Source: Candidatus Giovannonibacteria bacterium
Lineage (GTDB): Bacteria > Patescibacteriota > Minisyncoccia > JACPKW01 > UBA11713
DNA length: 64,000 nt
Reading direction: 5' to 3'
Assembly (NCBI GenBank): GCA_016176285.1
Contig: JACOXM010000002.1
Span: 10,917 to 74,916 of the forward strand
How positions within the stretch are numbered: the first letter of the stretch is position 1; every line of letters begins with the position of its first letter. The notes beneath the pieces were generated by a model that was not told where the DNA came from, made no database searches, and saw only the letters and a program-made list of their open reading frames with translations. Below are positions 1-64,000 of the stretch, one piece after another. The translations under genes were made by a program, and so were the position numbers.

Positions 1-153
1 GTAAATAGTGTCAAAAGCCAGAGACGACTTTCCTGACCCCGAAAGGCCCGTCATCACGACAATTTTATTTTTCGGTATGGAAACGGAAATATTTTTCAAG
101 TTATGAACCCGAGCTCCGCGAATATTTAGAAAATCTTTTGATGACCCCGCCAT
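1..153 (-). CDS. uvrA: Excinuclease ABC subunit A, 5' part (runs off window)
   Basis: Manual translation [51 protein letters not shown] matches the UvrA N-terminus with Walker A. Confidence 0.95.
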
Positions 154-230
154 ATGTAATATTTAAAGTCTTAATTATATAAACAAAGTCAAGTATTTTC
201 AATAGTCCGCAAGTTCTATATTATATTCGC

Positions 231-1481
231 ATGCTTAGACGTTCTGATTTCAAAAAAGCGCCGTCTGGCGCAGGGATTTATTTTTTCAGGGATAGTCGGG
301 GACGCATCATATATGTAGGCAAGGCACAGAATTTAAAACTGCGCCTTTTGAGTTATGCGGATTTTGGACGCGCGGAAATTCGTAAGCATAAAATGCTTAA
401 AGAAGCCATGACCATTGAATGGCACGAACTCTCAAGCGATATAGAGGCGCTGATAGAAGAAGCAATCGCAATCAAACAACATAGGCCGCGGTACAACATA
501 GTTTTCCGCGACGACAAGCAATATTTCTTCGTCGGATTTTCCAGGGGAAGATTCCCACGAATAATTTTAACGCACCAAAGAATAAAAGAATTTGATCTGA
601 TTGGGCCGTTTACCGACGGGGGTTCTCTGAAAAGCGTTTTAGGAAGTTTAAGGCGAATTTTCCCGTATTGCATCTGCAAGGAAAAGCACAAGCGCCCGTG
701 CGTGCGCTCGGAAATTGGGCGGTGCCTCGAAATATGCTGTCTTAAAAATCCTCCGGAGAACGACCAGCGCGAAAAAATATACAAAAAAAATATTCGCGCT
801 ATAAAAAATGTCCTCCGAGGCAAAAGGCAGGACGTTCTAAAATCACTGGAACGGGAAATGAAAGAATTTTCTAAAAAACAGAATTTCGAAGAAGCTAAAA
901 AACGCCACGATCAAATCCACGCCCTTGAAAATATATTCCGGCATAGGCATATAATCAGGCGCGAATTAAATCCCGAGCGAGCAAAAGCCCTCCTGCTCGC
1001 AAAAGATATTTTGGGCCTTCCCGATATACCCATTAGGATTGAAGGATATGATATCTCAAATCTTCAGGGCACAAATGCGGTCGGATCCATGGTGGTATTC
1101 GAAGAAGGAGAACCTAAAAAATCTGACTACAGATTATTTAAAATTCGTTTAAAAAATACGCCGGACGACACAGCCATGCATCGGGAGGTTTTGTCCCGCC
1201 GATTAAAGCATGAGGAATGGCCTCTGCCGGATTTGATTTTGATAGACGGAGGCCTCGGCCAATGGAATGCCACAAAAAAAGTTTTGAATAATTTCGAGCT
1301 TAATACCCCGCTCGCCTCATTAGCGAAAAAGGAGGAAGAACTATGGCTCGGAAAAAATAAAAAAATCCAGCTTAAAAAAATGCCCGTATCCCTTCTTCAT
1401 TTATTTCAGCATATCCGCAACGAATCCCACCGTTTCGCGATTAATTTCCATAGAAACAGCAGGTCAAAAAATCTATTTTGA
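231..1481 (+). CDS. uvrC: Excinuclease ABC subunit C (short, no C-terminal HhH)
   Basis: GIY-YIG (GIYFF..IYVGKA), Cys cluster, UVR, RNaseH-like (IEGYDISN, LIDGG, RNESHRFA). Confidence 0.93.
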   Translation: MLRRSDFKKAPSGAGIYFFRDSRGRIIYVGKAQNLKLRLLSYADFGRAEIRKHKMLKEAMTIEWHELSSDIEALIEEAIAIKQHRPRYNIVFRDDKQYFFVGFSRGRFPRIILTHQRIKEFDLIGPFTDGGSLKSVLGSLRRIFPYCICKEKHKRPCVRSEIGRCLEICCLKNPPENDQREKIYKKNIRAIKNVLRGKRQDVLKSLEREMKEFSKKQNFEEAKKRHDQIHALENIFRHRHIIRRELNPERAKALLLAKDILGLPDIPIRIEGYDISNLQGTNAVGSMVVFEEGEPKKSDYRLFKIRLKNTPDDTAMHREVLSRRLKHEEWPLPDLILIDGGLGQWNATKKVLNNFELNTPLASLAKKEEELWLGKNKKIQLKKMPVSLLHLFQHIRNESHRFAINFHRNSRSKNLF

Positions 1482-1513
1482 CTTTAGGATTAATAAATGC
1501 TACTTTTAAACAT

Positions 1514-1741
1514 ATGTCTTTTCTCGCACGGGTTATGCCTTTTATTCAATTGGGTATATCAATCCTCTTAATTGTGACTATTCTTCTTCAGCAAAAAGGG
1601 TCAGGTCTTTCTGCGACTTTCGGCGGTGAAGGAAATACATATACGACAAAAAGGGGGCTCGAAAAAATCTTATTCAGGGCAACAATAATTCTGGCGATTA
1701 TTTTTTTAGTTTTGGCTTTTCTTAATTTACTGCTTCGTTAA
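1514..1741 (+). CDS. secG: Preprotein translocase subunit SecG
   Basis: ILLQQKGSGLSATFGG..TKRGLEK, two TM helices; ATG 1514 preferred as start. Confidence 0.9.
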   Translation: MSFLARVMPFIQLGISILLIVTILLQQKGSGLSATFGGEGNTYTTKRGLEKILFRATIILAIIFLVLAFLNLLLR

Positions 1742-1747
1742 ATTTAC

Positions 1748-3457
1748 GTGGGTCTTTTATTAAACAGAATCCGTTATGCCTTGCGCTTAATGGGTGGGAA
1801 AGAGCGGGGGATATTATTAATTCTTTCGCTTCTTCTCTTTATAGGTTTCGTTGGAACGGCAAATTTAATAAACCAGCGTTTTTCGGTTATTGTTCCGGAT
1901 GAAGGGGGTACTATTAAGGAAGGAGTGCTCGGACAGCCGCATTTCCCGAATCCCCTTTTGGCTATTGCAGACACTGATCGCGATATTGTGAACCTTGTAT
2001 ATGGAGGGCTCATGAAGCCCGATGGAAAAGGCAATTTAATTCCGGAACTCGCTGAAAGGTATGAAATTTCATCAGATGGATTGTCTTACACCTTTTTTCT
2101 GCAAAAAAACGCAAAATTTCATGATGGGAAAAAAATTACCGCCGATGACATAATTTTTACAATTGAAAGCGCAAAAAACCCCGCGATAAAAAGCCCTTAT
2201 AGAGCGGGCTGGGAAGGAGTTGGAGTAGAAAAAATAGACGAAAACACAGTACGCTTCTGGCTAAAAAAACCTTACGCCCCGTTTCTTGAAAACACTACTA
2301 TCGGAATTCTGCCAAAACACCTTTGGAAAGATATTACGCCGGAACAAATCAGTCTTTCTGGGCTTACAATAAAGCCGATAGGCTCAGGTCCTTATAAAAT
2401 TTCGAGTATCTCAAGAAATGGATCCGTTATTAAAAAATATAATTTGAATTCTTTCTCCGGATATGTATCGGAAAAATCTTATATAAATAAAATTATTTTT
2501 ATCTTTTATCCATCTGAAGTTGAAATGATAAGCGCTTATGAACGCGGCGAAATTAACGCGATTTCGGCGGTTTCCCCCCAAAATCTGCAAAAAATTAAAA
2601 GAAAGGATGGAATTGTAAAAGGACTGAATCTTCCGAGAGTATTCGGGCTTTTCTTTAATCCAAACGAGCAAAATATATTTACAGAAAAAATTGTAAGACA
2701 AGCGCTTGAAATGTCCGCGGACAAAAAGAAAATTATTAAAGAAGTTCTCGGCGGATATGCCAAAGAAATCTCCTCCCCTATCCCAGAAGGAAGCTTCGGT
2801 GCGCTCACAAATAATGATTCAATTTACGATCCAGTCGGGGCAAAAGCGCTTCTTGAAAAAAACGGATGGAAATTTAACAACGGCTCGAAAACATATGAAA
2901 AAGCGGCAAAGGGCCAGCCAACAAAAGAGCTGAGTTTTTCAATTTCAACTTCCAACGCCCCGGATCTTGTGCGTACAGCAGACATATTGAAAAAAGGATG
3001 GGAAAACATAGGTGTAAAAGTTGAGATACGGGTATTCGAAAATGAAGATCTGAAACAAAATGTAATAAGGACAAGAAAATATGATTCGCTTTTATATGGG
3101 GAGATTGTCGGCCGCGATCCCGATCCGTTCGCTTATTGGCATTCTTCGCAAAGAAATGATCCCGGATTAAATCTTGCGCTTTATACGTCTTCCAAGGTCG
3201 ACAAAATTCTGGAGGATGCAAGAAGCATCGTCTCGCGTGAAGACCGGGCACAAAAATACGCCGACTTTCAAAAAGAAATTGCCGCAGATTCACCAAGTAT
3301 TTTTTTATACTCTCCGGATTTCATTTATGTTATCCCAAAAAGTTTAAAGGGATTCGAAAACATAAATATAGTCACGCCAGCAGAACGATTTAGCAGCGTT
3401 AATAAATGGTATTTCGATACGCGATATGTCTGGAAAGTCCTTTATAAGAAAAGCTAG
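1748..3457 (+). CDS. ABC transporter family-5 (peptide/nickel) substrate-binding protein
   Basis: LIPELAE..YTFFL..KFHDG..TADD, PIGSGPY motifs; N-terminal TM. Confidence 0.88.
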   Translation: MGLLLNRIRYALRLMGGKERGILLILSLLLFIGFVGTANLINQRFSVIVPDEGGTIKEGVLGQPHFPNPLLAIADTDRDIVNLVYGGLMKPDGKGNLIPELAERYEISSDGLSYTFFLQKNAKFHDGKKITADDIIFTIESAKNPAIKSPYRAGWEGVGVEKIDENTVRFWLKKPYAPFLENTTIGILPKHLWKDITPEQISLSGLTIKPIGSGPYKISSISRNGSVIKKYNLNSFSGYVSEKSYINKIIFIFYPSEVEMISAYERGEINAISAVSPQNLQKIKRKDGIVKGLNLPRVFGLFFNPNEQNIFTEKIVRQALEMSADKKKIIKEVLGGYAKEISSPIPEGSFGALTNNDSIYDPVGAKALLEKNGWKFNNGSKTYEKAAKGQPTKELSFSISTSNAPDLVRTADILKKGWENIGVKVEIRVFENEDLKQNVIRTRKYDSLLYGEIVGRDPDPFAYWHSSQRNDPGLNLALYTSSKVDKILEDARSIVSREDRAQKYADFQKEIAADSPSIFLYSPDFIYVIPKSLKGFENINIVTPAERFSSVNKWYFDTRYVWKVLYKKS

Positions 3458-4148
3458 CGACCTCTCCCCGGTTTTATTCGTGCCTTCGACGGATAAACGC
3501 GCAATTTATGAAGTCGAAAGGGAGCAAAACGACCCGGAAGAACAAGGGCTTTTACAAAAATTAAAAATAAGGTATGATATAACAACCATTTTCCCAGGAC
3601 TCATTGGAAACGAGCTCCCTAAAACCTTCGGGCATTACCATCCAAGGAATTTAAGCGGCGTTGCTTATCCGGAAATATACGAAGTTATTGAAAACCGCGC
3701 CTGGTATTTGATTCAGCGGCCGAATAAAAATCAGCCAAAAGTAATCGAGGAAGTTTACCTGATCGAAACCAAGCAAAACGAAAAAGCTTTGATTCCCCCG
3801 GGCTTCGGGCATGTAACCATCAACCCAGAAAATAAGAATCTTGTAATGGCAAATTTTGTAGCAAATGGGTTTGATTTTGACTATCAAACTTATGAAAATC
3901 TCAGGGGAAGCGCTTACTACCTTCTTCACGCGGATAAGGACGAGTTAGTACGCCTTGAAAAAAACTCATATTACGATAAAGTTCCTGAAATAATAAAACT
4001 AAAGCCCAAGGAAATACCTGAATTAGGAATCACGTGGGATGTGCCGCTTTATGACATGATAAAAAAGCCGGAGACATTGGATTTTTTGATCCATCCGGAA
4101 AAATATCTGGAATTACTAACAATAAAAAACTGCTTTACGAAAATTTAA
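3426..4148 (+). CDS. Cupin-type glucose-6-phosphate isomerase
   Basis: RYDIT..KTFGHYH..YPEIYEV..IPPGFGHVTIN cupin PGI motifs. Confidence 0.8.
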   Translation: MSGKSFIRKASDLSPVLFVPSTDKRAIYEVEREQNDPEEQGLLQKLKIRYDITTIFPGLIGNELPKTFGHYHPRNLSGVAYPEIYEVIENRAWYLIQRPNKNQPKVIEEVYLIETKQNEKALIPPGFGHVTINPENKNLVMANFVANGFDFDYQTYENLRGSAYYLLHADKDELVRLEKNSYYDKVPEIIKLKPKEIPELGITWDVPLYDMIKKPETLDFLIHPEKYLELLTIKNCFTKI

Positions 4149-4182
4149 TCTTTTAGGGCGAGTGGCGAAACTGGCAGATTCA

Positions 4183-4301
4183 CCCTCCCACCAATGCCCT
4201 CCTGGCGGAACTGGTAGACGCGCTGGCTTCAGGAGCCAGTGGGAGAAATCCCGTGGAGGTTCGAATCCTCTGGAGGGCACACGAGGGCATTGGTGGGAGG
4301 G
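4183..4301. repeat. Perfect 19-bp inverted repeat bracketing the inner tRNA
   Basis: CCCTCCCACCAATGCCCTC (4183-4201) / GAGGGCATTGGTGGGAGGG (4283-4301). Confidence 0.95.
4196..4279 (+). tRNA. tRNA-Leu(CAG), intact inner copy
   Basis: GCCCTCC/GGAGGGC-A acceptor, CTGGC-TT-CAG-GA-GCCAG anticodon arm, type II variable arm, GGAGG-TTCGAAT-CCTCT. Confidence 0.93.
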
Positions 4302-4390
4302 CAAGCGCTTCAGGAGCCAGCGGGGTCAAACCCATGGAGATTCGAATCCTCTCTCGCCCACGTAAATTATTTATCAACTAATAAGAGAAT

Positions 4391-6136
4391 ATGACACCAC
4401 AAAGACAATCCGTCGGACGGATTAAAACAAGAACGGCGCCCGCACTAAACGAAATGCCGAAACAAGCCGAAGGACCCGTTTTAAAATTTCTTCCACTGGG
4501 AGGATGCGGCGAGGTTACCAGAAGCTGCTACGTTTACGAATACAAAGATGACATTGTTATCGTGGACATGGGGCTGCAATTTCCGGAAGAGGATATGCCG
4601 GGAATAGATTACATTATTCCGAACGTGGAATATCTTATTCCAAAAAGAAAAAATATCCGAGGAGTGATCGTCACCCACGGCCACCTCGATCACATCGGGG
4701 CGATTCCCCACTTACTCGAGCCGTTGGGAAACCCCGTTATCTATACGAAACCCCTGACGCGCGGAATGATTTTGAAACGGCAGGAAGATTTCAGAGGAAC
4801 ACCTCACCCGAAAGTTGAACTCGTTGATGAAAACACTAAATTGAAATTAGGTTGTTTCGACGTGGAATTTTTCCATGTAAACCACAACATTCCGGATTCC
4901 ATGGGCGTCGTTCTTCGATCACCCGCGGGCACGGTCGTGCATACGGGCGACTGGAAATTCGATCACACTCCCGTGAATGAGCGTCCCGCCGACGTAGAGC
5001 GGCTCAAACAAATCGGCAAGGACAACGTGCTGCTTTTAGTTGCCGACTCGACCGGATCGCAATCCCCAGGAAAAACAATATCCGAATCGGAAATACAAAA
5101 AAATTTGGATGAAATTTTTACGAAAGCTAAGGGACGAATTATCGCCGCTACATTTTCATCCTTGTTAACGCGCGTACAGCAATTAATTTGGCTAGCGGAA
5201 AAATACGATAGAAAAGTTCTGATCGAGGGAACCTCAATGAAACAAAACGTTCAAGTTGCCCAGGAACTTGGATACCTGAAAATTAAAAAAGGCACAGTAA
5301 TCGGGCGCGAAGACCTCGCCCATACACCCAAAGAAAAAATAATAGTCGTATGCACCGGCGCGCAGGGCGAAGACAGGGCCGCGCTTATGCGCATCGCAAA
5401 CGGCGAGCATAAATACTTGCACTTGGAAAATACGGACTCCGTTATATTCTCTTCATCGGTAGTGCCGGGGAACGAAGCGTCCGTACAAAGATTAAAAGAT
5501 ATCCTATATAAAAAGGCTGAGAAGATTTTTCATTCAGAATCAATGGACATACATGCTTCCGGGCACGCAAAGGGAGACGATCTTAAAGAAATGATTCAAT
5601 TGATAAAGCCGAAATATTTCATTCCAATGCACGGCAATTATTTCATGTTAAAACTTCATTCCGATTTGGCAATTGATGCCGGAATAAAAAAAGAGAATGC
5701 TGTTATCGCGGAAGACGGAGAAATTATAGTTATGGATAAAAATGCCATTCGTAAATCCGGGCAAAAAGCCCCCGTAAACCTGATAATGGTTGATGGATTG
5801 GGCGTGGGAGACGTTAAAGAAGTTGTGCTTCGCGATAGGCAAATGCTCGCGGAAGACGGAATATTCGTAATTATATCCGTTGTAGATTCCGAAACCGGAA
5901 AAGTTAAAGGATCGCCGGATATTATTTCTAGGGGCTTCGTTTATTTGCGCGAATCCCGCGATCTCCTCTCGCAGGCAAGGCATTTAATTAGAAAAGTAAT
6001 CGAAGAATCCACCTCGCAAATGCACCCAATCAACTGGACCTTTCTCAAAGACGAACTCCGTGAAGAACTCGGAAAATTCTTATTCCGCAAAACAGAAAGA
6101 AGACCGATGGTATTGCCGGTGATCATCGAAGTCTAA
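4391..6136 (+). CDS. rnj: Ribonuclease J
   Basis: THGHLDHIG MBL motif, HTGDWK, HASGHA, C-terminal RRPMVLPVIIEV. Confidence 0.96.
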   Translation: MTPQRQSVGRIKTRTAPALNEMPKQAEGPVLKFLPLGGCGEVTRSCYVYEYKDDIVIVDMGLQFPEEDMPGIDYIIPNVEYLIPKRKNIRGVIVTHGHLDHIGAIPHLLEPLGNPVIYTKPLTRGMILKRQEDFRGTPHPKVELVDENTKLKLGCFDVEFFHVNHNIPDSMGVVLRSPAGTVVHTGDWKFDHTPVNERPADVERLKQIGKDNVLLLVADSTGSQSPGKTISESEIQKNLDEIFTKAKGRIIAATFSSLLTRVQQLIWLAEKYDRKVLIEGTSMKQNVQVAQELGYLKIKKGTVIGREDLAHTPKEKIIVVCTGAQGEDRAALMRIANGEHKYLHLENTDSVIFSSSVVPGNEASVQRLKDILYKKAEKIFHSESMDIHASGHAKGDDLKEMIQLIKPKYFIPMHGNYFMLKLHSDLAIDAGIKKENAVIAEDGEIIVMDKNAIRKSGQKAPVNLIMVDGLGVGDVKEVVLRDRQMLAEDGIFVIISVVDSETGKVKGSPDIISRGFVYLRESRDLLSQARHLIRKVIEESTSQMHPINWTFLKDELREELGKFLFRKTERRPMVLPVIIEV

Positions 6137-6180
6137 AAAATAAAGAGGCGAGAATTTATTCTCGCCTCTTTATTTTTTAG
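6133..6180. terminator. Bidirectional intrinsic terminator
   Basis: 23-bp inverted repeat with A/T tails between convergent genes. Confidence 0.8.
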
Positions 6181-6187
6181 AACTTAC

Positions 6188-6217
6188 TCCTATAATACGC
6201 GATAGCGTAAAATAGGA
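6188..6217. repeat. Imperfect palindrome centred on GC-GATA-GC, downstream of PaaX-like gene
   Basis: TCCTAT-AA-TACGC-GATA-GCGTA-AA-ATAGGA. Confidence 0.65.
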
Positions 6218-6231
6218 ACGGGTGAATAAAA

Positions 6232-6765
6232 TCAAATCAATTTAAATTTTTTTCTAAGATCATCATCTGGACTGATAGGAGCTTCGATATAATAAACATA
6301 ATCGGAAATATTGAAAAAGTTTATAATAAAATTTATTTCGTCTCTACAAAAATAAGGATATATAAAAATACTCTTCTGGAATTCTAAAAATCCGATGTCT
6401 TTTAATTTTTTGCGCAGAGCATCTCTAGCTTTTTTTCTTTGCTCTGGAATATCGAAAAGCACCATACGCCACTTTTTATCCCACCTTTTATTGCTAGGAA
6501 GTTTTAATTGTTTGAATATATACCATAAATTCCGCACCCTTCCCTTTTCTGTAAGGATTATTCTTTTATTATCTATTTGAATATATTTCAAAATTTTGAA
6601 TTTTCTTATTAAACTTTGCAGTTCTTTTTGATCTATCGTATTCCAGATATAATCAGCGTCTCTAATCAACTCTAATCTCTGCTGTTTATTTTTTGTAAAA
6701 CCTAACAAAGCGCCGGTGGCTAGTAGTTCTAAAACTTTTCCAGCAAAAGCACTATACCTAGACAT
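6232..6765 (-). CDS. PaaX-family (wHTH + Cas2-like fold) protein
   Basis: LTEKG..WDKKWRMVLFDIPE..RDALRKKL..GF..FQKSIF; AT-rich. Confidence 0.8.
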   Translation of the reverse strand: MSRYSAFAGKVLELLATGALLGFTKNKQQRLELIRDADYIWNTIDQKELQSLIRKFKILKYIQIDNKRIILTEKGRVRNLWYIFKQLKLPSNKRWDKKWRMVLFDIPEQRKKARDALRKKLKDIGFLEFQKSIFIYPYFCRDEINFIINFFNISDYVYYIEAPISPDDDLRKKFKLI

Positions 6766-6766
6766 A

Positions 6767-6798
6767 TACTTATATTAAGCGATAGCATTGTATAAGTA
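6767..6798. promoter_or_regulatory. Related palindrome centred on GC-GATA-GC directly upstream of PaaX-like start
   Basis: TACTTATA-TTAA-GC-GATA-GC-ATTG-TATAAGTA. Confidence 0.6.
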
Positions 6799-6839
6799 CA
6801 AGTCTTTATGATTATCGGATTTGATAGTAAAATAAGAAA

Positions 6840-7823
6840 ATGGTAAAACCAGTAGCCGTTTCGGGCGTACAGCCCTCCGGGGAAATTCATATAGGAAATT
6901 ATCTAGGTGCGATTAAACAATTCGTAGAATTGCAGGAAAAATATCAAACATATTTTTTCATTGTTGACTTGCACGCGCTTACAGAAAATCCCGACCCGCA
7001 AAAATTAAGGGAACAAACTATTTCTTTGGCGGCCCTGTATCTAGCCTGTGGACTTAACCCAAAAAAGACTACCCTCTTTATTCAATCCCATGTTCCCGCT
7101 CACACTGAGCTCGGGTGGATTTTAAACACCTTAACACCACTCGGCGAACTGCAAAGAATGACGCAGTTCAAGGATAAAAGCGAGAAGCACGGGGTTCTCG
7201 CGGGGTTATTAAATTATCCCACCCTGATGGCCGCCGACATTCTTTTATATCGGCCTGAAGTTGTGCCGGTGGGAGAGGATCAAGTTCAACACTTGGAACT
7301 CACGAGGACGCTCGCAAGAAAATTTAATTCAAAATACGGAAAAACTTTTATCGAACCGAGGGCGCTAGTCGAAAAAGATGTTGCCAGGGTGATGGGACTC
7401 GATGACCCTACCAAAAAGATGTCCAAATCCGCCGCAAATCCGAATAATTATATTAATATTTCAGACAGCCCTGATGTTATCAGAAAGAAAATAAAAGTTG
7501 CTGTTACGGATTCCGGAAGCGAAATAAAATACGACTTGCAAACAAAACTGGGAATCTCGAACTTGCTTTCCATTTACAGCGTCTTCTCGGGAAATTCCAT
7601 AAAAAGCATCGAATTTAAATATTCGGGAAAAAATTACGGCATTTTCAAATCCGATCTCTCGGAATTACTTGTCGAAAAACTCTCCCCCATTCAGAAAAAA
7701 TATGAATCCTTTTTGAAAAATAAAAAAAGTCTGATGAAAATTTTAGACGACGGATCAAAAAAGGCGAATAAAACCGCGGAGAAAACATTAAAGGATGTGC
7801 GCGAAAAAATAGGGTTGATATAA
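6840..7823 (+). CDS. trpS: Tryptophan--tRNA ligase
   Basis: HIGN, VPVGEDQ, KMSKS. Confidence 0.97.
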   Translation: MVKPVAVSGVQPSGEIHIGNYLGAIKQFVELQEKYQTYFFIVDLHALTENPDPQKLREQTISLAALYLACGLNPKKTTLFIQSHVPAHTELGWILNTLTPLGELQRMTQFKDKSEKHGVLAGLLNYPTLMAADILLYRPEVVPVGEDQVQHLELTRTLARKFNSKYGKTFIEPRALVEKDVARVMGLDDPTKKMSKSAANPNNYINISDSPDVIRKKIKVAVTDSGSEIKYDLQTKLGISNLLSIYSVFSGNSIKSIEFKYSGKNYGIFKSDLSELLVEKLSPIQKKYESFLKNKKSLMKILDDGSKKANKTAEKTLKDVREKIGLI

Positions 7824-7831
7824 ATTTTAAC

Positions 7832-9208
7832 TCACGCGGGCTCGATGCCGCGGGAGGCAAACAAGGTGAAAAGTTCCTCCTCTTTTTCGTGAAAAGTTTT
7901 TTCGTCGTTGGCTTCCAGAACAAGCCGCAAAACGTTTTCAGTATTGGAAAATCTCGCATTAAACCACCAGTTTTTGTATCTAAAAGTGATGCCGTCAAAA
8001 TAGTCTCTTTCGGCGTCGGCATATTTTTCTTCGAGCGCCGACATCAATCCTTCCCGGTCTTTAATTGCAAAATTTTTCTCCCCGGAGTGGGTGTAGATAA
8101 AATAGGGCTTTAATAACTCTGAAAGTTTTGCTTTCGAGGAAGAGATGATGTGAAGAACTTTCAGGGCGGCCAAGATAGAGCTTTCGGAAAAAAAGAATTC
8201 CTTGAAATAAAAATGACCCGACAACTCCCCTCCCAAGGCGGAATCTTCCTGGCGCATTAATTCCTTGAAAAATGAATGTCCAACGCGTGATTTATGGCAC
8301 TTGATCCCGTCTTTCGCTAAATCTTCCACTAAAACCCGGGAAGCCCTGACATCATACACGACGCTTTCTCCCGGTTGGACAAATTTTTTTGCCAAAAGCC
8401 ACAGCACGGCATCGCCTCTTATTACATTTCCAAGCTCATCCAATACAATAATTCTGTCGCCATCGGGGTCGAAAATAAAGCCGACTTCGGCTTTATTTTC
8501 GAGCACCGCCTTACGAGCATTAACTTGCGCTTCCGGTAAAAGCGGATTTGGCTCCCTGACTACCATGGAAGGATCTGGTTCGAGGTTTAAATTAATATCG
8601 TGTATTTTTTCTACGCTCTTCAAGAGTTCCGATAAAATCGGGCCCACCGCTCCCCCGCCGGCATCAAAAACGGCTTTAATATCCTTCGGCAAATTAACTC
8701 TTTCCAGAAGAAATGAGATGTAATCTTTTAGAAAATTTTTTTCTTCAAGACTTCCTTTCGGACCCGAGTAATCCGTAATTCCCTTTTTAATTATTTCTTT
8801 GATTTCGGGATAACCATTTTTTTCATTTAAAGGCTGAACCCCCTTATAAACTTTAAAGCCATTATATCTTACGGAATTATGCGAAGCCGTTATCATTATT
8901 CCTGCCGGCATTCCGCTCAAGTAAAGCGAATATGCAAAAAGGGGCGTAGTAGCGGCACCGATATTGACCACATCGATTCCCCTTTCCCGCAGCTTATTTA
9001 TTACTACATTTGAAATTTCCGATGAGCTCCACCTGACGTCTTCGCCGACCAAGCATTTTTTTCCTCCGAATGATTTAAAATATTGCGCTGCGCCCTCAAC
9101 AAAAATTTCGATAGTGTTCAAATCCAGCTCCTCTGGATATAAACCCCTGATATCGTAAGCCTTGAAAACTTTTTCGTTAAAAGCCTTTAACCTGATATTT
9201 ACGTCCAT
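7832..9208 (-). CDS. Phosphomannomutase/phosphoglucomutase
   Basis: FKAYDIRG, TASHN, DPDGDR, GELSGH. Confidence 0.93.
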   Translation of the reverse strand: MDVNIRLKAFNEKVFKAYDIRGLYPEELDLNTIEIFVEGAAQYFKSFGGKKCLVGEDVRWSSSEISNVVINKLRERGIDVVNIGAATTPLFAYSLYLSGMPAGIMITASHNSVRYNGFKVYKGVQPLNEKNGYPEIKEIIKKGITDYSGPKGSLEEKNFLKDYISFLLERVNLPKDIKAVFDAGGGAVGPILSELLKSVEKIHDINLNLEPDPSMVVREPNPLLPEAQVNARKAVLENKAEVGFIFDPDGDRIIVLDELGNVIRGDAVLWLLAKKFVQPGESVVYDVRASRVLVEDLAKDGIKCHKSRVGHSFFKELMRQEDSALGGELSGHFYFKEFFFSESSILAALKVLHIISSSKAKLSELLKPYFIYTHSGEKNFAIKDREGLMSALEEKYADAERDYFDGITFRYKNWWFNARFSNTENVLRLVLEANDEKTFHEKEEELFTLFASRGIEPA

Positions 9209-9235
9209 TGATTAATATTTTACCATAAGAAAATT

Positions 9236-10138
9236 ATGTCGTTAAAAATAGGAATCGTAGGCCTGCCAAATGTCGGAAAATCAACCCTTTTTCAGGCGCT
9301 CACAAAAAAAGAGGTAGATAGGTCTAATTACCCATTCGCCACAATAGACCCGAATGTCGGAGTAGTCGAAGTTCCGGATTCGAGGCTCGAAAAACTTGCC
9401 GAGCTTTCGCACTCAAAAAAAGTAGTTCGGGCGGTAGTTGAATTCGTGGATATAGCCGGGCTTGTAAAAGGGGCGTCCCAGGGAGAAGGGCTTGGCAATA
9501 AATTTTTGGCGCACATAAGGGAAGTTGACGCGATCCTGGAAGTCGTTCGCGCGTTTGAAGACGAAAAAGTAATACACGTCAACGGCAAACCTAATCCGGC
9601 ATCGGATATTGAAACCATCCAAATAGAACTAGAACTGAAAGACCTTGAAACTAAGGAAAAAGCAAAAGATATATCCCAACTGCAGTTACTTTCCTCGAAA
9701 CCTATTCTATATGCCTTCAACACCTCGGATAAAGATAACGCGAAAATTCCCGATATTCCAAATTCTGTATCCTTGGACATAAAAAAAGAATTTGAAATAA
9801 GCGAACTTGATGAAAGCGACAGAAAAGAATTAAATTTGGCTTCCCGCCTGCCGGAATTGATACAAAAGGCCTACGAAATTTTAGGATTGATAACTTTTTT
9901 TACTACCGGAGAGGATGAATCGAGAGCATGGACCATACCCAAAGATTCTAAAGCCCCGAGGGCCGGCCGCGCCATACACGCAGATTTTGAAAATAAATTC
10001 ATCAGAGCGGAGGTTATCTCGTACGAAAAATTCCTGGAAGCAGGCACTTGGTCTAAGGCCCGTGAGATGGGACTGTTAAGGACAGAAGGAAAAGAATACA
10101 TCGTTAAAGATGGCGACATAATTGAATTTAAAATTTAA
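9236..10138 (+). CDS. ychF: Redox-regulated ATPase YchF (helical domain shortened)
   Basis: GIVGLPNVGKST, DIAGLVKGAS, TGS end EGKEYIVKDGD. Confidence 0.95.
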   Translation: MSLKIGIVGLPNVGKSTLFQALTKKEVDRSNYPFATIDPNVGVVEVPDSRLEKLAELSHSKKVVRAVVEFVDIAGLVKGASQGEGLGNKFLAHIREVDAILEVVRAFEDEKVIHVNGKPNPASDIETIQIELELKDLETKEKAKDISQLQLLSSKPILYAFNTSDKDNAKIPDIPNSVSLDIKKEFEISELDESDRKELNLASRLPELIQKAYEILGLITFFTTGEDESRAWTIPKDSKAPRAGRAIHADFENKFIRAEVISYEKFLEAGTWSKAREMGLLRTEGKEYIVKDGDIIEFKI

Positions 10139-10156
10139 TTTTGCTATACTTCTCCC

Positions 10157-10561
10157 ATGAATTCTGAACCAAAATTATACGAAATTTCCCTGATTTTAAA
10201 GAGCGACGCCGACGAATCTACGGGAAAAGTCTTAGAAAACATAAAAAAAACTTTAGAGACTAAAAACGGCAGAAGCGCCGATGAATCAAGGCTCACAAAG
10301 AAACGGCTTGCGTACCCAATAAATAAATGGACAGAGGGTTCTTTTATCAGCATGAAATTCTTTCTTAAACCGGAGGATCTTTTGGATTTCAGTTCTGTAT
10401 TAAACGCTGATAAGGAAATAATCCGTTATATGATAGCTTCACCCACCCCCCAAAAAGATCACAGGGGAACAGGCAAAAAAATAAAGCGGGTATCAGCAGA
10501 AAAGAAAAACGCAGACATGAAGGAAATTGATAAGAAACTTGAGGAAATACTGGGCCAATAG
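10157..10561 (+). CDS. rpsF: 30S ribosomal protein S6
   Basis: YE..ILK, KRLAYPI, IIRYMI; upstream of ssb. Confidence 0.88.
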   Translation: MNSEPKLYEISLILKSDADESTGKVLENIKKTLETKNGRSADESRLTKKRLAYPINKWTEGSFISMKFFLKPEDLLDFSSVLNADKEIIRYMIASPTPQKDHRGTGKKIKRVSAEKKNADMKEIDKKLEEILGQ

Positions 10562-10573
10562 TATAATTTCTAC

Positions 10574-11023
10574 ATGAATCTCAATAAGGTGCTATTGATC
10601 GGAAATCTTACGCGCGACCCGGAAATGAGGGCGCTCCCCTCCGGCCAGAACGTCGCCACATTTGGAATCGCTACAAACAGAGTCTTCAATCGGGCAGGAA
10701 AACAGGAAAAACAGGCCGAATTCCACAATATCGTTGCCTTCGGAAGGCTCGCGGAGATATCCTCGCAATACTTATCGAGAGGTAAAATGGTTTTTATAGA
10801 AGGGCGAATACAGACAAGGAATTGGGAAGCAAAAGACGGGACAAAAAGAAACCGCACGGAAATAGTCGCGGAAAAAATGCAGATGGGCCCCCGAACGGGC
10901 GGATTTGAGAAGCCAGCCGATAGAGAACCCGCCGCAAATCCTCCAGACAAACAGGCAGATAAGGAGGAAGTCGAGACAATAGACTATTCAGAAGACATAA
11001 ATCCAGACGAAATTCCTTTTTAG
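10574..11023 (+). CDS. ssb: Single-stranded DNA-binding protein
   Basis: NKVLLIGNLTRDPE, C-terminal DEIPF. Confidence 0.97.
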   Translation: MNLNKVLLIGNLTRDPEMRALPSGQNVATFGIATNRVFNRAGKQEKQAEFHNIVAFGRLAEISSQYLSRGKMVFIEGRIQTRNWEAKDGTKRNRTEIVAEKMQMGPRTGGFEKPADREPAANPPDKQADKEEVETIDYSEDINPDEIPF

Positions 11024-11027
11024 TAAA

Positions 11028-11642
11028 ATGAAAAATAAATTTCTGACTTCTAATCCAAGGGTTGTTTCTTTTGTATCAAATTGGTTTCACCACATGATCA
11101 TGCGAAGGGTGAAGCACGGAAAATGGCTCGGCAAACCTATTGTAAAATTTCCGGAAGACTTGATGGTGTTGCAGGAAATTATATGGGAGACCAGACCAGA
11201 TACTATTATCGAATGCGGAACAAAATACGGCGGATCTGCTTTGTTAATGGCCTCTATTCTTGACCAAATCAGCAAGGGTAAAATAATAACTATTGATAAT
11301 AAAAACAGAGGAGAATTAAAGCATCCCCGGATTAACTATATTACGGGTAACAGCTTAGAGCAGGACATCAGGCCGGATGGCGAGACTATGGTTGTCTTGG
11401 ATTCTGACCACAGCTACACGCACGTTTTACATGAATTGGAAAAATACGCGCCAATGGTTACCAAAGGACAGTATCTGATTGTAGAGGACACTACTTATTC
11501 AAGCCAATATGAAGGGGGTGGGCCAGCTAAGGCCGTGAGCGAATTTCTAAAAAATCACAAAGAATTCGAAATTGATCGGAATCGCGAGAAATTTTTGATT
11601 ACCATGAACAGGGGTGGATATTTAAAAAGGCTTAATATATAA
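11028..11642 (+). CDS. CmcI/cephalosporin-hydroxylase-family SAM methyltransferase
   Basis: WLG..K.PEDL..QEIIWE.RPD.IIECGT..GGS, LDSDHS, VEDT, GGP. Confidence 0.85.
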   Translation: MKNKFLTSNPRVVSFVSNWFHHMIMRRVKHGKWLGKPIVKFPEDLMVLQEIIWETRPDTIIECGTKYGGSALLMASILDQISKGKIITIDNKNRGELKHPRINYITGNSLEQDIRPDGETMVVLDSDHSYTHVLHELEKYAPMVTKGQYLIVEDTTYSSQYEGGGPAKAVSEFLKNHKEFEIDRNREKFLITMNRGGYLKRLNI

Positions 11643-11650
11643 TTCGTTTC

Positions 11651-11854
11651 ATGGAAAAACAGTGTTATTTTTGCACATCCAATATAAAAAGCGTAGACCA
11701 CAAAGACGTTGAAAGCTTAAAGCGCTTTTTGGACCCTCAATTTAGAATCGTCCCAAAAAGGCGTTCCGGGCTTTGCTCGCTCCACCAAAGGAACCTAGCA
11801 AGAGCTGTAAAAAGGGCGAGAGTAATGGCAATGCTGCCCTTTGTCGTAAGGTAA
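11651..11854 (+). CDS. rpsR: 30S ribosomal protein S18 (Zn-binding type)
   Basis: CYFC..DHKDV..LKRF..C..HQR.LA.AVKRAR. Confidence 0.95.
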   Translation: MEKQCYFCTSNIKSVDHKDVESLKRFLDPQFRIVPKRRSGLCSLHQRNLARAVKRARVMAMLPFVVR

Positions 11855-11857
11855 TAT

Positions 11858-12532
11858 CTACCCGGTCCACTCTTTTAGGATAGCTTTTAAATGTTCGGAG
11901 CTGCCCGGGTTTTTTGTGATACCTTCTTCCAAAATAGATTTAGCCCTAACATCATCTTTCAATTTAAAGCGGTATAACTCGTATAGTTTTTGATATAGAA
12001 TGCCCGCTCCGTCATCCACTTTTATGCCCATCTTGTAATTCGCTTCGGCTTTTTTGTAGTCGTTCAGATTATATGTATATAGATCGCCTAAATTGTTGTA
12101 TGGCACGTAATAATTCGGTTTTAAATAACTTGCGTATTCCCAGGCCTCCTTGGCGCCCATAAAGTCCCCTATGAACTTTCTCTGGAGACCTAGATCCACC
12201 CAAAGATCATCTATGCTGGGATCTTGTCTTAATTTATTAGTAATCGTTTCGATTTTGGTAAGCGCCATTTTTTTGGAGTCCTCTGAAAGTTCTGCCCTAA
12301 TCTCAACGGGAAACGGAAGGGCAGGAACGGCTTTTTTAACTACGCTTGGAGTGGGACTTGGTTTATTTTGATTTGATGGCGTTGGTGTCGGGGTTGGCGT
12401 CGGGCCAACGGAAATATTTTCCCCGGGTTTATTAATTTTTCCTATATCTTTCCAGATATAATAAGCACCCCCTAATACGGCTATGGCAATTATAACCGCC
12501 CAAATATAAATGGTTTTATTGTCGCGAATCAT
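11858..12532 (-). CDS. Membrane-anchored TPR protein with PT linker
   Basis: N-terminal TM, PTPTPT, TPR-like YNNLGDLY..KAEANY. Confidence 0.7.
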   Translation of the reverse strand: MIRDNKTIYIWAVIIAIAVLGGAYYIWKDIGKINKPGENISVGPTPTPTPTPSNQNKPSPTPSVVKKAVPALPFPVEIRAELSEDSKKMALTKIETITNKLRQDPSIDDLWVDLGLQRKFIGDFMGAKEAWEYASYLKPNYYVPYNNLGDLYTYNLNDYKKAEANYKMGIKVDDGAGILYQKLYELYRFKLKDDVRAKSILEEGITKNPGSSEHLKAILKEWTG

Positions 12533-12565
12533 AGGAAAATTATATAGAATTTCACCCCTAAAAAC

Positions 12566-12597
12566 AATCCAGCCCCGGCATATGCCGGGGCTGGATT
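12566..12597 (-). terminator. Perfect 32-bp palindrome, probable terminator of the surface-protein gene
   Basis: AATCCAGCCCCGGCAT|ATGCCGGGGCTGGATT. Confidence 0.7.
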
Positions 12598-12632
12598 TGA
12601 GTGACTTGCGTCACCTAGAAACTTCAATCCCT

Positions 12633-15600
12633 TTAGTTAGGAGATGTGAGAGTTTCTGAGGTCATGTTGTTGGTCGGTAGACCAGGCAACTGATAGCCGT
12701 TGGTGTAGTCGAAGTCTGCAACAGTGTTCTGGGTTGTCGTAGAAATCGGCGACCAGATGAAGTCGTTGTTGGTAATGTTGTCGATACCAGTTACCTGGGT
12801 TTCAATAACATTTCCAGACTGACCCATTTCACCACCATAAGTCAAGGCTGCACCTTTTCCTGTTATTGCTGACTGATGTCCTGCCGGGAAAGCGGCATCA
12901 CCCTCAAGTTGGACCGAGAACGATTCCTGACCGGAAACATTCTCTACTGAGCCGACAGTAGCGGCGAATCTGAAGTATCTTGTCTGTCCGGAAGGCACAA
13001 CGTAAGTCGTTGTAGCGTTAGCCGTGTTACAAGCGGTAGCATTTTTGTCCATGAAGATCTCTACAGGCGCGCTGGAATTCGGGTTAACGTCAGTTCCGAT
13101 TCTTTCGCCTACATTGTCCGTAACATTCGGCTTGACTCTCGCACATTGCGATGCGTTCAAGAGACCATCAGAGCTGAATGTTGTATCAGCCTGTGAGAAT
13201 CCTGAATCAGTAAACGCATATAGCGAGAAGAGCGATGTGGTCGCACCGGCTTGGCCAGCAGGAGCAGTTGAAGAGCTCACTAGGAAGCTAAGCTTGAATA
13301 GAGCGACATCGCCACCTACATAACCGAGAACTTGTAGAGAGTCTTGTCAGCCGTTGTACCTGCGGTCAAGGTCTTTTCCGTGGATGATAACGTAATGTGT
13401 GCAAGTTCTGGATACGCTCTGAAGATTCTAACTCCGGAAGAACTTGTGTCTGTCGCGCTCGGGCTTATGTTTGAGCCTGAAGCAACGCCTACACCGTAGT
13501 TTCCGTTAATTCCAACGTTCTGTCCGTCGTAATCCACTTTCAGGAAATCACCGGACTTGTTGTTATCACAAGAGTTACAAATATTCGAGATATCTCCTTT
13601 TACAACCACTACTTTCGAACTGTCTTTAGTAATTCTGAATGTTCCGGAAGCAATTGCTGAAGATGTAGCAAAGTCTTCCTGGGCTGTCGTGAATTCGGCT
13701 GTTCCAAGTGATACGCCGTCGGTTGTCCATAGTGTAACGCGCCTGCCCACAAGGTCATTTGCCGTGTTTGAAGCAGTGCCAGTAAGTTGAAGGGCTACTT
13801 GCCTCAAATCAACATCTTCGTTAGCCGCAGAGAATCTAATTCTCGCGAGCTCAACGTTCGTGGCTCCTGCATTTACAACTTTGTATCCTGGGCTGTTTGC
13901 ATCCAATACAGCGGTTAATGTCCCGCCGGAAGATGCGGCCATGATCTGACCATTTGCCTCTGTCAAAGTTTCAACAATAGTCTGTCCGGAAGTTACACCA
14001 GTGGCGCCGGTAAATGCAGCCTGCTGACCGTTGTCCAGACCCCAGAGGTATGCACCAGTGGATCCGGAACGAACATTACATTTCAAGCTTAATGTCTTTG
14101 CTGTTCCTTTCGTTAAGGTCAAGCCAGTTCCATCAAACGTAAATGTAGTTGAAGAAGATTCAGCTGTCGGGTCAACTATATTCGAAGAATTGACTACAAC
14201 GGGCCCGTCGTAAAGTTTACAACCAGTTAAGTCATTGGCTGCTCCAGTTGTCGGGGCATGTGCAACACCATAAGCCAATGGGATAGTAGTAATTCTGACA
14301 TCCTCACCGGAAGCTGTTGCGTCAAATGTGTATCTGGCGAATTCGAATTGAGATGAGCCAGCAATAACGCTTTGCGCTATCGGTACGGACTGAACGCTAA
14401 CCGATAAGGCTCCTGATTTAACTGTCATTCTCGGTAAGTTTAGAGCCGAAGATGGGCTTGGAGTAATAGTATTTGATGTCGTCAAGCCTCTTACTGTCCC
14501 CCACCCTGATGGAGTGGTTGAAGCAGCAATTGTTGTACCGCCATCAATATCCGATCCTATTTTTGCTTTAAGTGTGTACGTGTGTGCTCCTGTCGGGAAT
14601 GTAATGGTGTCAGTGAATGGAATTGTTCCTTCATTTCCGCTGCTGTCAGTAGCTGAACCATCTACCGGTCCCGCAACCACTGTTCCTGTTTCATCCACCA
14701 GTATGGCATTCGTAATATCGTCAACATCGTCGTTTGCTCCCTCTCCAACCAATGAAACCTGGAAGGTTATGCTGGCAACTGAGATTGGTTCTCCCTTTAC
14801 GTCAACCGAAAGTGCTCCTAACGGCTGGCTCAAAAGATTAACTCCAATGTTTTGCGCGGCAACCGCAGTGGCGACTGAAACGTTCATAGTTCCAGTGTTT
14901 ACGGTTACTTGTGCCGCATCGTAGTAGTAGTCATCCGCATTGTTGAAGGCGGCTCCATCGGCAGAGGCGGCAGAACCAGCTAGAGGAGGAATAATTCCGA
15001 AGCCCCAGTTTGGTCCGCTAGCGCCCTTGCTAATTTCAGCCCCGTAAAGGCCGATATCAGTTCTCTTCGCGATGTCGAAGTCAACAGTTCTTGAAGAACC
15101 CCCGACGATATCACCTTTAATGGAAATATCTACGGAGAATCCTTTGTCAACTAGGATTCCGTTTCCTGGGAATGTTGATGTGTAATATTTACCGTCTGAA
15201 CTGACCACCGTGTCGTAAGCGGTTCCGTCAACGTAAGTTTTTACGTTGGCAAGGTCTGCAGTTCCGACAGAACCTGTCTGGTTCCAGCGAATACTTGATA
15301 GGTAAACTTTTTCAGCCGATCCGGCTGTGATTTTAACTGACGAGAAGGTATAGCCGGTAGTTCCAACATTCTTTGTCTGTGAAGCTCCCGGGTCCAATGA
15401 TCCTCTGGAAGTTGTTACAGATCCAATCGTTAGAGCGGCGTTTATTGTGTGCGCAGCTCCTGTTATCGGAAGTGATCCCGATACGGTTGCCGCCGTGTTT
15501 ATTCCAATTACGGAGAACGTCGCGACGTTTCCAGCGTCGTCAGCCAAGTTGGTCTTGGTGTCCATGTTGCCGCCAATCGTAAGCGTTCTTGTTTGACCAG

Positions 15601-16432
15601 CTTTTACGACAAACGGATCTCCAACTACCGCCTGGTGAGTGGAGTTCAAAGTCTTTGCGATTCCGATCTGCGTGCCATTTTCGTCTACAAGCGTTACTCC
15701 AATGAATGCGCCATCGGCAGCAGGTCCACCTCTTTCGACTGTGACCCCGTTTACGGTTATATCGCCATCATTAGAAGCAGTGAGTTTGAATACCGTGAAA
15801 GGTACTCTCGCCGCCGCTCCCGGGGCGATGTGATTAGCGGGCTGCGTTCCAGCGCTAATCATTAAGCCAGTGCCAACAATTGTTGGTGTTGGCGTAGCGC
15901 CGTCGGTCGGGATAGGTGTTGGTGTAGTTCCTCCTGATACAAGTGATACATATTTAGCTCTTGAAATTGGTCCGAAGTATCCAGCCGCAGGGGTAATTCC
16001 ATAATTTTGCTGCCATTTTCCAACGGCTGTTCTTGTCAATGGACCAAAGTAAGTTGTTTCATTTCCGGGGGAGCCAGCGCCGGAAGCAGCAACCGTGAAC
16101 CCCGAAGAGTTCAAATATTGCTGAAGGCATGTGACATCAGAACCGGTAGAACCAACTGTAAGACTTCTTGTGAAGTTGCAGTTTCCAGTCTGTGCTGGAG
16201 GCGTTGTGGTAGGCTGGCCACGCAATGACGCATTTACGTTATTGATAGTGGCTGCATCAGCTCCAAACGACTGAAGCAATTGAAGAATCGACTGGATTTG
16301 CGATTCCGATAAGGCGGCGTTTGCCACCAACGGAACAGTTAGTGAAGCTCCCGACAGAAATATTGCTGTCGAAAAGCTTAAGAAAGTCACGGCAATTTTA
16401 TTCGCCATGCCATTCTTTGTTCGAATACTCAT
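12633..16432 (-). CDS. Large S-layer-like cell-surface protein with peptidoglycan-binding domain, frameshifted near 13318
   Basis: Signal peptide, PG-binding repeat (FTRSLTVGS.GSDV..LQ..L, YFGPLT), Thr/Ser/Gly-rich beta domains; ...KFSV continues as VGGDVALFKLSF in another frame. Confidence 0.75.
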
Positions 16433-16459
16433 GATGATTCTTTTTTATTAATTAATTAA

Positions 16460-16513
16460 GCATAGATTTCTCGGATTCGACTCCACCTCATCGGCGGACC
16501 AAAAACTCCATGC
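16460..16513 (-). promoter_or_regulatory. Structured 5' leader element of the surface-protein gene
   Basis: GCATGGAGTTTTTGG pairs with CCGAGAAATCTATGC (14/15 counting GU), enclosing a TCCGCC/GGTGGA hairpin. Confidence 0.5.
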
Positions 16514-17076
16514 GTTAGTAAACAACTGATAAATTTATTCTAATCTTAGGAGCCAAGCCATATTCCTTTGCGATATCTCGAAAATTCGATATATCGAGCT
16601 GGATCGACCGGACTCGAGACTCCAGTTAATTACCAAGGGTTATATATTATTATCTGACACAATAAAACTTCTATTCGTGCAACAGTTGATATTCATATGT
16701 CAAAGTTCCATCTAAAAAAGCAAACCTCCCTAAACATCGGGGGATAAGCTCTGTTGTCTTTTTCATTATAGGTAAACATACCTAAAACACACAAGGGGCA
16801 AAGATAATTTCGTTTGTGGATAACAAACTTCTTACAATAAAACTATCTGGCAAATTCGTCAACGGATTGCCAATTTTTTTAATTTTATCTTTAATTATAA
16901 GAATTTTTAGACAATCAAATTGAAAAATTGTCATTAAATGGAAAAAATTTGCTAAAATTAGAAATTAATTGTGAAATTAATAAAGTTTTTTTTATTTAGA
17001 AAAAAATTGAAAAAATGGCTAATAAATGGTAAAAAAACGAGATAAACGCTAAAAAACGTTTATCATACAATAAAAT

Positions 17077-17150
17077 TGCCGGGTCGTCTAATGGTAGGAC
17101 GTCGCGCTCTGGACGCGAAAATCGGGGTTCGAGCCCCTGCCCGGCAGCCA
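17077..17150 (+). tRNA. tRNA-Gln(CTG)
   Basis: TGCCGGG/CCCGGCA-G-CCA, TCGCG-CT-CTG-GA-CGCGA, GGTTCGAGCC. Confidence 0.95.
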
Positions 17151-17252
17151 CATAAAGTGGATAATGTGACTTATCCTTGATATAATAATTAAGGATTGTA
17201 AAGGAGCCTTTTTAAAGGTCGTAACTAAGTTTCTAACTAACTTTAAATACAA

Positions 17253-17468
17253 ATGAAAGCACTGCACATGATCGCCTTCGTCTTGTTGGTGGTAGGCGGT
17301 TTAAACTGGTTGCTTGTGGCATTTAACTACAACCTTGTGGATATGATCTTCGGCAAAGGAAGCATAGTAGCGACTATCGTGTACGTTCTCGTCGGACTCT
17401 CCGCGATTTGGGAAGTGATAACGCATTCATCGAACTGCCGGGTCTGCGGAAAACAAGCAGCAATGTAG
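17253..17468 (+). CDS. DUF378-family small membrane protein
   Basis: LLVVGGLNW.L...NLV..IFG..IVYVLVGLSA. Confidence 0.88.
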   Translation: MKALHMIAFVLLVVGGLNWLLVAFNYNLVDMIFGKGSIVATIVYVLVGLSAIWEVITHSSNCRVCGKQAAM

Positions 17469-17473
17469 TAAAA

Positions 17474-17509
17474 AAGCAAAAAACCCCGCATTTGCGGGGT
17501 TTTTTGCTT
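17474..17509 (+). terminator. Intrinsic terminator
   Basis: AAGCAAAAAACCCCGCA-TT-TGCGGGGTTTTTTGCTT. Confidence 0.85.
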
Positions 17510-17531
17510 AAAAACAAGTTTTTATCTAAAT

Positions 17532-18149
17532 ATGGAAAGCCTAATCCCCCTTTTGCTTAAATATAAATATCTTATACTTTTTCCAATTGCAGCTTTTGAG
17601 GGCCCAGTCGTGGCTTTCACTGCCGGGTTCCTGGTCTCGCAAGGATATCTTAATTTTTTTATTACTTACGTAATACTGATATTTGGGGATATTATACCTG
17701 ATTCTACTTACTATTCCCTCGGCAGATTTGCCGAGGGAAATGCTTTTGCCAGTAAATATGCCCGTAAAATTGGGCTTACGCCAAGACGGCTTGAAGCAAT
17801 GAAAAAGCTTTGGCACAAACACACCGCAAAGACTATGATCATTACCAAGCTCGCATACGGGCTAAGCACTCCCCTTTTAATCGCTTCCGGTTACGCGAAA
17901 ATTCCTTTCAAAAAATTTATAACTTATTCGACATTGCAAAGCCTTGTCCAATACGCCATTTTTTTATTCCTGGGCTTTTATTTCGGGAATTCGTATGATC
18001 TTATTTTTAAATATTTTAACAACGTCCAAATGATCGTTGCGGCGGCAGTTATTATCTTTGCCATTATTTACTACGCAGGCACCATTACCTTGAAAAAAGT
18101 TATCGCCAAAAAAGAGAAACTAAACAATGAAAATAGCGATTTGCACTGA
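17532..18149 (+). CDS. DedA/VTT family membrane protein
   Basis: FEGP..AGFL..GD...Y.LGR pattern. Confidence 0.85.
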   Translation: MESLIPLLLKYKYLILFPIAAFEGPVVAFTAGFLVSQGYLNFFITYVILIFGDIIPDSTYYSLGRFAEGNAFASKYARKIGLTPRRLEAMKKLWHKHTAKTMIITKLAYGLSTPLLIASGYAKIPFKKFITYSTLQSLVQYAIFLFLGFYFGNSYDLIFKYFNNVQMIVAAAVIIFAIIYYAGTITLKKVIAKKEKLNNENSDLH

Positions 18150-19281
18150 TATTTATCTTCCCCAGCTAAGCGGGGTGGCAGATTCAATATACATTCTGTC
18201 TGGGAATCTCAAGAAAAATGGTCACGAGGTGAGAATTTACGCGCCGAATCTAAAAAATGCTGAAAAAGATCCGGATATTTTTAGAGTTCCTTCTTTTTCC
18301 GTTCCTGGCTCTCAAAACAGTCTTTTATTCGCCTTCCCGTTCGGTATGGAGAAAGATTTGGAATTATTCACACCGGATATACTGCATATCCACACGTTTT
18401 CCACAATAGGAATTAAAGCAGTCAAAATCGCAAAAAAACTCAATAAGCCCATACTGGGAACGGATCATACCTTCCCGGCAGATTTTCTCCCGTACATAAA
18501 AATGGATTTCAATTTTTTGCGGACTTATGTCAAAAAAATTGCATCGAAGCACTATAATAACGCCGAGCTAGTAACTGCGCCGAGCCAAAGTATGCTCGAT
18601 GAATTGATAGAATTCGGACTAACAAAGCCAACCCGAGTTATATCTAACGCAATAGACTCAAATTTCTTCAGACCCCCCGATAATAAAAATGAAACGGGCA
18701 AGACAATTATAGTTTTTGGGAGATTGGCGCCAGAAAAAAATCTCAATACAGCTATGGATGCTTATTTGGAAATAATTAAATCTCATCCGGACGCCAAACT
18801 GGTATTTATAGGCGAAGGCCCATACAGAAAAGAGCTTGAGAAAAAAATTAAACAGCTCGGACTCGAAAATAAAATCAAATTACTCGGAGCACTCCAAGGA
18901 GACAGGCTGGTCAAGGCTGTAAATTCTGGTGATATCCTCCTTATTACCAGCACCTCCGACACGCAATCCATGACAACGCTTCAAGCAATGGCCTGTGAAT
19001 TGCCGGTAGTAGCGGCCCGAGCGGGAGGACTCCCCGAGTATGTGGAAAACGATGTAACGGGATTTCTAGTTGAACCAAAGAATATAGCGGGGTTTGCTCA
19101 AAAAATAGTACTTCTCCTAGAAAACCCAAATTTGCGCAAAAAATTAGGCGAAGAAGGGAGAAAGAAGGTTTTGCAATATTCGCCCGAAAATATAACAAAA
19201 AAGTTCGAAGAAGCATATAATGAAGCTATAAACATTTTTATAAAGAGACATGAAAATAAGCCTTATAATACCGGCTCATAA
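18127..19281 (+). CDS. GT4 glycosyltransferase (diacylglycerol glucosyltransferase-like)
   Basis: MKIAI.TD.YLPQ.SGV, GRLAPEKN, AMACELPVV. Confidence 0.88.
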   Translation: MKIAICTDIYLPQLSGVADSIYILSGNLKKNGHEVRIYAPNLKNAEKDPDIFRVPSFSVPGSQNSLLFAFPFGMEKDLELFTPDILHIHTFSTIGIKAVKIAKKLNKPILGTDHTFPADFLPYIKMDFNFLRTYVKKIASKHYNNAELVTAPSQSMLDELIEFGLTKPTRVISNAIDSNFFRPPDNKNETGKTIIVFGRLAPEKNLNTAMDAYLEIIKSHPDAKLVFIGEGPYRKELEKKIKQLGLENKIKLLGALQGDRLVKAVNSGDILLITSTSDTQSMTTLQAMACELPVVAARAGGLPEYVENDVTGFLVEPKNIAGFAQKIVLLLENPNLRKKLGEEGRKKVLQYSPENITKKFEEAYNEAINIFIKRHENKPYNTGS

Positions 19282-19957
19282 CGAAGAGGGATACCTGGAG
19301 AATTGCCTCGAGGGCGCGATTCGGAATATGGAGGACCTTTTCGAAATAATCGTGGTTGATAATGCCAGTACGGATAAAACCGCAGAGGTCGCAAGAAAAT
19401 TCCCTGGAGTTAAAGTCGTACACGAAGCTTCCAAGGGTCTAACCAAGGCGCGGCAAAGAGGATTTTTGGAAGCGAGAGGAGAAATATTGGCCTACGTAGA
19501 TGCCGATACAAAAATGCCGTTGGGGTGGGCGAAAAGAGTGCGGGAAATGTTTGAAAAAGATTCAAAAATTGTCTGTGTTAGCGGGCCGTATAAATATTAT
19601 GATCTTTCGGCAATTGGGAATTTTCTGGTCTGGTTTTATTGGCATCTGGGCATGATTGCCTATTTTTTCACCGGATACATGGTAGTGGGAGGAAATTTCG
19701 CCGCCAGGAAGGACGCGCTTCAAAAAATTGGCGGCTTCGACTTAAATGTAAGTTTTTACGGAGAGGACACTAATATCGCGAGGAGGCTACACAAAGTCGG
19801 AAAAGTTAAATTCAAAAAAAGCCTTTTTATACCGACCTCCGCAAGAAGGTTTCATGGAGAAGGGATTATCGTGACCGCCGCAAGGTATATCCTTAATTTC
19901 GGATCCGAGGTCCTCATTAAAAGGCCACTAACTAAAAAATATCGTGACATACGCTAG
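19250..19957 (+). CDS. GT2 glycosyltransferase
   Basis: IIPAHNEE, VVDNAS.D, DAD, GEDT. Confidence 0.9.
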   Translation: MKISLIIPAHNEEGYLENCLEGAIRNMEDLFEIIVVDNASTDKTAEVARKFPGVKVVHEASKGLTKARQRGFLEARGEILAYVDADTKMPLGWAKRVREMFEKDSKIVCVSGPYKYYDLSAIGNFLVWFYWHLGMIAYFFTGYMVVGGNFAARKDALQKIGGFDLNVSFYGEDTNIARRLHKVGKVKFKKSLFIPTSARRFHGEGIIVTAARYILNFGSEVLIKRPLTKKYRDIR

Positions 19958-20612
19958 CATCGCTATAAAATCCAGATACAAGCCATACGTAATTCATAAA
20001 GGATTTTTATATTCGACCCTCTTCTCTTTCTTTATGTTAGCTGCCGCTATCTTGATAAATTTTCAAGCGGGAACTTATGCAACAGAGAAAGCAAGCAACC
20101 CCGTGACGGATTTAATTCTTGATAATATTCCAGTATTCCAGCTTGATGGCACATTTATTTACGGCGCATTTATACTCTGGGTTTTTTTCACGTTCATCTG
20201 CCTGAAAAATCCGCGGGTTATTCCCTTTTCCTTAAAGAGCGTGGCTTTTTTCACCCTGGTCCGCTCGCTTTTCATAAGTTTGACACACATAGCACCCTTC
20301 CCAACCCAAATTTCCATTGATGTTAAATACAATTTACTTGAAAAGCTTACCTTCGGGGGAGATCTCTTTTTTTCCGGACACACCGGCCTCCCGTTCCTTT
20401 TGGCATTAATTTTTTGGGACAACTTCCGCTTGAGGATAATTTTTATATCTTCTTCAATCCTCTTCGGTGCCGTTGTTCTACTGGGGCACTTGCACTATTC
20501 GATTGATGTTCTTGCGGCATTTTTCATCTCTTACGGAATTTTCCGGATGTGCGAAATTATCTTTAAAAAAGACCGCGAGATATTTTTTAAAGGAGTAGAG
20601 GCTCGAAGCTAA
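19944..20612 (+). CDS. PAP2-superfamily, sphingomyelin-synthase-like membrane enzyme
   Basis: GDLFFSGHT and HYSIDV motifs, multiple TMs. Confidence 0.75.
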   Translation: MTYASIAIKSRYKPYVIHKGFLYSTLFSFFMLAAAILINFQAGTYATEKASNPVTDLILDNIPVFQLDGTFIYGAFILWVFFTFICLKNPRVIPFSLKSVAFFTLVRSLFISLTHIAPFPTQISIDVKYNLLEKLTFGGDLFFSGHTGLPFLLALIFWDNFRLRIIFISSSILFGAVVLLGHLHYSIDVLAAFFISYGIFRMCEIIFKKDREIFFKGVEARS

Positions 20613-20617
20613 TATAA

Positions 20618-21115
20618 ATGGACATTATTTCGCACGGCCTTTGGGGGTCCTTGGTTTTTGGCAGGAGTAATAAAAAAAGCTTTTGGAAAGCTTTTTTGTT
20701 CGGGGTAGCGCCAGATTTTATTCCTTTTGCGCCCTTTTTTATTTTAATGATCTTCGGTTTTGCAAAATATCCCGGGTTTTCGACGGAACCTCCGGTAGCG
20801 GGTGCTATCCCGGATTATGTCTATTTTCTTTATAAAATAACGCATAGCCTTGTTATATTTGCCGTAGTTTTTTTCGGCGCATGGCTAATAAAAAGAAAAT
20901 TTTTCTGGCCAATGGCTGCTTGGGGTATACATGTACTTCTCGACATCCCCACACATAGTTATAAATTTTTTCCAACTCCGTTTCTTTGGCCAGTCGCAAA
21001 TTTCGAAATAAACGGAATACCCTGGGCCGACCCCATAATATTTTTCCCAAACGTGCTGATACTGGCGATTCTTTATTATTATTTTTTCGTTTACAGAAAA
21101 AGATATGCTAAATAA
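20618..21115 (+). CDS. YdjM-like membrane metal-dependent hydrolase
   Basis: SHG..PD..THS..H.LLD..TH motifs. Confidence 0.7.
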   Translation: MDIISHGLWGSLVFGRSNKKSFWKAFLFGVAPDFIPFAPFFILMIFGFAKYPGFSTEPPVAGAIPDYVYFLYKITHSLVIFAVVFFGAWLIKRKFFWPMAAWGIHVLLDIPTHSYKFFPTPFLWPVANFEINGIPWADPIIFFPNVLILAILYYYFFVYRKRYAK

Positions 21116-21677
21116 TATTTCCGCAAAAAATTATATCTTGGCGAGCCTCGTGTTACTCGGCTTGTTTGCGCTGGCGCTGAATTTCATGGGACAAATCTGG
21201 ATTTGCAAATGCGGATATGTGAAATTCTGGCACGGCATAACTTACAGCTCGGAAAATTCCCAGCATTTAACAGATTGGTATACGTTCTCGCATATAATCC
21301 ACGGATTTATTTTTTACTGGATCGCTTGGCTCGTCGGCAAAAGATATGGCTGGCCCATCGGCTTTCGCCTCTTATTAGCATTACTTGCGGAAATATCGTG
21401 GGAACTATTCGAAAACACGGATTTCGTGATAAACCGCTACCGTGAAGTTACAATTTCACTAGATTATTACGGGGACACCGTAATTAATTCCGTTATGGAT
21501 GTTCTGGCGATGGTATTTGGATTTTTTCTGGCTTATCGCCTGCCGGTATGGTCCATAGTGGCCCTTACAATCGCTATGGAAATATTCGTAGGCTACACTA
21601 TCCGCGACAATCTTACGCTCAACATAATAATGCTTATTTTCCCATTAGACTTTATTTTAAAATGGCAGAGCGGTTAA
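21105..21677 (+). CDS. DUF2585 family membrane protein
   Basis: ICKCGYVK.W.G..SSENSQHL.DWYT.SH.IHG, WE..EN, GD.V.NS. Confidence 0.85.
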   Translation: MLNNISAKNYILASLVLLGLFALALNFMGQIWICKCGYVKFWHGITYSSENSQHLTDWYTFSHIIHGFIFYWIAWLVGKRYGWPIGFRLLLALLAEISWELFENTDFVINRYREVTISLDYYGDTVINSVMDVLAMVFGFFLAYRLPVWSIVALTIAMEIFVGYTIRDNLTLNIIMLIFPLDFILKWQSG

Positions 21678-22750
21678 CATTTTTATTTTTATTTGTTCTT
21701 GCCGCATTCCCGCTCGTATCTACCGGACAAGAACTTTACCAAGACACAAAAGGAACCTTTCGAGCAAAGGTTCTTGAAATTATTTCTGAAGAAAAAACTA
21801 TATTGCCGGTAACGGAAACAGAAGTCCTGGTTCAGACGCTTAGCGCGGAAATTCTTGACGGCAATAAAAAGGGCGAGATAATCACTATCGAAAATGACTT
21901 CGTTAAGCTCTCGAAAGGAGATGAATTTTTTGTTAATTATCTCGTAACTATCGACGGACAAGAAATATACAGCGTATTCGAGCCCGACCGGCGGCAAACT
22001 CTCTGGATATTTTTAGTGATCTTCATGGTGGTTGTGATTTTTTTCGGTGGATTTCAGGGAATCAGATCTTTATTCAGTCTCGCGGCAGGTTTTTTTGTAA
22101 TAATTTATTTTCTCCTTCCCTCTATTTTGCGCGGCGTCTCGCCTCTCCTTGCCGGAATCGGATTTTCTATCCTGATTCTCGCGTTCGCGATGTATCTCAC
22201 ACACGGATTTAAGAGAAGAACGCATGCCGCCTTCATCGGAACGGTTTTAACCATCATAATTGTCGGTATACTCGCGTCTCTCGCCGTCTCATCCGCAAAA
22301 TTGAGCGGCTTCGCATCCGACGAAGCTGTTTATTTAAATCTGGACACCCGGGGAAAGCTGAATTTCGCCGAATTGCTTGTGGTCGCCATAATTATCGGGG
22401 CCCTGGGTATTTTGGATGACATTGCGATAACTCAAGCATCTGTAATCGAAACCCTTAAAAATAACTTGCCAGACATAAAAAGAAGGAAAGCTTACCTGGA
22501 AGCCCTAAAAGTCGGCAGAGAACACGTTGGGGCGCTAGTAAACACATTGGCGCTTGCATATGTTGGAGCATCCTTGCCGCTCCTGTTGCTCTTTTATGGG
22601 ACAGACCAAACTCAAAGCTGGTCCATTATTACAAACAGAGAAATTTTCGCGACAGAGATAATCCGCACGATAGCCGGTTCCATCGGCTTGATCCTTGCCG
22701 TCCCCATCACAACCGCCCTCGCGGTATTGATGCTTATAAGAAAAAGCTAG
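21662..22750 (+). CDS. YibE/F family membrane protein
   Basis: GALG.LDDIAITQ, LVNTL.LAY.GASLP, EI.RT..GSIG. Confidence 0.88.
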   Translation: MAERLTFLFLFVLAAFPLVSTGQELYQDTKGTFRAKVLEIISEEKTILPVTETEVLVQTLSAEILDGNKKGEIITIENDFVKLSKGDEFFVNYLVTIDGQEIYSVFEPDRRQTLWIFLVIFMVVVIFFGGFQGIRSLFSLAAGFFVIIYFLLPSILRGVSPLLAGIGFSILILAFAMYLTHGFKRRTHAAFIGTVLTIIIVGILASLAVSSAKLSGFASDEAVYLNLDTRGKLNFAELLVVAIIIGALGILDDIAITQASVIETLKNNLPDIKRRKAYLEALKVGREHVGALVNTLALAYVGASLPLLLLFYGTDQTQSWSIITNREIFATEIIRTIAGSIGLILAVPITTALAVLMLIRKS

Positions 22751-23270
22751 TCTTTAAAAAATTTTCTATATTCTTCACAACTACGGGAATTTGAATATTG
22801 GTCGTATCGATTGTGAAATCAAAATTCTTGTCAGAGAAGTCATCAATTCCGTAATAATTTTTATATCTCTCGAAAATCGCATCTTCACGGAAAACTGTGT
22901 GCTCTTTCGCGGTTTCGAAAAAAATCGCTTCGCGGTTCGCGATACGGTTTATCCTAGTATCAAAATCGCAGTCCAATTTTATTTTTACCGAATCCGGTAT
23001 AAAGTGCCACGCAAGGCGGCTTTCAATTATAAAATTATCATTTTCTTCGCCGAATTTCTTTATTCTCTGGTCAAGCTCCAGATCAAATTTATGCTCTTTT
23101 TTGCACAAGTCTTCGAATTCGCCGAGGGTCATTTTGTTTTCTTCGGCCATTTTCCTAAAAATATTTCCCGAAGACAGAAATTGGTACCCCATGTCCCCTG
23201 CTAAAATTTTACCCACGGACGTCGTTCCCGTTCCCGCAAGCCCGAATATCGTAATTTTCGCCATAATCAA
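22734..23270 (-). CDS. Cytidylate kinase (archaeal/type 2-like)
   Basis: ITIFGLAGTGTTS, SSGNIFR, D..LD, ESRLA. Confidence 0.8.
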   Translation of the reverse strand: MIMAKITIFGLAGTGTTSVGKILAGDMGYQFLSSGNIFRKMAEENKMTLGEFEDLCKKEHKFDLELDQRIKKFGEENDNFIIESRLAWHFIPDSVKIKLDCDFDTRINRIANREAIFFETAKEHTVFREDAIFERYKNYYGIDDFSDKNFDFTIDTTNIQIPVVVKNIENFLKTSFFL

Positions 23271-23944
23271 TTCTTATCCCCTCTCGTTCCCATTAAATTG
23301 CCTATCAAAAAAGTCAGCACAGCTAGACCGAAAGAGTAGTAAGCCGACTGGGCATAAAAAGGACTTTTCACGGGAAAATAAAAATAAATAGGTAACGCCA
23401 TTAATAAAGCCGAAAAGGCTAATATAAAACTCCGTATTTTTAGTCGAGTGCTGTTTAGTTTTGAAATTGATGAAAAAAACTTAACAGCGAAACCTAGTGC
23501 CGAGATTAAAAGGGGAACCCTTGCGAGAATTCCAATAAAATAATTTTGCTGCCATAAAATAAAACCCGAATTAATTACTGGTATTTCAAAAAGAAAAATA
23601 TAAAGCAAAATTATAAAAAGACCATATAAAAGAAATAGCAAGTTAATAGTAAAAATTATTTTTTTATTCTGTAATGTAAGCCTCAGCGCGACTTGAAACG
23701 CAGAAAAGGCGCAGAGTACAAGAAAAAAATAAGCTATGATAAAACTCACACCCCACACCCAATTAACGGGGTAAAAAAACATCGGAATAAATAAGAAAAA
23801 ATTATAAAAACTTATTAAAAGAAAGAAAAGAAAGTAATAATTGATTGTAGAGTTTTGTTTCCGCCTGGGATACAAATATAAAACACTTCCTAAAGTAAGT
23901 AGTAGTGCAAGCCCCCTAAACCAGAAATCTAAAGAGTAGACCAT
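23267..23944 (-). CDS. Hypothetical polytopic membrane protein
   Basis: About 7 hydrophobic segments, AT-rich. Confidence 0.55.
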   Translation of the reverse strand: MVYSLDFWFRGLALLLTLGSVLYLYPRRKQNSTINYYFLFFLLISFYNFFLFIPMFFYPVNWVWGVSFIIAYFFLVLCAFSAFQVALRLTLQNKKIIFTINLLFLLYGLFIILLYIFLFEIPVINSGFILWQQNYFIGILARVPLLISALGFAVKFFSSISKLNSTRLKIRSFILAFSALLMALPIYFYFPVKSPFYAQSAYYSFGLAVLTFLIGNLMGTRGDKN

Positions 23945-24173
23945 AAAACTATTATTGAAAATTTTTCGAATTTTTGCTAGACCGAAGGATCTAGTTTTCT
24001 ATTGTTTATCAGGCCGATTATTATTACCGCAATAATTGATGCGATAAGCCCGCCGATTGCAAACCAAAATGCATAAATAGTTCCCTAGAAGACGCTCAAA
24101 GAGAGAATTCCCATAATCAAATGGAGTAAAATTGTGTTTGGCGCTATCATTTTTCCATTATATCCTTAAATTA

Positions 24174-24599
24174 ATGATAATAAATTGCCCGTTTTGCAGT
24201 ATAGATGAGGATAAAACACGAATAATAGAGGAAAAAGAGAGAATCGTGGTGATTTTAAGCAGTCCCAGCCTTATGCCTGGGCATATTTTAGTTATTCCCA
24301 AAAGGCATATTGAGAAAATTTCCGAATTAAATCCAGACGAAAGGGCTGATCTTTTTGATACTGCGATCGAATACCATAAAAAAATAATTGAACGTTTTTC
24401 AAAGGGCTGCGACATGCGCCAGCATTATCGCCCATTTTTAGCCCAAAGCGACGTTAAAGTTGACCATGTGCATATCCACCTCCTTCCACGTGAAAACGAA
24501 GACGAACTTTACCAAAAAAGCATGCAGTTCGAAAGAGATATGTGGCAGCGCCCCGACGAAATCGAATTACAAAAATTTGTTGAGCTTTTCGGAAAATGA
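24174..24599 (+). CDS. HIT family hydrolase
   Basis: CPFC, GH.LVIPKRH, HVHIH. Confidence 0.88.
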   Translation: MIINCPFCSIDEDKTRIIEEKERIVVILSSPSLMPGHILVIPKRHIEKISELNPDERADLFDTAIEYHKKIIERFSKGCDMRQHYRPFLAQSDVKVDHVHIHLLPRENEDELYQKSMQFERDMWQRPDEIELQKFVELFGK

Positions 24600-25198
24600 T
24601 AGAAGTTGAAAAAAAATTCACCTTAACCGAAGAGGAGCGGGAAAGATTGTTGGATAGCGCCGAGCTTATTGCGGAGAAAAGCTTTACGGATGCTTATTAT
24701 GATGACGAAAAATATTCTTTAACCACACAAGATATCTGGCTGCGGCAGCGCGATGGGGATTGGGAGTTAAAAATCCCGCTTCACAAAGGCGGAGCAGACC
24801 GTATCGGCGATCAGTACGAAGAACTCACTACGGAAATCGAGATAAGAAATTTTTTGAAAATACCGAAAATAGAAAACCTTGAATCAGATTTGAATCAAAA
24901 AGGGTTTTCAATTTTTTCAAAATTCACAACAGGAAGAAAAAAATATGAGAAAGACGGATTCACGATCGATCTCGACCTTGTTGACTTCGGGGATTTCAAG
25001 TTCGAGATTGGAGAAATAGAGCTGATGGTAAATAAGCACGAAGAAATGGGAGAGGCTCTCGAAAAAATAAAAAATTTTGCAAAAGAAAACGGCCTCCAAA
25101 TAACACACGTACGCGGAAAAGTAATGGAATATCTTAAGCGCAAACGCCCCGAACATTTCAGAAAATTAGTCGAAGCGAATGTAGCTAAAGACAACTGA
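24596..25198 (+). CDS. CYTH/thiamine-triphosphatase-like protein
   Basis: EVEKKF, WLRQR, ELK, EIE. Confidence 0.85.
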   Translation: MIEVEKKFTLTEEERERLLDSAELIAEKSFTDAYYDDEKYSLTTQDIWLRQRDGDWELKIPLHKGGADRIGDQYEELTTEIEIRNFLKIPKIENLESDLNQKGFSIFSKFTTGRKKYEKDGFTIDLDLVDFGDFKFEIGEIELMVNKHEEMGEALEKIKNFAKENGLQITHVRGKVMEYLKRKRPEHFRKLVEANVAKDN

Positions 25199-25218
25199 TC
25201 GTTTTATAATCCCGATAT

Positions 25219-25788
25219 ATGAACCGCGCTATTATTATCCATTGCTGGGAAGGGTATCCGGAATATTGCTGGTATCCTTACGTAAAAAAGGAACTCGAAG
25301 CAAAGGGGTTCGAAGTAAAAGTTCCCGCATTTCCCGATACAGATAATCCCAAACAAGATGCCTGGGTTGCTTTGCTTGAGCAAGAAATCGGAATTCCAGG
25401 CGAAAATCTTTACCTTATAGGGCATAGCATCGGGTGCGCGGCAATTTTGAGATATTTGGAAATAATAGACGAATCTGAAAAAATCGGCGGAGCCGTTTTT
25501 GTGGCAGGATTCACGGAAGAAATCGGCTATAAAGAAATAGAAAACTTTTTCGAAAATCCCTTCGATTTTGAAAAAATAAAACGCGCATCAAAAAATGGCT
25601 TTGTCGCCATACATTCGGACGATGATCCTTATGTAGACTTAAGATTTTCGGATATTTTCAAAGAGAAACTGGACGCTGAGGTTATTGTTAAGAAAAATAT
25701 GGGGCACTTCTCCGGGGCAATAGAAAATGAAAAAGCCTGCCTGGAATTGCCAGATGTCGTCGAGGGCATATTAAAAATAGCAAAATAA
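25219..25788 (+). CDS. RBBP9/YdeN family alpha/beta hydrolase
   Basis: GHSIG, SDDDPYV, GHF. Confidence 0.88.
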   Translation: MNRAIIIHCWEGYPEYCWYPYVKKELEAKGFEVKVPAFPDTDNPKQDAWVALLEQEIGIPGENLYLIGHSIGCAAILRYLEIIDESEKIGGAVFVAGFTEEIGYKEIENFFENPFDFEKIKRASKNGFVAIHSDDDPYVDLRFSDIFKEKLDAEVIVKKNMGHFSGAIENEKACLELPDVVEGILKIAK

Positions 25789-25792
25789 TAAA

Positions 25793-26248
25793 ATGAAAAA
25801 GAAAATTATTATTGCAGTTGGGATAATTATAATAGCGGCACTGACCGGGTTCTTTCTTATTAAGAACAAAATCAAAAATGACAATGCCCGCTACAAGGAC
25901 TACACAACAAGAGCTTCTGTAAAAGCATTATTCAATATGAACGCCTCGCAAAAATGCACTGTGCGGCCGCAGGGGTCATTAAGGGAAGGGAATATTTTTG
26001 TTGGGGGCGGGAAACTCCGCGGAGACTTTAAAACATCCTCTTCAAGAACTTCTTTCGGGCATATTATTATGGATCGCGAGAATGTATATACCTGGACGGA
26101 TTCGGGCGACACGGGCGCAAAAATCCCAATCGGCTCTTTCCAGCTAAACCAGTCGAGCGAAAGCTTTCAGTGGAAATGCGAAATATGGGAGCCGGAAAAA
26201 TCTTTATTCGAACTGCCAAAAAATATCAATTTTTCCGAAACTAGTTAA
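25793..26248 (+). CDS. Hypothetical membrane-anchored protein
   Basis: N-terminal TM; C-terminal CEIW..D/K.SLFELP.NI.F. Confidence 0.6.
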   Translation: MKKKIIIAVGIIIIAALTGFFLIKNKIKNDNARYKDYTTRASVKALFNMNASQKCTVRPQGSLREGNIFVGGGKLRGDFKTSSSRTSFGHIIMDRENVYTWTDSGDTGAKIPIGSFQLNQSSESFQWKCEIWEPEKSLFELPKNINFSETS

Positions 26249-26251
26249 TCC

Positions 26252-27208
26252 GTGAAAAAAGGTATCGATGAAAAATTATCAAAAAAGCTCGTCCTGGATG
26301 AGCTTTTTGACTTAACGCTTTATAGGGCTCTCGCGAGATTCGCGGGAAAGGATGAAAAAATAATTCTGGATAAATTAATCCCCGTCGAAGAAAGGCACTT
26401 TGAATTCTGGAAAAGTTTTTTTGGAATCACTGAAGTATATCTTAATCTCGGGAGAAAAATTAGGCTTAAAATTATCACACTTTTTTGCAGAATTTTCGGT
26501 CAGGCCGGAATACATATAGTGCTCGAAGCAATCGAAATCTACGGTATAAAAAAATATCTGAATGTCTGGAATCATTACAAAGACGAGGAATTGGGTTCTG
26601 CCGTCAGGCGCGTCCTTGAAGACGAGTTTAAGCATGAGGATGAAATAGTTTCCGCTTCAAAACGAACAAAAATTTTTCCGGAGCGGGTACGGGATATTTT
26701 TTTGGGACTTAACGACGGCCTAGTTGAAATTCTTGGCGCTGTTTCGGGATTTTTCGCCGCCTTTTCCAATACAAGTTCTGTTTTAATAGCCGCGCTCACA
26801 GTTGCGGTTGCGGGTTCAATCTCAATGGCGGCAAGCGCTTTCGCGGCGCTAAGCTCCGCCCTCGAAGTGGAAAGCACGGAGAACGAAAAGCAAAAATTTC
26901 TCGGCACTGCCACCGAAGACGATGGGAGTAAAATTAATCCTTATGGATCCGCCCTTGTTGTCGGCATATCTTATCTTTTCGGAGCGCTTGTGCCGGTAAT
27001 TCCAGTCATATTCGGAGCAAAAAATATCCTCATTTCTATGATAGCGTCCACAATTGTAATAATAGCCGTATCCTACATAGTGGCATTTCTATCCGGAATG
27101 GACGCAAAAAAGCGTATTTTACTTAATCTCCTTATCATTTTCCTGGCCGTTGGAATATCATATATTTTGGCAACAACGGCGAAGCAAGTATTCCATATTG
27201 ATATTTAG
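26252..27208 (+). CDS. VIT1/CCC1 transporter with N-terminal ferritin-like domain
   Basis: EERH, DE..HE, GLNDGLVE, AGSISMA. Confidence 0.85.
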   Translation: MKKGIDEKLSKKLVLDELFDLTLYRALARFAGKDEKIILDKLIPVEERHFEFWKSFFGITEVYLNLGRKIRLKIITLFCRIFGQAGIHIVLEAIEIYGIKKYLNVWNHYKDEELGSAVRRVLEDEFKHEDEIVSASKRTKIFPERVRDIFLGLNDGLVEILGAVSGFFAAFSNTSSVLIAALTVAVAGSISMAASAFAALSSALEVESTENEKQKFLGTATEDDGSKINPYGSALVVGISYLFGALVPVIPVIFGAKNILISMIASTIVIIAVSYIVAFLSGMDAKKRILLNLLIIFLAVGISYILATTAKQVFHIDI

Positions 27209-27285
27209 CGGAGTCCGTGCTATACTGCCTGTAATAATTAACTCTAGTCAAGTGTAATTATTTTTAGTCAATTAGTGCGCAATAA

Positions 27286-27618
27286 ATGGCAACTAAACTA
27301 TTTGTTGGAGGATTATCTTGGGACACTACGGACGACAAGCTTCGTGAGTTTTTCTCATCGGCTGGAACCGTTGTTTCCGCAAATGTAATCACTGATAAAT
27401 TCACCGGTAAATCCAAGGGTTTTGGATTCGTAGAAATGTCTTCGGATACAGAAGCTGAAGAAGCAACCCAGAAATTGAACGGACAGAATTTGGACGGCCG
27501 CAAAATCGTTGTTAACGAAGCGCGCCCGTTGGCGCCAAGAGAAAACCGCTTTAGAGGCGGTGGCTTCTCAAGAGGCGGCGGCGACAGGCGAGAATTCGGA
27601 AACAGGGACCGAGGCTAA
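27286..27618 (+). CDS. RRM RNA-binding protein
   Basis: KLFVGGL (RNP2), KGFGFVEM (RNP1), Gly/Arg tail. Confidence 0.95.
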   Translation: MATKLFVGGLSWDTTDDKLREFFSSAGTVVSANVITDKFTGKSKGFGFVEMSSDTEAEEATQKLNGQNLDGRKIVVNEARPLAPRENRFRGGGFSRGGGDRREFGNRDRG

Positions 27619-27636
27619 GTGATATAAATCCAACAC

Positions 27637-27666
27637 AAAACACCCCGCAGCTCTGCGGGGTGTTTT
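27637..27666. terminator. Bidirectional terminator
   Basis: AAAACACCCCGCAG-CT-CTGCGGGGTGTTTT. Confidence 0.85.
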
Positions 27667-27689
27667 AATTTATTATTATTTAATTACGT

Positions 27690-28661
27690 CTATTTCTCCC
27701 GCAAATAACGCCTCGTCGCAATTAAGCTCGAAATAACTCCGAGAACTATTCCAACCGCGAGCAGCATCAATGTTATCCAAATAATATTAGACAGGAAATA
27801 TACAAATAAATCCGGACCGCCAAAAAATTGCGAGGTACTCACGCCTGAAACGTTGAAAACCGGGGAAAGCGGAACAAAGAGAAATAAAAGCTGCTCGTGC
27901 CCCAGCCACAATAAAACCCAAAAAATCGCCATGGCGGCAGCTGTTGCCAAAATACCGTGTATAACGCCTTCAACTATAAAAGGTCCGCGAATGTAATTAT
28001 TAGTAGCCCCCACAAGGCGCATAACGGAAATCTCATCCCGGGAAGTATAAATAGCAAGCCGTATAGTATTAAATGCGACAAGAGTCGCTATTATAGCGAG
28101 GACTATCGTGGAAGTAAGCCCCGACGCCCTCGAAGATTGTATCATGGAATTAATCCCGTCAATTACAACCTGATTTTTTTTGTAATTTATTTCGTCAACT
28201 ATACTTTGATTATTTTGGGATTCTAAAAATTTTGAAATTGACTCGTATTGGCTTGGGTCTTTCGCCGTAATATTTATACTCGCCCCCAAAGGATTCGACC
28301 CAAGTTCTTCTAGCGATTGGGTTATTAATGCGTTTTCCTTATGCCTTTCTTTGAAATTTTCGAGCGCCTGATCCCTCGTAACATAGTTTACGCTTTTCAC
28401 TTCTGAAAGTTTTTCAACGGAAGATTTCATCGCTAAAATTTCTTCTTCGGGGGCAGTGGATTTGAAATAAACGCTAATGTCGACCTTGTCCCCCAGATTT
28501 TTAAGCGCGGAGGTCAAAAGAACATTTGAAAAGAAAAGCGACCCGAAAACAAAAAGAGTTAAAACCATAACCAGAACCGTAGCCAGAGAGACCCAGCCAT
28601 TTCTCCAGAAATTAATAAACCCCTGTTTTATATTTCTCTTAAACTGTACAACAATTGCCAT
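27690..28661 (-). CDS. ftsX: Cell division permease FtsX
   Basis: NTIRLAI..R.EI..M.LVGA...IRGPF; adjacent to ftsE. Confidence 0.93.
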   Translation of the reverse strand: MAIVVQFKRNIKQGFINFWRNGWVSLATVLVMVLTLFVFGSLFFSNVLLTSALKNLGDKVDISVYFKSTAPEEEILAMKSSVEKLSEVKSVNYVTRDQALENFKERHKENALITQSLEELGSNPLGASINITAKDPSQYESISKFLESQNNQSIVDEINYKKNQVVIDGINSMIQSSRASGLTSTIVLAIIATLVAFNTIRLAIYTSRDEISVMRLVGATNNYIRGPFIVEGVIHGILATAAAMAIFWVLLWLGHEQLLFLFVPLSPVFNVSGVSTSQFFGGPDLFVYFLSNIIWITLMLLAVGIVLGVISSLIATRRYLREK

Positions 28662-28677
28662 AATTCAATAATATAAT

Positions 28678-29358
28678 TTATAAAACGTAGCGCCCGCGCT
28701 TTTCATCCCGAACCATTCGCCCATTTTCGAGGGTTATTACGCGACGCTTCAAAGAGTTAATAACGTCTTTGTCGTGCGTAGCGAGGATTACGGTAGTCCC
28801 AAGTTCGTTAATTTTTTCAAGAAGATTAATAATTTCCCAAGTGTTTATCGGGTCCAAGTTTCCCGTAGGCTCGTCCGCGATAATTACGTCCGGACGGTTT
28901 ACAATTGCCCTAGCAATTGCGACCCTCTGTAACTCCCCCCCAGAAAGTTCCGAAGGAAAATGCCAGGCCTTATCCATCAAGCCCACTAACTCCAAAACCT
29001 GCGGAACATCCTGCTGTATCTCCTCTTCGATCTTTCCCGCAGCTTCCATCGCAAAAGCGATATTTTCATAAGCTGTTTTTGTGGGCAGAAGTTTGTAATC
29101 CTGGAAGATAACGCCCATACGCCTCCGGACTTTCGGCAAATCGCTGTTTCTCACTCTATGCATGTCCAAAGATTCAAAAAAAACTTTTCCAGACGAGGGC
29201 TTTTCCTCTGCGAGCAGAAGTTTCAATAAGGTGGATTTGCCCGCCCCTGATTGTCCGACAATGGAAAGAAATTCCTGCGGCTCGATAGAAAAAGAAACTT
29301 CTTCCAGGGCGACGGAAGTCGGAGAATATATTTTTGAAACGCGGTCAAAATAAATCAT
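28678..29358 (-). CDS. ftsE: Cell division ATP-binding protein FtsE
   Basis: GQSGAGKS, LSGGE, ADEPTGNLDP. Confidence 0.93.
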   Translation of the reverse strand: MIYFDRVSKIYSPTSVALEEVSFSIEPQEFLSIVGQSGAGKSTLLKLLLAEEKPSSGKVFFESLDMHRVRNSDLPKVRRRMGVIFQDYKLLPTKTAYENIAFAMEAAGKIEEEIQQDVPQVLELVGLMDKAWHFPSELSGGELQRVAIARAIVNRPDVIIADEPTGNLDPINTWEIINLLEKINELGTTVILATHDKDVINSLKRRVITLENGRMVRDEKRGRYVL

Positions 29359-29390
29359 CGTATTAACATATAATGCCTAAATTTTTGTCT

Positions 29391-30474
29391 CTAATCAATG
29401 CCTAGTTCAGCTTCAACAAACATATCAAGCTTTCCGTCAAATATTCCTTCTATATCCGATGCTTCCGCGCCAGTTCGCGTATCTTTCACTAATTTATAAG
29501 GATGCAAGACGTATGACCTTATCTGGTGTCCCCATTCAATTTCCAGAGATTTCGATGTTCTTAAAAAATCCTTTTCCTCTTTTTGGCTCTTGGCGCGGAG
29601 TTTATAAAGGTGTCCCCTCAAAAGTTCGAGAGCCTTTTTTCTGTTTTGGTCCTGCGAGCGCTCGGTTGAAATATGAACTTGTATGCCTGTGGGCTTGTGA
29701 ACCACGCGCACCGCAGTCTCTCTTTTATTCACATTTTGCCCGCCTGCGCCGCCGGAACGCGCAAAACTAAACTCGATGTCTTCATCTTTTATCTCCACTT
29801 CTCCGGGATCCACAAATTTAGGCATAACTTCGACGAGCGCAAAAGAAGTATGCCTGCGCTTATTGGAGTCAAAGGGTGAAATCCTGACCAAGCGATGCAC
29901 GCCGGATTCGTTTTTTAAATACCCGTATGCAAATTTTCCTTCTATTTCGGTTGAAGCATTTTTAATTCCGTTCATGTCGTTAAAGTGCTGGTGAATTATT
30001 TTCACTTGCCACCGTTGCCGCGCCGCATATTTTTGATACATTTCTAAAAGAATCCTCGCCCAATCTTCCGCATCATCCCCTCCGGCGCCCGCCACGATTG
30101 TTATGACTGCGTCCCCCTTGTCATATTTTCCGGAAAGAAATGCTTCCTTTTTAGATCTCTCAAATTTCAGATTCAGTTCATTTATCCTCTGCTCTATTTC
30201 TTTTTCATCCTCTTCACTTTTAGAAATCGAAGCTAGTTCCGACAAAGAAAAAATATCGGAAGATAAATTTTCCCAAAAAGAAACGAATTCTTTCAGTTCG
30301 GAAATTTTTTGAGTTATTTCGCCCGCGCGCTTGGGATTATCCCAAAAATTGGGGTGAATTGTTTCAGATTCAAGTTTTATTAATTCCTCTTTTTTTCTAG
30401 CTAAGTCAAAGGCGGTCCGTTAAGCGACGGACTTCGCCCTCCAACTTTTCAATTTTTTCTTTCGGTATTTCCAT
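29391..30474 (-). CDS. prfB: Peptide chain release factor 2 with programmed +1 frameshift at CTT-TGA-C (30411-30405)
   Basis: SPF and GGQ motifs; MEIPK...TDRL(CTT)TGA continues DLARKK..FWD in the +1 frame. Confidence 0.95.
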
Positions 30475-30522
30475 AAATTCATTATAACACGGCTTGGAGT
30501 ATTTATATGACTGCGCTCGCAG

Positions 30523-30551
30523 TTGACACAGAATGTAGTTGGGAGTAAGAT
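30523..30551 (+). promoter_or_regulatory. Sigma70 promoter of the ArsR operon
   Basis: TTGACA (30523) - 17 nt - TAAGAT (30546). Confidence 0.7.
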
Positions 30552-30575
30552 TTAAGTAATTACGCAAGTGCTTAA
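30552..30575. promoter_or_regulatory. Probable ArsR operator
   Basis: Imperfect palindrome TTAAGTAATTACGCAAGTGCTTAA between the -10 box and the ATG. Confidence 0.6.
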
Positions 30576-30580
30576 CTGAT

Positions 30581-30910
30581 ATGCTAACAAAAGAACAAAT
30601 AAATAAAATAAAGAAAGAGTTGCCGGATGAAAAAGATCGAATGCCTATCATTCTTGGCGCATTGGGCGACCCTGGCAGGTTTCGGATTTTCAAACTGCTC
30701 TCGGAACACCATGATATTTGCGTGACGGATGTCTCAAATATCTTTGATATTACGGTATCGGCGGCGTCCCAACAATTACGGGTTCTGGAAATGCTGGAAC
30801 TGGTAGAAAAAATGAGAATGGGACAAATGGTCTGCTATGAATTAAAGAAAGACAATCCCACCGTTAAACAACTGATACAATTTATAAAGGTCGGGCGAAT
30901 AAATAATTAA
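30581..30910 (+). CDS. ArsR/SmtB family repressor
   Basis: ALGDP.R.RI..LL...CV.D......SA.SQQL..L. Confidence 0.9.
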   Translation: MLTKEQINKIKKELPDEKDRMPIILGALGDPGRFRIFKLLSEHHDICVTDVSNIFDITVSAASQQLRVLEMLELVEKMRMGQMVCYELKKDNPTVKQLIQFIKVGRINN

Positions 30911-30919
30911 AATAAAAAT

Positions 30920-31156
30920 ATGCAAAAAGTAACTATCTATACAACCCCGACATGCGTGTACTGCAAAATGACCAAAGCGTTCTTCAAAGAGAATAATGTT
31001 CAGTACGAGGAAAAAGACGTGTCGACTGACCGCACCGCGGCGGATGAAATGATCAAAAAATCTAACCAGATGGGTGTGCCTGTCGTTGATATTGACGGGC
31101 AGATTCTTGTCGGTTTCGATAAGGAAGGCTTATCTCGTCTGCTCAATATTAAGTAA
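30920..31156 (+). CDS. NrdH-like glutaredoxin
   Basis: YTTPTCVYC, GVPV, VGFD. Confidence 0.92.
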   Translation: MQKVTIYTTPTCVYCKMTKAFFKENNVQYEEKDVSTDRTAADEMIKKSNQMGVPVVDIDGQILVGFDKEGLSRLLNIK

Positions 31157-31202
31157 CACAATATCGTTAAAAAACAACGTGAATGAAATAAAAAATACTC
31201 AT

Positions 31203-31540
31203 ATGACGGTGTCGGCCGCGATTATTGTCGATGTGGATATAAAGAACGAACCCTTTATCGGCGATCCGAATGCCCCTGTGACGATTGCCTACTGGTCTGA
31301 TTTTCAGTGTCCGTTCTGCCAACGCTTTGAACAAAACACACTGCCGACTCTTGTCGATCAATATGTAAAAACAGGCAAGGTCAAGATCGTGTTTAAGGAT
31401 TTTCAATTCCTCGGACCCGATTCACAGGACGCCTTCTATAGACGCGGATAAGATCGCAAGGCAGGTGGACGAGCAACGTGCCGCCTATCAGCAAAGCTGG
31501 ATGCCGATAAAGCCGAGGGCGCAAAATTTGGCATATTGAG
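31203..31540 (+). pseudogene. DsbA-family oxidoreductase remnant
   Basis: GDPNAPVT..SDFQCPFC..KDFQFLGPDS, then jumps to DADK..AEGAKFGI with frameshifts. Confidence 0.75.
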
Positions 31541-31621
31541 TGTTATTATTTTGAGCGCATCCATCTATTTGGTTTACCGGAAGATAAATGATCCTCTTAT
31601 CTGTAAACCATCACAAAGAAT

Positions 31622-32239
31622 ATGAATGAACAAATAATGAAACAAGAAAAGCGAGAAATTCGCAGACAAGAAAAAGAAACGGGACAGCACGCGCGGCGGC
31701 GCAATCTTTTTGTGCGCAAAATCAGAAACTACGCAATCATTTTTGGAGTCATTGCTTTTGCGGGTTACGGCCTGTATTTATTGTCACAAAGCAGTGCGAC
31801 GAAGGGAGAAGATTCGAGCCGCGTGATTCCTTTAATGGAAGCAACTCATGTCACTGTGGGTAGTCAACTGCCCGAATATACCTCCAATCCGCCGACGTCG
31901 GGACCGCATTACGGCCAAACTGCTCATTCCGGGTTCCGTGAAGAAACAATTCCTGACCAGCATATTATTCACAATCTTGAACATGGCGATATTTGGATTG
32001 CGTATCATCCGCGTGTCGCAGACGAGATAAAAGAAGAGTTGAAACAATTCGGAGCGGCAAAAGTCATCATCACGCCGCGCGAAGCAAATGAAACCGATAT
32101 CGCGCTTGCCGCGTGGGGACGACTTGATGTGTTTAATATAGAAAATAATACCTTGCCGGTTGAAAGAATAAAAGATTTTATTAAGCGATACACCAATAAA
32201 GGCCCCGAGAAAGTGCCTGGGGCAAGCGGAGGAATATAA
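31622..32239 (+). CDS. DUF3105 family protein
   Basis: Y.SNPPTSGPH, HNLEHG, AWG. Confidence 0.85.
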   Translation: MNEQIMKQEKREIRRQEKETGQHARRRNLFVRKIRNYAIIFGVIAFAGYGLYLLSQSSATKGEDSSRVIPLMEATHVTVGSQLPEYTSNPPTSGPHYGQTAHSGFREETIPDQHIIHNLEHGDIWIAYHPRVADEIKEELKQFGAAKVIITPREANETDIALAAWGRLDVFNIENNTLPVERIKDFIKRYTNKGPEKVPGASGGI

Positions 32240-32305
32240 TTAGTAATCTAAAAGATAGATGGATAATTAGTGGGAAATGTAATCGCGAAGAGTTAAAAAT
32301 AAAAT

Positions 32306-33304
32306 ATGATTTCTCAACAAAAGACGGTCATTATTATAGCGACAATTATAGGAATTTCAGCGATTTTTATTTTATCGCGCGCGGTTTTTAGAAATGATTT
32401 TAAGGATAATGGCAATCAATCTTTTTCAACAAAAGAAATCATGATAACCGATGGCGTAAAACACAGTGTTCCGCTTGATGAGATTCTGGGCGGCGGACCG
32501 CCAAAGGACGGTATTCCATCCATAGATAATCCCAAATTTGTTTCTATTGCTGACGCAGGAAACTTTTTAAGTGATAGTGAGCCGGGTATTGCTCTCGATA
32601 TCAATGGCACCGCACGATTCTATTCATTCCAAATTTTGGTCTGGCATGAAATCGTCAACGACACGATAAATGGCGAGCGCGTGCTCGTAACCTACTGTCC
32701 GCTGTGCCTTTCAGGTATTGTGTTTGATCCTGCGGTGCAAGGCGAGCGCGTCGAATTCGGTACGTCCGGAAAATTGTGGAATTCTAATTTGGTAATGTAC
32801 GACCGCAAAACCGATTCGCTCTGGTCGCAGATTTTAGGCGAGGCGATTGTCGGAGAGATGACCGGTATAGAGCTCAAAGTCCTTCCCTCGGACATGATCA
32901 GATTCGGCGAGTTTAAAAAACAGCATCCGAAGGGCTTCGTGCTTTCGCGCGACACGGGAGCAACGAGATTTTACGGCCAGGATCCTTATGGGAATTACTA
33001 TACTACCCCGGGTACTTTTTTTCCGGTTGACAATAAAGATAACAGGCTTCCAGAGAAGGATTTTATCTTGGGTATCGTGGTAAATGGAAAAGCAAAAGCA
33101 TACTGGCCGGAAGCGATCAAAAAAGTCGGCGAAGTTATAGACCAGTTTGAAGGAAAAACCATTATCGCCAGATATGAAAAAGATATCGACGCAGTCAGGC
33201 TTTTTGAGAAAAAAACCGATGGCACGCTCGAGCGCTTAAATCCATTCGGCGCATTCTGGTTTTCGTGGGCGGCCGCGCATCCTGAAACGGAATTGTATAA
33301 ATAA
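32306..33304 (+). CDS. DUF3179 family protein
   Basis: GGPPKDGIPSID.P, HEIVND, YCPLC, SGKL.NSNLVMYDR. Confidence 0.88.
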   Translation: MISQQKTVIIIATIIGISAIFILSRAVFRNDFKDNGNQSFSTKEIMITDGVKHSVPLDEILGGGPPKDGIPSIDNPKFVSIADAGNFLSDSEPGIALDINGTARFYSFQILVWHEIVNDTINGERVLVTYCPLCLSGIVFDPAVQGERVEFGTSGKLWNSNLVMYDRKTDSLWSQILGEAIVGEMTGIELKVLPSDMIRFGEFKKQHPKGFVLSRDTGATRFYGQDPYGNYYTTPGTFFPVDNKDNRLPEKDFILGIVVNGKAKAYWPEAIKKVGEVIDQFEGKTIIARYEKDIDAVRLFEKKTDGTLERLNPFGAFWFSWAAAHPETELYK

Positions 33305-33390
33305 TTTAACGTCACTTATATATATTGCGCCTTCTTTACAAGACTGAGACTTTAAAAAGGTCGATAAAATTAATAAAAAAACAAAAAAAT

Positions 33391-33828
33391 ATGTCAATAA
33401 TAAAAATTGAATCAGAGCATATAAATGCAGGCGTGATTTCGGGACTTATTGCCGGAGTTGTTTTCGGGGCCATGATGGCCATGATGGGGATGCTGCCTAT
33501 GATTGCAAAACTTCTCGGGGGCAGTTCGGCGCTGTTCGGATTTGTTTTGCATCTTATCTTCAGCATGGTCATTGGAGCTATCTTTGCAATTTTTCTTGGA
33601 CACGCCGCAGCGGATAGAATGAAAGGAATAACGCTGGGAATTATATACGGAGTAATATGGTGGTTTTTGGGGCCTCTTACCCTCATGCCTTTATGGCTTG
33701 GAATGGGAATACAACTGTCGCCGGAAGGAATGCAAGCGGCTTTGCCAAGTTTGTGGGGACACTTGGTTTATGGTTTTATCTTGGGCCTCATCTATCCAAT
33801 GATAGTGGGATTAAAACCAAAAAATTAA
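33391..33828 (+). CDS. Hypothetical 4-TM protein with intramembrane His
   Basis: G.VLH...S, GH.VYG; ATG 33391 preferred as start. Confidence 0.65.
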   Translation: MSIIKIESEHINAGVISGLIAGVVFGAMMAMMGMLPMIAKLLGGSSALFGFVLHLIFSMVIGAIFAIFLGHAAADRMKGITLGIIYGVIWWFLGPLTLMPLWLGMGIQLSPEGMQAALPSLWGHLVYGFILGLIYPMIVGLKPKN

Positions 33829-33839
33829 TCGAGAGATAA

Positions 33840-35093
33840 ATGGTAAACGGAAAAAAACCTGTAAGAATTGTGATTCTGGGCGCGGGATTCGGGGGATCTT
33901 ATGCGTTTAAACGCCTGCATAAATTCTTCCATAAAGACCAAAGCGTCGAACTTATTCTCGTGGATGCCAGAAATTACTTTCTCTTCACGCCCTTACTTCA
34001 TGAAGTCGCGACAGGCAGCGTAGCGAGGGAAAACATCGTCGAGCCTCTTAGAAAAGTGCTGGGGTGCTGCCTGGCGGAGTTTTGCTTGGCTGATGTTAAA
34101 AGAGTTGAATTACAGAGCCGCCGTGTCATTACAACAAATGGATCCATTTCTTATGATTATTTGATTATGGCTTTAGGAGCTGAGACAAATTTCTATAATA
34201 TTCCCGGAGCACGGGAACACTCTTTCACTTTGAAATCACTCGAAAATGCGGTCCGCCTGAAAAATCACTTTATTAAAAAATTCGAAGAAGCGGCTGCAAC
34301 CGACGACGAAAATCTTCTGAAAAATAAGCTTTGCTTTGTTGTCGTCGGAGGCGGGCCAACGGGCGTTGAATTAGCCGCAGAGATGTCCGAATTGTTTTAC
34401 CACACATTCAGCAAATATTACGGACGCCATTTCTTTTATCAAAAAGTAAAAATAGCCTTAGTGCAAAACAATAAAGAACTCCTGCCTCGATTCTCCAAAA
34501 AACTTAGAGACAAAAGCCTTTCTGTTTTGCAAAGCAAAAAAATCGACGTCAAGCTCGGTGTAAATGTAAAAAGAGTTGTAAAAACTTTTATTGAGCTAAG
34601 CACCGGAGAAATACTCCCGACAGAAACCGTAATCTGGGTTGCGGGAGTAAAACCGCGGGATGTGCTTTTTGACCGAAAAATTGAACGCGATTCTAAGGGA
34701 AGAATACGCGTAAACGAATACTTGCAAATGTATGAGTCGCCCGAAGTGTTCGCATTAGGGGATATAGCGGCGTTCGCTCAAAATAAAAAAGAACTGCCGG
34801 AATTTGCTCAAGTCGCAACCAAGCAGGCTCGAGGCGTGGCGGAAAATATTAAAAATTTAATTGACGGAAAACCAGCCAGACCTTTTCATTACAGACATAC
34901 CGGAGATTTAATTTCTTTGGGACAGTGGATGGCAATCGGAGAGATTGGAGGTTTTCCATTCTGGGGCCGCTTTACCTGGTGGCTATGGAGAACAGTGTAT
35001 CTTTCAAAACTCATATCGTTCCCAAAAAAAGTTAAAGTGGCGGTCGACTGGACGTTTAATCTATTCATGCCTCGGGATATATCGCAATTATAA
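33840..35093 (+). CDS. ndh: Type II NADH dehydrogenase-like FAD oxidoreductase
   Basis: GAGFGG, FTPLL.EVA, GGGPTGVELA. Confidence 0.8.
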   Translation: MVNGKKPVRIVILGAGFGGSYAFKRLHKFFHKDQSVELILVDARNYFLFTPLLHEVATGSVARENIVEPLRKVLGCCLAEFCLADVKRVELQSRRVITTNGSISYDYLIMALGAETNFYNIPGAREHSFTLKSLENAVRLKNHFIKKFEEAAATDDENLLKNKLCFVVVGGGPTGVELAAEMSELFYHTFSKYYGRHFFYQKVKIALVQNNKELLPRFSKKLRDKSLSVLQSKKIDVKLGVNVKRVVKTFIELSTGEILPTETVIWVAGVKPRDVLFDRKIERDSKGRIRVNEYLQMYESPEVFALGDIAAFAQNKKELPEFAQVATKQARGVAENIKNLIDGKPARPFHYRHTGDLISLGQWMAIGEIGGFPFWGRFTWWLWRTVYLSKLISFPKKVKVAVDWTFNLFMPRDISQL

Positions 35094-35164
35094 AAGATAT
35101 GAAGAATGATATTATTAATTTATAAGGTCAAAAGGCGAATTAAAAGCTAATTTTTATTAAGAAT

Positions 35165-35548
35165 ATGTTATTCGAACTAAATCAATACAGTGATATTGCG
35201 TTTCTAATCTTGCGCTTGGCAATAGCGGCAATTTTTATTTATCACGCACTGCCGAAACTAAAGGGCGCAAAAATAATGTCGCAGGAGATGGGCATGCCCG
35301 CCGGAATGATATTTATGCTTGGCGGAATAGAACTTCTGTCGTCCGCAGGATTGGCGCTCGGTGTCTATACGCAACTTGCCTCGGCACTCCTTGCTTTCGT
35401 GATGATTGGAGCCATTTACTTTAAAATGGTGAAATGGCACGTGCCGTTTGGGGCAATGGATAAAACCGGATGGGAGTTTGATCTTATTCTCTTGGCAGCC
35501 AGCATCTTCATCCTCGTGAACGGCGGAGGTGCGATAGGAATACAGTAA
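35165..35548 (+). CDS. DoxX family membrane protein
   Basis: LRL...FI.H..PK, E......L.LG, GWE. Confidence 0.85.
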   Translation: MLFELNQYSDIAFLILRLAIAAIFIYHALPKLKGAKIMSQEMGMPAGMIFMLGGIELLSSAGLALGVYTQLASALLAFVMIGAIYFKMVKWHVPFGAMDKTGWEFDLILLAASIFILVNGGGAIGIQ

Positions 35549-35552
35549 TTTT

Positions 35553-36518
35553 ATGCAATACGATCTTATTATCATAGGCTCTGGCGCGGCCGGTCTGGGG
35601 GCCGCAATCTATAGCGGTCGCTACCGCATGAAAGTTCTTGTTGCGAGCAAAGAATTCGGCGGCGAGACTGCGAAAGCGGGCGTTATTGAAAATTATCCCG
35701 GCATCAAAGCCATCGATGGCTATGAGCTTATGGGGGCGATGTGGGAACAGACAAAAAGTCTCGCAGTTGAGATAATTGACGAGGAAGTTAAAGACGTTAA
35801 GCGGCAAGGACATTGTTTTGAAGTCTCGACAAAAAATGCGACGTATCAAACGCACGCAATTATTTTTGCTTTAGGTGCCGAACGCCGCCGGCTTGGTTTG
35901 CCTAACGAAAAAGAATTGACCGGCAAAGGCGTGCATTATTGTGTGACTTGCGACGGTCCAGTATACGGCGGAAAAACCATAGCCATGGCCGGCGGAGGTG
36001 ATGCTTCAGTAAAAGGCGCGATTCTTGCGGCCGAATATGTTAATAAGGTATTTCTGATCGTCCGCGGCAAAGAAGTTCAAGCAGAGCCGGTTAATCTGGA
36101 GCGAATGAAAAAACTCGGAGATAAAATTGAACTGCTCTTGGATACAGAAGTTAAAGAAATTGCAGGCGAAAAGAAACTTGAAAAGCTGATTCTTTCGCGC
36201 GAATTTAAAGGGTCATCCGAGCTGGTTGTTGACGGCTTGTTCGTAGAAATAGGCGCGGTACCTAATGTCGAACTTACAAAATCGATTGGCGTGGAACTTG
36301 ATGAACGCGGATACATTAAAACTGACGCCATGATGCAAACGAATATTGATGGAGTGTTTGCGGCCGGTGACGCGGTCAATCATTTCGGCTCTTTCAAGCA
36401 GTGTATTACTTCCGCGGCCATGGGAGCAGTCGCTGCTACCTCCGCTTACAACGACCGCAAAATTCACGGCGAAATTTGTCCGATACACGCCAAACCGCAA
36501 TTAACATTAAAAAAATAA
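35553..36518 (+). CDS. trxB: Thioredoxin reductase
   Basis: GSGAAG, ENYPG, CVTCDG, GVFAAGD. Confidence 0.88.
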   Translation: MQYDLIIIGSGAAGLGAAIYSGRYRMKVLVASKEFGGETAKAGVIENYPGIKAIDGYELMGAMWEQTKSLAVEIIDEEVKDVKRQGHCFEVSTKNATYQTHAIIFALGAERRRLGLPNEKELTGKGVHYCVTCDGPVYGGKTIAMAGGGDASVKGAILAAEYVNKVFLIVRGKEVQAEPVNLERMKKLGDKIELLLDTEVKEIAGEKKLEKLILSREFKGSSELVVDGLFVEIGAVPNVELTKSIGVELDERGYIKTDAMMQTNIDGVFAAGDAVNHFGSFKQCITSAAMGAVAATSAYNDRKIHGEICPIHAKPQLTLKK

Positions 36519-36553
36519 AGGCCGAAAATTAATAATTTAAAATTTAATTTATT

Positions 36554-36727
36554 ATGAACGAATCAGAAAAAAAATGCTCAACATGCGGCGGCAAAGCCGC
36601 GGGATACAAGTGCGATTCGTGCGGCGTTGAAGCCGCAGAGCACGACGAGAAGCATAGCTGCGGCGGGAATCATTGCGTAGCAAAATGTGCAAACTGCAAT
36701 CAAGCGGAAACTAAATGCGCTTGCTAA
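36554..36727 (+). CDS. 57-aa Cys-rich metallothionein-like peptide (not in ORF track)
   Basis: MNESEKKCSTCGGKAAGYKCDSCGVEAAEHDEKHSCGGNHCVAKCANCNQAETKCAC; 10 Cys, 3 His; fills the operon gap. Confidence 0.75.
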   Translation: MNESEKKCSTCGGKAAGYKCDSCGVEAAEHDEKHSCGGNHCVAKCANCNQAETKCAC

Positions 36728-37248
36728 ATGTGAAAAAATCTTTAGTAATCGCGAGTATTGTCACATTAAGCCTCGTAGGCATCGGCTTGTTAGTAATTTC
36801 TAACCGCAACGTCCCCGACCAGTCAGATCGCCAAACTCCCGAAAAAGCGCCTGACTTTAATTTGCAGAATTTTGAAGGCAAGATTGTGCGCCTTACGGAT
36901 TTTACAGGGAAGCCGCTTGTGATAAATTCGTGGGCCGCATGGTGTCCGTTCTGTCGCAAAGAACTGGTTGATTTTGCAGCGGCGCAAAAGGAATTTGGCG
37001 ACAAAGTAACAATTATAGCGATTGACCGATCGGAAGCGCTGAATGTGGCGAAAAAATATACAGACGAACTGGGAGTAACCAATGAGCTTATCCTTCTTCT
37101 TGATCCATCGGACAACTTTTATCAATCAATTGGAGGTTTTTCGATGCCGGAGACGATTTTTATAGATAAAAATGGGGAGATAATCGAACACAAGCGCGGA
37201 CCAATGGACGTAAATGAGATGCGCTTAAAAATAGAAAAGATCTTGTAA
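36715..37248 (+). CDS. TlpA/ResA-like thiol-disulfide oxidoreductase
   Basis: N-terminal TM, APDF, WAAWCPFC, MPET. Confidence 0.9.
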   Translation: MRLLNVKKSLVIASIVTLSLVGIGLLVISNRNVPDQSDRQTPEKAPDFNLQNFEGKIVRLTDFTGKPLVINSWAAWCPFCRKELVDFAAAQKEFGDKVTIIAIDRSEALNVAKKYTDELGVTNELILLLDPSDNFYQSIGGFSMPETIFIDKNGEIIEHKRGPMDVNEMRLKIEKIL

Positions 37249-37254
37249 CAAAAT

Positions 37255-37914
37255 ATGTATCACCCAAAACCTTATCAGAAATGCGAAATGCCGGAGTTTA
37301 GCGGAACTCTTGGCGTTTTGGTGCTGAACGGCTCACTGAAACATAAAAGCGAATCATCAAATACGGAAGAATTAGCCGAATTAGTTATAGAAAACATGAA
37401 AAGCCATTCGGAAATCGATTATGAAATCATTAGGCTCGCGGATAAAAATATTCCGGCTGGCCTTGGTTTTAAAGAAAGCGAAGATGACGAGTGGCCGAAG
37501 ATTGCGGAGAAAATTAAAAAAGCTGATATTGTTTTGTTCGCGTCGCCTATCTGGTGGGGTGGAAGATCAAGTCTTATGCAGCGAATCATTGAACGTATGG
37601 ATGCGTTCGATGAGGAATATATACATGGCGGCAGAAACACTTTACTCAACAAAGTCGCCGGTATTGTCATAACCGGTAGCGAAGACGGAGCGCAAGCAAC
37701 CCTTAGCTCCCTTATGAGTATGCTGACATTTATGAATTTCGCTTTGCCGCCGCAATGCGCCGCTTACTGGGTAGGCGAAGTCGGTCAAGATCCGAAAGAT
37801 GACCGCGAGAGAAGGCTCAAAAATAAAGCGGTTGAAAACATGGCCAAAACCATGGCAAGGAATTTAGTTTTTTATGCCAAATTATTAAAAGATCATCCTA
37901 TCATTGAAAAATAA
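37255..37914 (+). CDS. Flavodoxin-like NADPH-dependent FMN reductase
   Basis: NGSL, SNT, SPIWWG, G.EDG. Confidence 0.82.
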   Translation: MYHPKPYQKCEMPEFSGTLGVLVLNGSLKHKSESSNTEELAELVIENMKSHSEIDYEIIRLADKNIPAGLGFKESEDDEWPKIAEKIKKADIVLFASPIWWGGRSSLMQRIIERMDAFDEEYIHGGRNTLLNKVAGIVITGSEDGAQATLSSLMSMLTFMNFALPPQCAAYWVGEVGQDPKDDRERRLKNKAVENMAKTMARNLVFYAKLLKDHPIIEK

Positions 37915-37918
37915 CATC

Positions 37919-38080
37919 ATGGTTAAAACAATAAAAAATCAAAATAGGGAGCTGTATCAGTGCGAAGAATGCGGCTTGAAATACGAATCTAAAGAAATCG
38001 CGGAGAAATGCCAAGCATGGTGCAATGAACATAAAAGCTGCAATCTGGATATTATAAAAAACGCTGTGAAGGATTTATGA
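37919..38080 (+). CDS. 53-aa zinc-finger-like microprotein (not in ORF track)
   Basis: YQCEECGLKY..A.KCQAWC..HKSCNL; ATGA overlap with the next gene. Confidence 0.75.
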   Translation: MVKTIKNQNRELYQCEECGLKYESKEIAEKCQAWCNEHKSCNLDIIKNAVKDL

Positions 38081-38565
38081 GCGTCAATCACACGCAAGTT
38101 CAAGAGTTGGAATACAACTACATCACTGACGGCATTTATATCGGCACAAACCAGTGCTGCCAAACGCATTTCGACGAGAAACTAAAGAAAGAAGGTATCA
38201 TCGCCGACATTTCCTTGGAAGAAGACCGGCTCGACGCGCCCTTCGGCGTTGATTTTTATGTTTGGATTCCTGTAAAAAATCATGCGGCACCCAAACCTGA
38301 TCAACTTGAATTTGGAGTTTCAGTTCTGGAAAAACTGGTGTTGATGAAAAAGAAAGTATATGTGCATTGCAAAAACGGCCACGGCAGAGCGCCGACGCTC
38401 GCCGCCGCCTATCTCATTATAAAAGGAAAAAGTCCGGAAGAAGCTGAAGCATTTATTAAATCAAAACGTCCTTCCATGCATCTTCAAAAAATCCAAAAAA
38501 CTGTGCTTCAAAAATTTAGTCAAAAAAATAAATGGAATTTTCACTTATCATCCCGGCATTTATAG
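38077..38565 (+). CDS. Dual-specificity protein phosphatase family
   Basis: VHCKNGHGRA (CX5R). Confidence 0.88.
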   Translation: MSVNHTQVQELEYNYITDGIYIGTNQCCQTHFDEKLKKEGIIADISLEEDRLDAPFGVDFYVWIPVKNHAAPKPDQLEFGVSVLEKLVLMKKKVYVHCKNGHGRAPTLAAAYLIIKGKSPEEAEAFIKSKRPSMHLQKIQKTVLQKFSQKNKWNFHLSSRHL

Positions 38566-39287
38566 CCGGCATCCTTACCTTTCTTGCCCCCTGTACGCTT
38601 CCTTTGGTGCCGGGGTATTTGGGATTCATCAGTGGCGTTTCGGCAAACGACTTACAAGATCCGAATAAAGCAAAAATTGTGCGAGGAAAAATCTTTTTTA
38701 ACGGAGTTTTTTATGTAATTGGTTTTAGCTTGGTTTTCATAATTCTCGGAAGCCTTTTTGGACTCGGCGGCGCTGCTCTTTTTAAATACCGGATTTGGCT
38801 CTCGCGAATCGGCGGCATTTTTGTGATATTTTTCGGGCTCTTTATGACGGGCATTTTAAAACTTCCGTTTTTGAATTTTGAAAAACATCTCGGGGGCATA
38901 AAAGCCTTAAAACCCGGAAACCCTACAAGTTCACTGATTTTCGGAGCGACATTTGCTTTTGGATGGACTCCGTGCGTCGGTCCGATTCTTGGATCAATCC
39001 TTACGCTCGCTGCGGCATCGGCAACGGTCGGTCAGGGAGCGTTTCTTCTTTCGGTTTTCTCTCTTGGACTTGCGGTACCGTTCCTTATAATCGCTGCGGG
39101 CATAGGTTCTGCATCAAGCTATATCTCAAAACTGAACAAGTATCTCAATGTTGTTTCGATTATCGGAGGTCTTTTTCTTATTTTTCTTGGCATCCTTCTT
39201 TTCACAAACAAGCTCGGCGTGTGGATCGCATACTTTTATCAATGGTTCGATTTTACTAACTACGAACGATTGCTTGATTATTTATAA
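38532..39287 (+). CDS. ccdA: CcdA/DsbD-family thiol-redox transporter
   Basis: FLAPCTLPLVP, GWTPCVGP. Confidence 0.88.
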   Translation: MEFSLIIPAFIAGILTFLAPCTLPLVPGYLGFISGVSANDLQDPNKAKIVRGKIFFNGVFYVIGFSLVFIILGSLFGLGGAALFKYRIWLSRIGGIFVIFFGLFMTGILKLPFLNFEKHLGGIKALKPGNPTSSLIFGATFAFGWTPCVGPILGSILTLAAASATVGQGAFLLSVFSLGLAVPFLIIAAGIGSASSYISKLNKYLNVVSIIGGLFLIFLGILLFTNKLGVWIAYFYQWFDFTNYERLLDYL

Positions 39288-39414
39288 TTATGATTAGGAC
39301 GATAAAACAAAACGAAAAAGAGACACACACACAACCTTTTTAGCCAACCGCGAAGCGCGCCTCTGCGCGCCGAGCGGAAAGGATTCGTCGTTCAAAAATC
39401 GGAATCTCTAATCT

Positions 39415-39483
39415 TGGAGCCACCTCCCGGATTCCTCGCCTGTAAAAGCTATGCTTTAGCATTGTGGGCAGGGAACCGGCGAC
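39415..39483 (-). pseudogene. 3' tRNA fragment (Thr-like) with a 38-bp palindrome inserted in the T-loop
   Basis: GTCGCCGGTTC[insert 39435-39472]GAATCCGGGAGGTGGCTCCA. Confidence 0.75.
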
Positions 39484-39494
39484 TTCTTAATTTG

Positions 39495-39566
39495 AGCCGG
39501 AGAGAGGATTTGAACCCCCGACCTTACCCTTACGAAGGGTCTGCTCTACCACTGAGCTACTCCGGC
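39495..39566 (-). tRNA. tRNA-Thr(CGT)
   Basis: GCCGGAG/CTCCGGC-T, ACCC-TT-CGT-AA-GGGT, GGTTCAAATCC. Confidence 0.93.
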
Positions 39567-39584
39567 TTGTATTTTTTAATACAG

Positions 39585-39655
39585 TGCGAGTGGCGGGAAT
39601 TGAACCCGCGTCCCTTGCTTGGGAAGCAAGTATATTGCCACTATACTACACTCGC
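39585..39655 (-). tRNA. tRNA-Gly(CCC)
   Basis: GCGAGTG/CACTCGC-A, CTTGC-TT-CCC-AA-GCAAG. Confidence 0.93.
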
Positions 39656-39660
39656 AATTT

Positions 39661-40200
39661 TTAAAACCTCCTTTTTAATTCATTATCCGACCATTTCCAT
39701 CGTAAAAGATATATAGAAATATTAGCTTCACTCATGGATTTTTCAAGCCATTTCTGGGGATCCCTTTTTTCTTTTTGAAGCTCTTCCATCCAAAGTATCC
39801 TACGGGCTTGCGGATATAAAACAAAATTCTTAAAATCCTCAACCGTCCAGCCGTAAAGATCGCCGATGGATTTCTCTAATTTAACGGAGTCCCTTTCGGA
39901 TATCGTACCATTAACGATTTTATCTTCCGTTTCACTGCTGCTGCCCGCCTTTTTTAGTTCATTTTTGATAAAAGCGTCTTCGATAAGTGAAAGCAGGATC
40001 CCCTTTTCAATATCCAAATCGGATGCATTTTCTCTGTTTAAATCTCGAAATCGGACTAAACCTTCCTTATTTTTTTTAAAATTTTCATAAGATAAATTCA
40101 CGCCCTGCGCCCTCAGGACAGGTAAAGAGTTGCGAACTTTAAAAAAAAGCGCGGTAAGCAATATTAGGCACAATAATGATACAACAAGCTTGCGATTCAT
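39661..40200 (-). CDS. SurA N-terminal-domain-like membrane-anchored protein
   Basis: TM, L..LIED..I, LYGW..EDFK..VL.PQ. Confidence 0.55.
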   Translation of the reverse strand: MNRKLVVSLLCLILLTALFFKVRNSLPVLRAQGVNLSYENFKKNKEGLVRFRDLNRENASDLDIEKGILLSLIEDAFIKNELKKAGSSSETEDKIVNGTISERDSVKLEKSIGDLYGWTVEDFKNFVLYPQARRILWMEELQKEKRDPQKWLEKSMSEANISIYLLRWKWSDNELKRRF

Positions 40201-40201
40201 C

Positions 40202-40582
40202 TTATCTGAAAATATTCTTAATATAGTCCCATAATCGCGCGATTGGCGGTTTCGCGGTTTCTTTGTCCTCCAGGGGCTTGTTTTCCACTATAACTAAAAC
40301 CTTCTCCCCTGGCGCTGTTTTATTAAAGCGTTTTTTTGCCTCTTTTTCCAGGTTATCCGGATCCCCCAAATATTTTATTTTTCCATCAATTCTTTCTTTC
40401 TGGGAAAGCAGTTTTTCGTATTCCGCTTCCGTACTTTTTTTGGCTTTGTAAGATTGGTATGCCCTTAAGCCGATATTTAGTGAGGCAACCAATAAGATTA
40501 GAACAAAAACTCCGAGTGCCGACAAAAAAATCCTCGAATGAAGAAATCTGTTGATTTTTTTTCGTTCTTGATAAATCTGCAT
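40202..40582 (-). CDS. Septum formation initiator (FtsB/DivIC family)
   Basis: TM, coiled coil, EKEAK.RF....PGEKV. Confidence 0.8.
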   Translation of the reverse strand: MQIYQERKKINRFLHSRIFLSALGVFVLILLVASLNIGLRAYQSYKAKKSTEAEYEKLLSQKERIDGKIKYLGDPDNLEKEAKKRFNKTAPGEKVLVIVENKPLEDKETAKPPIARLWDYIKNIFR

Positions 40583-40602
40583 ACTTAAACTAAAATTTTC
40601 TT

Positions 40603-40707
40603 ATGGCAACCCAACGCCAAAAAAGAAGAAATCAATTCATTTGGACTACTATAACTATTCTAGCTGTTTTATCGATGGTTGTTTACCTCTTTAATCCGGT
40701 TTTATAA
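40603..40707 (+). CDS. 34-aa single-TM peptide (not in ORF track)
   Basis: MATQRQKRRNQFIWTTITILAVLSMVVYLFNPVL; fills the gap between the ftsB-like gene and lepA. Confidence 0.55.
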   Translation: MATQRQKRRNQFIWTTITILAVLSMVVYLFNPVL

Positions 40708-42492
40708 TTATTTTTTTATCATCTGAACAAAAACATCCGGCGGGATTGTAAAGCGCGCCTCTTCCTCAAGGCGTTTTTTCCCCTCTTTCTGCTTTTTCCA
40801 TAATTTCATTTTTCTCGATCTGTCGCCCCCGTAAAGGTAGCCGGTAACATCTTTGCGCAAAGCTTTCAGCGTCCTTGAAGATAATATCCTTCCCATGGCT
40901 TTTGCCTGGATTTTGAGCGAGAAAAGCGCTTGTGGGAGAATTTTATATAATTTTTCCACGGCCCTCTCCGCTTCCTCCTCTACACGTTTCTTGGGAACAA
41001 TTTTCGAAAATGCTGGGACAATTTCATCAGCAATCAAAATATCAAGCCTCAAAAGATTTCCAGGGCGGTTTTCCAGAAATTCGTAATTTAAGGACGCATA
41101 ACCCTGCGAGACGCTTTTTAAATCGTCAAAAAAATCCCTCATCAGCTCCCGGAGAGGCATTTGCGCCTCAAGCTTCAAGCGCGATTCGGAAAATTTATGT
41201 GTTTCTCCTACTATCGCTTCATGCTCCTGCAAAAGTTTCAGCGCCGGTGAAATTTTTTCAGGCGGAAGAAGAATTTCGAGCTTCAGCCAAGGCTCTTCGA
41301 CCTCGAGAACCTCCCCCTCGTCCGGAAATTTGTGCGGCGAATATACTTCCATGGTATTTTTTTTAGTCTTGACGGAATAGCGCACGGTCGGCGTGGCTAC
41401 AATTGTTTTTACCCCAAAATCCCTTCTCAAGCGCTCAACCACTATTTCCAAATGCAGCATCCCCAAAAATCCGCAGCGAAATCCTCTTCCCAAAACTCCT
41501 GATGATTCTTCCTCAAAAGAAAGGGAGGCATCTGAAAGTTTCAGCCTCTCGAGCGATCTTCGAAGCTCTTCAAAATCATCCTGCTCTTCCGGGAATAAAG
41601 AAGAAAAAACTACGGGCTTTACATCTTTGTAGCCGGGCAAAGGCTCCAAAGACGGGTCAAGGACAGTATCGCCTACCCGCACTATTCTAGCCTCTTTAAT
41701 ACTTGTAACAACGTATCCTATTTCGCCTGCGGAAATTTTTTCAGACAGCTTTAACTCCGGCTTAAAAAACCCCGTCTCGCCGACAATAAAATCCTCGCGG
41801 GACGCGAATAAGCGCAAGCGCTCCCCCCTTTTTATTTCTCCGTCAAAAACTCGCACATGGGCGATAACGCCACGATGAAGGGAATAATCGAAATCAAATA
41901 TTAAGGCCCTTGTTTTCTTGGAAACCGAGTTTCCACTTGGAAACTCGGTTTCCAAGTGTTTCGGGGCAGGAATTTCTTTTATTATTTCGCTAAGTAAATT
42001 TTCAACCCCATCTCCCGTCCTCGCAGAAACTTTCAAAATTTTGGAAGATTCCCCTAATAAATTTCTTATTTCCTCCTCCGTTTCCTCCACCCTTGCGTGC
42101 GCAAGATCAATTTTATTAATCACCGGGATTATTTTCAGATTTTGCGCCCTCGCCTGTTCCACGGTTGAAAGCGTCTGCGCCTGCACCCCCTGCGTCGCGT
42201 CCACAAGCAAAACCGCCCCCTCCACAGCGGCAAGAGCTCTCGAAACTTCATAAGAAAAATCTATGTGCCCGGGGGTATCAATTAAATTTAAAATATAGCC
42301 CTTCCACTCCATCCTTACGGGCTGCATTTTTATCGTAATCCCGCGCTCCCGCTCCAGGGGCATCTGATCCAAAAACTGCTCCTTCATTTTCCGCGCTTCC
42401 ACGGTTTTCGTAACCTCAAGCATCCTATCCGCGAGAGTAGACTTACCGTGGTCAATATGGGCAATTATAGAAAAATTGCGTATTTCAGACAT
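40708..42492 (-). CDS. lepA: Elongation factor 4
   Basis: IRNFSIIAHIDHGKSTLADR, GFRCGFLG.LH, YGGD. Confidence 0.97.
   Translation of the reverse strand: MSEIRNFSIIAHIDHGKSTLADRMLEVTKTVEARKMKEQFLDQMPLERERGITIKMQPVRMEWKGYILNLIDTPGHIDFSYEVSRALAAVEGAVLLVDATQGVQAQTLSTVEQARAQNLKIIPVINKIDLAHARVEETEEEIRNLLGESSKILKVSARTGDGVENLLSEIIKEIPAPKHLETEFPSGNSVSKKTRALIFDFDYSLHRGVIAHVRVFDGEIKRGERLRLFASREDFIVGETGFFKPELKLSEKISAGEIGYVVTSIKEARIVRVGDTVLDPSLEPLPGYKDVKPVVFSSLFPEEQDDFEELRRSLERLKLSDASLSFEEESSGVLGRGFRCGFLGMLHLEIVVERLRRDFGVKTIVATPTVRYSVKTKKNTMEVYSPHKFPDEGEVLEVEEPWLKLEILLPPEKISPALKLLQEHEAIVGETHKFSESRLKLEAQMPLRELMRDFFDDLKSVSQGYASLNYEFLENRPGNLLRLDILIADEIVPAFSKIVPKKRVEEEAERAVEKLYKILPQALFSLKIQAKAMGRILSSRTLKALRKDVTGYLYGGDRSRKMKLWKKQKEGKKRLEEEARFTIPPDVFVQMIKK
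41917..41956. repeat. 40-bp palindrome inside lepA
   Basis: CTTGGAAACCGAGTTTCCA-CT-TGGAAACTCGGTTTCCAAG. Confidence 0.9.
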
Positions 42493-42587
42493 GACTAGAG
42501 TTTATATAAAAATTAAGAAATAAAAAAGGTACGAATATTAAAAACGCAAACCGTAAAAATACTTGCGATAGCAAACAAATTTACGAT

Positions 42588-44276
42588 TTATGGCAGCTTC
42601 TCCGGTTCGGAGGCGACGACAAATATCATCTTCCAAATCCTATCCCGGAATGCCTCATAGAATTCCGTGAATTCGCGGTTATTGAGCCACATTAATATGG
42701 CGCCTGCGAAGGCAAGGCCGAATATTCCCGCAATAAATCCCTGCAGAAAAATTCCTATAAACGTTTCTAAATTTAAGTAGGGGGCTAAAAGATTTAGGCT
42801 AACGTAAGAGACAATCCCCAAAACCGCGCTCGCGAGAACCGAATCGCGAAAAGACTTTGCCATAAATGAAAATGATTCTTCTTTATGAAAAATATTTTTG
42901 AATGATACGGCCAGAACAAGAAGGTTAATTAAACTCCCCAAGGAAACGGCTAAAGGCAGAACCAGAACCCCTCCCGCCCGAATGTCCCCAACTCTCAATA
43001 TTTCCAAAAACCACATGCGAAAAATTTCTGAATTATTAAAAAGATTTAGCAGCCACCAAGCGGAAAAAACCGTAACCGCAGAAGATATGATATTAACGAG
43101 TACAGGCAAAAAAGTGCGCCCGGCGGCGTAAAAAGCGCGTATATAAAGCATCATTAACCCCTGCGTAAGGATGGATAGCGCTAAAAGGAAAAGCGCCGCC
43201 GCGGTGAGTCTTGTATCAAGCCAGGAAAATGCCCCTACTCCTAGAATCACGCGGACAATTTGCGCACGCAAAATAATAAACATAACGGTTACGGGCAAAG
43301 ACCAGAAAAAAATGTGCCTGAATGCGAGCGAAAAATGGCCCAAGAAATCTTTATTTCCATTTTTTGCGTATGACGATGCGAGAGTCGGGAAAGCTGATAC
43401 GGAATAAGAAAGCGCAATAACTGAAAGCGGCACGGATTGAAGATTGAAAGCAAAATTCAAAATTGATACCGCACCCGCGCCTAAGGTGCTCGCGAAAGCC
43501 GTTATGACACTCATCACAATTTGGTTTAACGAAAGCCCGAGAGTCCTCGGTAATGAAAATTTCAAAAGCCTAATTACATCGTATGAAAATTTAGGCCTGC
43601 GGAATTTCAAAGAAAACCCCAAGGAAAAAAGCGTCGGAATTTGTATTGCAAAATGCATAACGGAACCTATTACAACACCCCAGACTATTCCTTCGATCCC
43701 CTTTGAAGGAACGAAAAAGATTATGCCGATTATTATTCCCAAATTATAGAAAAGGGGCGAGGCGGCATAGACATAAAACCTGCGGAATGACTGGATTACC
43801 GATGACAAAAGGTTCGAAAGCCCGAGAAAAAAGGGAGAAACAAGCAATAGGCGGCTTAAATTCACCACCTGAATTTTTTCTTCTCCGGAAAAACCTGGCG
43901 CAAAAAGCGGGACAAGCTCCTTCATAAAAATAAAAGCGAGAGAGACCAGCAAAACCGTGGCAATACTGAAAAATGAAAAAATATTTCCAAAAAATTCTTC
44001 GGCATCTTTCCTATCCTCGGAAATTTTTTTGAGAAGTACGGGAATAAGCGCAGTGGAAGCCGCAAAAAAAAGCGTGAGGGTGTAAATAAAGTCGGGTATT
44101 CTAAATGAGGCGTAATAAACATCAAGCGATCTTGATGCTCCAAATTCCGAAGCTAGAAGCCTGTCGCGAAAAAGCGAAAGAATATCCGCAAATATTCCAG
44201 CCAACGCCAAAACAAGAGCGGTTCTTGTGACGCTTTTAAGCTCACCCCCAAAAAGAGAAAATAATTTTTTAGCCAT
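42588..44276 (-). CDS. murJ: Lipid II flippase MurJ
   Basis: RD..LA..FGA..LD.Y.A.FRIPD, FAPGF. Confidence 0.9.
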   Translation of the reverse strand: MAKKLFSLFGGELKSVTRTALVLALAGIFADILSLFRDRLLASEFGASRSLDVYYASFRIPDFIYTLTLFFAASTALIPVLLKKISEDRKDAEEFFGNIFSFFSIATVLLVSLAFIFMKELVPLFAPGFSGEEKIQVVNLSRLLLVSPFFLGLSNLLSSVIQSFRRFYVYAASPLFYNLGIIIGIIFFVPSKGIEGIVWGVVIGSVMHFAIQIPTLFSLGFSLKFRRPKFSYDVIRLLKFSLPRTLGLSLNQIVMSVITAFASTLGAGAVSILNFAFNLQSVPLSVIALSYSVSAFPTLASSYAKNGNKDFLGHFSLAFRHIFFWSLPVTVMFIILRAQIVRVILGVGAFSWLDTRLTAAALFLLALSILTQGLMMLYIRAFYAAGRTFLPVLVNIISSAVTVFSAWWLLNLFNNSEIFRMWFLEILRVGDIRAGGVLVLPLAVSLGSLINLLVLAVSFKNIFHKEESFSFMAKSFRDSVLASAVLGIVSYVSLNLLAPYLNLETFIGIFLQGFIAGIFGLAFAGAILMWLNNREFTEFYEAFRDRIWKMIFVVASEPEKLP

Positions 44277-46591
44277 TATTGCTCGATTGGCGCGCCTTTT
44301 CTTTTTTCCGGCAATGGTCCTGGCGGAGAAATGCCCGCGAGGGGTTCCTTTCCTTCTGAAAGATTGGCTACGATTCTCCTGACTTCGCTATTATTAGGGT
44401 TGAGTTCGCCTATTTTTTTAAACTCGTCAAGCGCCTTTGGTTTGTCACCCTGTTTGTAATAGATAAGTCCGAGAAAATAACGCGCATTTGAATAATTAGG
44501 GGCAATACTAACCGCCCTCTCAAAGACAAACCTTGATTCGTTTAATTTATTTTCCTGATAATACAACAGACCCAACTGGAACAATACGCCTATGTCATTT
44601 GGCTGAAGAAAAGCTGTGGTTTCGGCGCTCTTTATTGCCAAATCAATATTCCCGGTTGTTGCCTCAAGTTGGGCAAGAAGAAAATGCGCCTGAGCATAAT
44701 CATTTTTAAGCCCGATGGCTTTTTTAAGGAAGTCGCGCGCGCGAGGAAGATCATTTTTCAAAATTTCCACCCTCGCCGAAGCAAGAAAAACATCAGGACT
44801 TGTCGGTGATTTCTCTGCTGCTTTGACATAAGAATCCTGCGCCCTCTCAACAACGCCCTGAATTTGAAACGGCATAACGGATTCAAAAACTCTGCCTAAG
44901 TTAATCCAATTTAATCCGTCAGCTGGATTTAGCTTTACCGCCTCGTCCGCATTTTGAATCGTTTGAGTAAGCGCATTCTGAAATTTTATCCTTATCTCAT
45001 CAGGATTTCCGCCAGACCCTACAATTTGCTGAAGCTTTAGCATGCCAAGATCAGTAAAACTTCTTAAATAAGCGTCTCTCTTATCGAATTTCAACGCGCG
45101 CCTGTACAGATCTTCCGTCTTTTCCAAATTGCCCGCGGCAAGTGCCTTATTTCCTTCTCCAAAAAGAATAGCCGCGTAATATTTTTGGGCCATAATAGAA
45201 AACCAAGAAGCGCCGAGAACAATCAGGAGAATTAACACAAGCGCGCCTATAAACCCCGCGCCGGAACGCTCAAATATAAAAATTTCATACTCTTCAATCA
45301 CGCCCTTTTCCATTGCCAAACCTACAAATAATCCGGTCAAAAGAAACATTGGAAAAATCAAAGAAAAACTTCCCGGATAGATGAAAGAAAAAATCCACAA
45401 ATATAAAGCCCCGCCAAAAGTAGCTAAAATCAAAAAGGATGAAGCCGCAGAGGATTTTATCAAAGATTTGAATCCGTAATACAAAAACATTCCAAGAAAT
45501 GCGAGCAGGGCTAACAGGCCTATAAGCCCAGACGTGACAAGGAGCGTAGGAATAAATCCAAAACCGGCGTTAAAACGAGTCTGCCAAAAAGGAGTTGATA
45601 AAATGTCCGAGGGGCGGAAATTAAACCAAGCATAGGTAAAGGTATTGGGCCCGTATCCGAAAGCCGCATTCCCTCCAAGAGACTTCGAAGCTGTTATCAT
45701 CGTAAATTCAAGATTCGGGCGGGCTTCCAAAAAAGTTATTCCGAAATTTTCCAGAAGGTCGGTTACGATACCTCCTGAAAAAATCATTATCAGGGAAAAT
45801 ATCAAAACAGCAAATGAAACTCTAAAAATGCTTTCGGAATTTCTCTTCCGGGAATAATGGTAAGCCAAAAAGATTGTTAGGATCACCGTAAGCACCCACC
45901 AGACAAAACTGAAATTCACTAGAATTGAAATAACCAAAGATAGGGCGAAAACAAACCACAGTGCGACTTTCACATAAGATTTGGGGACATATTCCAAGAA
46001 AATCGAAGAAAGCAAAAGAATAAGCCCGGAAAATATTCCAAGCTCATTCCAGGATCCGAAAAGATTAAATACTAAATCCTTTCCAAATAGCGCAATTGGC
46101 GGGACCCTCAAAATGGTCTGGAAAATCTGGAAGATCGCAAGAACGGCAAAAGAGCCAAAAAGAGCCAAAAATGCCCTAAAAACTTTTTCCTCCGCATCAA
46201 AAACTAGAAAACCAATAATCAGCGCCGAAATAAAAATCCCTATAGCGCTTAATGTCCCCGACTCTGAACCCAGACCCAAAAAAGAAACATGCGGAGATAC
46301 AGAAAGAAGACTCGACACCGCTAAACAGGCAAGAAATGCAAAAAGAAAAATTCCGGCAATTGTTTTTGGAATTTTAACCTTGCCCGACTGTAAAGTTGAA
46401 ATAAGATAAATAATTCCAGCCAAAAGCAACCCGAAGTAGATTAAATAGCTTTTATTTAAATCAACGGGCAAAATTGTGAGCGGAAGCGCAAAAAAAGAAA
46501 AAACGAATATCAACGAATACAGCAGCCATTCTGACGCCTTTGATCCTAGCCCTGTAACGTAAGCAACTTGTTCACGAAATCCATCCGCCAT
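44276..46591 (-). CDS. Polytopic membrane protein (O-antigen-ligase-like) with C-terminal TPRs
   Basis: About 12 TMs, FG.GPNTF, TPR repeats. Confidence 0.7.
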   Translation of the reverse strand: MADGFREQVAYVTGLGSKASEWLLYSLIFVFSFFALPLTILPVDLNKSYLIYFGLLLAGIIYLISTLQSGKVKIPKTIAGIFLFAFLACLAVSSLLSVSPHVSFLGLGSESGTLSAIGIFISALIIGFLVFDAEEKVFRAFLALFGSFAVLAIFQIFQTILRVPPIALFGKDLVFNLFGSWNELGIFSGLILLLSSIFLEYVPKSYVKVALWFVFALSLVISILVNFSFVWWVLTVILTIFLAYHYSRKRNSESIFRVSFAVLIFSLIMIFSGGIVTDLLENFGITFLEARPNLEFTMITASKSLGGNAAFGYGPNTFTYAWFNFRPSDILSTPFWQTRFNAGFGFIPTLLVTSGLIGLLALLAFLGMFLYYGFKSLIKSSAASSFLILATFGGALYLWIFSFIYPGSFSLIFPMFLLTGLFVGLAMEKGVIEEYEIFIFERSGAGFIGALVLILLIVLGASWFSIMAQKYYAAILFGEGNKALAAGNLEKTEDLYRRALKFDKRDAYLRSFTDLGMLKLQQIVGSGGNPDEIRIKFQNALTQTIQNADEAVKLNPADGLNWINLGRVFESVMPFQIQGVVERAQDSYVKAAEKSPTSPDVFLASARVEILKNDLPRARDFLKKAIGLKNDYAQAHFLLAQLEATTGNIDLAIKSAETTAFLQPNDIGVLFQLGLLYYQENKLNESRFVFERAVSIAPNYSNARYFLGLIYYKQGDKPKALDEFKKIGELNPNNSEVRRIVANLSEGKEPLAGISPPGPLPEKRKGAPIEQ

Positions 46592-46635
46592 AAAATTTCC
46601 TTACCAATTAACTAATGATATCATAATCCTATAAA

Positions 46636-46845
46636 ATGTCTGCGAGAGAGTATAGTGAATATCTGAAAATACAAGAAGCGGCTTTTTTTCTTGGGGTAAG
46701 CAACGCCACAATGCGCCTTTGGGATAAAAATAAAAAATTAGAACCTTCCAGGCATCCAAAAAGTAAATACAGGCTATATAAAATCAGCATTCTTCAGAAG
46801 TTTAAAGAAAAAAGAAAAAAGAAATATCACAAGTCAGACAAATAA
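46636..46845 (+). CDS. MerR-type/excisionase-like HTH protein
   Basis: I.EAA.FLGVS..T.R.WD...L...R.P...YRLY. Confidence 0.8.
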   Translation: MSAREYSEYLKIQEAAFFLGVSNATMRLWDKNKKLEPSRHPKSKYRLYKISILQKFKEKRKKKYHKSDK

Positions 46846-46883
46846 ATCAAAAACCGCTCCTTTAAAGAGCGGGTTTTTGATTT
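46844..46883. terminator. Bidirectional terminator
   Basis: AAATCAAAAACCGCTC...GAGCGGGTTTTTGATTT. Confidence 0.7.
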
Positions 46884-46886
46884 ATA

Positions 46887-47294
46887 GATACGCCTGTAAG
46901 CCGAATTCTGTTCACCTTCGCTTTTGCAAAGGATCGGCGATCATTTATCTCGAATCCATCTTGCGATGGAAGCTGAAGCGGCACTTCCCACTCGATATAT
47001 CGATATTCGAAATTTCGAGCGGGACACGGCCTTGCACCGGGCAGGGTTTTCCACGATATGGCGTTGCCGACATATCGATCCCGCTTTTAGCGGGAACTTT
47101 TCACCTTTTATCTCGACTTTATATCAAGATTAGTATTGTCTCTGTGGCACTATTCCCGTCCCGACTTGCATCGGGAGGTGGGCGTTACCCACTGCCTTTT
47201 TCATCAACAAGAAGGGATCTTGCCCTCGGCTTGTCGAAGGGTGTTCGGACTTTCCTCTCTAATTTTTTGAATTAGAGCGATCGCCAAGCGTATC
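46887..47294 (-). ncRNA. rnpB: RNase P RNA
   Basis: GAGGAAAGTCC, AGTGCCACAGA, GGTGCAAGG, AACAGAATTCGGCTTA; ends GATACGC/GCGTATC pair as P1. Confidence 0.95.
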
Positions 47295-47325
47295 AATTCG
47301 CATTATATACAAAAAACAGAAATTG

Positions 47326-48432
47326 TCAAATCTTCTTAGACCTTCTTAAAAAAGCCGGAATTGAATCCCATTCGGAGCTTTCCGGTTCGGAATTTTCCGC
47401 TTCTTCCGGGGAATTAGATTTTTCAATTCTGGCAAACTGCGAATCCTGGGAAAAAAGCGAAGCGTTTCTGCCGAAACTGTTAGGAAATCCCGAAGCAATT
47501 ACCGTTACTTTAACCTGCCCGTTCTTAAGCCTGTCGTCGCGTACCGCTCCGAAAATAATTTTCGCCTCCTTGTCCACATTTTCCGTTATCAGTTTGGCGG
47601 CTTCCTGCACTTCCCACATCGAAAGGTCTTCCTTTCCTGAAATCGTAAATAAAACTCCCTTAGCCCCTTCGGCGGAAACTTCAAGCAAAGGCGAATGTAT
47701 TGCGAGGCGCGCCGCTTCCTGCGCGCGGTTTTTACCCTGGGAAATTCCAATTCCAATTATTGCCGAACCTGAATTGGATAAAACCGTCCTCACGTCCGCA
47801 AAATCAACATTTATTATTCCCGGCGTTATGATCAAATCCGCAATTCCTTCCACGGCTTGCCGTAAAACTTCATCACACATCGCAAAAGCCTCCAAAAAAG
47901 GAGTGTCTCTTTCGACTATGTTTAAAAGCCGGTCATTGGGGATTACAATCATCGCGTCCACTGCTTTTCGCAAACGCACCAACCCTTCATCCGCAATACT
48001 TCTTCTGACATCTCCTTCGAAAGAAAATGGTTTCGTTACAATCGCAATCGTAAGCGCTCCTAAATTTTTTGCCGTCTCCGCAACAATCGGCGCACCTCCC
48101 GTACCGGTGCCGCCTCCAAAACCGCACGTTACAAATACCAAGTCAGCGCCCCTGACAAGTTCCTCAATTTCGCGCTTTGATTCCTCCGCAGCCATTCTTC
48201 CCAAATCCGGATTCATCCCCGCGCCAAGCCCCCGTGTAACTTCTTTCCCCATATGGAACTTTCTCGTAGCTAGGGAATTGTGAAGATCCTGGGCATCCGT
48301 ATTAATGGAAATAAAGTCCACTCCCTTTACTTTGGAACGAATCATGTGGTCCACTGCATTCTGTCCGGAACCACCGACTCCGATCACTTTTAGCCTTGCG
48401 GCTGTTTCAAATTCTGGCTTAACTTGCGGCAT
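47326..48432 (-). CDS. ftsZ: Cell division protein FtsZ
   Basis: GGGTGTG, NVDFAD, C-terminal IPAFLRR. Confidence 0.97.
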   Translation of the reverse strand: MPQVKPEFETAARLKVIGVGGSGQNAVDHMIRSKVKGVDFISINTDAQDLHNSLATRKFHMGKEVTRGLGAGMNPDLGRMAAEESKREIEELVRGADLVFVTCGFGGGTGTGGAPIVAETAKNLGALTIAIVTKPFSFEGDVRRSIADEGLVRLRKAVDAMIVIPNDRLLNIVERDTPFLEAFAMCDEVLRQAVEGIADLIITPGIINVDFADVRTVLSNSGSAIIGIGISQGKNRAQEAARLAIHSPLLEVSAEGAKGVLFTISGKEDLSMWEVQEAAKLITENVDKEAKIIFGAVRDDRLKNGQVKVTVIASGFPNSFGRNASLFSQDSQFARIEKSNSPEEAENSEPESSEWDSIPAFLRRSKKI

Positions 48433-48508
48433 AATATTAAATCGTATACCTAAGAGTAGCCTCCCCAAAAAAACCAGTCAAGGAGGATTTTTGAATTTAA
48501 TTTTTTAT

Positions 48509-48808
48509 CTATTTTACGCCCAAAACCGTTCTCAAGCGCAAGATTTCTTCTGATATAGCGTGTTCGATTTTGTCCGCGAGTCCGGGAACCCTTACGGCAA
48601 TTTGGGCCACCGTTTCCTCTAGATCAACTCCTTCATGAAGAGCATTTTGAATTTTGACCGCGTCTTCATCCGAAATATTCGAAACCAAAACGCTTATCAA
48701 AACTTCATTGAGCCTCTCATCAACTTTTTTTAAAATCTCCTCCCGGTCGTTCTCCGGAAGTTTTTCGAGATTCAAAGCTTCGGCAAGTTTATTTAGGTTT
48801 CTTGGCAT
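48509..48808 (-). CDS. Small acidic helical protein (DUF5663-like)
   Basis: L.L..LPE..REE.L.K...L; family call from memory. Confidence 0.5.
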   Translation of the reverse strand: MPRNLNKLAEALNLEKLPENDREEILKKVDERLNEVLISVLVSNISDEDAVKIQNALHEGVDLEETVAQIAVRVPGLADKIEHAISEEILRLRTVLGVK

Positions 48809-51647
48809 TTCTTCTTTCGTTAATAATATCGCGAATCATTCCTAATCTCGGATTATAAGCTTCTAACATTCCATCGATTCTAATAGTTCTTTCGTCTTTC
48901 TGACCTGCTTTAACATTTTTGTCCGCCGGAATTGCATCTCTAATATCACTTATCAAACCATCCCTCTCCCCTCTAAGTCTTTGCTCTTCAGTGGAAAGAT
49001 CGAGATCACTCATGCTTTCATATCTAGCTTTTTGCTCCGATATTTCTTTTACTCTTTTTTCTTCCAGATCTTTTAGCAATTCCTCCGAACTTTTTTCGGG
49101 TATTTTTTCTTCGTCTGAATTAATAGGTATCTTAACCGTTTTAGACTTTTTTATTTTTATTTGCTCCCTTTTCTTAGTAGCAATTTCGCCAAAAGAAGCC
49201 GTTAATGGCGGGGAATATTCGTTTTTCGTTCCGATATTTATCGCATCCGCAACACCCCTTATCGTTCTTTCCATATCTTTCATTTCTATATCCTTATTTA
49301 TTTTATTATTTTCGATATTAACGGTCTTAGAGTTATAATCGTTTCCCATTTCAGGATTTCTCAAACCCTCGTCTCCTTCGTATGGCGGCGGCTTTTTAAA
49401 TTGCTCATCAATCGTCGCTCCCGAGTCGCCAAGCCCATATTGCGAACCGAACGCATCACCCATTCCCCGCCTTAAGGCGCGCGCTCCGTCCTCGTCTTCG
49501 ATCCTATTCTCAACCTTCAGATCCTTCCCCTCGTTTCCCATATCCGGGCTTCGTGTTTCTTCATCCGGATGAAAGGGGCGCGAAGAAGCCGCTTTTTTAA
49601 AATCGCTGAAGAGTTCCCTATTCATTTTTTTCATCTGATTAAAAAAACCTTTTCTAATTTCCGCGTGATTTTTTAAATAGTTCTGCAAGGGCTGCGGTAT
49701 AGATAGATATATCGGTTTATTTTTTGCATCCTTATTCTTATTAATGACCCATTTTCTTTCCTCCTCCGGAAGCGTTCCATACCACTCAACAACCTCGCCG
49801 TAATTTCCCTTCCTCATATAATTTCCGGACGAGTGATCAAGAACATAATATTCTATGTCCCCCGGCATTAATTTATGAATTTTTCCATCCCGCTCGGTTT
49901 TCAAATCAATATTTTTTCCTTCAAGATATTCATAAAGCGGGTCTTCTTTTACATTATCCAAATACTCATCGGACTCGCGGACGGTTTTCATGGGCTCGTC
50001 GAAGTATGGTTCATCGGATTCAATATCCGATTCTTTCAGATCAATAATCTCTGGTTCCGGTTTTTTCTTTTCCTCTGTTTTTCTAAAACTTTTTACCTTT
50101 TCTTTCGCTCCATTATATATTTCTTTAGTTTCTTCTTTGTACGCGTAAACTCCTGCCGCACCGATTCCCGCCCCGTAAACCAAATACTGCTTCCAATTTT
50201 GAGATAGCCAGGACTCCGCCGCCGCCTCGACTGCTTTTTTCTCCCCCGCACTTGCGTACGCTATTTCCGGAGGAATACTTTTTACCGCTTCTTTCGCCGC
50301 GGCAAGACCCTTTTCCTCTGCCTCCTTTAAAATCGCGCCCGAAAAATCATTTGCGGAGTTATATTTCAGGTCATAATTTGTGACTTCCTCCCACACCCTT
50401 TCTCCAATTTTTGAAACGTATTCATTTTTAATGTGTTCCTTCCCGGCGTCAGTTAATAATTTCGCCTTATCAATCGCGGATGAGATTTCTCCTCCGGTTA
50501 ATTGGAAAGGGTCACCCGGGCGAATAACTTGCCCCCCGAAAAGATTTTTCAGAGAATCTTCGGCGTAAATAAGCTGGCTTTTATCAAGATTTAGATCAAT
50601 GCCCAATTCCTGTTTTTGCGAAATATAATCGTGTATTAATTTTCTTGAAATGTGCGTAAATCCATCGCCCTTATCCGCAACTGCGGTAAAAGTTTCTCCA
50701 TCGAGCCCCGCGGCACCCGCAGATTTTACACCCTCGACAGTTTCTCCGTATGAACTATATGCAATCCCCTTCGTATCTTCGCTGATGTTTTCGCCTATGC
50801 CGCCTGCAATAGCCTCCTTCGGACCCGCGGAAACATCACTATGAGAGAAATAATCCCCGACAATTCCCGCGACGTAAGCCCCTGCCGCCCCAACCACGGC
50901 TCCCTTCAAAGCGCCCTTCGCAACTTTTTTCCATTTATTTGAATCTAGCTTTAATTCTTTTCTAAGACTTTTAAATAAATCCTCCTTTTCTTTGCCCATC
51001 TCCGGCAATATTTTTTCCATCCGCCCCAGCTCCAAATATTTTTCAAGTTTTTCCTTGGTACTGGCGTTTTCCGCGCCGAGGCCATCCACAATTTTTTGAA
51101 GTTCATTCTGATTTTCTGCAAATTCCCGAATTTTCCTAGACTCCCTAACATAAATCTTGCTACCTTCCCAAATCGCGCCGGCGGAAGCTCCCGCGAGGAT
51201 GCCGTAGCCAAAAGCACTATTCGCGATCCATCTTACCGCCGATCCCGCCGCCATGCCGCCTAAAAAAGTTCCTATTTTTGATCCAAAAATTTTTTTCTTC
51301 TCTAATTTGGCAAGCGCTTCCTCCGGATTAAAATTGAAATTTTTAATTTTTTCTTTGGCGTTTTTTCCGAACGCCAAAAAATCTCTACCAAGTTCTTTCC
51401 AAGCCTCTTTTGCCCCTATCCCGAGGCCGCTCTCATCAAAAAAATCTTTAATTTTGCCTTGCGTATTTTTTATTGACGCGAAAAATTTGCCCCACCTACC
51501 ATCCTTTTTTTCTTCCTCGATCCGAAATTCCGCATCCTCGGCGTTATTTTTTTCTTCTTCGGTCAGCGGTTTAACCTTCTCCGCGGCATGTACCCTTTGT
51601 CCTTTTACATCTTCAAAATTATTTGCGTTCGGAGATTCTACTGTCAT
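48789..51647 (-). CDS. Large hypothetical protein with Gly/Ala-zipper hydrophobic segments
   Basis: 952 aa, E/K-rich, GAxxGA helices. Confidence 0.7.
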   Translation of the reverse strand: MTVESPNANNFEDVKGQRVHAAEKVKPLTEEEKNNAEDAEFRIEEEKKDGRWGKFFASIKNTQGKIKDFFDESGLGIGAKEAWKELGRDFLAFGKNAKEKIKNFNFNPEEALAKLEKKKIFGSKIGTFLGGMAAGSAVRWIANSAFGYGILAGASAGAIWEGSKIYVRESRKIREFAENQNELQKIVDGLGAENASTKEKLEKYLELGRMEKILPEMGKEKEDLFKSLRKELKLDSNKWKKVAKGALKGAVVGAAGAYVAGIVGDYFSHSDVSAGPKEAIAGGIGENISEDTKGIAYSSYGETVEGVKSAGAAGLDGETFTAVADKGDGFTHISRKLIHDYISQKQELGIDLNLDKSQLIYAEDSLKNLFGGQVIRPGDPFQLTGGEISSAIDKAKLLTDAGKEHIKNEYVSKIGERVWEEVTNYDLKYNSANDFSGAILKEAEEKGLAAAKEAVKSIPPEIAYASAGEKKAVEAAAESWLSQNWKQYLVYGAGIGAAGVYAYKEETKEIYNGAKEKVKSFRKTEEKKKPEPEIIDLKESDIESDEPYFDEPMKTVRESDEYLDNVKEDPLYEYLEGKNIDLKTERDGKIHKLMPGDIEYYVLDHSSGNYMRKGNYGEVVEWYGTLPEEERKWVINKNKDAKNKPIYLSIPQPLQNYLKNHAEIRKGFFNQMKKMNRELFSDFKKAASSRPFHPDEETRSPDMGNEGKDLKVENRIEDEDGARALRRGMGDAFGSQYGLGDSGATIDEQFKKPPPYEGDEGLRNPEMGNDYNSKTVNIENNKINKDIEMKDMERTIRGVADAINIGTKNEYSPPLTASFGEIATKKREQIKIKKSKTVKIPINSDEEKIPEKSSEELLKDLEEKRVKEISEQKARYESMSDLDLSTEEQRLRGERDGLISDIRDAIPADKNVKAGQKDERTIRIDGMLEAYNPRLGMIRDIINERRNAKKPK

Positions 51648-51669
51648 TAATATTATTAAATCACAAAAA

Positions 51670-52056
51670 TCACCCTAAGTCATTCAAATCCTGTGCAATG
51701 CCTTCTTTGATTACGGTCAATTCTTCTTCTGGAACGGAGAGAAGACTTGTAAAAAATTCAAAGCGCTCTTTATCGTCTAAATTCGGGTTTAAAAGCATTT
51801 CTGCTATTTTTTCTCTTTCCTCTTCGAAAATAAAAACTCTATAATTTCCGCTCCGAAGATTACCCACTACCGCCCAAAAATAATTTTCATCGTCCGCCGT
51901 AATTTCTTCGGATAAAATCGTGCCACCTTCGTCCCTCATCAGGGAAACCGGCCCCGAAACCAATCTTTTTATTAAAAAATTGCCACCAAGATTCTCATCT
52001 TTTAAAAAACTCCCCAAATATTTTTCTTCCTTGTCGAATATATATGCTTTCATCAA
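51670..52056 (-). CDS. Hypothetical protein
   Basis: 128-aa ORF coupled to upstream gene by ATGA overlap. Confidence 0.65.
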   Translation of the reverse strand: MMKAYIFDKEEKYLGSFLKDENLGGNFLIKRLVSGPVSLMRDEGGTILSEEITADDENYFWAVVGNLRSGNYRVFIFEEEREKIAEMLLNPNLDDKERFEFFTSLLSVPEEELTVIKEGIAQDLNDLG

Positions 52057-53072
52057 TATAACTTTTTATTAGGATTGCCTAATTTTATTTCGGGAATATT
52101 CTGTTTATTTTCTTTATCAAGGTAATCACCAACAAGCTCTCGATCCTTTTTAGGGAGGGCATTTCCGTAGAATAAACTAACTTTTACTATTTCAGCCCAA
52201 TATTCATTGGTTTTATGCATCAACTCCGCTTTTTTATCCTTATTATTAATTGCCTCCACATATTCGGAAAAGTAGCGATCTTTCGAGGTGACCCTCTCTA
52301 TTGTTCTTGCAAACAAATCGATCCTGGATGGCATATCGCGTCTTCTATTCACCCAGCTATTCGCATGGCCCATTTCATGATGAAGAGTAGCTATGACTCC
52401 AGTTTCGGTCCAATAATTTTTATAATAACTAATTTTAGATCTGTGTTTTTCATTATTGAAATTAAAGTTAGCTATCGGTATTCTTCTTTTGACCCCATAC
52501 TCTTTTAACATTTCTAAATCTTTATTTATAAAATTTATTTCATCCACGCTTTCAATCCACGAATGGGGGAAATGATTTAATTCCTCCTGGATAGTACGGG
52601 GATCAATGCCAATTTTCCCGGCTTCGATGGAATTAATATTTGGAAAATTTAATATCTTATCCTTGAATCTCCCCTTTACTTCTTCATCCTCCCCAGCAGT
52701 TCCAAAATAAATATCAAAATTGTCGCGGCCAATTTTTTTTTCGATATATCTCGCTTGTTTTATAGTTTTTTCGATTTTGTTTCTTTCTTTGACATCCATC
52801 CCGCCTTCTTTAACAGATTTATCCGCGTTTTTCACATATTCCGTAACGCTCTGCTTTTGCCCTAGCATCCCCTCAACGGCCTCCCTATTAAAACCGATAG
52901 TCGCCGGGGATATGAGAGACGAAGCCACATAAATAGAAGAAATTGCCACTGTTCTTGAAATCGCCCTTTTAAACCTTCCTCGAATTGAAGTAATCGCCCC
53001 TTCACGTTTTTCTTTTCCGGATGGCTTTTCCGGTGTTACTGGCGTTATATCTCTAGCATTTTCGAAACTCAT
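52053..53072 (-). CDS. Putative zincin metallopeptidase-like protein
   Basis: HHEMGH (HExxH), downstream EYWAE, N-proximal hydrophobic segment. Confidence 0.6.
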   Translation of the reverse strand: MSFENARDITPVTPEKPSGKEKREGAITSIRGRFKRAISRTVAISSIYVASSLISPATIGFNREAVEGMLGQKQSVTEYVKNADKSVKEGGMDVKERNKIEKTIKQARYIEKKIGRDNFDIYFGTAGEDEEVKGRFKDKILNFPNINSIEAGKIGIDPRTIQEELNHFPHSWIESVDEINFINKDLEMLKEYGVKRRIPIANFNFNNEKHRSKISYYKNYWTETGVIATLHHEMGHANSWVNRRRDMPSRIDLFARTIERVTSKDRYFSEYVEAINNKDKKAELMHKTNEYWAEIVKVSLFYGNALPKKDRELVGDYLDKENKQNIPEIKLGNPNKKLY

Positions 53073-53073
53073 A

Positions 53074-53325
53074 TCATCTGTAAATGTCTTTTCTATGACC
53101 TAATCTCAAAACAAAAATATTATCGCCGGAAACATCAAAAATAATTCTATAATCCCCGATTCGAAAACGGAATTGCCCAAATTGACTGTCTTTGAGCTGT
53201 TCGGAATAACGAAGTGGATTTTTTTGAGAAATAAAATATTCGAGTTTTGCGCGAATCTGATCTCTTACCTTACGATCGAGCTTAAGCCAGTCTTTTTTTG
53301 CCCGATTCGTAAAAAATACTTTCAT
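53074..53325 (-). CDS. RelE/ParE family toxin
   Basis: A.KD..KLD, FRFRIGDYRIIF, LGHRKDIYR. Confidence 0.9.
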   Translation of the reverse strand: MKVFFTNRAKKDWLKLDRKVRDQIRAKLEYFISQKNPLRYSEQLKDSQFGQFRFRIGDYRIIFDVSGDNIFVLRLGHRKDIYR

Positions 53326-53329
53326 CTTT

Positions 53330-53575
53330 TTATTTATATTTAGTTTTTTTGAAACGTCCCGTTTTAAAGTCGAGTTCAAATAATTTCCCATGTGCTATAT
53401 CCCGCCTTCCTTCTTTTACGGCCTTCTGAAAAGATAAAGAATTTCGCATTTCCTCTTCTTCCATTAATAGTTCCAATTTTTTCCAATCTTTTAGGGAAAC
53501 TATAACTACCGGCTCTCCTTTAAAGTGGGTTTTCTCAATTTTTCTATTTAACATTGTGATGTTTCTCGAAGCCAT
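53330..53575 (-). CDS. Cognate antitoxin (Phd/YefM-like)
   Basis: GEPVVIVSL.DW, EGRRDI..G; directly upstream of the toxin. Confidence 0.7.
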   Translation of the reverse strand: MASRNITMLNRKIEKTHFKGEPVVIVSLKDWKKLELLMEEEEMRNSLSFQKAVKEGRRDIAHGKLFELDFKTGRFKKTKYK

Positions 53576-53670
53576 ATATCAACTATAGACGAAAAATCCC
53601 CCAAAGTCCAACGCGGATTTTTGTCCGCGTCAGAGGGAAATAGAAATCCTCACTCTCAAAACTTATAGAC

Positions 53671-54921
53671 TTATTTTTTTCTCAACAATTCTTTACTTTG
53701 TTTATAATCAGAAACGTGTTTCCTAATTTCTTCCGCGCTCACAGAGCCATCTATTACAGATCCGTCCTTATTGACATCATAAACCCCAAAAGACGTAATA
53801 CCTATAATTTCCGGTTCGCCTTCGCTATCTAATAAGATTAAGGGACCTCCGCTCATTCCCGGTATATTGTCACCCTTTTTAGCAGAAAGGGAGGAGTTAT
53901 TTTCTTCGCTTGGAGGAATGTCAAATACCTGCAATTTTGAAAATCTCTTATCAGCTTTATGTAAAATCGCGTTCGGCTTAGAACGTTCGGTATAATCAAA
54001 TAAGCCTCCTGTGATTTTTTCTTTGCGTTCGAATTCTTTTATGGAAACTTCAAATGGAAAGCCGAAAGGATGCCCCACCGAGGCAAGTTTACTTCCGCGC
54101 TTTAATTTGCCTACGGATTTTTCCGAAGCGATTTTCAAGGCTTTTGCAGTTTCCCCGCCTATAGTTTTTTCAAAATTCTCCTCCGGCTCCACTATAGCGA
54201 GATCATTTGCCTCATCGGAAAAAACCCGTCGTCCTTTAAAATTTTTACCATCGATTGTAAAAAAAGAAAAATCATTTTCGTCGTTCATCGCAACATGATA
54301 ATTTGTAATGATGACTTTGCGTTCGTCCGCATCAATTATCGCTCCGCTTCCAGCAAATTTATTTCCTTTGAATAAGATAACCGTTCCCTTCATAACTTTC
54401 TGTATTCTTTCCATATACCTATGTGCCTCTTTGGGATGACTGTAGATAAACTCCTTTCCTAAAATGATATCCGGCTTCGAAAAATAAGGAACCTCACCAT
54501 TGGCAGCCTTACTAATCGCCAGCATTCTAACCACATCAGGTAAAATTTTGTAAGTCGTTTCTAGCTGCGGAGAAACTTCCAAACCGCCGCGCTCTTCGAA
54601 TGCTTTATTCACACGCTTGAATAACTCCATATTTTCATCGTCCAAAATCGTACGTTCAAATTCTCTTGGGTTCGATTGAGCTACTACGTATTCCTCCGTA
54701 GTTTCCGGTGCTACCGCTTCTTTTTTTGCCGGTGAGAAAACCGTAATTCCCGCCAAAACCAAAGCAGCTCCTAGGCGTGAAATTTTTTTTAAGAATGAAC
54801 CATCTTCAGGTTTTTCTAAAATCTGGGCAAACCTTTCCTTTAATTCAATGATCTCTCTCGACTCCGTTTGTGAATTTCTTTCCGGACCAGTTTCTTGTGG
54901 TTTTTCTGGATTAAACGCCAC
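53671..54921 (-). CDS. Trypsin-like serine protease with TM segment
   Basis: TNYHV, DLAI, GHPFG, PGMSGGP. Confidence 0.85.
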   Translation of the reverse strand: MAFNPEKPQETGPERNSQTESREIIELKERFAQILEKPEDGSFLKKISRLGAALVLAGITVFSPAKKEAVAPETTEEYVVAQSNPREFERTILDDENMELFKRVNKAFEERGGLEVSPQLETTYKILPDVVRMLAISKAANGEVPYFSKPDIILGKEFIYSHPKEAHRYMERIQKVMKGTVILFKGNKFAGSGAIIDADERKVIITNYHVAMNDENDFSFFTIDGKNFKGRRVFSDEANDLAIVEPEENFEKTIGGETAKALKIASEKSVGKLKRGSKLASVGHPFGFPFEVSIKEFERKEKITGGLFDYTERSKPNAILHKADKRFSKLQVFDIPPSEENNSSLSAKKGDNIPGMSGGPLILLDSEGEPEIIGITSFGVYDVNKDGSVIDGSVSAEEIRKHVSDYKQSKELLRKK

Positions 54922-55054
54922 TTTCTTCAGTTAAAAATTTATCGATGGCTTCGGCCATCTCCATCAAAGAGATTTCGTCCTTTTTTAATTTCTCTGCCAA
55001 TTCCTTGGAAAGTTTTCTTGCTTCTTCCTCTTTTTTTAAATTTTTCTTGTCCAT
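54911..55054 (-). CDS. 47-aa helical hypothetical protein (not in ORF track)
   Basis: MDKKNLKKEEEARKLSKELAEKLKKDEISLMEMAEAIDKFLTEESGV; abuts both neighbours. Confidence 0.55.
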   Translation of the reverse strand: MDKKNLKKEEEARKLSKELAEKLKKDEISLMEMAEAIDKFLTEESGV

Positions 55055-55056
55055 AA

Positions 55057-57498
55057 TTATCCTGAATTAATCAAACTCGCCCCTGCATGCCTAATTCTAA
55101 TCTCCTCCTCCACTTCCTCGCGGGGGCGGGCGTATTTGGAGCGGGAAAGCTGTTTAATATATTGCGCCATTTCGGGGTTGCCGGTTTCGGGGCGGATTGT
55201 TTTAAGGTTAAACGGCTTCGAGGTTTGGCCGTCAATTAAAAGTTTCATGTAAGCGTTAAAGTTATCGATATTTAAGAGATCGTAAGAATTAAATACCGGC
55301 TCGAATTGTTTTTCCATATATTCCCCGTCGTCGGAGCCGATTCTAAAAGAGCAAATCGAACCTACGTTTCCAAAGACAGCTTTTTTAATATCCTCGTCGA
55401 GCTGTCCTATAAATTGATGCACTAGAGTCAGATTCAATTTATACTTTCTCGCCTCGGAAAGAATTGTGGCAATGGATTTTGTGGTCACGTTTTGGAACTC
55501 ATCAATATATAGATAAAAATCTTTGCGGTCCTCCTCCGCGCTGTCTACGCGGGATAATGCCGCCATCAGAATTTTCCCGACCATTATTAATCCTAGGAGG
55601 CTCGCGTTAAGTTCGCCAAGCCGCCCCTTGGATAAATTCAACAAAAGAATTTTTTTCTGGTCCATCGCCTCGCGGACATTGAACGCTGATTTTTCCTGCG
55701 CGATAATCGGGCGCATAATTTCGTTCGCGAGGAAAGTATCGAATTTCGAAACCACATAAGGAACCATATTTTGCAAAGATGCTTCGCCCCCCGCCTTCTC
55801 CGCGATCTGCTTCCAAAAAGTGTCAACGACGATATTTTTCGAACGCGAAAGCTTATAGTCCCGGTATGCCTTATCCGCGAGCACCCGTTCGATTTCAAGA
55901 AGAGTATTTCCGGATTCCGGGTCCTCCATTACAAGCAAAGTCGCGTTTCTGAAATATTGCTCGAACATCGGCCCGCCAGAGACCGACATATTGAAAAGTT
56001 TATTGAAAATTTCCAAAAGTTCATTCACTATCATAGTCTTCTGTTCGGGACGCATAGGATCATATTCGAGCATGTTGAGGCCCATCGGATATTGAACATC
56101 ACCCGGATCAAAATAAATTACATCTTCGGCTCTTTCTTGTGGTATTAATCCCAAAATTTTTTCTATCAACTCTCCGTGCGGATCAATTACCGCAACACCT
56201 TCGCCATTTTTAATATCTTGCGCGATCATATTATGCATAAGCGCGGATTTCCCGGTGCCGGTCTGCCCGATGATATAGAAGTGCCGCCTCCGGTCGTCTT
56301 TTTTTATGTAAACATTTCCCAGTTCGCCGCGGAAAGAACTATTCCCCAAAAGAACGCCCTCCCTCGGCATATTTACGGGCGGGGTCGCTTCGCGGGCCTT
56401 AAGCATCCTAACCTGCGGGGCGGCTTTTTTTGAATAAGGGAAATGATACAAGCTTGAAATTTCCTCCACATTCATAGGCATCGCCTCGCTTTCATCAAAG
56501 AATCGGAAAGAAAAATTTTCAGTTAATTTTTTAAGCCCTGCGCCAAAAACATTTTTTATTTTAAAGGCATTCCCCTCGGGAATCGAAAATTGGTAAAACC
56601 CGGCTTCGAACTCTTTCATTATCCTGTCAACTTCCTCGTTATTTTCGGCGGAAACTATCAGGCGTACATTTACGTCGAAAGTGATTTTAGAAACTTTTTC
56701 CTCAAGAAGCTTCACCAATTCCTCGTCGTAAACGGGGGCATTGGTTTTTTCTTCTGGTTTAGGTTTTTTCTGCTGTTTGAAAACGTCTATCGTGTGCTCC
56801 GCGATATTCTTCTCACCCAAAACATCCCGCCTTTTCTTCCCTTCTTTTAACCTTTCTATAACTTTGTGGATGGGCTTCTCTAATTTTTTCCCCGCCGGGC
56901 GCAAAACTATCTGCAGCGCCGCACCCTCTCCGAATTCCTTGATTTTTGAAAAAGCGGAAGTGATGGTCTCGACCGGATCGGACTCAATTTTCTGGTAAGT
57001 TTTAATGGGAAGAAATTTATTTCTCTCTAACCCCAAAAGTGCCCCGCGAGAAACTCCGTTCGGATGAAAAATATTATAATCCTCCACTTTTTCGATTTTC
57101 GCGTCGGGGTAAGCGCCATGAATCTGGCTTTCAAGCAATTTCGCAAATTTCCTTGGAAACGCTACATAAAAAAAGATCTCCGACCCGTCGTTGTGCGCGG
57201 CGAGTTCCAGCGCGAAAGAATTGCCCTTGCCGAAAATTTCCCCGAAAATAGTTCCGCTCTTTAAACCCGAAAGTCCCATGAGAAATTTTTCCATATGCGC
57301 GATGAAATTTTTCCTGGCTTCCGTTGGATTTTCGTTTTTTTCTTCGCGGTTTTCCGGAAGCGAAACTAAAAAAAGCTGCTCCGAGAGGCTCGAAGAGATC
57401 GAATTTATCCGCTTATATCTTAAAAAAACGTATAAAATTAAAAGGATCGGCAGAGCCGCGAAAAACAAAATCGTGAGAAGCAGATAATCAGAACTCAT
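55057..57498 (-). CDS. VirD4/TraD/HerA-like P-loop ATPase with N-terminal TM
   Basis: RRRHFYIIGQTGTGKS, IDPHG, LYIDEFQN, SEARKY. Confidence 0.88.
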   Translation of the reverse strand: MSSDYLLLTILFFAALPILLILYVFLRYKRINSISSSLSEQLFLVSLPENREEKNENPTEARKNFIAHMEKFLMGLSGLKSGTIFGEIFGKGNSFALELAAHNDGSEIFFYVAFPRKFAKLLESQIHGAYPDAKIEKVEDYNIFHPNGVSRGALLGLERNKFLPIKTYQKIESDPVETITSAFSKIKEFGEGAALQIVLRPAGKKLEKPIHKVIERLKEGKKRRDVLGEKNIAEHTIDVFKQQKKPKPEEKTNAPVYDEELVKLLEEKVSKITFDVNVRLIVSAENNEEVDRIMKEFEAGFYQFSIPEGNAFKIKNVFGAGLKKLTENFSFRFFDESEAMPMNVEEISSLYHFPYSKKAAPQVRMLKAREATPPVNMPREGVLLGNSSFRGELGNVYIKKDDRRRHFYIIGQTGTGKSALMHNMIAQDIKNGEGVAVIDPHGELIEKILGLIPQERAEDVIYFDPGDVQYPMGLNMLEYDPMRPEQKTMIVNELLEIFNKLFNMSVSGGPMFEQYFRNATLLVMEDPESGNTLLEIERVLADKAYRDYKLSRSKNIVVDTFWKQIAEKAGGEASLQNMVPYVVSKFDTFLANEIMRPIIAQEKSAFNVREAMDQKKILLLNLSKGRLGELNASLLGLIMVGKILMAALSRVDSAEEDRKDFYLYIDEFQNVTTKSIATILSEARKYKLNLTLVHQFIGQLDEDIKKAVFGNVGSICSFRIGSDDGEYMEKQFEPVFNSYDLLNIDNFNAYMKLLIDGQTSKPFNLKTIRPETGNPEMAQYIKQLSRSKYARPREEVEEEIRIRHAGASLINSG

Positions 57499-57891
57499 TT
57501 ATTTCAGTTTTCTCGCGTCCAAAAGCTTTTGATAATATTTATCCGCCAAAGTGTCATGGAATTCGTCCATTAAATGGGGGTTATTAAGAGACCGGGCAAC
57601 CTTAAAGGCGGAAGCCAGATCTTTTGAAAGCGCCACATTCACGAGCCCTTCGATTATTTCGTGATGCTTTTTTTCCTGTAAATCCGCCGAAGTTTTTTTT
57701 GCATCATCGTCGGAAATAGTTGATCTTGCCGGAGGCGGCAGAGTCGTCGCCGTGGGAACTTCTTTAATTACGTCTTTTACAATTTCCCTCTCTTCTTTTG
57801 ACTCCACGCCGGAAGCCACAAGCTCGCGTTTTTTTGCCTCGAGCCGCTCCTCAAGCCATTTTATATCTTCATGTATTTGTTCCTGTGCCAT
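57499..57891 (-). CDS. Hypothetical protein coupled to the ATPase
   Basis: 130 aa, D.FHD.LAD; stop abuts the ATPase start. Confidence 0.7.
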   Translation of the reverse strand: MAQEQIHEDIKWLEERLEAKKRELVASGVESKEEREIVKDVIKEVPTATTLPPPARSTISDDDAKKTSADLQEKKHHEIIEGLVNVALSKDLASAFKVARSLNNPHLMDEFHDTLADKYYQKLLDARKLK

Positions 57892-57924
57892 AGACTTATT
57901 TTAACCTATTGTTAAAATTAACGC

Positions 57925-58482
57925 ATGGAAAAAACACCAGGCCCTGAACAGCCACCCACACAGGAGGAGATTATTCAAAAAGAGGCCTTAAGAACTGAAA
58001 AAATCTCATCTAACTTATTAAATATAAGCACCGATAGGGAAAAGAATAAATTTTATCCTCTCTTAAATTTAAATTTTGACTTAAAACCATATATAAAAGA
58101 AATTATTCCGGAGAAAAAAGGGAATGAAATACAAGGTGAAAGTGAACTAAGGGATGCGCAGAACAAAACTATAAGTCTCATCTTTGAATCTGCCGCGCAG
58201 ATCGCGATGGATAAAAAATCGCAGATAAAAATAGTTCGAGATGATCCTAATTCTCTAATGGCCTTATACCAAGCAATGAATGTGGGACAAAGATATTATG
58301 AAGAACTTAGCCATAGCCGACCGGAAGAAATTAAATCGGTTTTGGAAAACCTACTCATTAAGAGCAAAAGAAAAGAAAAACCAAAGGAAAATGAAATTAT
58401 AGAATTTTCTAAAATACTTACTAAGGCACAACTATCATTGAGAAAAAGAATAGAAGCTCTGCGCGGATATCAAGGCAGATAA
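57925..58482 (+). CDS. Hypothetical protein
   Basis: 185-aa E/K-rich ORF. Confidence 0.6.
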   Translation: MEKTPGPEQPPTQEEIIQKEALRTEKISSNLLNISTDREKNKFYPLLNLNFDLKPYIKEIIPEKKGNEIQGESELRDAQNKTISLIFESAAQIAMDKKSQIKIVRDDPNSLMALYQAMNVGQRYYEELSHSRPEEIKSVLENLLIKSKRKEKPKENEIIEFSKILTKAQLSLRKRIEALRGYQGR

Positions 58483-58484
58483 AC

Positions 58485-59648
58485 TTACGGAATCAGCGAT
58501 CTCAGCCAGGCGGAAATTTTTTGGCGCCACTCCGACGGTTTTTTCGATTCCGGCAGAGATTCCTGATCTAAGCCTATGAGCGCAGCTCCCAGGGCGGAAG
58601 ACCAAACCGGATCCTGCAATCTGTGCCCGCTTGCCAGCTCTTCACATGTCCCAAGAGTTACAGGAAGCCTTAATGCGTATTTTGAGAATTCTTCAAGCCC
58701 CGTGAGCTTGGAAGCACCGCCGGACAAAACCACTCCACCCGGCAAAAGCCCCTGCCGCCCAATTTTTTTCAGGTGATTATCTATAAGCTCGAAGGTGTCT
58801 TCAAGCCTCGCTTCAACAATATGCTGAAATTTTTTCTTTGCCTGCGCCGTTTCGTCCGGAAGCTTCATCTCCATTTTAATTTCCTCGGCTTTATCCAGGC
58901 TTATTTGAAAGCCAAGCGCGATGTCATTCGTAATGTGCGATCCCCCATACGGGAAAACCGCGACGGAATAAGGCATATTCTCCTCAAAAACTGCTAGATC
59001 GGTCGTATCTGACCCGATATCCAAAACAAGCGCTCCCGCTTCCTTCTGCCTCTGCGTGAGTAATGATCTCGCCGCGGCTATCGGACCCGGTATTACGTCA
59101 TCAATTATTACGCCCGCCTCCTCAACCACAGAAATCATTTCTTTTAGCGGCTTTAACATAGAAGTTATGAATAACACCTCCGCCTCCAAATTTTCTCCCC
59201 TGATACCGACGGGGTCCCTGAAGGCCAATTCCGAATCAACGCTATAATTAAGTCCGTATGTATCTAAAATTTCCTTGTTTGATAAATCTTTGGAGGAAGG
59301 CTTCGCCTGCGCCAAAACCCTTTCTACGTCATAATGCCCAACCTCCCCGGATGCTTGGGCAATAGCGATACGCGCCCTTACTTTGTTAAAACTTATTGCC
59401 GGGGTTCCAAAAGCCAAAAAGGCATGTTTAAAAGGGATCCCGGAGAATCTTTCAACTTCCTCAATTGCCGACTTTAACCTTTTTAATAGAAGCTGTGGGG
59501 AATTAACCATCCCTCTCCTAACCCCCTGCGAAGGCACTAGGGAAGCGCCCAAAATATGAATGCCGGAATCAGGCGACTTCCTTTCCGCAGTTAATACTTT
59601 AATTCCGTGTGAACCGATATCTAAAACGTGGACTATATTCCTAGGCAT
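58485..59648 (-). CDS. ftsA: Cell division protein FtsA
   Basis: LDIGS..IK, DIG..TT, GG.HIT.DIA, GVVLSGG. Confidence 0.93.
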   Translation of the reverse strand: MPRNIVHVLDIGSHGIKVLTAERKSPDSGIHILGASLVPSQGVRRGMVNSPQLLLKRLKSAIEEVERFSGIPFKHAFLAFGTPAISFNKVRARIAIAQASGEVGHYDVERVLAQAKPSSKDLSNKEILDTYGLNYSVDSELAFRDPVGIRGENLEAEVLFITSMLKPLKEMISVVEEAGVIIDDVIPGPIAAARSLLTQRQKEAGALVLDIGSDTTDLAVFEENMPYSVAVFPYGGSHITNDIALGFQISLDKAEEIKMEMKLPDETAQAKKKFQHIVEARLEDTFELIDNHLKKIGRQGLLPGGVVLSGGASKLTGLEEFSKYALRLPVTLGTCEELASGHRLQDPVWSSALGAALIGLDQESLPESKKPSEWRQKISAWLRSLIP

Positions 59649-60001
59649 AACTTATTCTCTAACACTTCCATTTTTTTTCCATGTGAATACCCCTTTAAAT
59701 GCAAAAGTCCGTGTATGTAAAGCGCCCAAAGGTGCTTTTTATAACTTCTATTGTATTTTAATAATTCTTTTTTGATAAAATCTGGTTCGAGAACTATCTG
59801 GCCATGCCCGGAATCAATATTAAACGACAAAACGTTGGTACTCTTCGGAATATTTCTGTAAATAGTTGAAATCTTTTTCATATAACTGGGGGTTGCAAAA
59901 ATAAGGTCTAATTCATATTTTTTCCCAAACATTTTACGAAGCGCCTTTTCATACGGCAAAAATGGCGTCTTCGCCCTCGTCATTCTTACAAAAGTTAACA
60001 C
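59633..60001 (-). CDS. ybeY: rRNA maturation endoribonuclease YbeY
   Basis: TNVLSF, HGLLHL.GY.H. Confidence 0.88.
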   Translation of the reverse strand: MLTFVRMTRAKTPFLPYEKALRKMFGKKYELDLIFATPSYMKKISTIYRNIPKSTNVLSFNIDSGHGQIVLEPDFIKKELLKYNRSYKKHLWALYIHGLLHLKGYSHGKKMEVLENKLCLGI

Positions 60002-60471
60002 TAGTTTATAAGGAGCTTTTTTAACAATGTGGAAATTCTGTCGCCGGAAGCCTTTCCCTTCAATATCGGCATTGATGACTTCATAACTTTTCCAAAATCT
60101 TTTTCTCCGGAAGCTCCTGTTTCCCGTATACCCTCTTTTAAAATCCTTTCGAGCTCCGCATCGGAAATTTCAGCCGGGAGATAAGCTTGAATGATTTTAA
60201 GCTCGTCATTTTCTTTATCCGCAAGATCATCCCTTCCTGCCTTATGAAATTCTTGGGCGGCATCCTTTCTCTTTTTTGCCTCACCCTTTAAAACTTCGGC
60301 AGTCTCTTCATCGGAAAGGCCAGTCTCCTTTTTTAGGAGCTGGATCGCTTTGTTATGGATGGCATTTTGCGACATCCGCAGAGTTGATACCTTGAGAGAT
60401 TCCCCGGCCTTCAGCGCCGATTTCAAATCATCTTCAATTTTCTGGGAAAGCTCTCCTGGCATATTATTCAA
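60001..60471 (-). CDS. GatB/YqeY domain protein
   Basis: DLK.ALK, K.RKD..EF..AGR.DLA, YLP, GKVM. Confidence 0.9.
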   Translation of the reverse strand: MNNMPGELSQKIEDDLKSALKAGESLKVSTLRMSQNAIHNKAIQLLKKETGLSDEETAEVLKGEAKKRKDAAQEFHKAGRDDLADKENDELKIIQAYLPAEISDAELERILKEGIRETGASGEKDFGKVMKSSMPILKGKASGDRISTLLKKLLIN

Positions 60472-60682
60472 TTTTACCTAATTTCCTCTGCTTCTCCATG
60501 TCTTTCTGCCAAGCCATCCGCCTTAGCGCCTCTTTTTTCTTTTTATAGTTGGACTTGCTTCTCGCCCTGTATTGGCGCGATCTGGCTTCGACTAAAACTT
60601 TGGAACGCATTATTTTTTTTGTGAATCTCCGAAGAAGCCCTCCGATTGACTCACTATCCCTTCTTTTAACTTCTACTGCCAT
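60464..60682 (-). CDS. rpsU: 30S ribosomal protein S21
   Basis: ES...LLRRF.K; upstream of yqeY. Confidence 0.8.
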   Translation of the reverse strand: MAVEVKRRDSESIGGLLRRFTKKIMRSKVLVEARSRQYRARSKSNYKKKKEALRRMAWQKDMEKQRKLGKIE

Positions 60683-60684
60683 AA

Positions 60685-61026
60685 TTATACTTCAATATTA
60701 TCTGGCTTATCATTCCATCCCCCCAAAAGATGGAGATGGACATGATCAACTACCTGCCCACCCTTTCGACCTACGTTAAAAACTAATTTATAACCTTCTA
60801 AATTCCGTGATTTGGCTATTTCTTTCGCCGCCAGAATCATTTCTCCTGGTAAGCGCGGATCGGAAGAATCCAAATTCTCTACAGATGATATATGCTCTTT
60901 AGGAATAATTAAAGCATGAAACGGCGCTTTTGGCATTATATCTTTAAAAGCCAAAAGGCCCTCTTTTTCATAAATAATTTCCGCCGGCATTTCTTTATTT
61001 GATATTTTACAAAATACGCAATCCAT
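60685..61026 (-). CDS. Histidine triad nucleotide-binding protein
   Basis: DCVFCKI, GGQVV.HVHLH. Confidence 0.92.
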   Translation of the reverse strand: MDCVFCKISNKEMPAEIIYEKEGLLAFKDIMPKAPFHALIIPKEHISSVENLDSSDPRLPGEMILAAKEIAKSRNLEGYKLVFNVGRKGGQVVDHVHLHLLGGWNDKPDNIEV

Positions 61027-62353
61027 CAGCCGATGATTCCTTTAGTTTTAATTTAAGTCTTTCGATCGCCCTATCGACAGGGAGAGTTTCCTGCATGCCG
61101 GAATCCATATCCCGCAAGATTATACTTCCATCCAAAGCTTCCTTCTGTCCAATTATCAAACTGTATAGAACCCCGAGTTTTGAAGCGAGCCGCAGCTGTC
61201 CGCGGATTGAATCCTTTGAAAGGGACTGCGCTAAAGGTATTTTTGCTTTTCTTAAATCTTCCATTAAACCAAGCGTCCTTCTTTTAGCCGCCACCCCGAG
61301 CTGAATCAAAAAGACCTTAGGTTTTTCCTTTTTTGTAAATTCTTCGCGGCCATTTTCGTCCAACTTTTCCATCAAAACCGAAACAACGCGGTCAAGGCCG
61401 ATGCCCCCTCCCGCTCCCGGCAAATCTTTTCCGCCTAAAACTTGCGCCAAATAGTCATAGCGCCCGCCCCCAGCCACGGAAAGATTTTTCACCTCTTCAG
61501 TACCATCCTCTTTTACGGTTTTTATATTCGCGACAAATTCAAAAACCGTCCGGGTGTAATAATCAAAGCCCCGCACGAGATTGCCATTCAGCCTGTATGG
61601 TATTTCAAGCGCGTCCATAAATTCCAAAACCTCCTTGAAATGCGCCTTGCATTCATCGCATACATATTCGAGCATTTGGGGAGCTTTCGCCTTAAATTCC
61701 TGGCATACCGCCTCCTTGCAATCAAGGAGCCTCATGGGGTTTTCTTTAAATCTGCGCTTGCAGTCCTTGCAAAGTTTTTCCAAGTGTTTGCGGTAGTAAG
61801 ATGTAAGTTCTTTTCTCCAGGATCCGCGGCATTCCTTGTCGCCCAATGTGTTTAATTCGAGGCTCGTATCAATTCCCAGTTCTTTGAATATGATGCTGAA
61901 AACCCGGATGACAGTTGCCTCCGCCACGGCTAAATCTTCACCCAAAATTTCAACATCGAACTGCCCGAACTCCCTGAACCTTCCCCGCTGGGGAGATTCG
62001 TGCCTAAAAAAAGAACCGTTCTCGTAGAGTAAAACCGGTTGCGGGAGTGACTGCATTCCATGTTCAAAATATGCCCGTACAATCGGAACGGTCGCCTCCG
62101 GCCTTAAAACAAGTGAATCGCCTCCCCTCGTTTTAAAAGTGTACATTTGTTTTTCAACAACATCAGTCGTGTCTCCAAGTGAAGCCGAAAAAAGTTCCGA
62201 GTGTTCAAAATGCGGAGTTTGGATTTCCGAAAAACCGTAATAACGCGCAATTTCTTCCGCTATACCCGAAACTCTTTTCCAAATTTCTAATTCTTCGCCG
62301 ATCAAATCCCTCGTCCCCCGCGGAGTCTGCAGCAGCTCTTTCTTTACTTTCAT
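61007..62353 (-). CDS. hisS: Histidine--tRNA ligase
   Basis: PRGTRD, LRPE.T, GRFREF.Q, LVRG.DYY, GGGRYD. Confidence 0.97.
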   Translation of the reverse strand: MKVKKELLQTPRGTRDLIGEELEIWKRVSGIAEEIARYYGFSEIQTPHFEHSELFSASLGDTTDVVEKQMYTFKTRGGDSLVLRPEATVPIVRAYFEHGMQSLPQPVLLYENGSFFRHESPQRGRFREFGQFDVEILGEDLAVAEATVIRVFSIIFKELGIDTSLELNTLGDKECRGSWRKELTSYYRKHLEKLCKDCKRRFKENPMRLLDCKEAVCQEFKAKAPQMLEYVCDECKAHFKEVLEFMDALEIPYRLNGNLVRGFDYYTRTVFEFVANIKTVKEDGTEEVKNLSVAGGGRYDYLAQVLGGKDLPGAGGGIGLDRVVSVLMEKLDENGREEFTKKEKPKVFLIQLGVAAKRRTLGLMEDLRKAKIPLAQSLSKDSIRGQLRLASKLGVLYSLIIGQKEALDGSIILRDMDSGMQETLPVDRAIERLKLKLKESSADGLRIL

Positions 62354-62904
62354 AAACTATAATTAAAATTTCCTGGTAAAAAATCAATTCTTGGCGGCGG
62401 CCATAATCTTATAAAGGCCCTGCCCACAATTAAGCTCTCGTTCAATATGCCCCATTTTCTGGAATCATGCGAAAATAATCGATTGTCTCCGAGCATGAAA
62501 TATTCTTTTTCTCCAAGATTAAAAATTCCATCAGGAGTGGTAAGCGCTTCCCTTAAAAAGGGCTCTCTAAGCTCCTCGTCCTTATCTCCTTTTACGAGAA
62601 AAATCTTATTATCTTTTATTCTAATCGTCTCTCCGGGAAGCCCGATAACTCTTTTTATAAAAAATTTAGAAGGATCCACCGGGTACCTGAAAACCAATAC
62701 TTCCCCGCGCTCGGGAGAACGCAAGTTAAGAGTCAATTCATCTATAATCAAATACTCCCCATCCTCAAATGTGGGCTCCATGGATGCCCCTTTTACTAAA
62801 AAAGGCTGGGCTACCCAGGTCCTTACAGGAATTATTATGATAGCGGCAACTATGATAAAGCGCAGAAAATCCCTCCAAAAAGAATTTTGAGACATATTTA
62901 ACAA
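62350..62904 (-). CDS. lepB: Signal peptidase I
   Basis: GASMEPT, IKRVIGLPGE, GDNR..S.DSR. Confidence 0.95.
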   Translation of the reverse strand: MLNMSQNSFWRDFLRFIIVAAIIIIPVRTWVAQPFLVKGASMEPTFEDGEYLIIDELTLNLRSPERGEVLVFRYPVDPSKFFIKRVIGLPGETIRIKDNKIFLVKGDKDEELREPFLREALTTPDGIFNLGEKEYFMLGDNRLFSHDSRKWGILNESLIVGRAFIRLWPPPRIDFLPGNFNYSL

Positions 62905-62953
62905 AAGTAATAAATTTCTTCGAAATAATCAAGAGCCATGATAAAATTCGCTT

Positions 62954-63496
62954 ATGTCTGCTTATTGTATAGTGGGTCTCGGGAATCCAGGAACGGAATA
63001 TGACGACACTCCGCATAATACGGGGAAGTTTATGGCCGAGCTTTTTTCTAAGAAATACGAGGAGAAAAAGGCTAAAATAATCTTGCCTAGTGTTTTTATG
63101 AACCAGTCCGGGAAAGCAGTTAAAGGAATCCCCGCAAAGTGGCTTATTTTACTGCATGACGATATTGATTTGCCTCTTGGGAAATTCAAAATAGTCTTTA
63201 ATCGCGGCTCAGGCGGGCATAAGGGGGTGGAATCCGTGATCCGCGCGATTGGATCGCAGAAGTTTCTCCGGATAAGGATTGGGATTTGTCCGCCCAAGAA
63301 ACCTGCCCGCAATGCTACGCATAGCGTTGCAGGCGGGAAACCGAACCACAGGGAACTTATGAAATTCCTCACACATAAATTCAAACCGTCTGAATCGGCC
63401 GCGATCAAAAAAATATCCAAAAAAATCCTAGAAGCTCTCGAGACAATCATCACCGAAGGGCCCGAAAAAGCGATGACGCTTTATAATAATAATTAA
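62954..63496 (+). CDS. pth: Peptidyl-tRNA hydrolase
   Basis: VGLGNPG, HN.G, FMN.SG, HDD.DL, GGH.G. Confidence 0.95.
   Translation: MSAYCIVGLGNPGTEYDDTPHNTGKFMAELFSKKYEEKKAKIILPSVFMNQSGKAVKGIPAKWLILLHDDIDLPLGKFKIVFNRGSGGHKGVESVIRAIGSQKFLRIRIGICPPKKPARNATHSVAGGKPNHRELMKFLTHKFKPSESAAIKKISKKILEALETIITEGPEKAMTLYNNN
63302..63337 (+). repeat. 36-bp palindromic in-frame insertion in pth
   Basis: CCTGCCCGCAATGCTACGCATAGCGTTGCAGGCGGG = PARNATHSVAGG. Confidence 0.85.
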
Positions 63497-63504
63497 TTAT
63501 ATGA

Positions 63505-64000
63505 ATGGGCCCTCCTAAAACACTCAACGAAATAATAATTTTTGCACCTACCCCGTCTTTTCTGGAACGGGGTGATTTGAGTTTGGATAAAAATTTGGCT
63601 GAATATAAAAAACTTCGCGCGCACAATAATTTTTGGCGAAGAAATACTATTTTTATAGAAATAGGAGAAACAAGAAAGCCTTCTGAATTAATCCGCGAAT
63701 TGTCGGACATGGGCTACGCTCGGCACATGGGGGATTTGCACAAAGGCGAATTTTTTCAGCAGGGCGGACTCATCACCATTTTCCCGATCAATAGCGAAGC
63801 GCCAGTAACTATCGAGTTTAATGGAAATATAATTGCGCATATCCGCGAAGCAAAAATAATTCCGCATGAGAAAAAATTACCGAAGATCGCGAAGCACGAC
63901 TTACAACCAGGCGATTATGTGGTCCATGAAGACCATGGGATTGGCATTTTTAGAGGAAAAGTTAATGGTTATTTGGTGCTCGAGTATGCTCCGGCTAGAA
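63505..64000 (+). CDS. mfd: Transcription-repair coupling factor, 5' part (runs off window)
   Basis: GEF...GG...IFP (UvrB-like), then LQPGDYVVHEDHGIG (RID/CarD-like); follows pth. Confidence 0.85.
   Translation, partial: MGPPKTLNEIIIFAPTPSFLERGDLSLDKNLAEYKKLRAHNNFWRRNTIFIEIGETRKPSELIRELSDMGYARHMGDLHKGEFFQQGGLITIFPINSEAPVTIEFNGNIIAHIREAKIIPHEKKLPKIAKHDLQPGDYVVHEDHGIGIFRGKVNGYLVLEYAPAR

Follow-up and report, generated by a model that had tools for sequence, protein, structure and literature searches.

A hairpin-bounded element carrying a tRNA-Leu(CAG) gene inside a second tRNA-Leu(CAG) gene of a Patescibacteria genome

How does a complete tRNA gene come to lie between the arms of a hairpin that itself interrupts a tRNA gene of the same anticodon? 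Such a locus is found just upstream of the RNase J gene in the window, the 64,000-nucleotide stretch of a Candidatus Giovannonibacteria contig analyzed here. The genome (638 kb in 16 contigs, 99.46% complete) has 45 tRNA calls, and the inner tRNA of the nested locus is the only Leu(CAG) among them. The best explanation, which we put at roughly three chances in four, is that the insert is a gene-less element bounded by a hairpin, that it arrived with a foreign cargo tRNA, and that a small GIY-YIG nuclease, of the type that the same arms enclose elsewhere, likely moved it in trans. It is likely a selfish mobile element that inserted into a gene for which it brings a replacement copy. The mobile-element reading is preferred because related hairpins are found with nothing inside or with a small nuclease gene between the arms; we infer mobilization by the nuclease and targeting by the cargo. 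The features of the locus, in window coordinates, are:

3426-4148: glucose-6-phosphate isomerase gene (Pfam PF06560), its stop 7 nt before 4156
4156-4178, plus strand: 5' piece of the resident tRNA-Leu(CAG), tRNA positions 1-22; 23/23 identical to the intact gene of relative G009, 22/23 to that of G003 and 16/23 to the inner tRNA
4179-4305, plus strand: inserted element, 127 nt; its ends are common to 28 other tRNA-in-tRNA loci, 55 distinct empty hairpins and one locus (L391) that encloses a GIY-YIG gene
4179-4182, plus strand: left terminal tetranucleotide TTCA, conserved, outside the stem
4183-4201, plus strand: left arm; its last part, 4196-4201, doubles as the 5' acceptor strand of the inner tRNA, whereas 4183-4195 are element sequence alone
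4196-4279, plus strand: cargo tRNA-Leu(CAG), complete, without encoded CCA (ARAGORN, Rfam, cloverleaf)
4280-4289, plus strand: 10-nt apparent mirror of the element-tRNA junction, or trailer and 3' acceptor of an earlier cargo allele; the competing pairing arises here
4283-4301, plus strand: right arm, a perfect inverted repeat of the left arm
4302-4305, plus strand: right terminal tetranucleotide CAAG; this end varies among family members
4306-4360, plus strand: 3' piece of the resident tRNA-Leu(CAG); 4309-4360 are 44/52 identical to G009 and likewise to G003
4391-6136, plus strand: RNase J gene, 30 nt 3' of the locus

The element consists, in order, of TTCA, a 19-bp arm, the complete tRNA-Leu(CAG), the second arm and CAAG. 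A preliminary description of this DNA had placed a perfect 19-bp inverted repeat at 4183-4201 and 4283-4301, and these coordinates hold; when the 205-nt stretch was base-shuffled 200 times, perfect arms reached 12 bp at most. One point is corrected: the insert is 4179-4305, with a conserved 4-nt end beyond each arm. As had been described, a distinct and complete tRNA-Leu(CAG) lies between the arms: ARAGORN calls it, Rfam model RF00005 matches 4196-4279/80 at 53.3 bits, and the cloverleaf is canonical. Both programs called a single tRNA at the nested locus, the inner one; gene finders report it alone and miss the element. The end of the left arm is indeed the inner 5' acceptor strand (overlap 4196-4201), and the seven bases GAGGGCA are present at both 4273 and 4283.

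The outer tRNA retains a fully paired acceptor stem (4156-4162 with 4353-4359, 7/7). Its 3' part holds, in order, three nucleotides able to close the D-stem, a 6-nt gap, the anticodon loop, the variable arm, the T-arm with an A53:C61 pair, and the acceptor strand. This outer copy had been thought decayed, and it carries two defects, the T-stem mismatch A53:C61 and the loss of 6 nt from the anticodon arm, including its 5' strand. Exact removal of 4179-4305 restores the D-stem, but the product is called a pseudogene, with the 6 nt of the anticodon arm missing.

Two similar tRNA pieces 81 nt apart are what an assembly chimera of two tRNA-Leu loci might leave behind, and misassembly had been raised as a danger from the start. 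In sequencing run X1 a single unitig covers 3700-4894 with 0 differences. In runs X4, X2 and X3 both junctions are bridged by two overlapping unitigs each, again with 0 differences. The runs are of groundwater; X1-X3 may be the source samples of the genome, and X4 is another sample. The unitigs are assembled contigs rather than raw reads, and a single study supplied the four runs, a point in favor of the chimera; run X5, from a second study, covers 4310-4533 only and bridges neither junction. With both junctions bridged by the unitigs of four runs, and the same architecture present in 28 other records, the chance of a chimera is negligible. In runs X2 and X3, loose ends before window position 4203 were also seen, in which an element of another arm type apparently lies directly before a tRNA-Leu, after D-loop-like sequence; they appear to belong to another organism.

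Relatives of the genome indicate which of the two tRNAs is the resident. In 9/9 relatives of the family, RNase J is preceded by a tRNA-Leu(CAG). In two of them, G009 and G003, it is intact and has the outer acceptor type, so that the intact outer tRNA looked for in relatives was found. The inner tRNA matches the G009 gene at 62/84 positions and its own outer gene at 16/23 and 40/52. Cargo and host differ at six of the seven acceptor pairs, and the host 5' piece is unchanged from G009. Because the intact genes of G009 and G003 match the outer pieces while the inner tRNA differs, the outer gene is, on these identities, the resident allele and the inner tRNA a different allele that came from elsewhere. 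The earlier view that a palindromic element split the resident tRNA, and that a tRNA of the same anticodon sits in its loop, is supported. Its further step, a later capture of the tRNA by the loop, is less likely; the cargo is a foreign allele and probably arrived with the hairpin.

The locus is variable across the family. A third acceptor type is present in five relatives, and a fourth in G007 behind a hairpin-split remnant. G006 has its own nested case at the RNase J locus, with a fifth allele inside. In genome G282 (L339), the tRNA-Leu remnant before RNase J has the left arm of the window element, starting at the identical place in the D-arm, and further insertions are stacked after it. The nested tRNA-Leu(CAG) of G006 (L003:1295-1700) also has a tandem duplication of about 100 nt, and both of its broken 5' pieces have a 20-nt palindrome in the D-arm; the arms of this locus show G-T compatible changes.

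Comparison of the window locus with G006 gave the shared ends, T(T/C)CA-CCC on the left and GGG-CAAG on the right. A search pattern was built from the right end placed between two T-loops, leaving out the left end and the inverted repeat. The scan yielded at least 119 loci (41/64 parts scanned) and 37 viral loci. The pattern matches, at least 159 in all, fell into three groups: tandem tRNAs (81), loci lacking an inner tRNA (27), and loci with both an inner tRNA and a remnant (51). The left tetranucleotide was outside the pattern, yet it was found (at most one mismatch) together with a complementary arm in 29 of these 51, the stem being at least 6 bp. One of the 29, in an archaeal record (L070), looks like chance and was set aside, leaving at least 28 loci, one of which is the same sequence as the G006 locus and is counted once. 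They are 112-161 nt long, and their cargo includes Ala(CGC) in eight, Val(CAC) in five, Val(TAC) in five, Leu(CAG) in four, and Leu(GAG), Met and Glu in two each. By record title the hosts are Patescibacteria groups in 19, unnamed bacteria in five and other phyla in four, with binning as titled. The window genome itself has a second family copy, a tRNA-Ala(CGC) in a split tRNA-Ala (contig C5:1788-1909, 122 nt, 12-bp arms). Viral sequences gave little: an inner tRNA plus remnant was present in 4/37 loci, the left end in 0/4 of these, and six left-end matches all lacked an arm.

Inspection by eye places the right junction immediately 3' of a CA in the target, in the anticodon loop at 35/36 or 37/38 or in the D-arm at 24/25. 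The CA is lost at the insertion sites, and the left junction shifts by a few bases. The list of target tRNAs would be explained by this preference, because these anticodon loops contain CA. The window locus is an exception, where the resident D-stem needs CG at that place.

The left end was also searched alone, giving 71 matches in 40/401 genomes of the class compared with five for a reversed control. Eighteen of the matches are empty hairpins, 22 have cargo, and 31 have no strict partner arm, being chance hits, cut contigs or imperfect arms. Right-end tetranucleotides of several different kinds were found in this search. CAAG had been built into the right-end and empty-hairpin patterns, and therefore its constancy in those searches is not evidence. 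Nine further distinct elements with an intact tRNA came from the left-end search, three of them with the tRNA on the opposite strand. Six are clearly in a homologous tRNA gene and two have short exact junction matches; the last, L322, does not exceed the control. Two flanks of a tRNA-bearing element had contaminated that control, and for this reason its maxima are overestimates in the case of Gly and Met cargo. Among the elements examined, none that bears a tRNA lies clearly outside a tRNA remnant.

Some of these elements are closely similar and sit in dissimilar genes. L293 and L330, from different families, share arms, and their cargo is 96% identical (25/25 in the T-arm and acceptor), while the outer genes match at 16/25. 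L074 and L080 have cargo 94% identical in outer genes that match at 17/25. Because near-identical units sit in different host alleles and different families, cargo and hairpin likely travel together as a unit. In L045, cargo and host agree at each of their final 25 bases, a pattern that duplication in place would also explain.

Short-loop hairpins with the same ends were sought in a metagenome scan, which gave 69 loci, 55 of them distinct and 35-50 nt long. In 53/55 the arms pair at bases that the pattern left free. The commonest length is 35 nt (27/55), which adds 33 nt if two bases are replaced. These hairpins lie both between and within genes, in frame where translated; the others were judged by eye. 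One of them, L245, has the same 16-nt left and right ends as the window element around a short loop. The empty element, arms with a short loop, had been predicted beforehand. In L243 an empty element lies in a tRNA remnant that adjoins an intact copy, the intermediate expected if capture followed insertion. The cargo can also be another RNA gene. In L345 (300-480) and L347 an Rfam-called 5S rRNA gene is carried in a hairpin inserted in a 5S gene; L314 appears by eye to be a 5S-in-5S case as well. Four gene-less elements with the same arms, 119-144 nt long (L291, L307, L324 and L334), seem to sit at start codons and to have their 4 terminal bases repeated.

Such empty forms bring up a two-step history in place, in which an empty hairpin inserted in the tRNA, a copy of the gene was captured later, the product spread by homologous recombination, and the match between cargo and target came about by selection. 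Empty hairpins are common, L243 has its empty hairpin in a tRNA remnant with an intact copy alongside, and the cargo of L045 equals its host across the last 25 bases. Moreover, Leu(CAG) may be dispensable, as Leu(TAG) is present in the genome and might read CUG by wobble. Against these points, cargo and host in the window differ at six of seven acceptor pairs while the host 5' piece is the same as in G009, near-identical units of element plus cargo occur in different outer alleles and different families, and no tRNA-bearing element is clearly outside a tRNA remnant. A two-step origin is accordingly unlikely, though it is the strongest competitor to arrival with the cargo.

The window element itself carries no gene. 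Nuclease-carrying elements are about 290-310 nt long, each with one small GIY-YIG gene. Three of 311-312 nt have the window arm type and an 85-aa GIY-YIG gene inside; in L391 the exact TTCA...CAAG ends enclose a nuclease gene. A search with the protein only, for the nuclease of this clade (clade A), found it in 12/301 genomes at E<=1e-27. Nine homologues are new beyond the first three, and 7/9, found by protein alone, are enclosed by arms of the window type. Inverted repeats of 19-26 bp surround six of the nine and one of 10 bp surrounds another; in one the repeat is one-sided and in one there is none. The CAAG end was seen in 0/12 clade-A nuclease elements. By eye, many nuclease elements lie at start codons with the terminal 4 bases repeated.

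A second clade can be followed from the window genome, which has six small GIY-YIG genes. One of them, at C5:8083-8340, encodes an 86-aa protein in a 290-nt hairpin-bounded element of a different arm type (clade B; L268:1465-1765). It has 37 homologues, of which 30 were examined; 28 have arms of at least 10 Watson-Crick pairs and 30/30 fit the arm motif. Clade-B-type arms enclose tRNAs too, for example in L150 and L080. The clade-A proteins form one supported branch (97/100), in a tree of few columns whose bootstrap had not settled, and arm types never cross clades. On this comparison, nuclease clade is tracked by arm type. The 85- and 86-aa proteins match PF01541 at E about 1e-16 to 1e-17, and their residues Y5, Y16 and E63, read from the translations, are one residue off Y6, Y17 and E64 of SsnA; NCBIfam gave no match above cut-off for three nuclease proteins. 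A cognate nuclease for the window arm type was sought in this genome, with 0 matches at E<=1e-27. Beside the elements there is no enrichment of GIY-YIG genes (1/28 filled, 4/69 empty and 1/28 control loci); the link with the nuclease showed itself in the genes between the arms. No clade-A relative was confirmed in viral contigs.

Other GIY-YIG genes of this genome have tRNA neighbors. Two small ones on contig C1, minus strand (319-534 and 22229-22435), each lie between a hairpin-interrupted 5' tRNA fragment and an intact tRNA (Ser GCT and Met CAT), with other hairpins. The right end of the C5 nuclease element provides the nuclease stop codon and apparently also the start of the next gene.

The closest likeness is to the Ssn system. 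SsnA, a 94-aa protein, binds and cuts single-stranded DNA a few bases from a hairpin; the loop is not needed and two half-stems suffice (PMC11893778). Its authors liken the NTS-ssnA-NTS arrangement to an insertion sequence (PMC11893778; Chenal et al. 2025). As set out in the accessible text of that paper, both systems have single-domain GIY-YIG proteins, of 85-86 aa here and 94 aa in SsnA, tied to short hairpin repeats; in both, nuclease clade and repeat co-vary and residues beside the hairpin are conserved. They differ in hairpin layout: the present family has a single hairpin whose two halves lie on either side of the gene or cargo, whereas Ssn has a whole hairpin on each side. Furthermore, the present elements have tRNA, 5S and protein genes as insertion sites, and they bring along an entire copy of the RNA gene that they disrupt. 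A degenerate SRM motif was found in 0/42 nuclease loci and 0 times in 4141-4370. The main text of PMC11893778 is silent on tRNA, CPR and Patescibacteria, and 12 of its 14 supplementary files have no Patescibacteria names.

Integrative islands raise a second comparison, and with it the idea that the locus is what remains of an integrase-driven island that once brought in an entire tRNA and lost the rest. In the account given with Islander (PMC4383910), islands split a target tRNA gene and restore its function with element sequence, as here. They do so with a tyrosine integrase, a gene fragment and kilobases of DNA, unlike the whole tRNA held in 127 nt between inverted arms. The ends of the window element are an inverted repeat and not direct att repeats, and the cargo is a whole separate allele with both host pieces outside it, in place of a hybrid restored gene. 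Both host pieces are dead. These ends recur across many tRNA species as well as 5S and protein genes, the architecture is in none of the viral matches examined, and tyrosine integrase PF00589 had 0 matches in this 99.46% complete genome (control 14/14). An island relic is hence a far-fetched origin for the window element.

A third possibility is that the same element was moved by a Y1/HUH transposase of RAYT or IS200/IS605 type and not by a GIY-YIG protein. The elements are like REP/REPIN sequences mobilized by RAYT (TnpA-REP), as these are described in the accessible text of PMC8266576, in being short, non-autonomous palindromes with a conserved tetranucleotide by the stem and a dinucleotide target, and one RAYT cleaves at CA. 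The genome's one Y1 gene is, moreover, flanked by palindromes ending in CAAG. However, these belong to a different sequence family, and the window element has no GTAG foot, its ends being TTCA on the top strand and CTTG on the bottom strand. Any recognizable gene seen between arms of the window type was GIY-YIG and not Y1. Y1 genes are near 1/69 empty and 0/28 filled loci, and frequent intragenic insertion and an RNA-gene cargo set the family further apart. Movement by a Y1 enzyme is consequently improbable. The Y1 transposase-like gene encodes 213 aa (C14:9599-9820, L267, minus strand), and its flanking palindromes, 23-25 nt long, recur elsewhere in the genome. The RAYT guide-pairing rule, applied to the element ends, predicted a target on the strand opposite to that observed and was not adopted. 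IS110/IS1111 identity was rejected as well, IS110-type recombinase PF02371 having 0 matches in this genome.

The remaining reading places the function in RNA. The insert would be an intron or split-tRNA leader giving the outer tRNA, or a pairing switch for tRNA processing or for RNase J expression; that competing pairings control tRNA processing had been offered earlier as an alternative. In a secondary-structure model that ignores tertiary structure, with cloverleaf arms fixed, pairing of the left arm with the right arm is favored by 5.0 kcal/mol over the native acceptor. Without constraints, the probability of the native acceptor is near 0 in the full precursor and 0.89 before the right arm is made, so that in transcription the native acceptor is predicted to form first. 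The alternative pairing itself thus finds support in the model, and it could slow maturation. The proposed regulatory role has little support, as a separate contiguous mirror copy of at least 4 nt is present in 3/35 elements, with two more, interrupted, by eye. Because most relatives lack the competing pairing, it is probably a by-product of arm homogenization, for which template switching is a mechanism, or of a cargo swap that left part of an earlier cargo allele.

Excision gives a similar answer. ARAGORN called a tRNA in 9/1330 single excisions, three of them Leu(CAG), which favors an RNA device, but precise removal of the element yields a sequence called as a pseudogene. Of the Leu(CAG) products, two were drawn; they have a collapsed D-arm or keep element bases, and each has an anticodon-stem mismatch and A53:C61. 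Elements occur in both orientations relative to the tRNA, the splicing endonuclease PF01974 has 0 matches in this genome, and no intron family reached E<=10 in 3900-4600 (Rfam), for which group I and group II introns were rejected. Archaeal intron-containing and split tRNA genes have tRNA halves bordered by complementary GC-rich arms, as here. Unlike them, the present locus is bacterial, has no splicing endonuclease match, gives no canonical tRNA on excision and holds a complete tRNA inside. An RNA device is very improbable. At C5:32011-32293 of this genome, ARAGORN calls a tRNA-Phe(GAA) with a 210-nt intron.

The window element has the defining features of none of the known families considered. 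By analogy, its logic would be that of an integrase island and its parts those of an Ssn system. No published description of this hairpin family was found in the literature searched, whose reach excluded most subscription journals.

How might a mobile element of this kind move? First, element and cargo would enter as one piece, probably single-stranded DNA, in which the arms pair with the cargo in the loop; this we consider likely. Second, a cognate single-domain GIY-YIG protein would recognize the stem and cut close to the 4-nt ends, much as SsnA cuts next to its own hairpin, which is probable though less so. Since SsnA works on two half-stems without a loop, the loop would be free for cargo. 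Third, with nearly even odds, the cargo would pair with the homologous resident gene and bring the ends there, which would explain the match of cargo and target. Host repair would then seal the insert, usually just 3' of CA on the element strand and here between A22 and C23. Finally, the cargo would take over the function and the split gene would decay, as in the 6-nt loss and A53:C61. Uptake of DNA and processing of the tRNA are plausible, because the genome has a competence-family (ComEC) gene (C12:30691-31404, with one TGA inside the match), an RNase P RNA and a gene of the CCA-adding family. Among the points that weigh against the mobile-element reading, the nuclease alone does not account for the joining of the ends, and the usual CA target is not evident in the sequence at the window site.

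We tentatively propose, at somewhat less than even odds, that these elements represent a class of mobile DNA without transposase or integrase. A hairpin clamp and a single-domain GIY-YIG nuclease would provide the machinery, and the tRNA or 5S cargo in the loop would be the address, directing insertion by homology into the same gene. Insertion would be harmless, and core translation genes would be serially replaced across families of Patescibacteria. If the cargo sets the target, insertion would be redirected by exchanging the cargo, which is of interest for genome engineering. With this family, an open question of the Ssn paper also becomes testable, namely whether a lone GIY-YIG nuclease and a hairpin act as a mobile element; matched clades of arms and nucleases, with empty, cargo-bearing and nuclease-bearing forms, are available to compare.

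Genes for tRNA and rRNA are usually treated as a stable, vertically inherited core. At the RNase J locus, a single family has five acceptor types and two separate nested cases, and insertions are stacked in G282; the tRNA genes there therefore appear to have been replaced repeatedly. In G008 (L032:770-1480), the tRNA-Leu(CAG) is separated from RNase J by a gene that by eye resembles a short-chain dehydrogenase, and directly upstream of the tRNA there is a GIY-YIG gene. At the far end of the RNase J gene in the window, a perfect 24-bp inverted repeat with a 2-nt loop (6132-6181), the longest in a scan of the genome, overlaps the stop codon and is probably a terminator.
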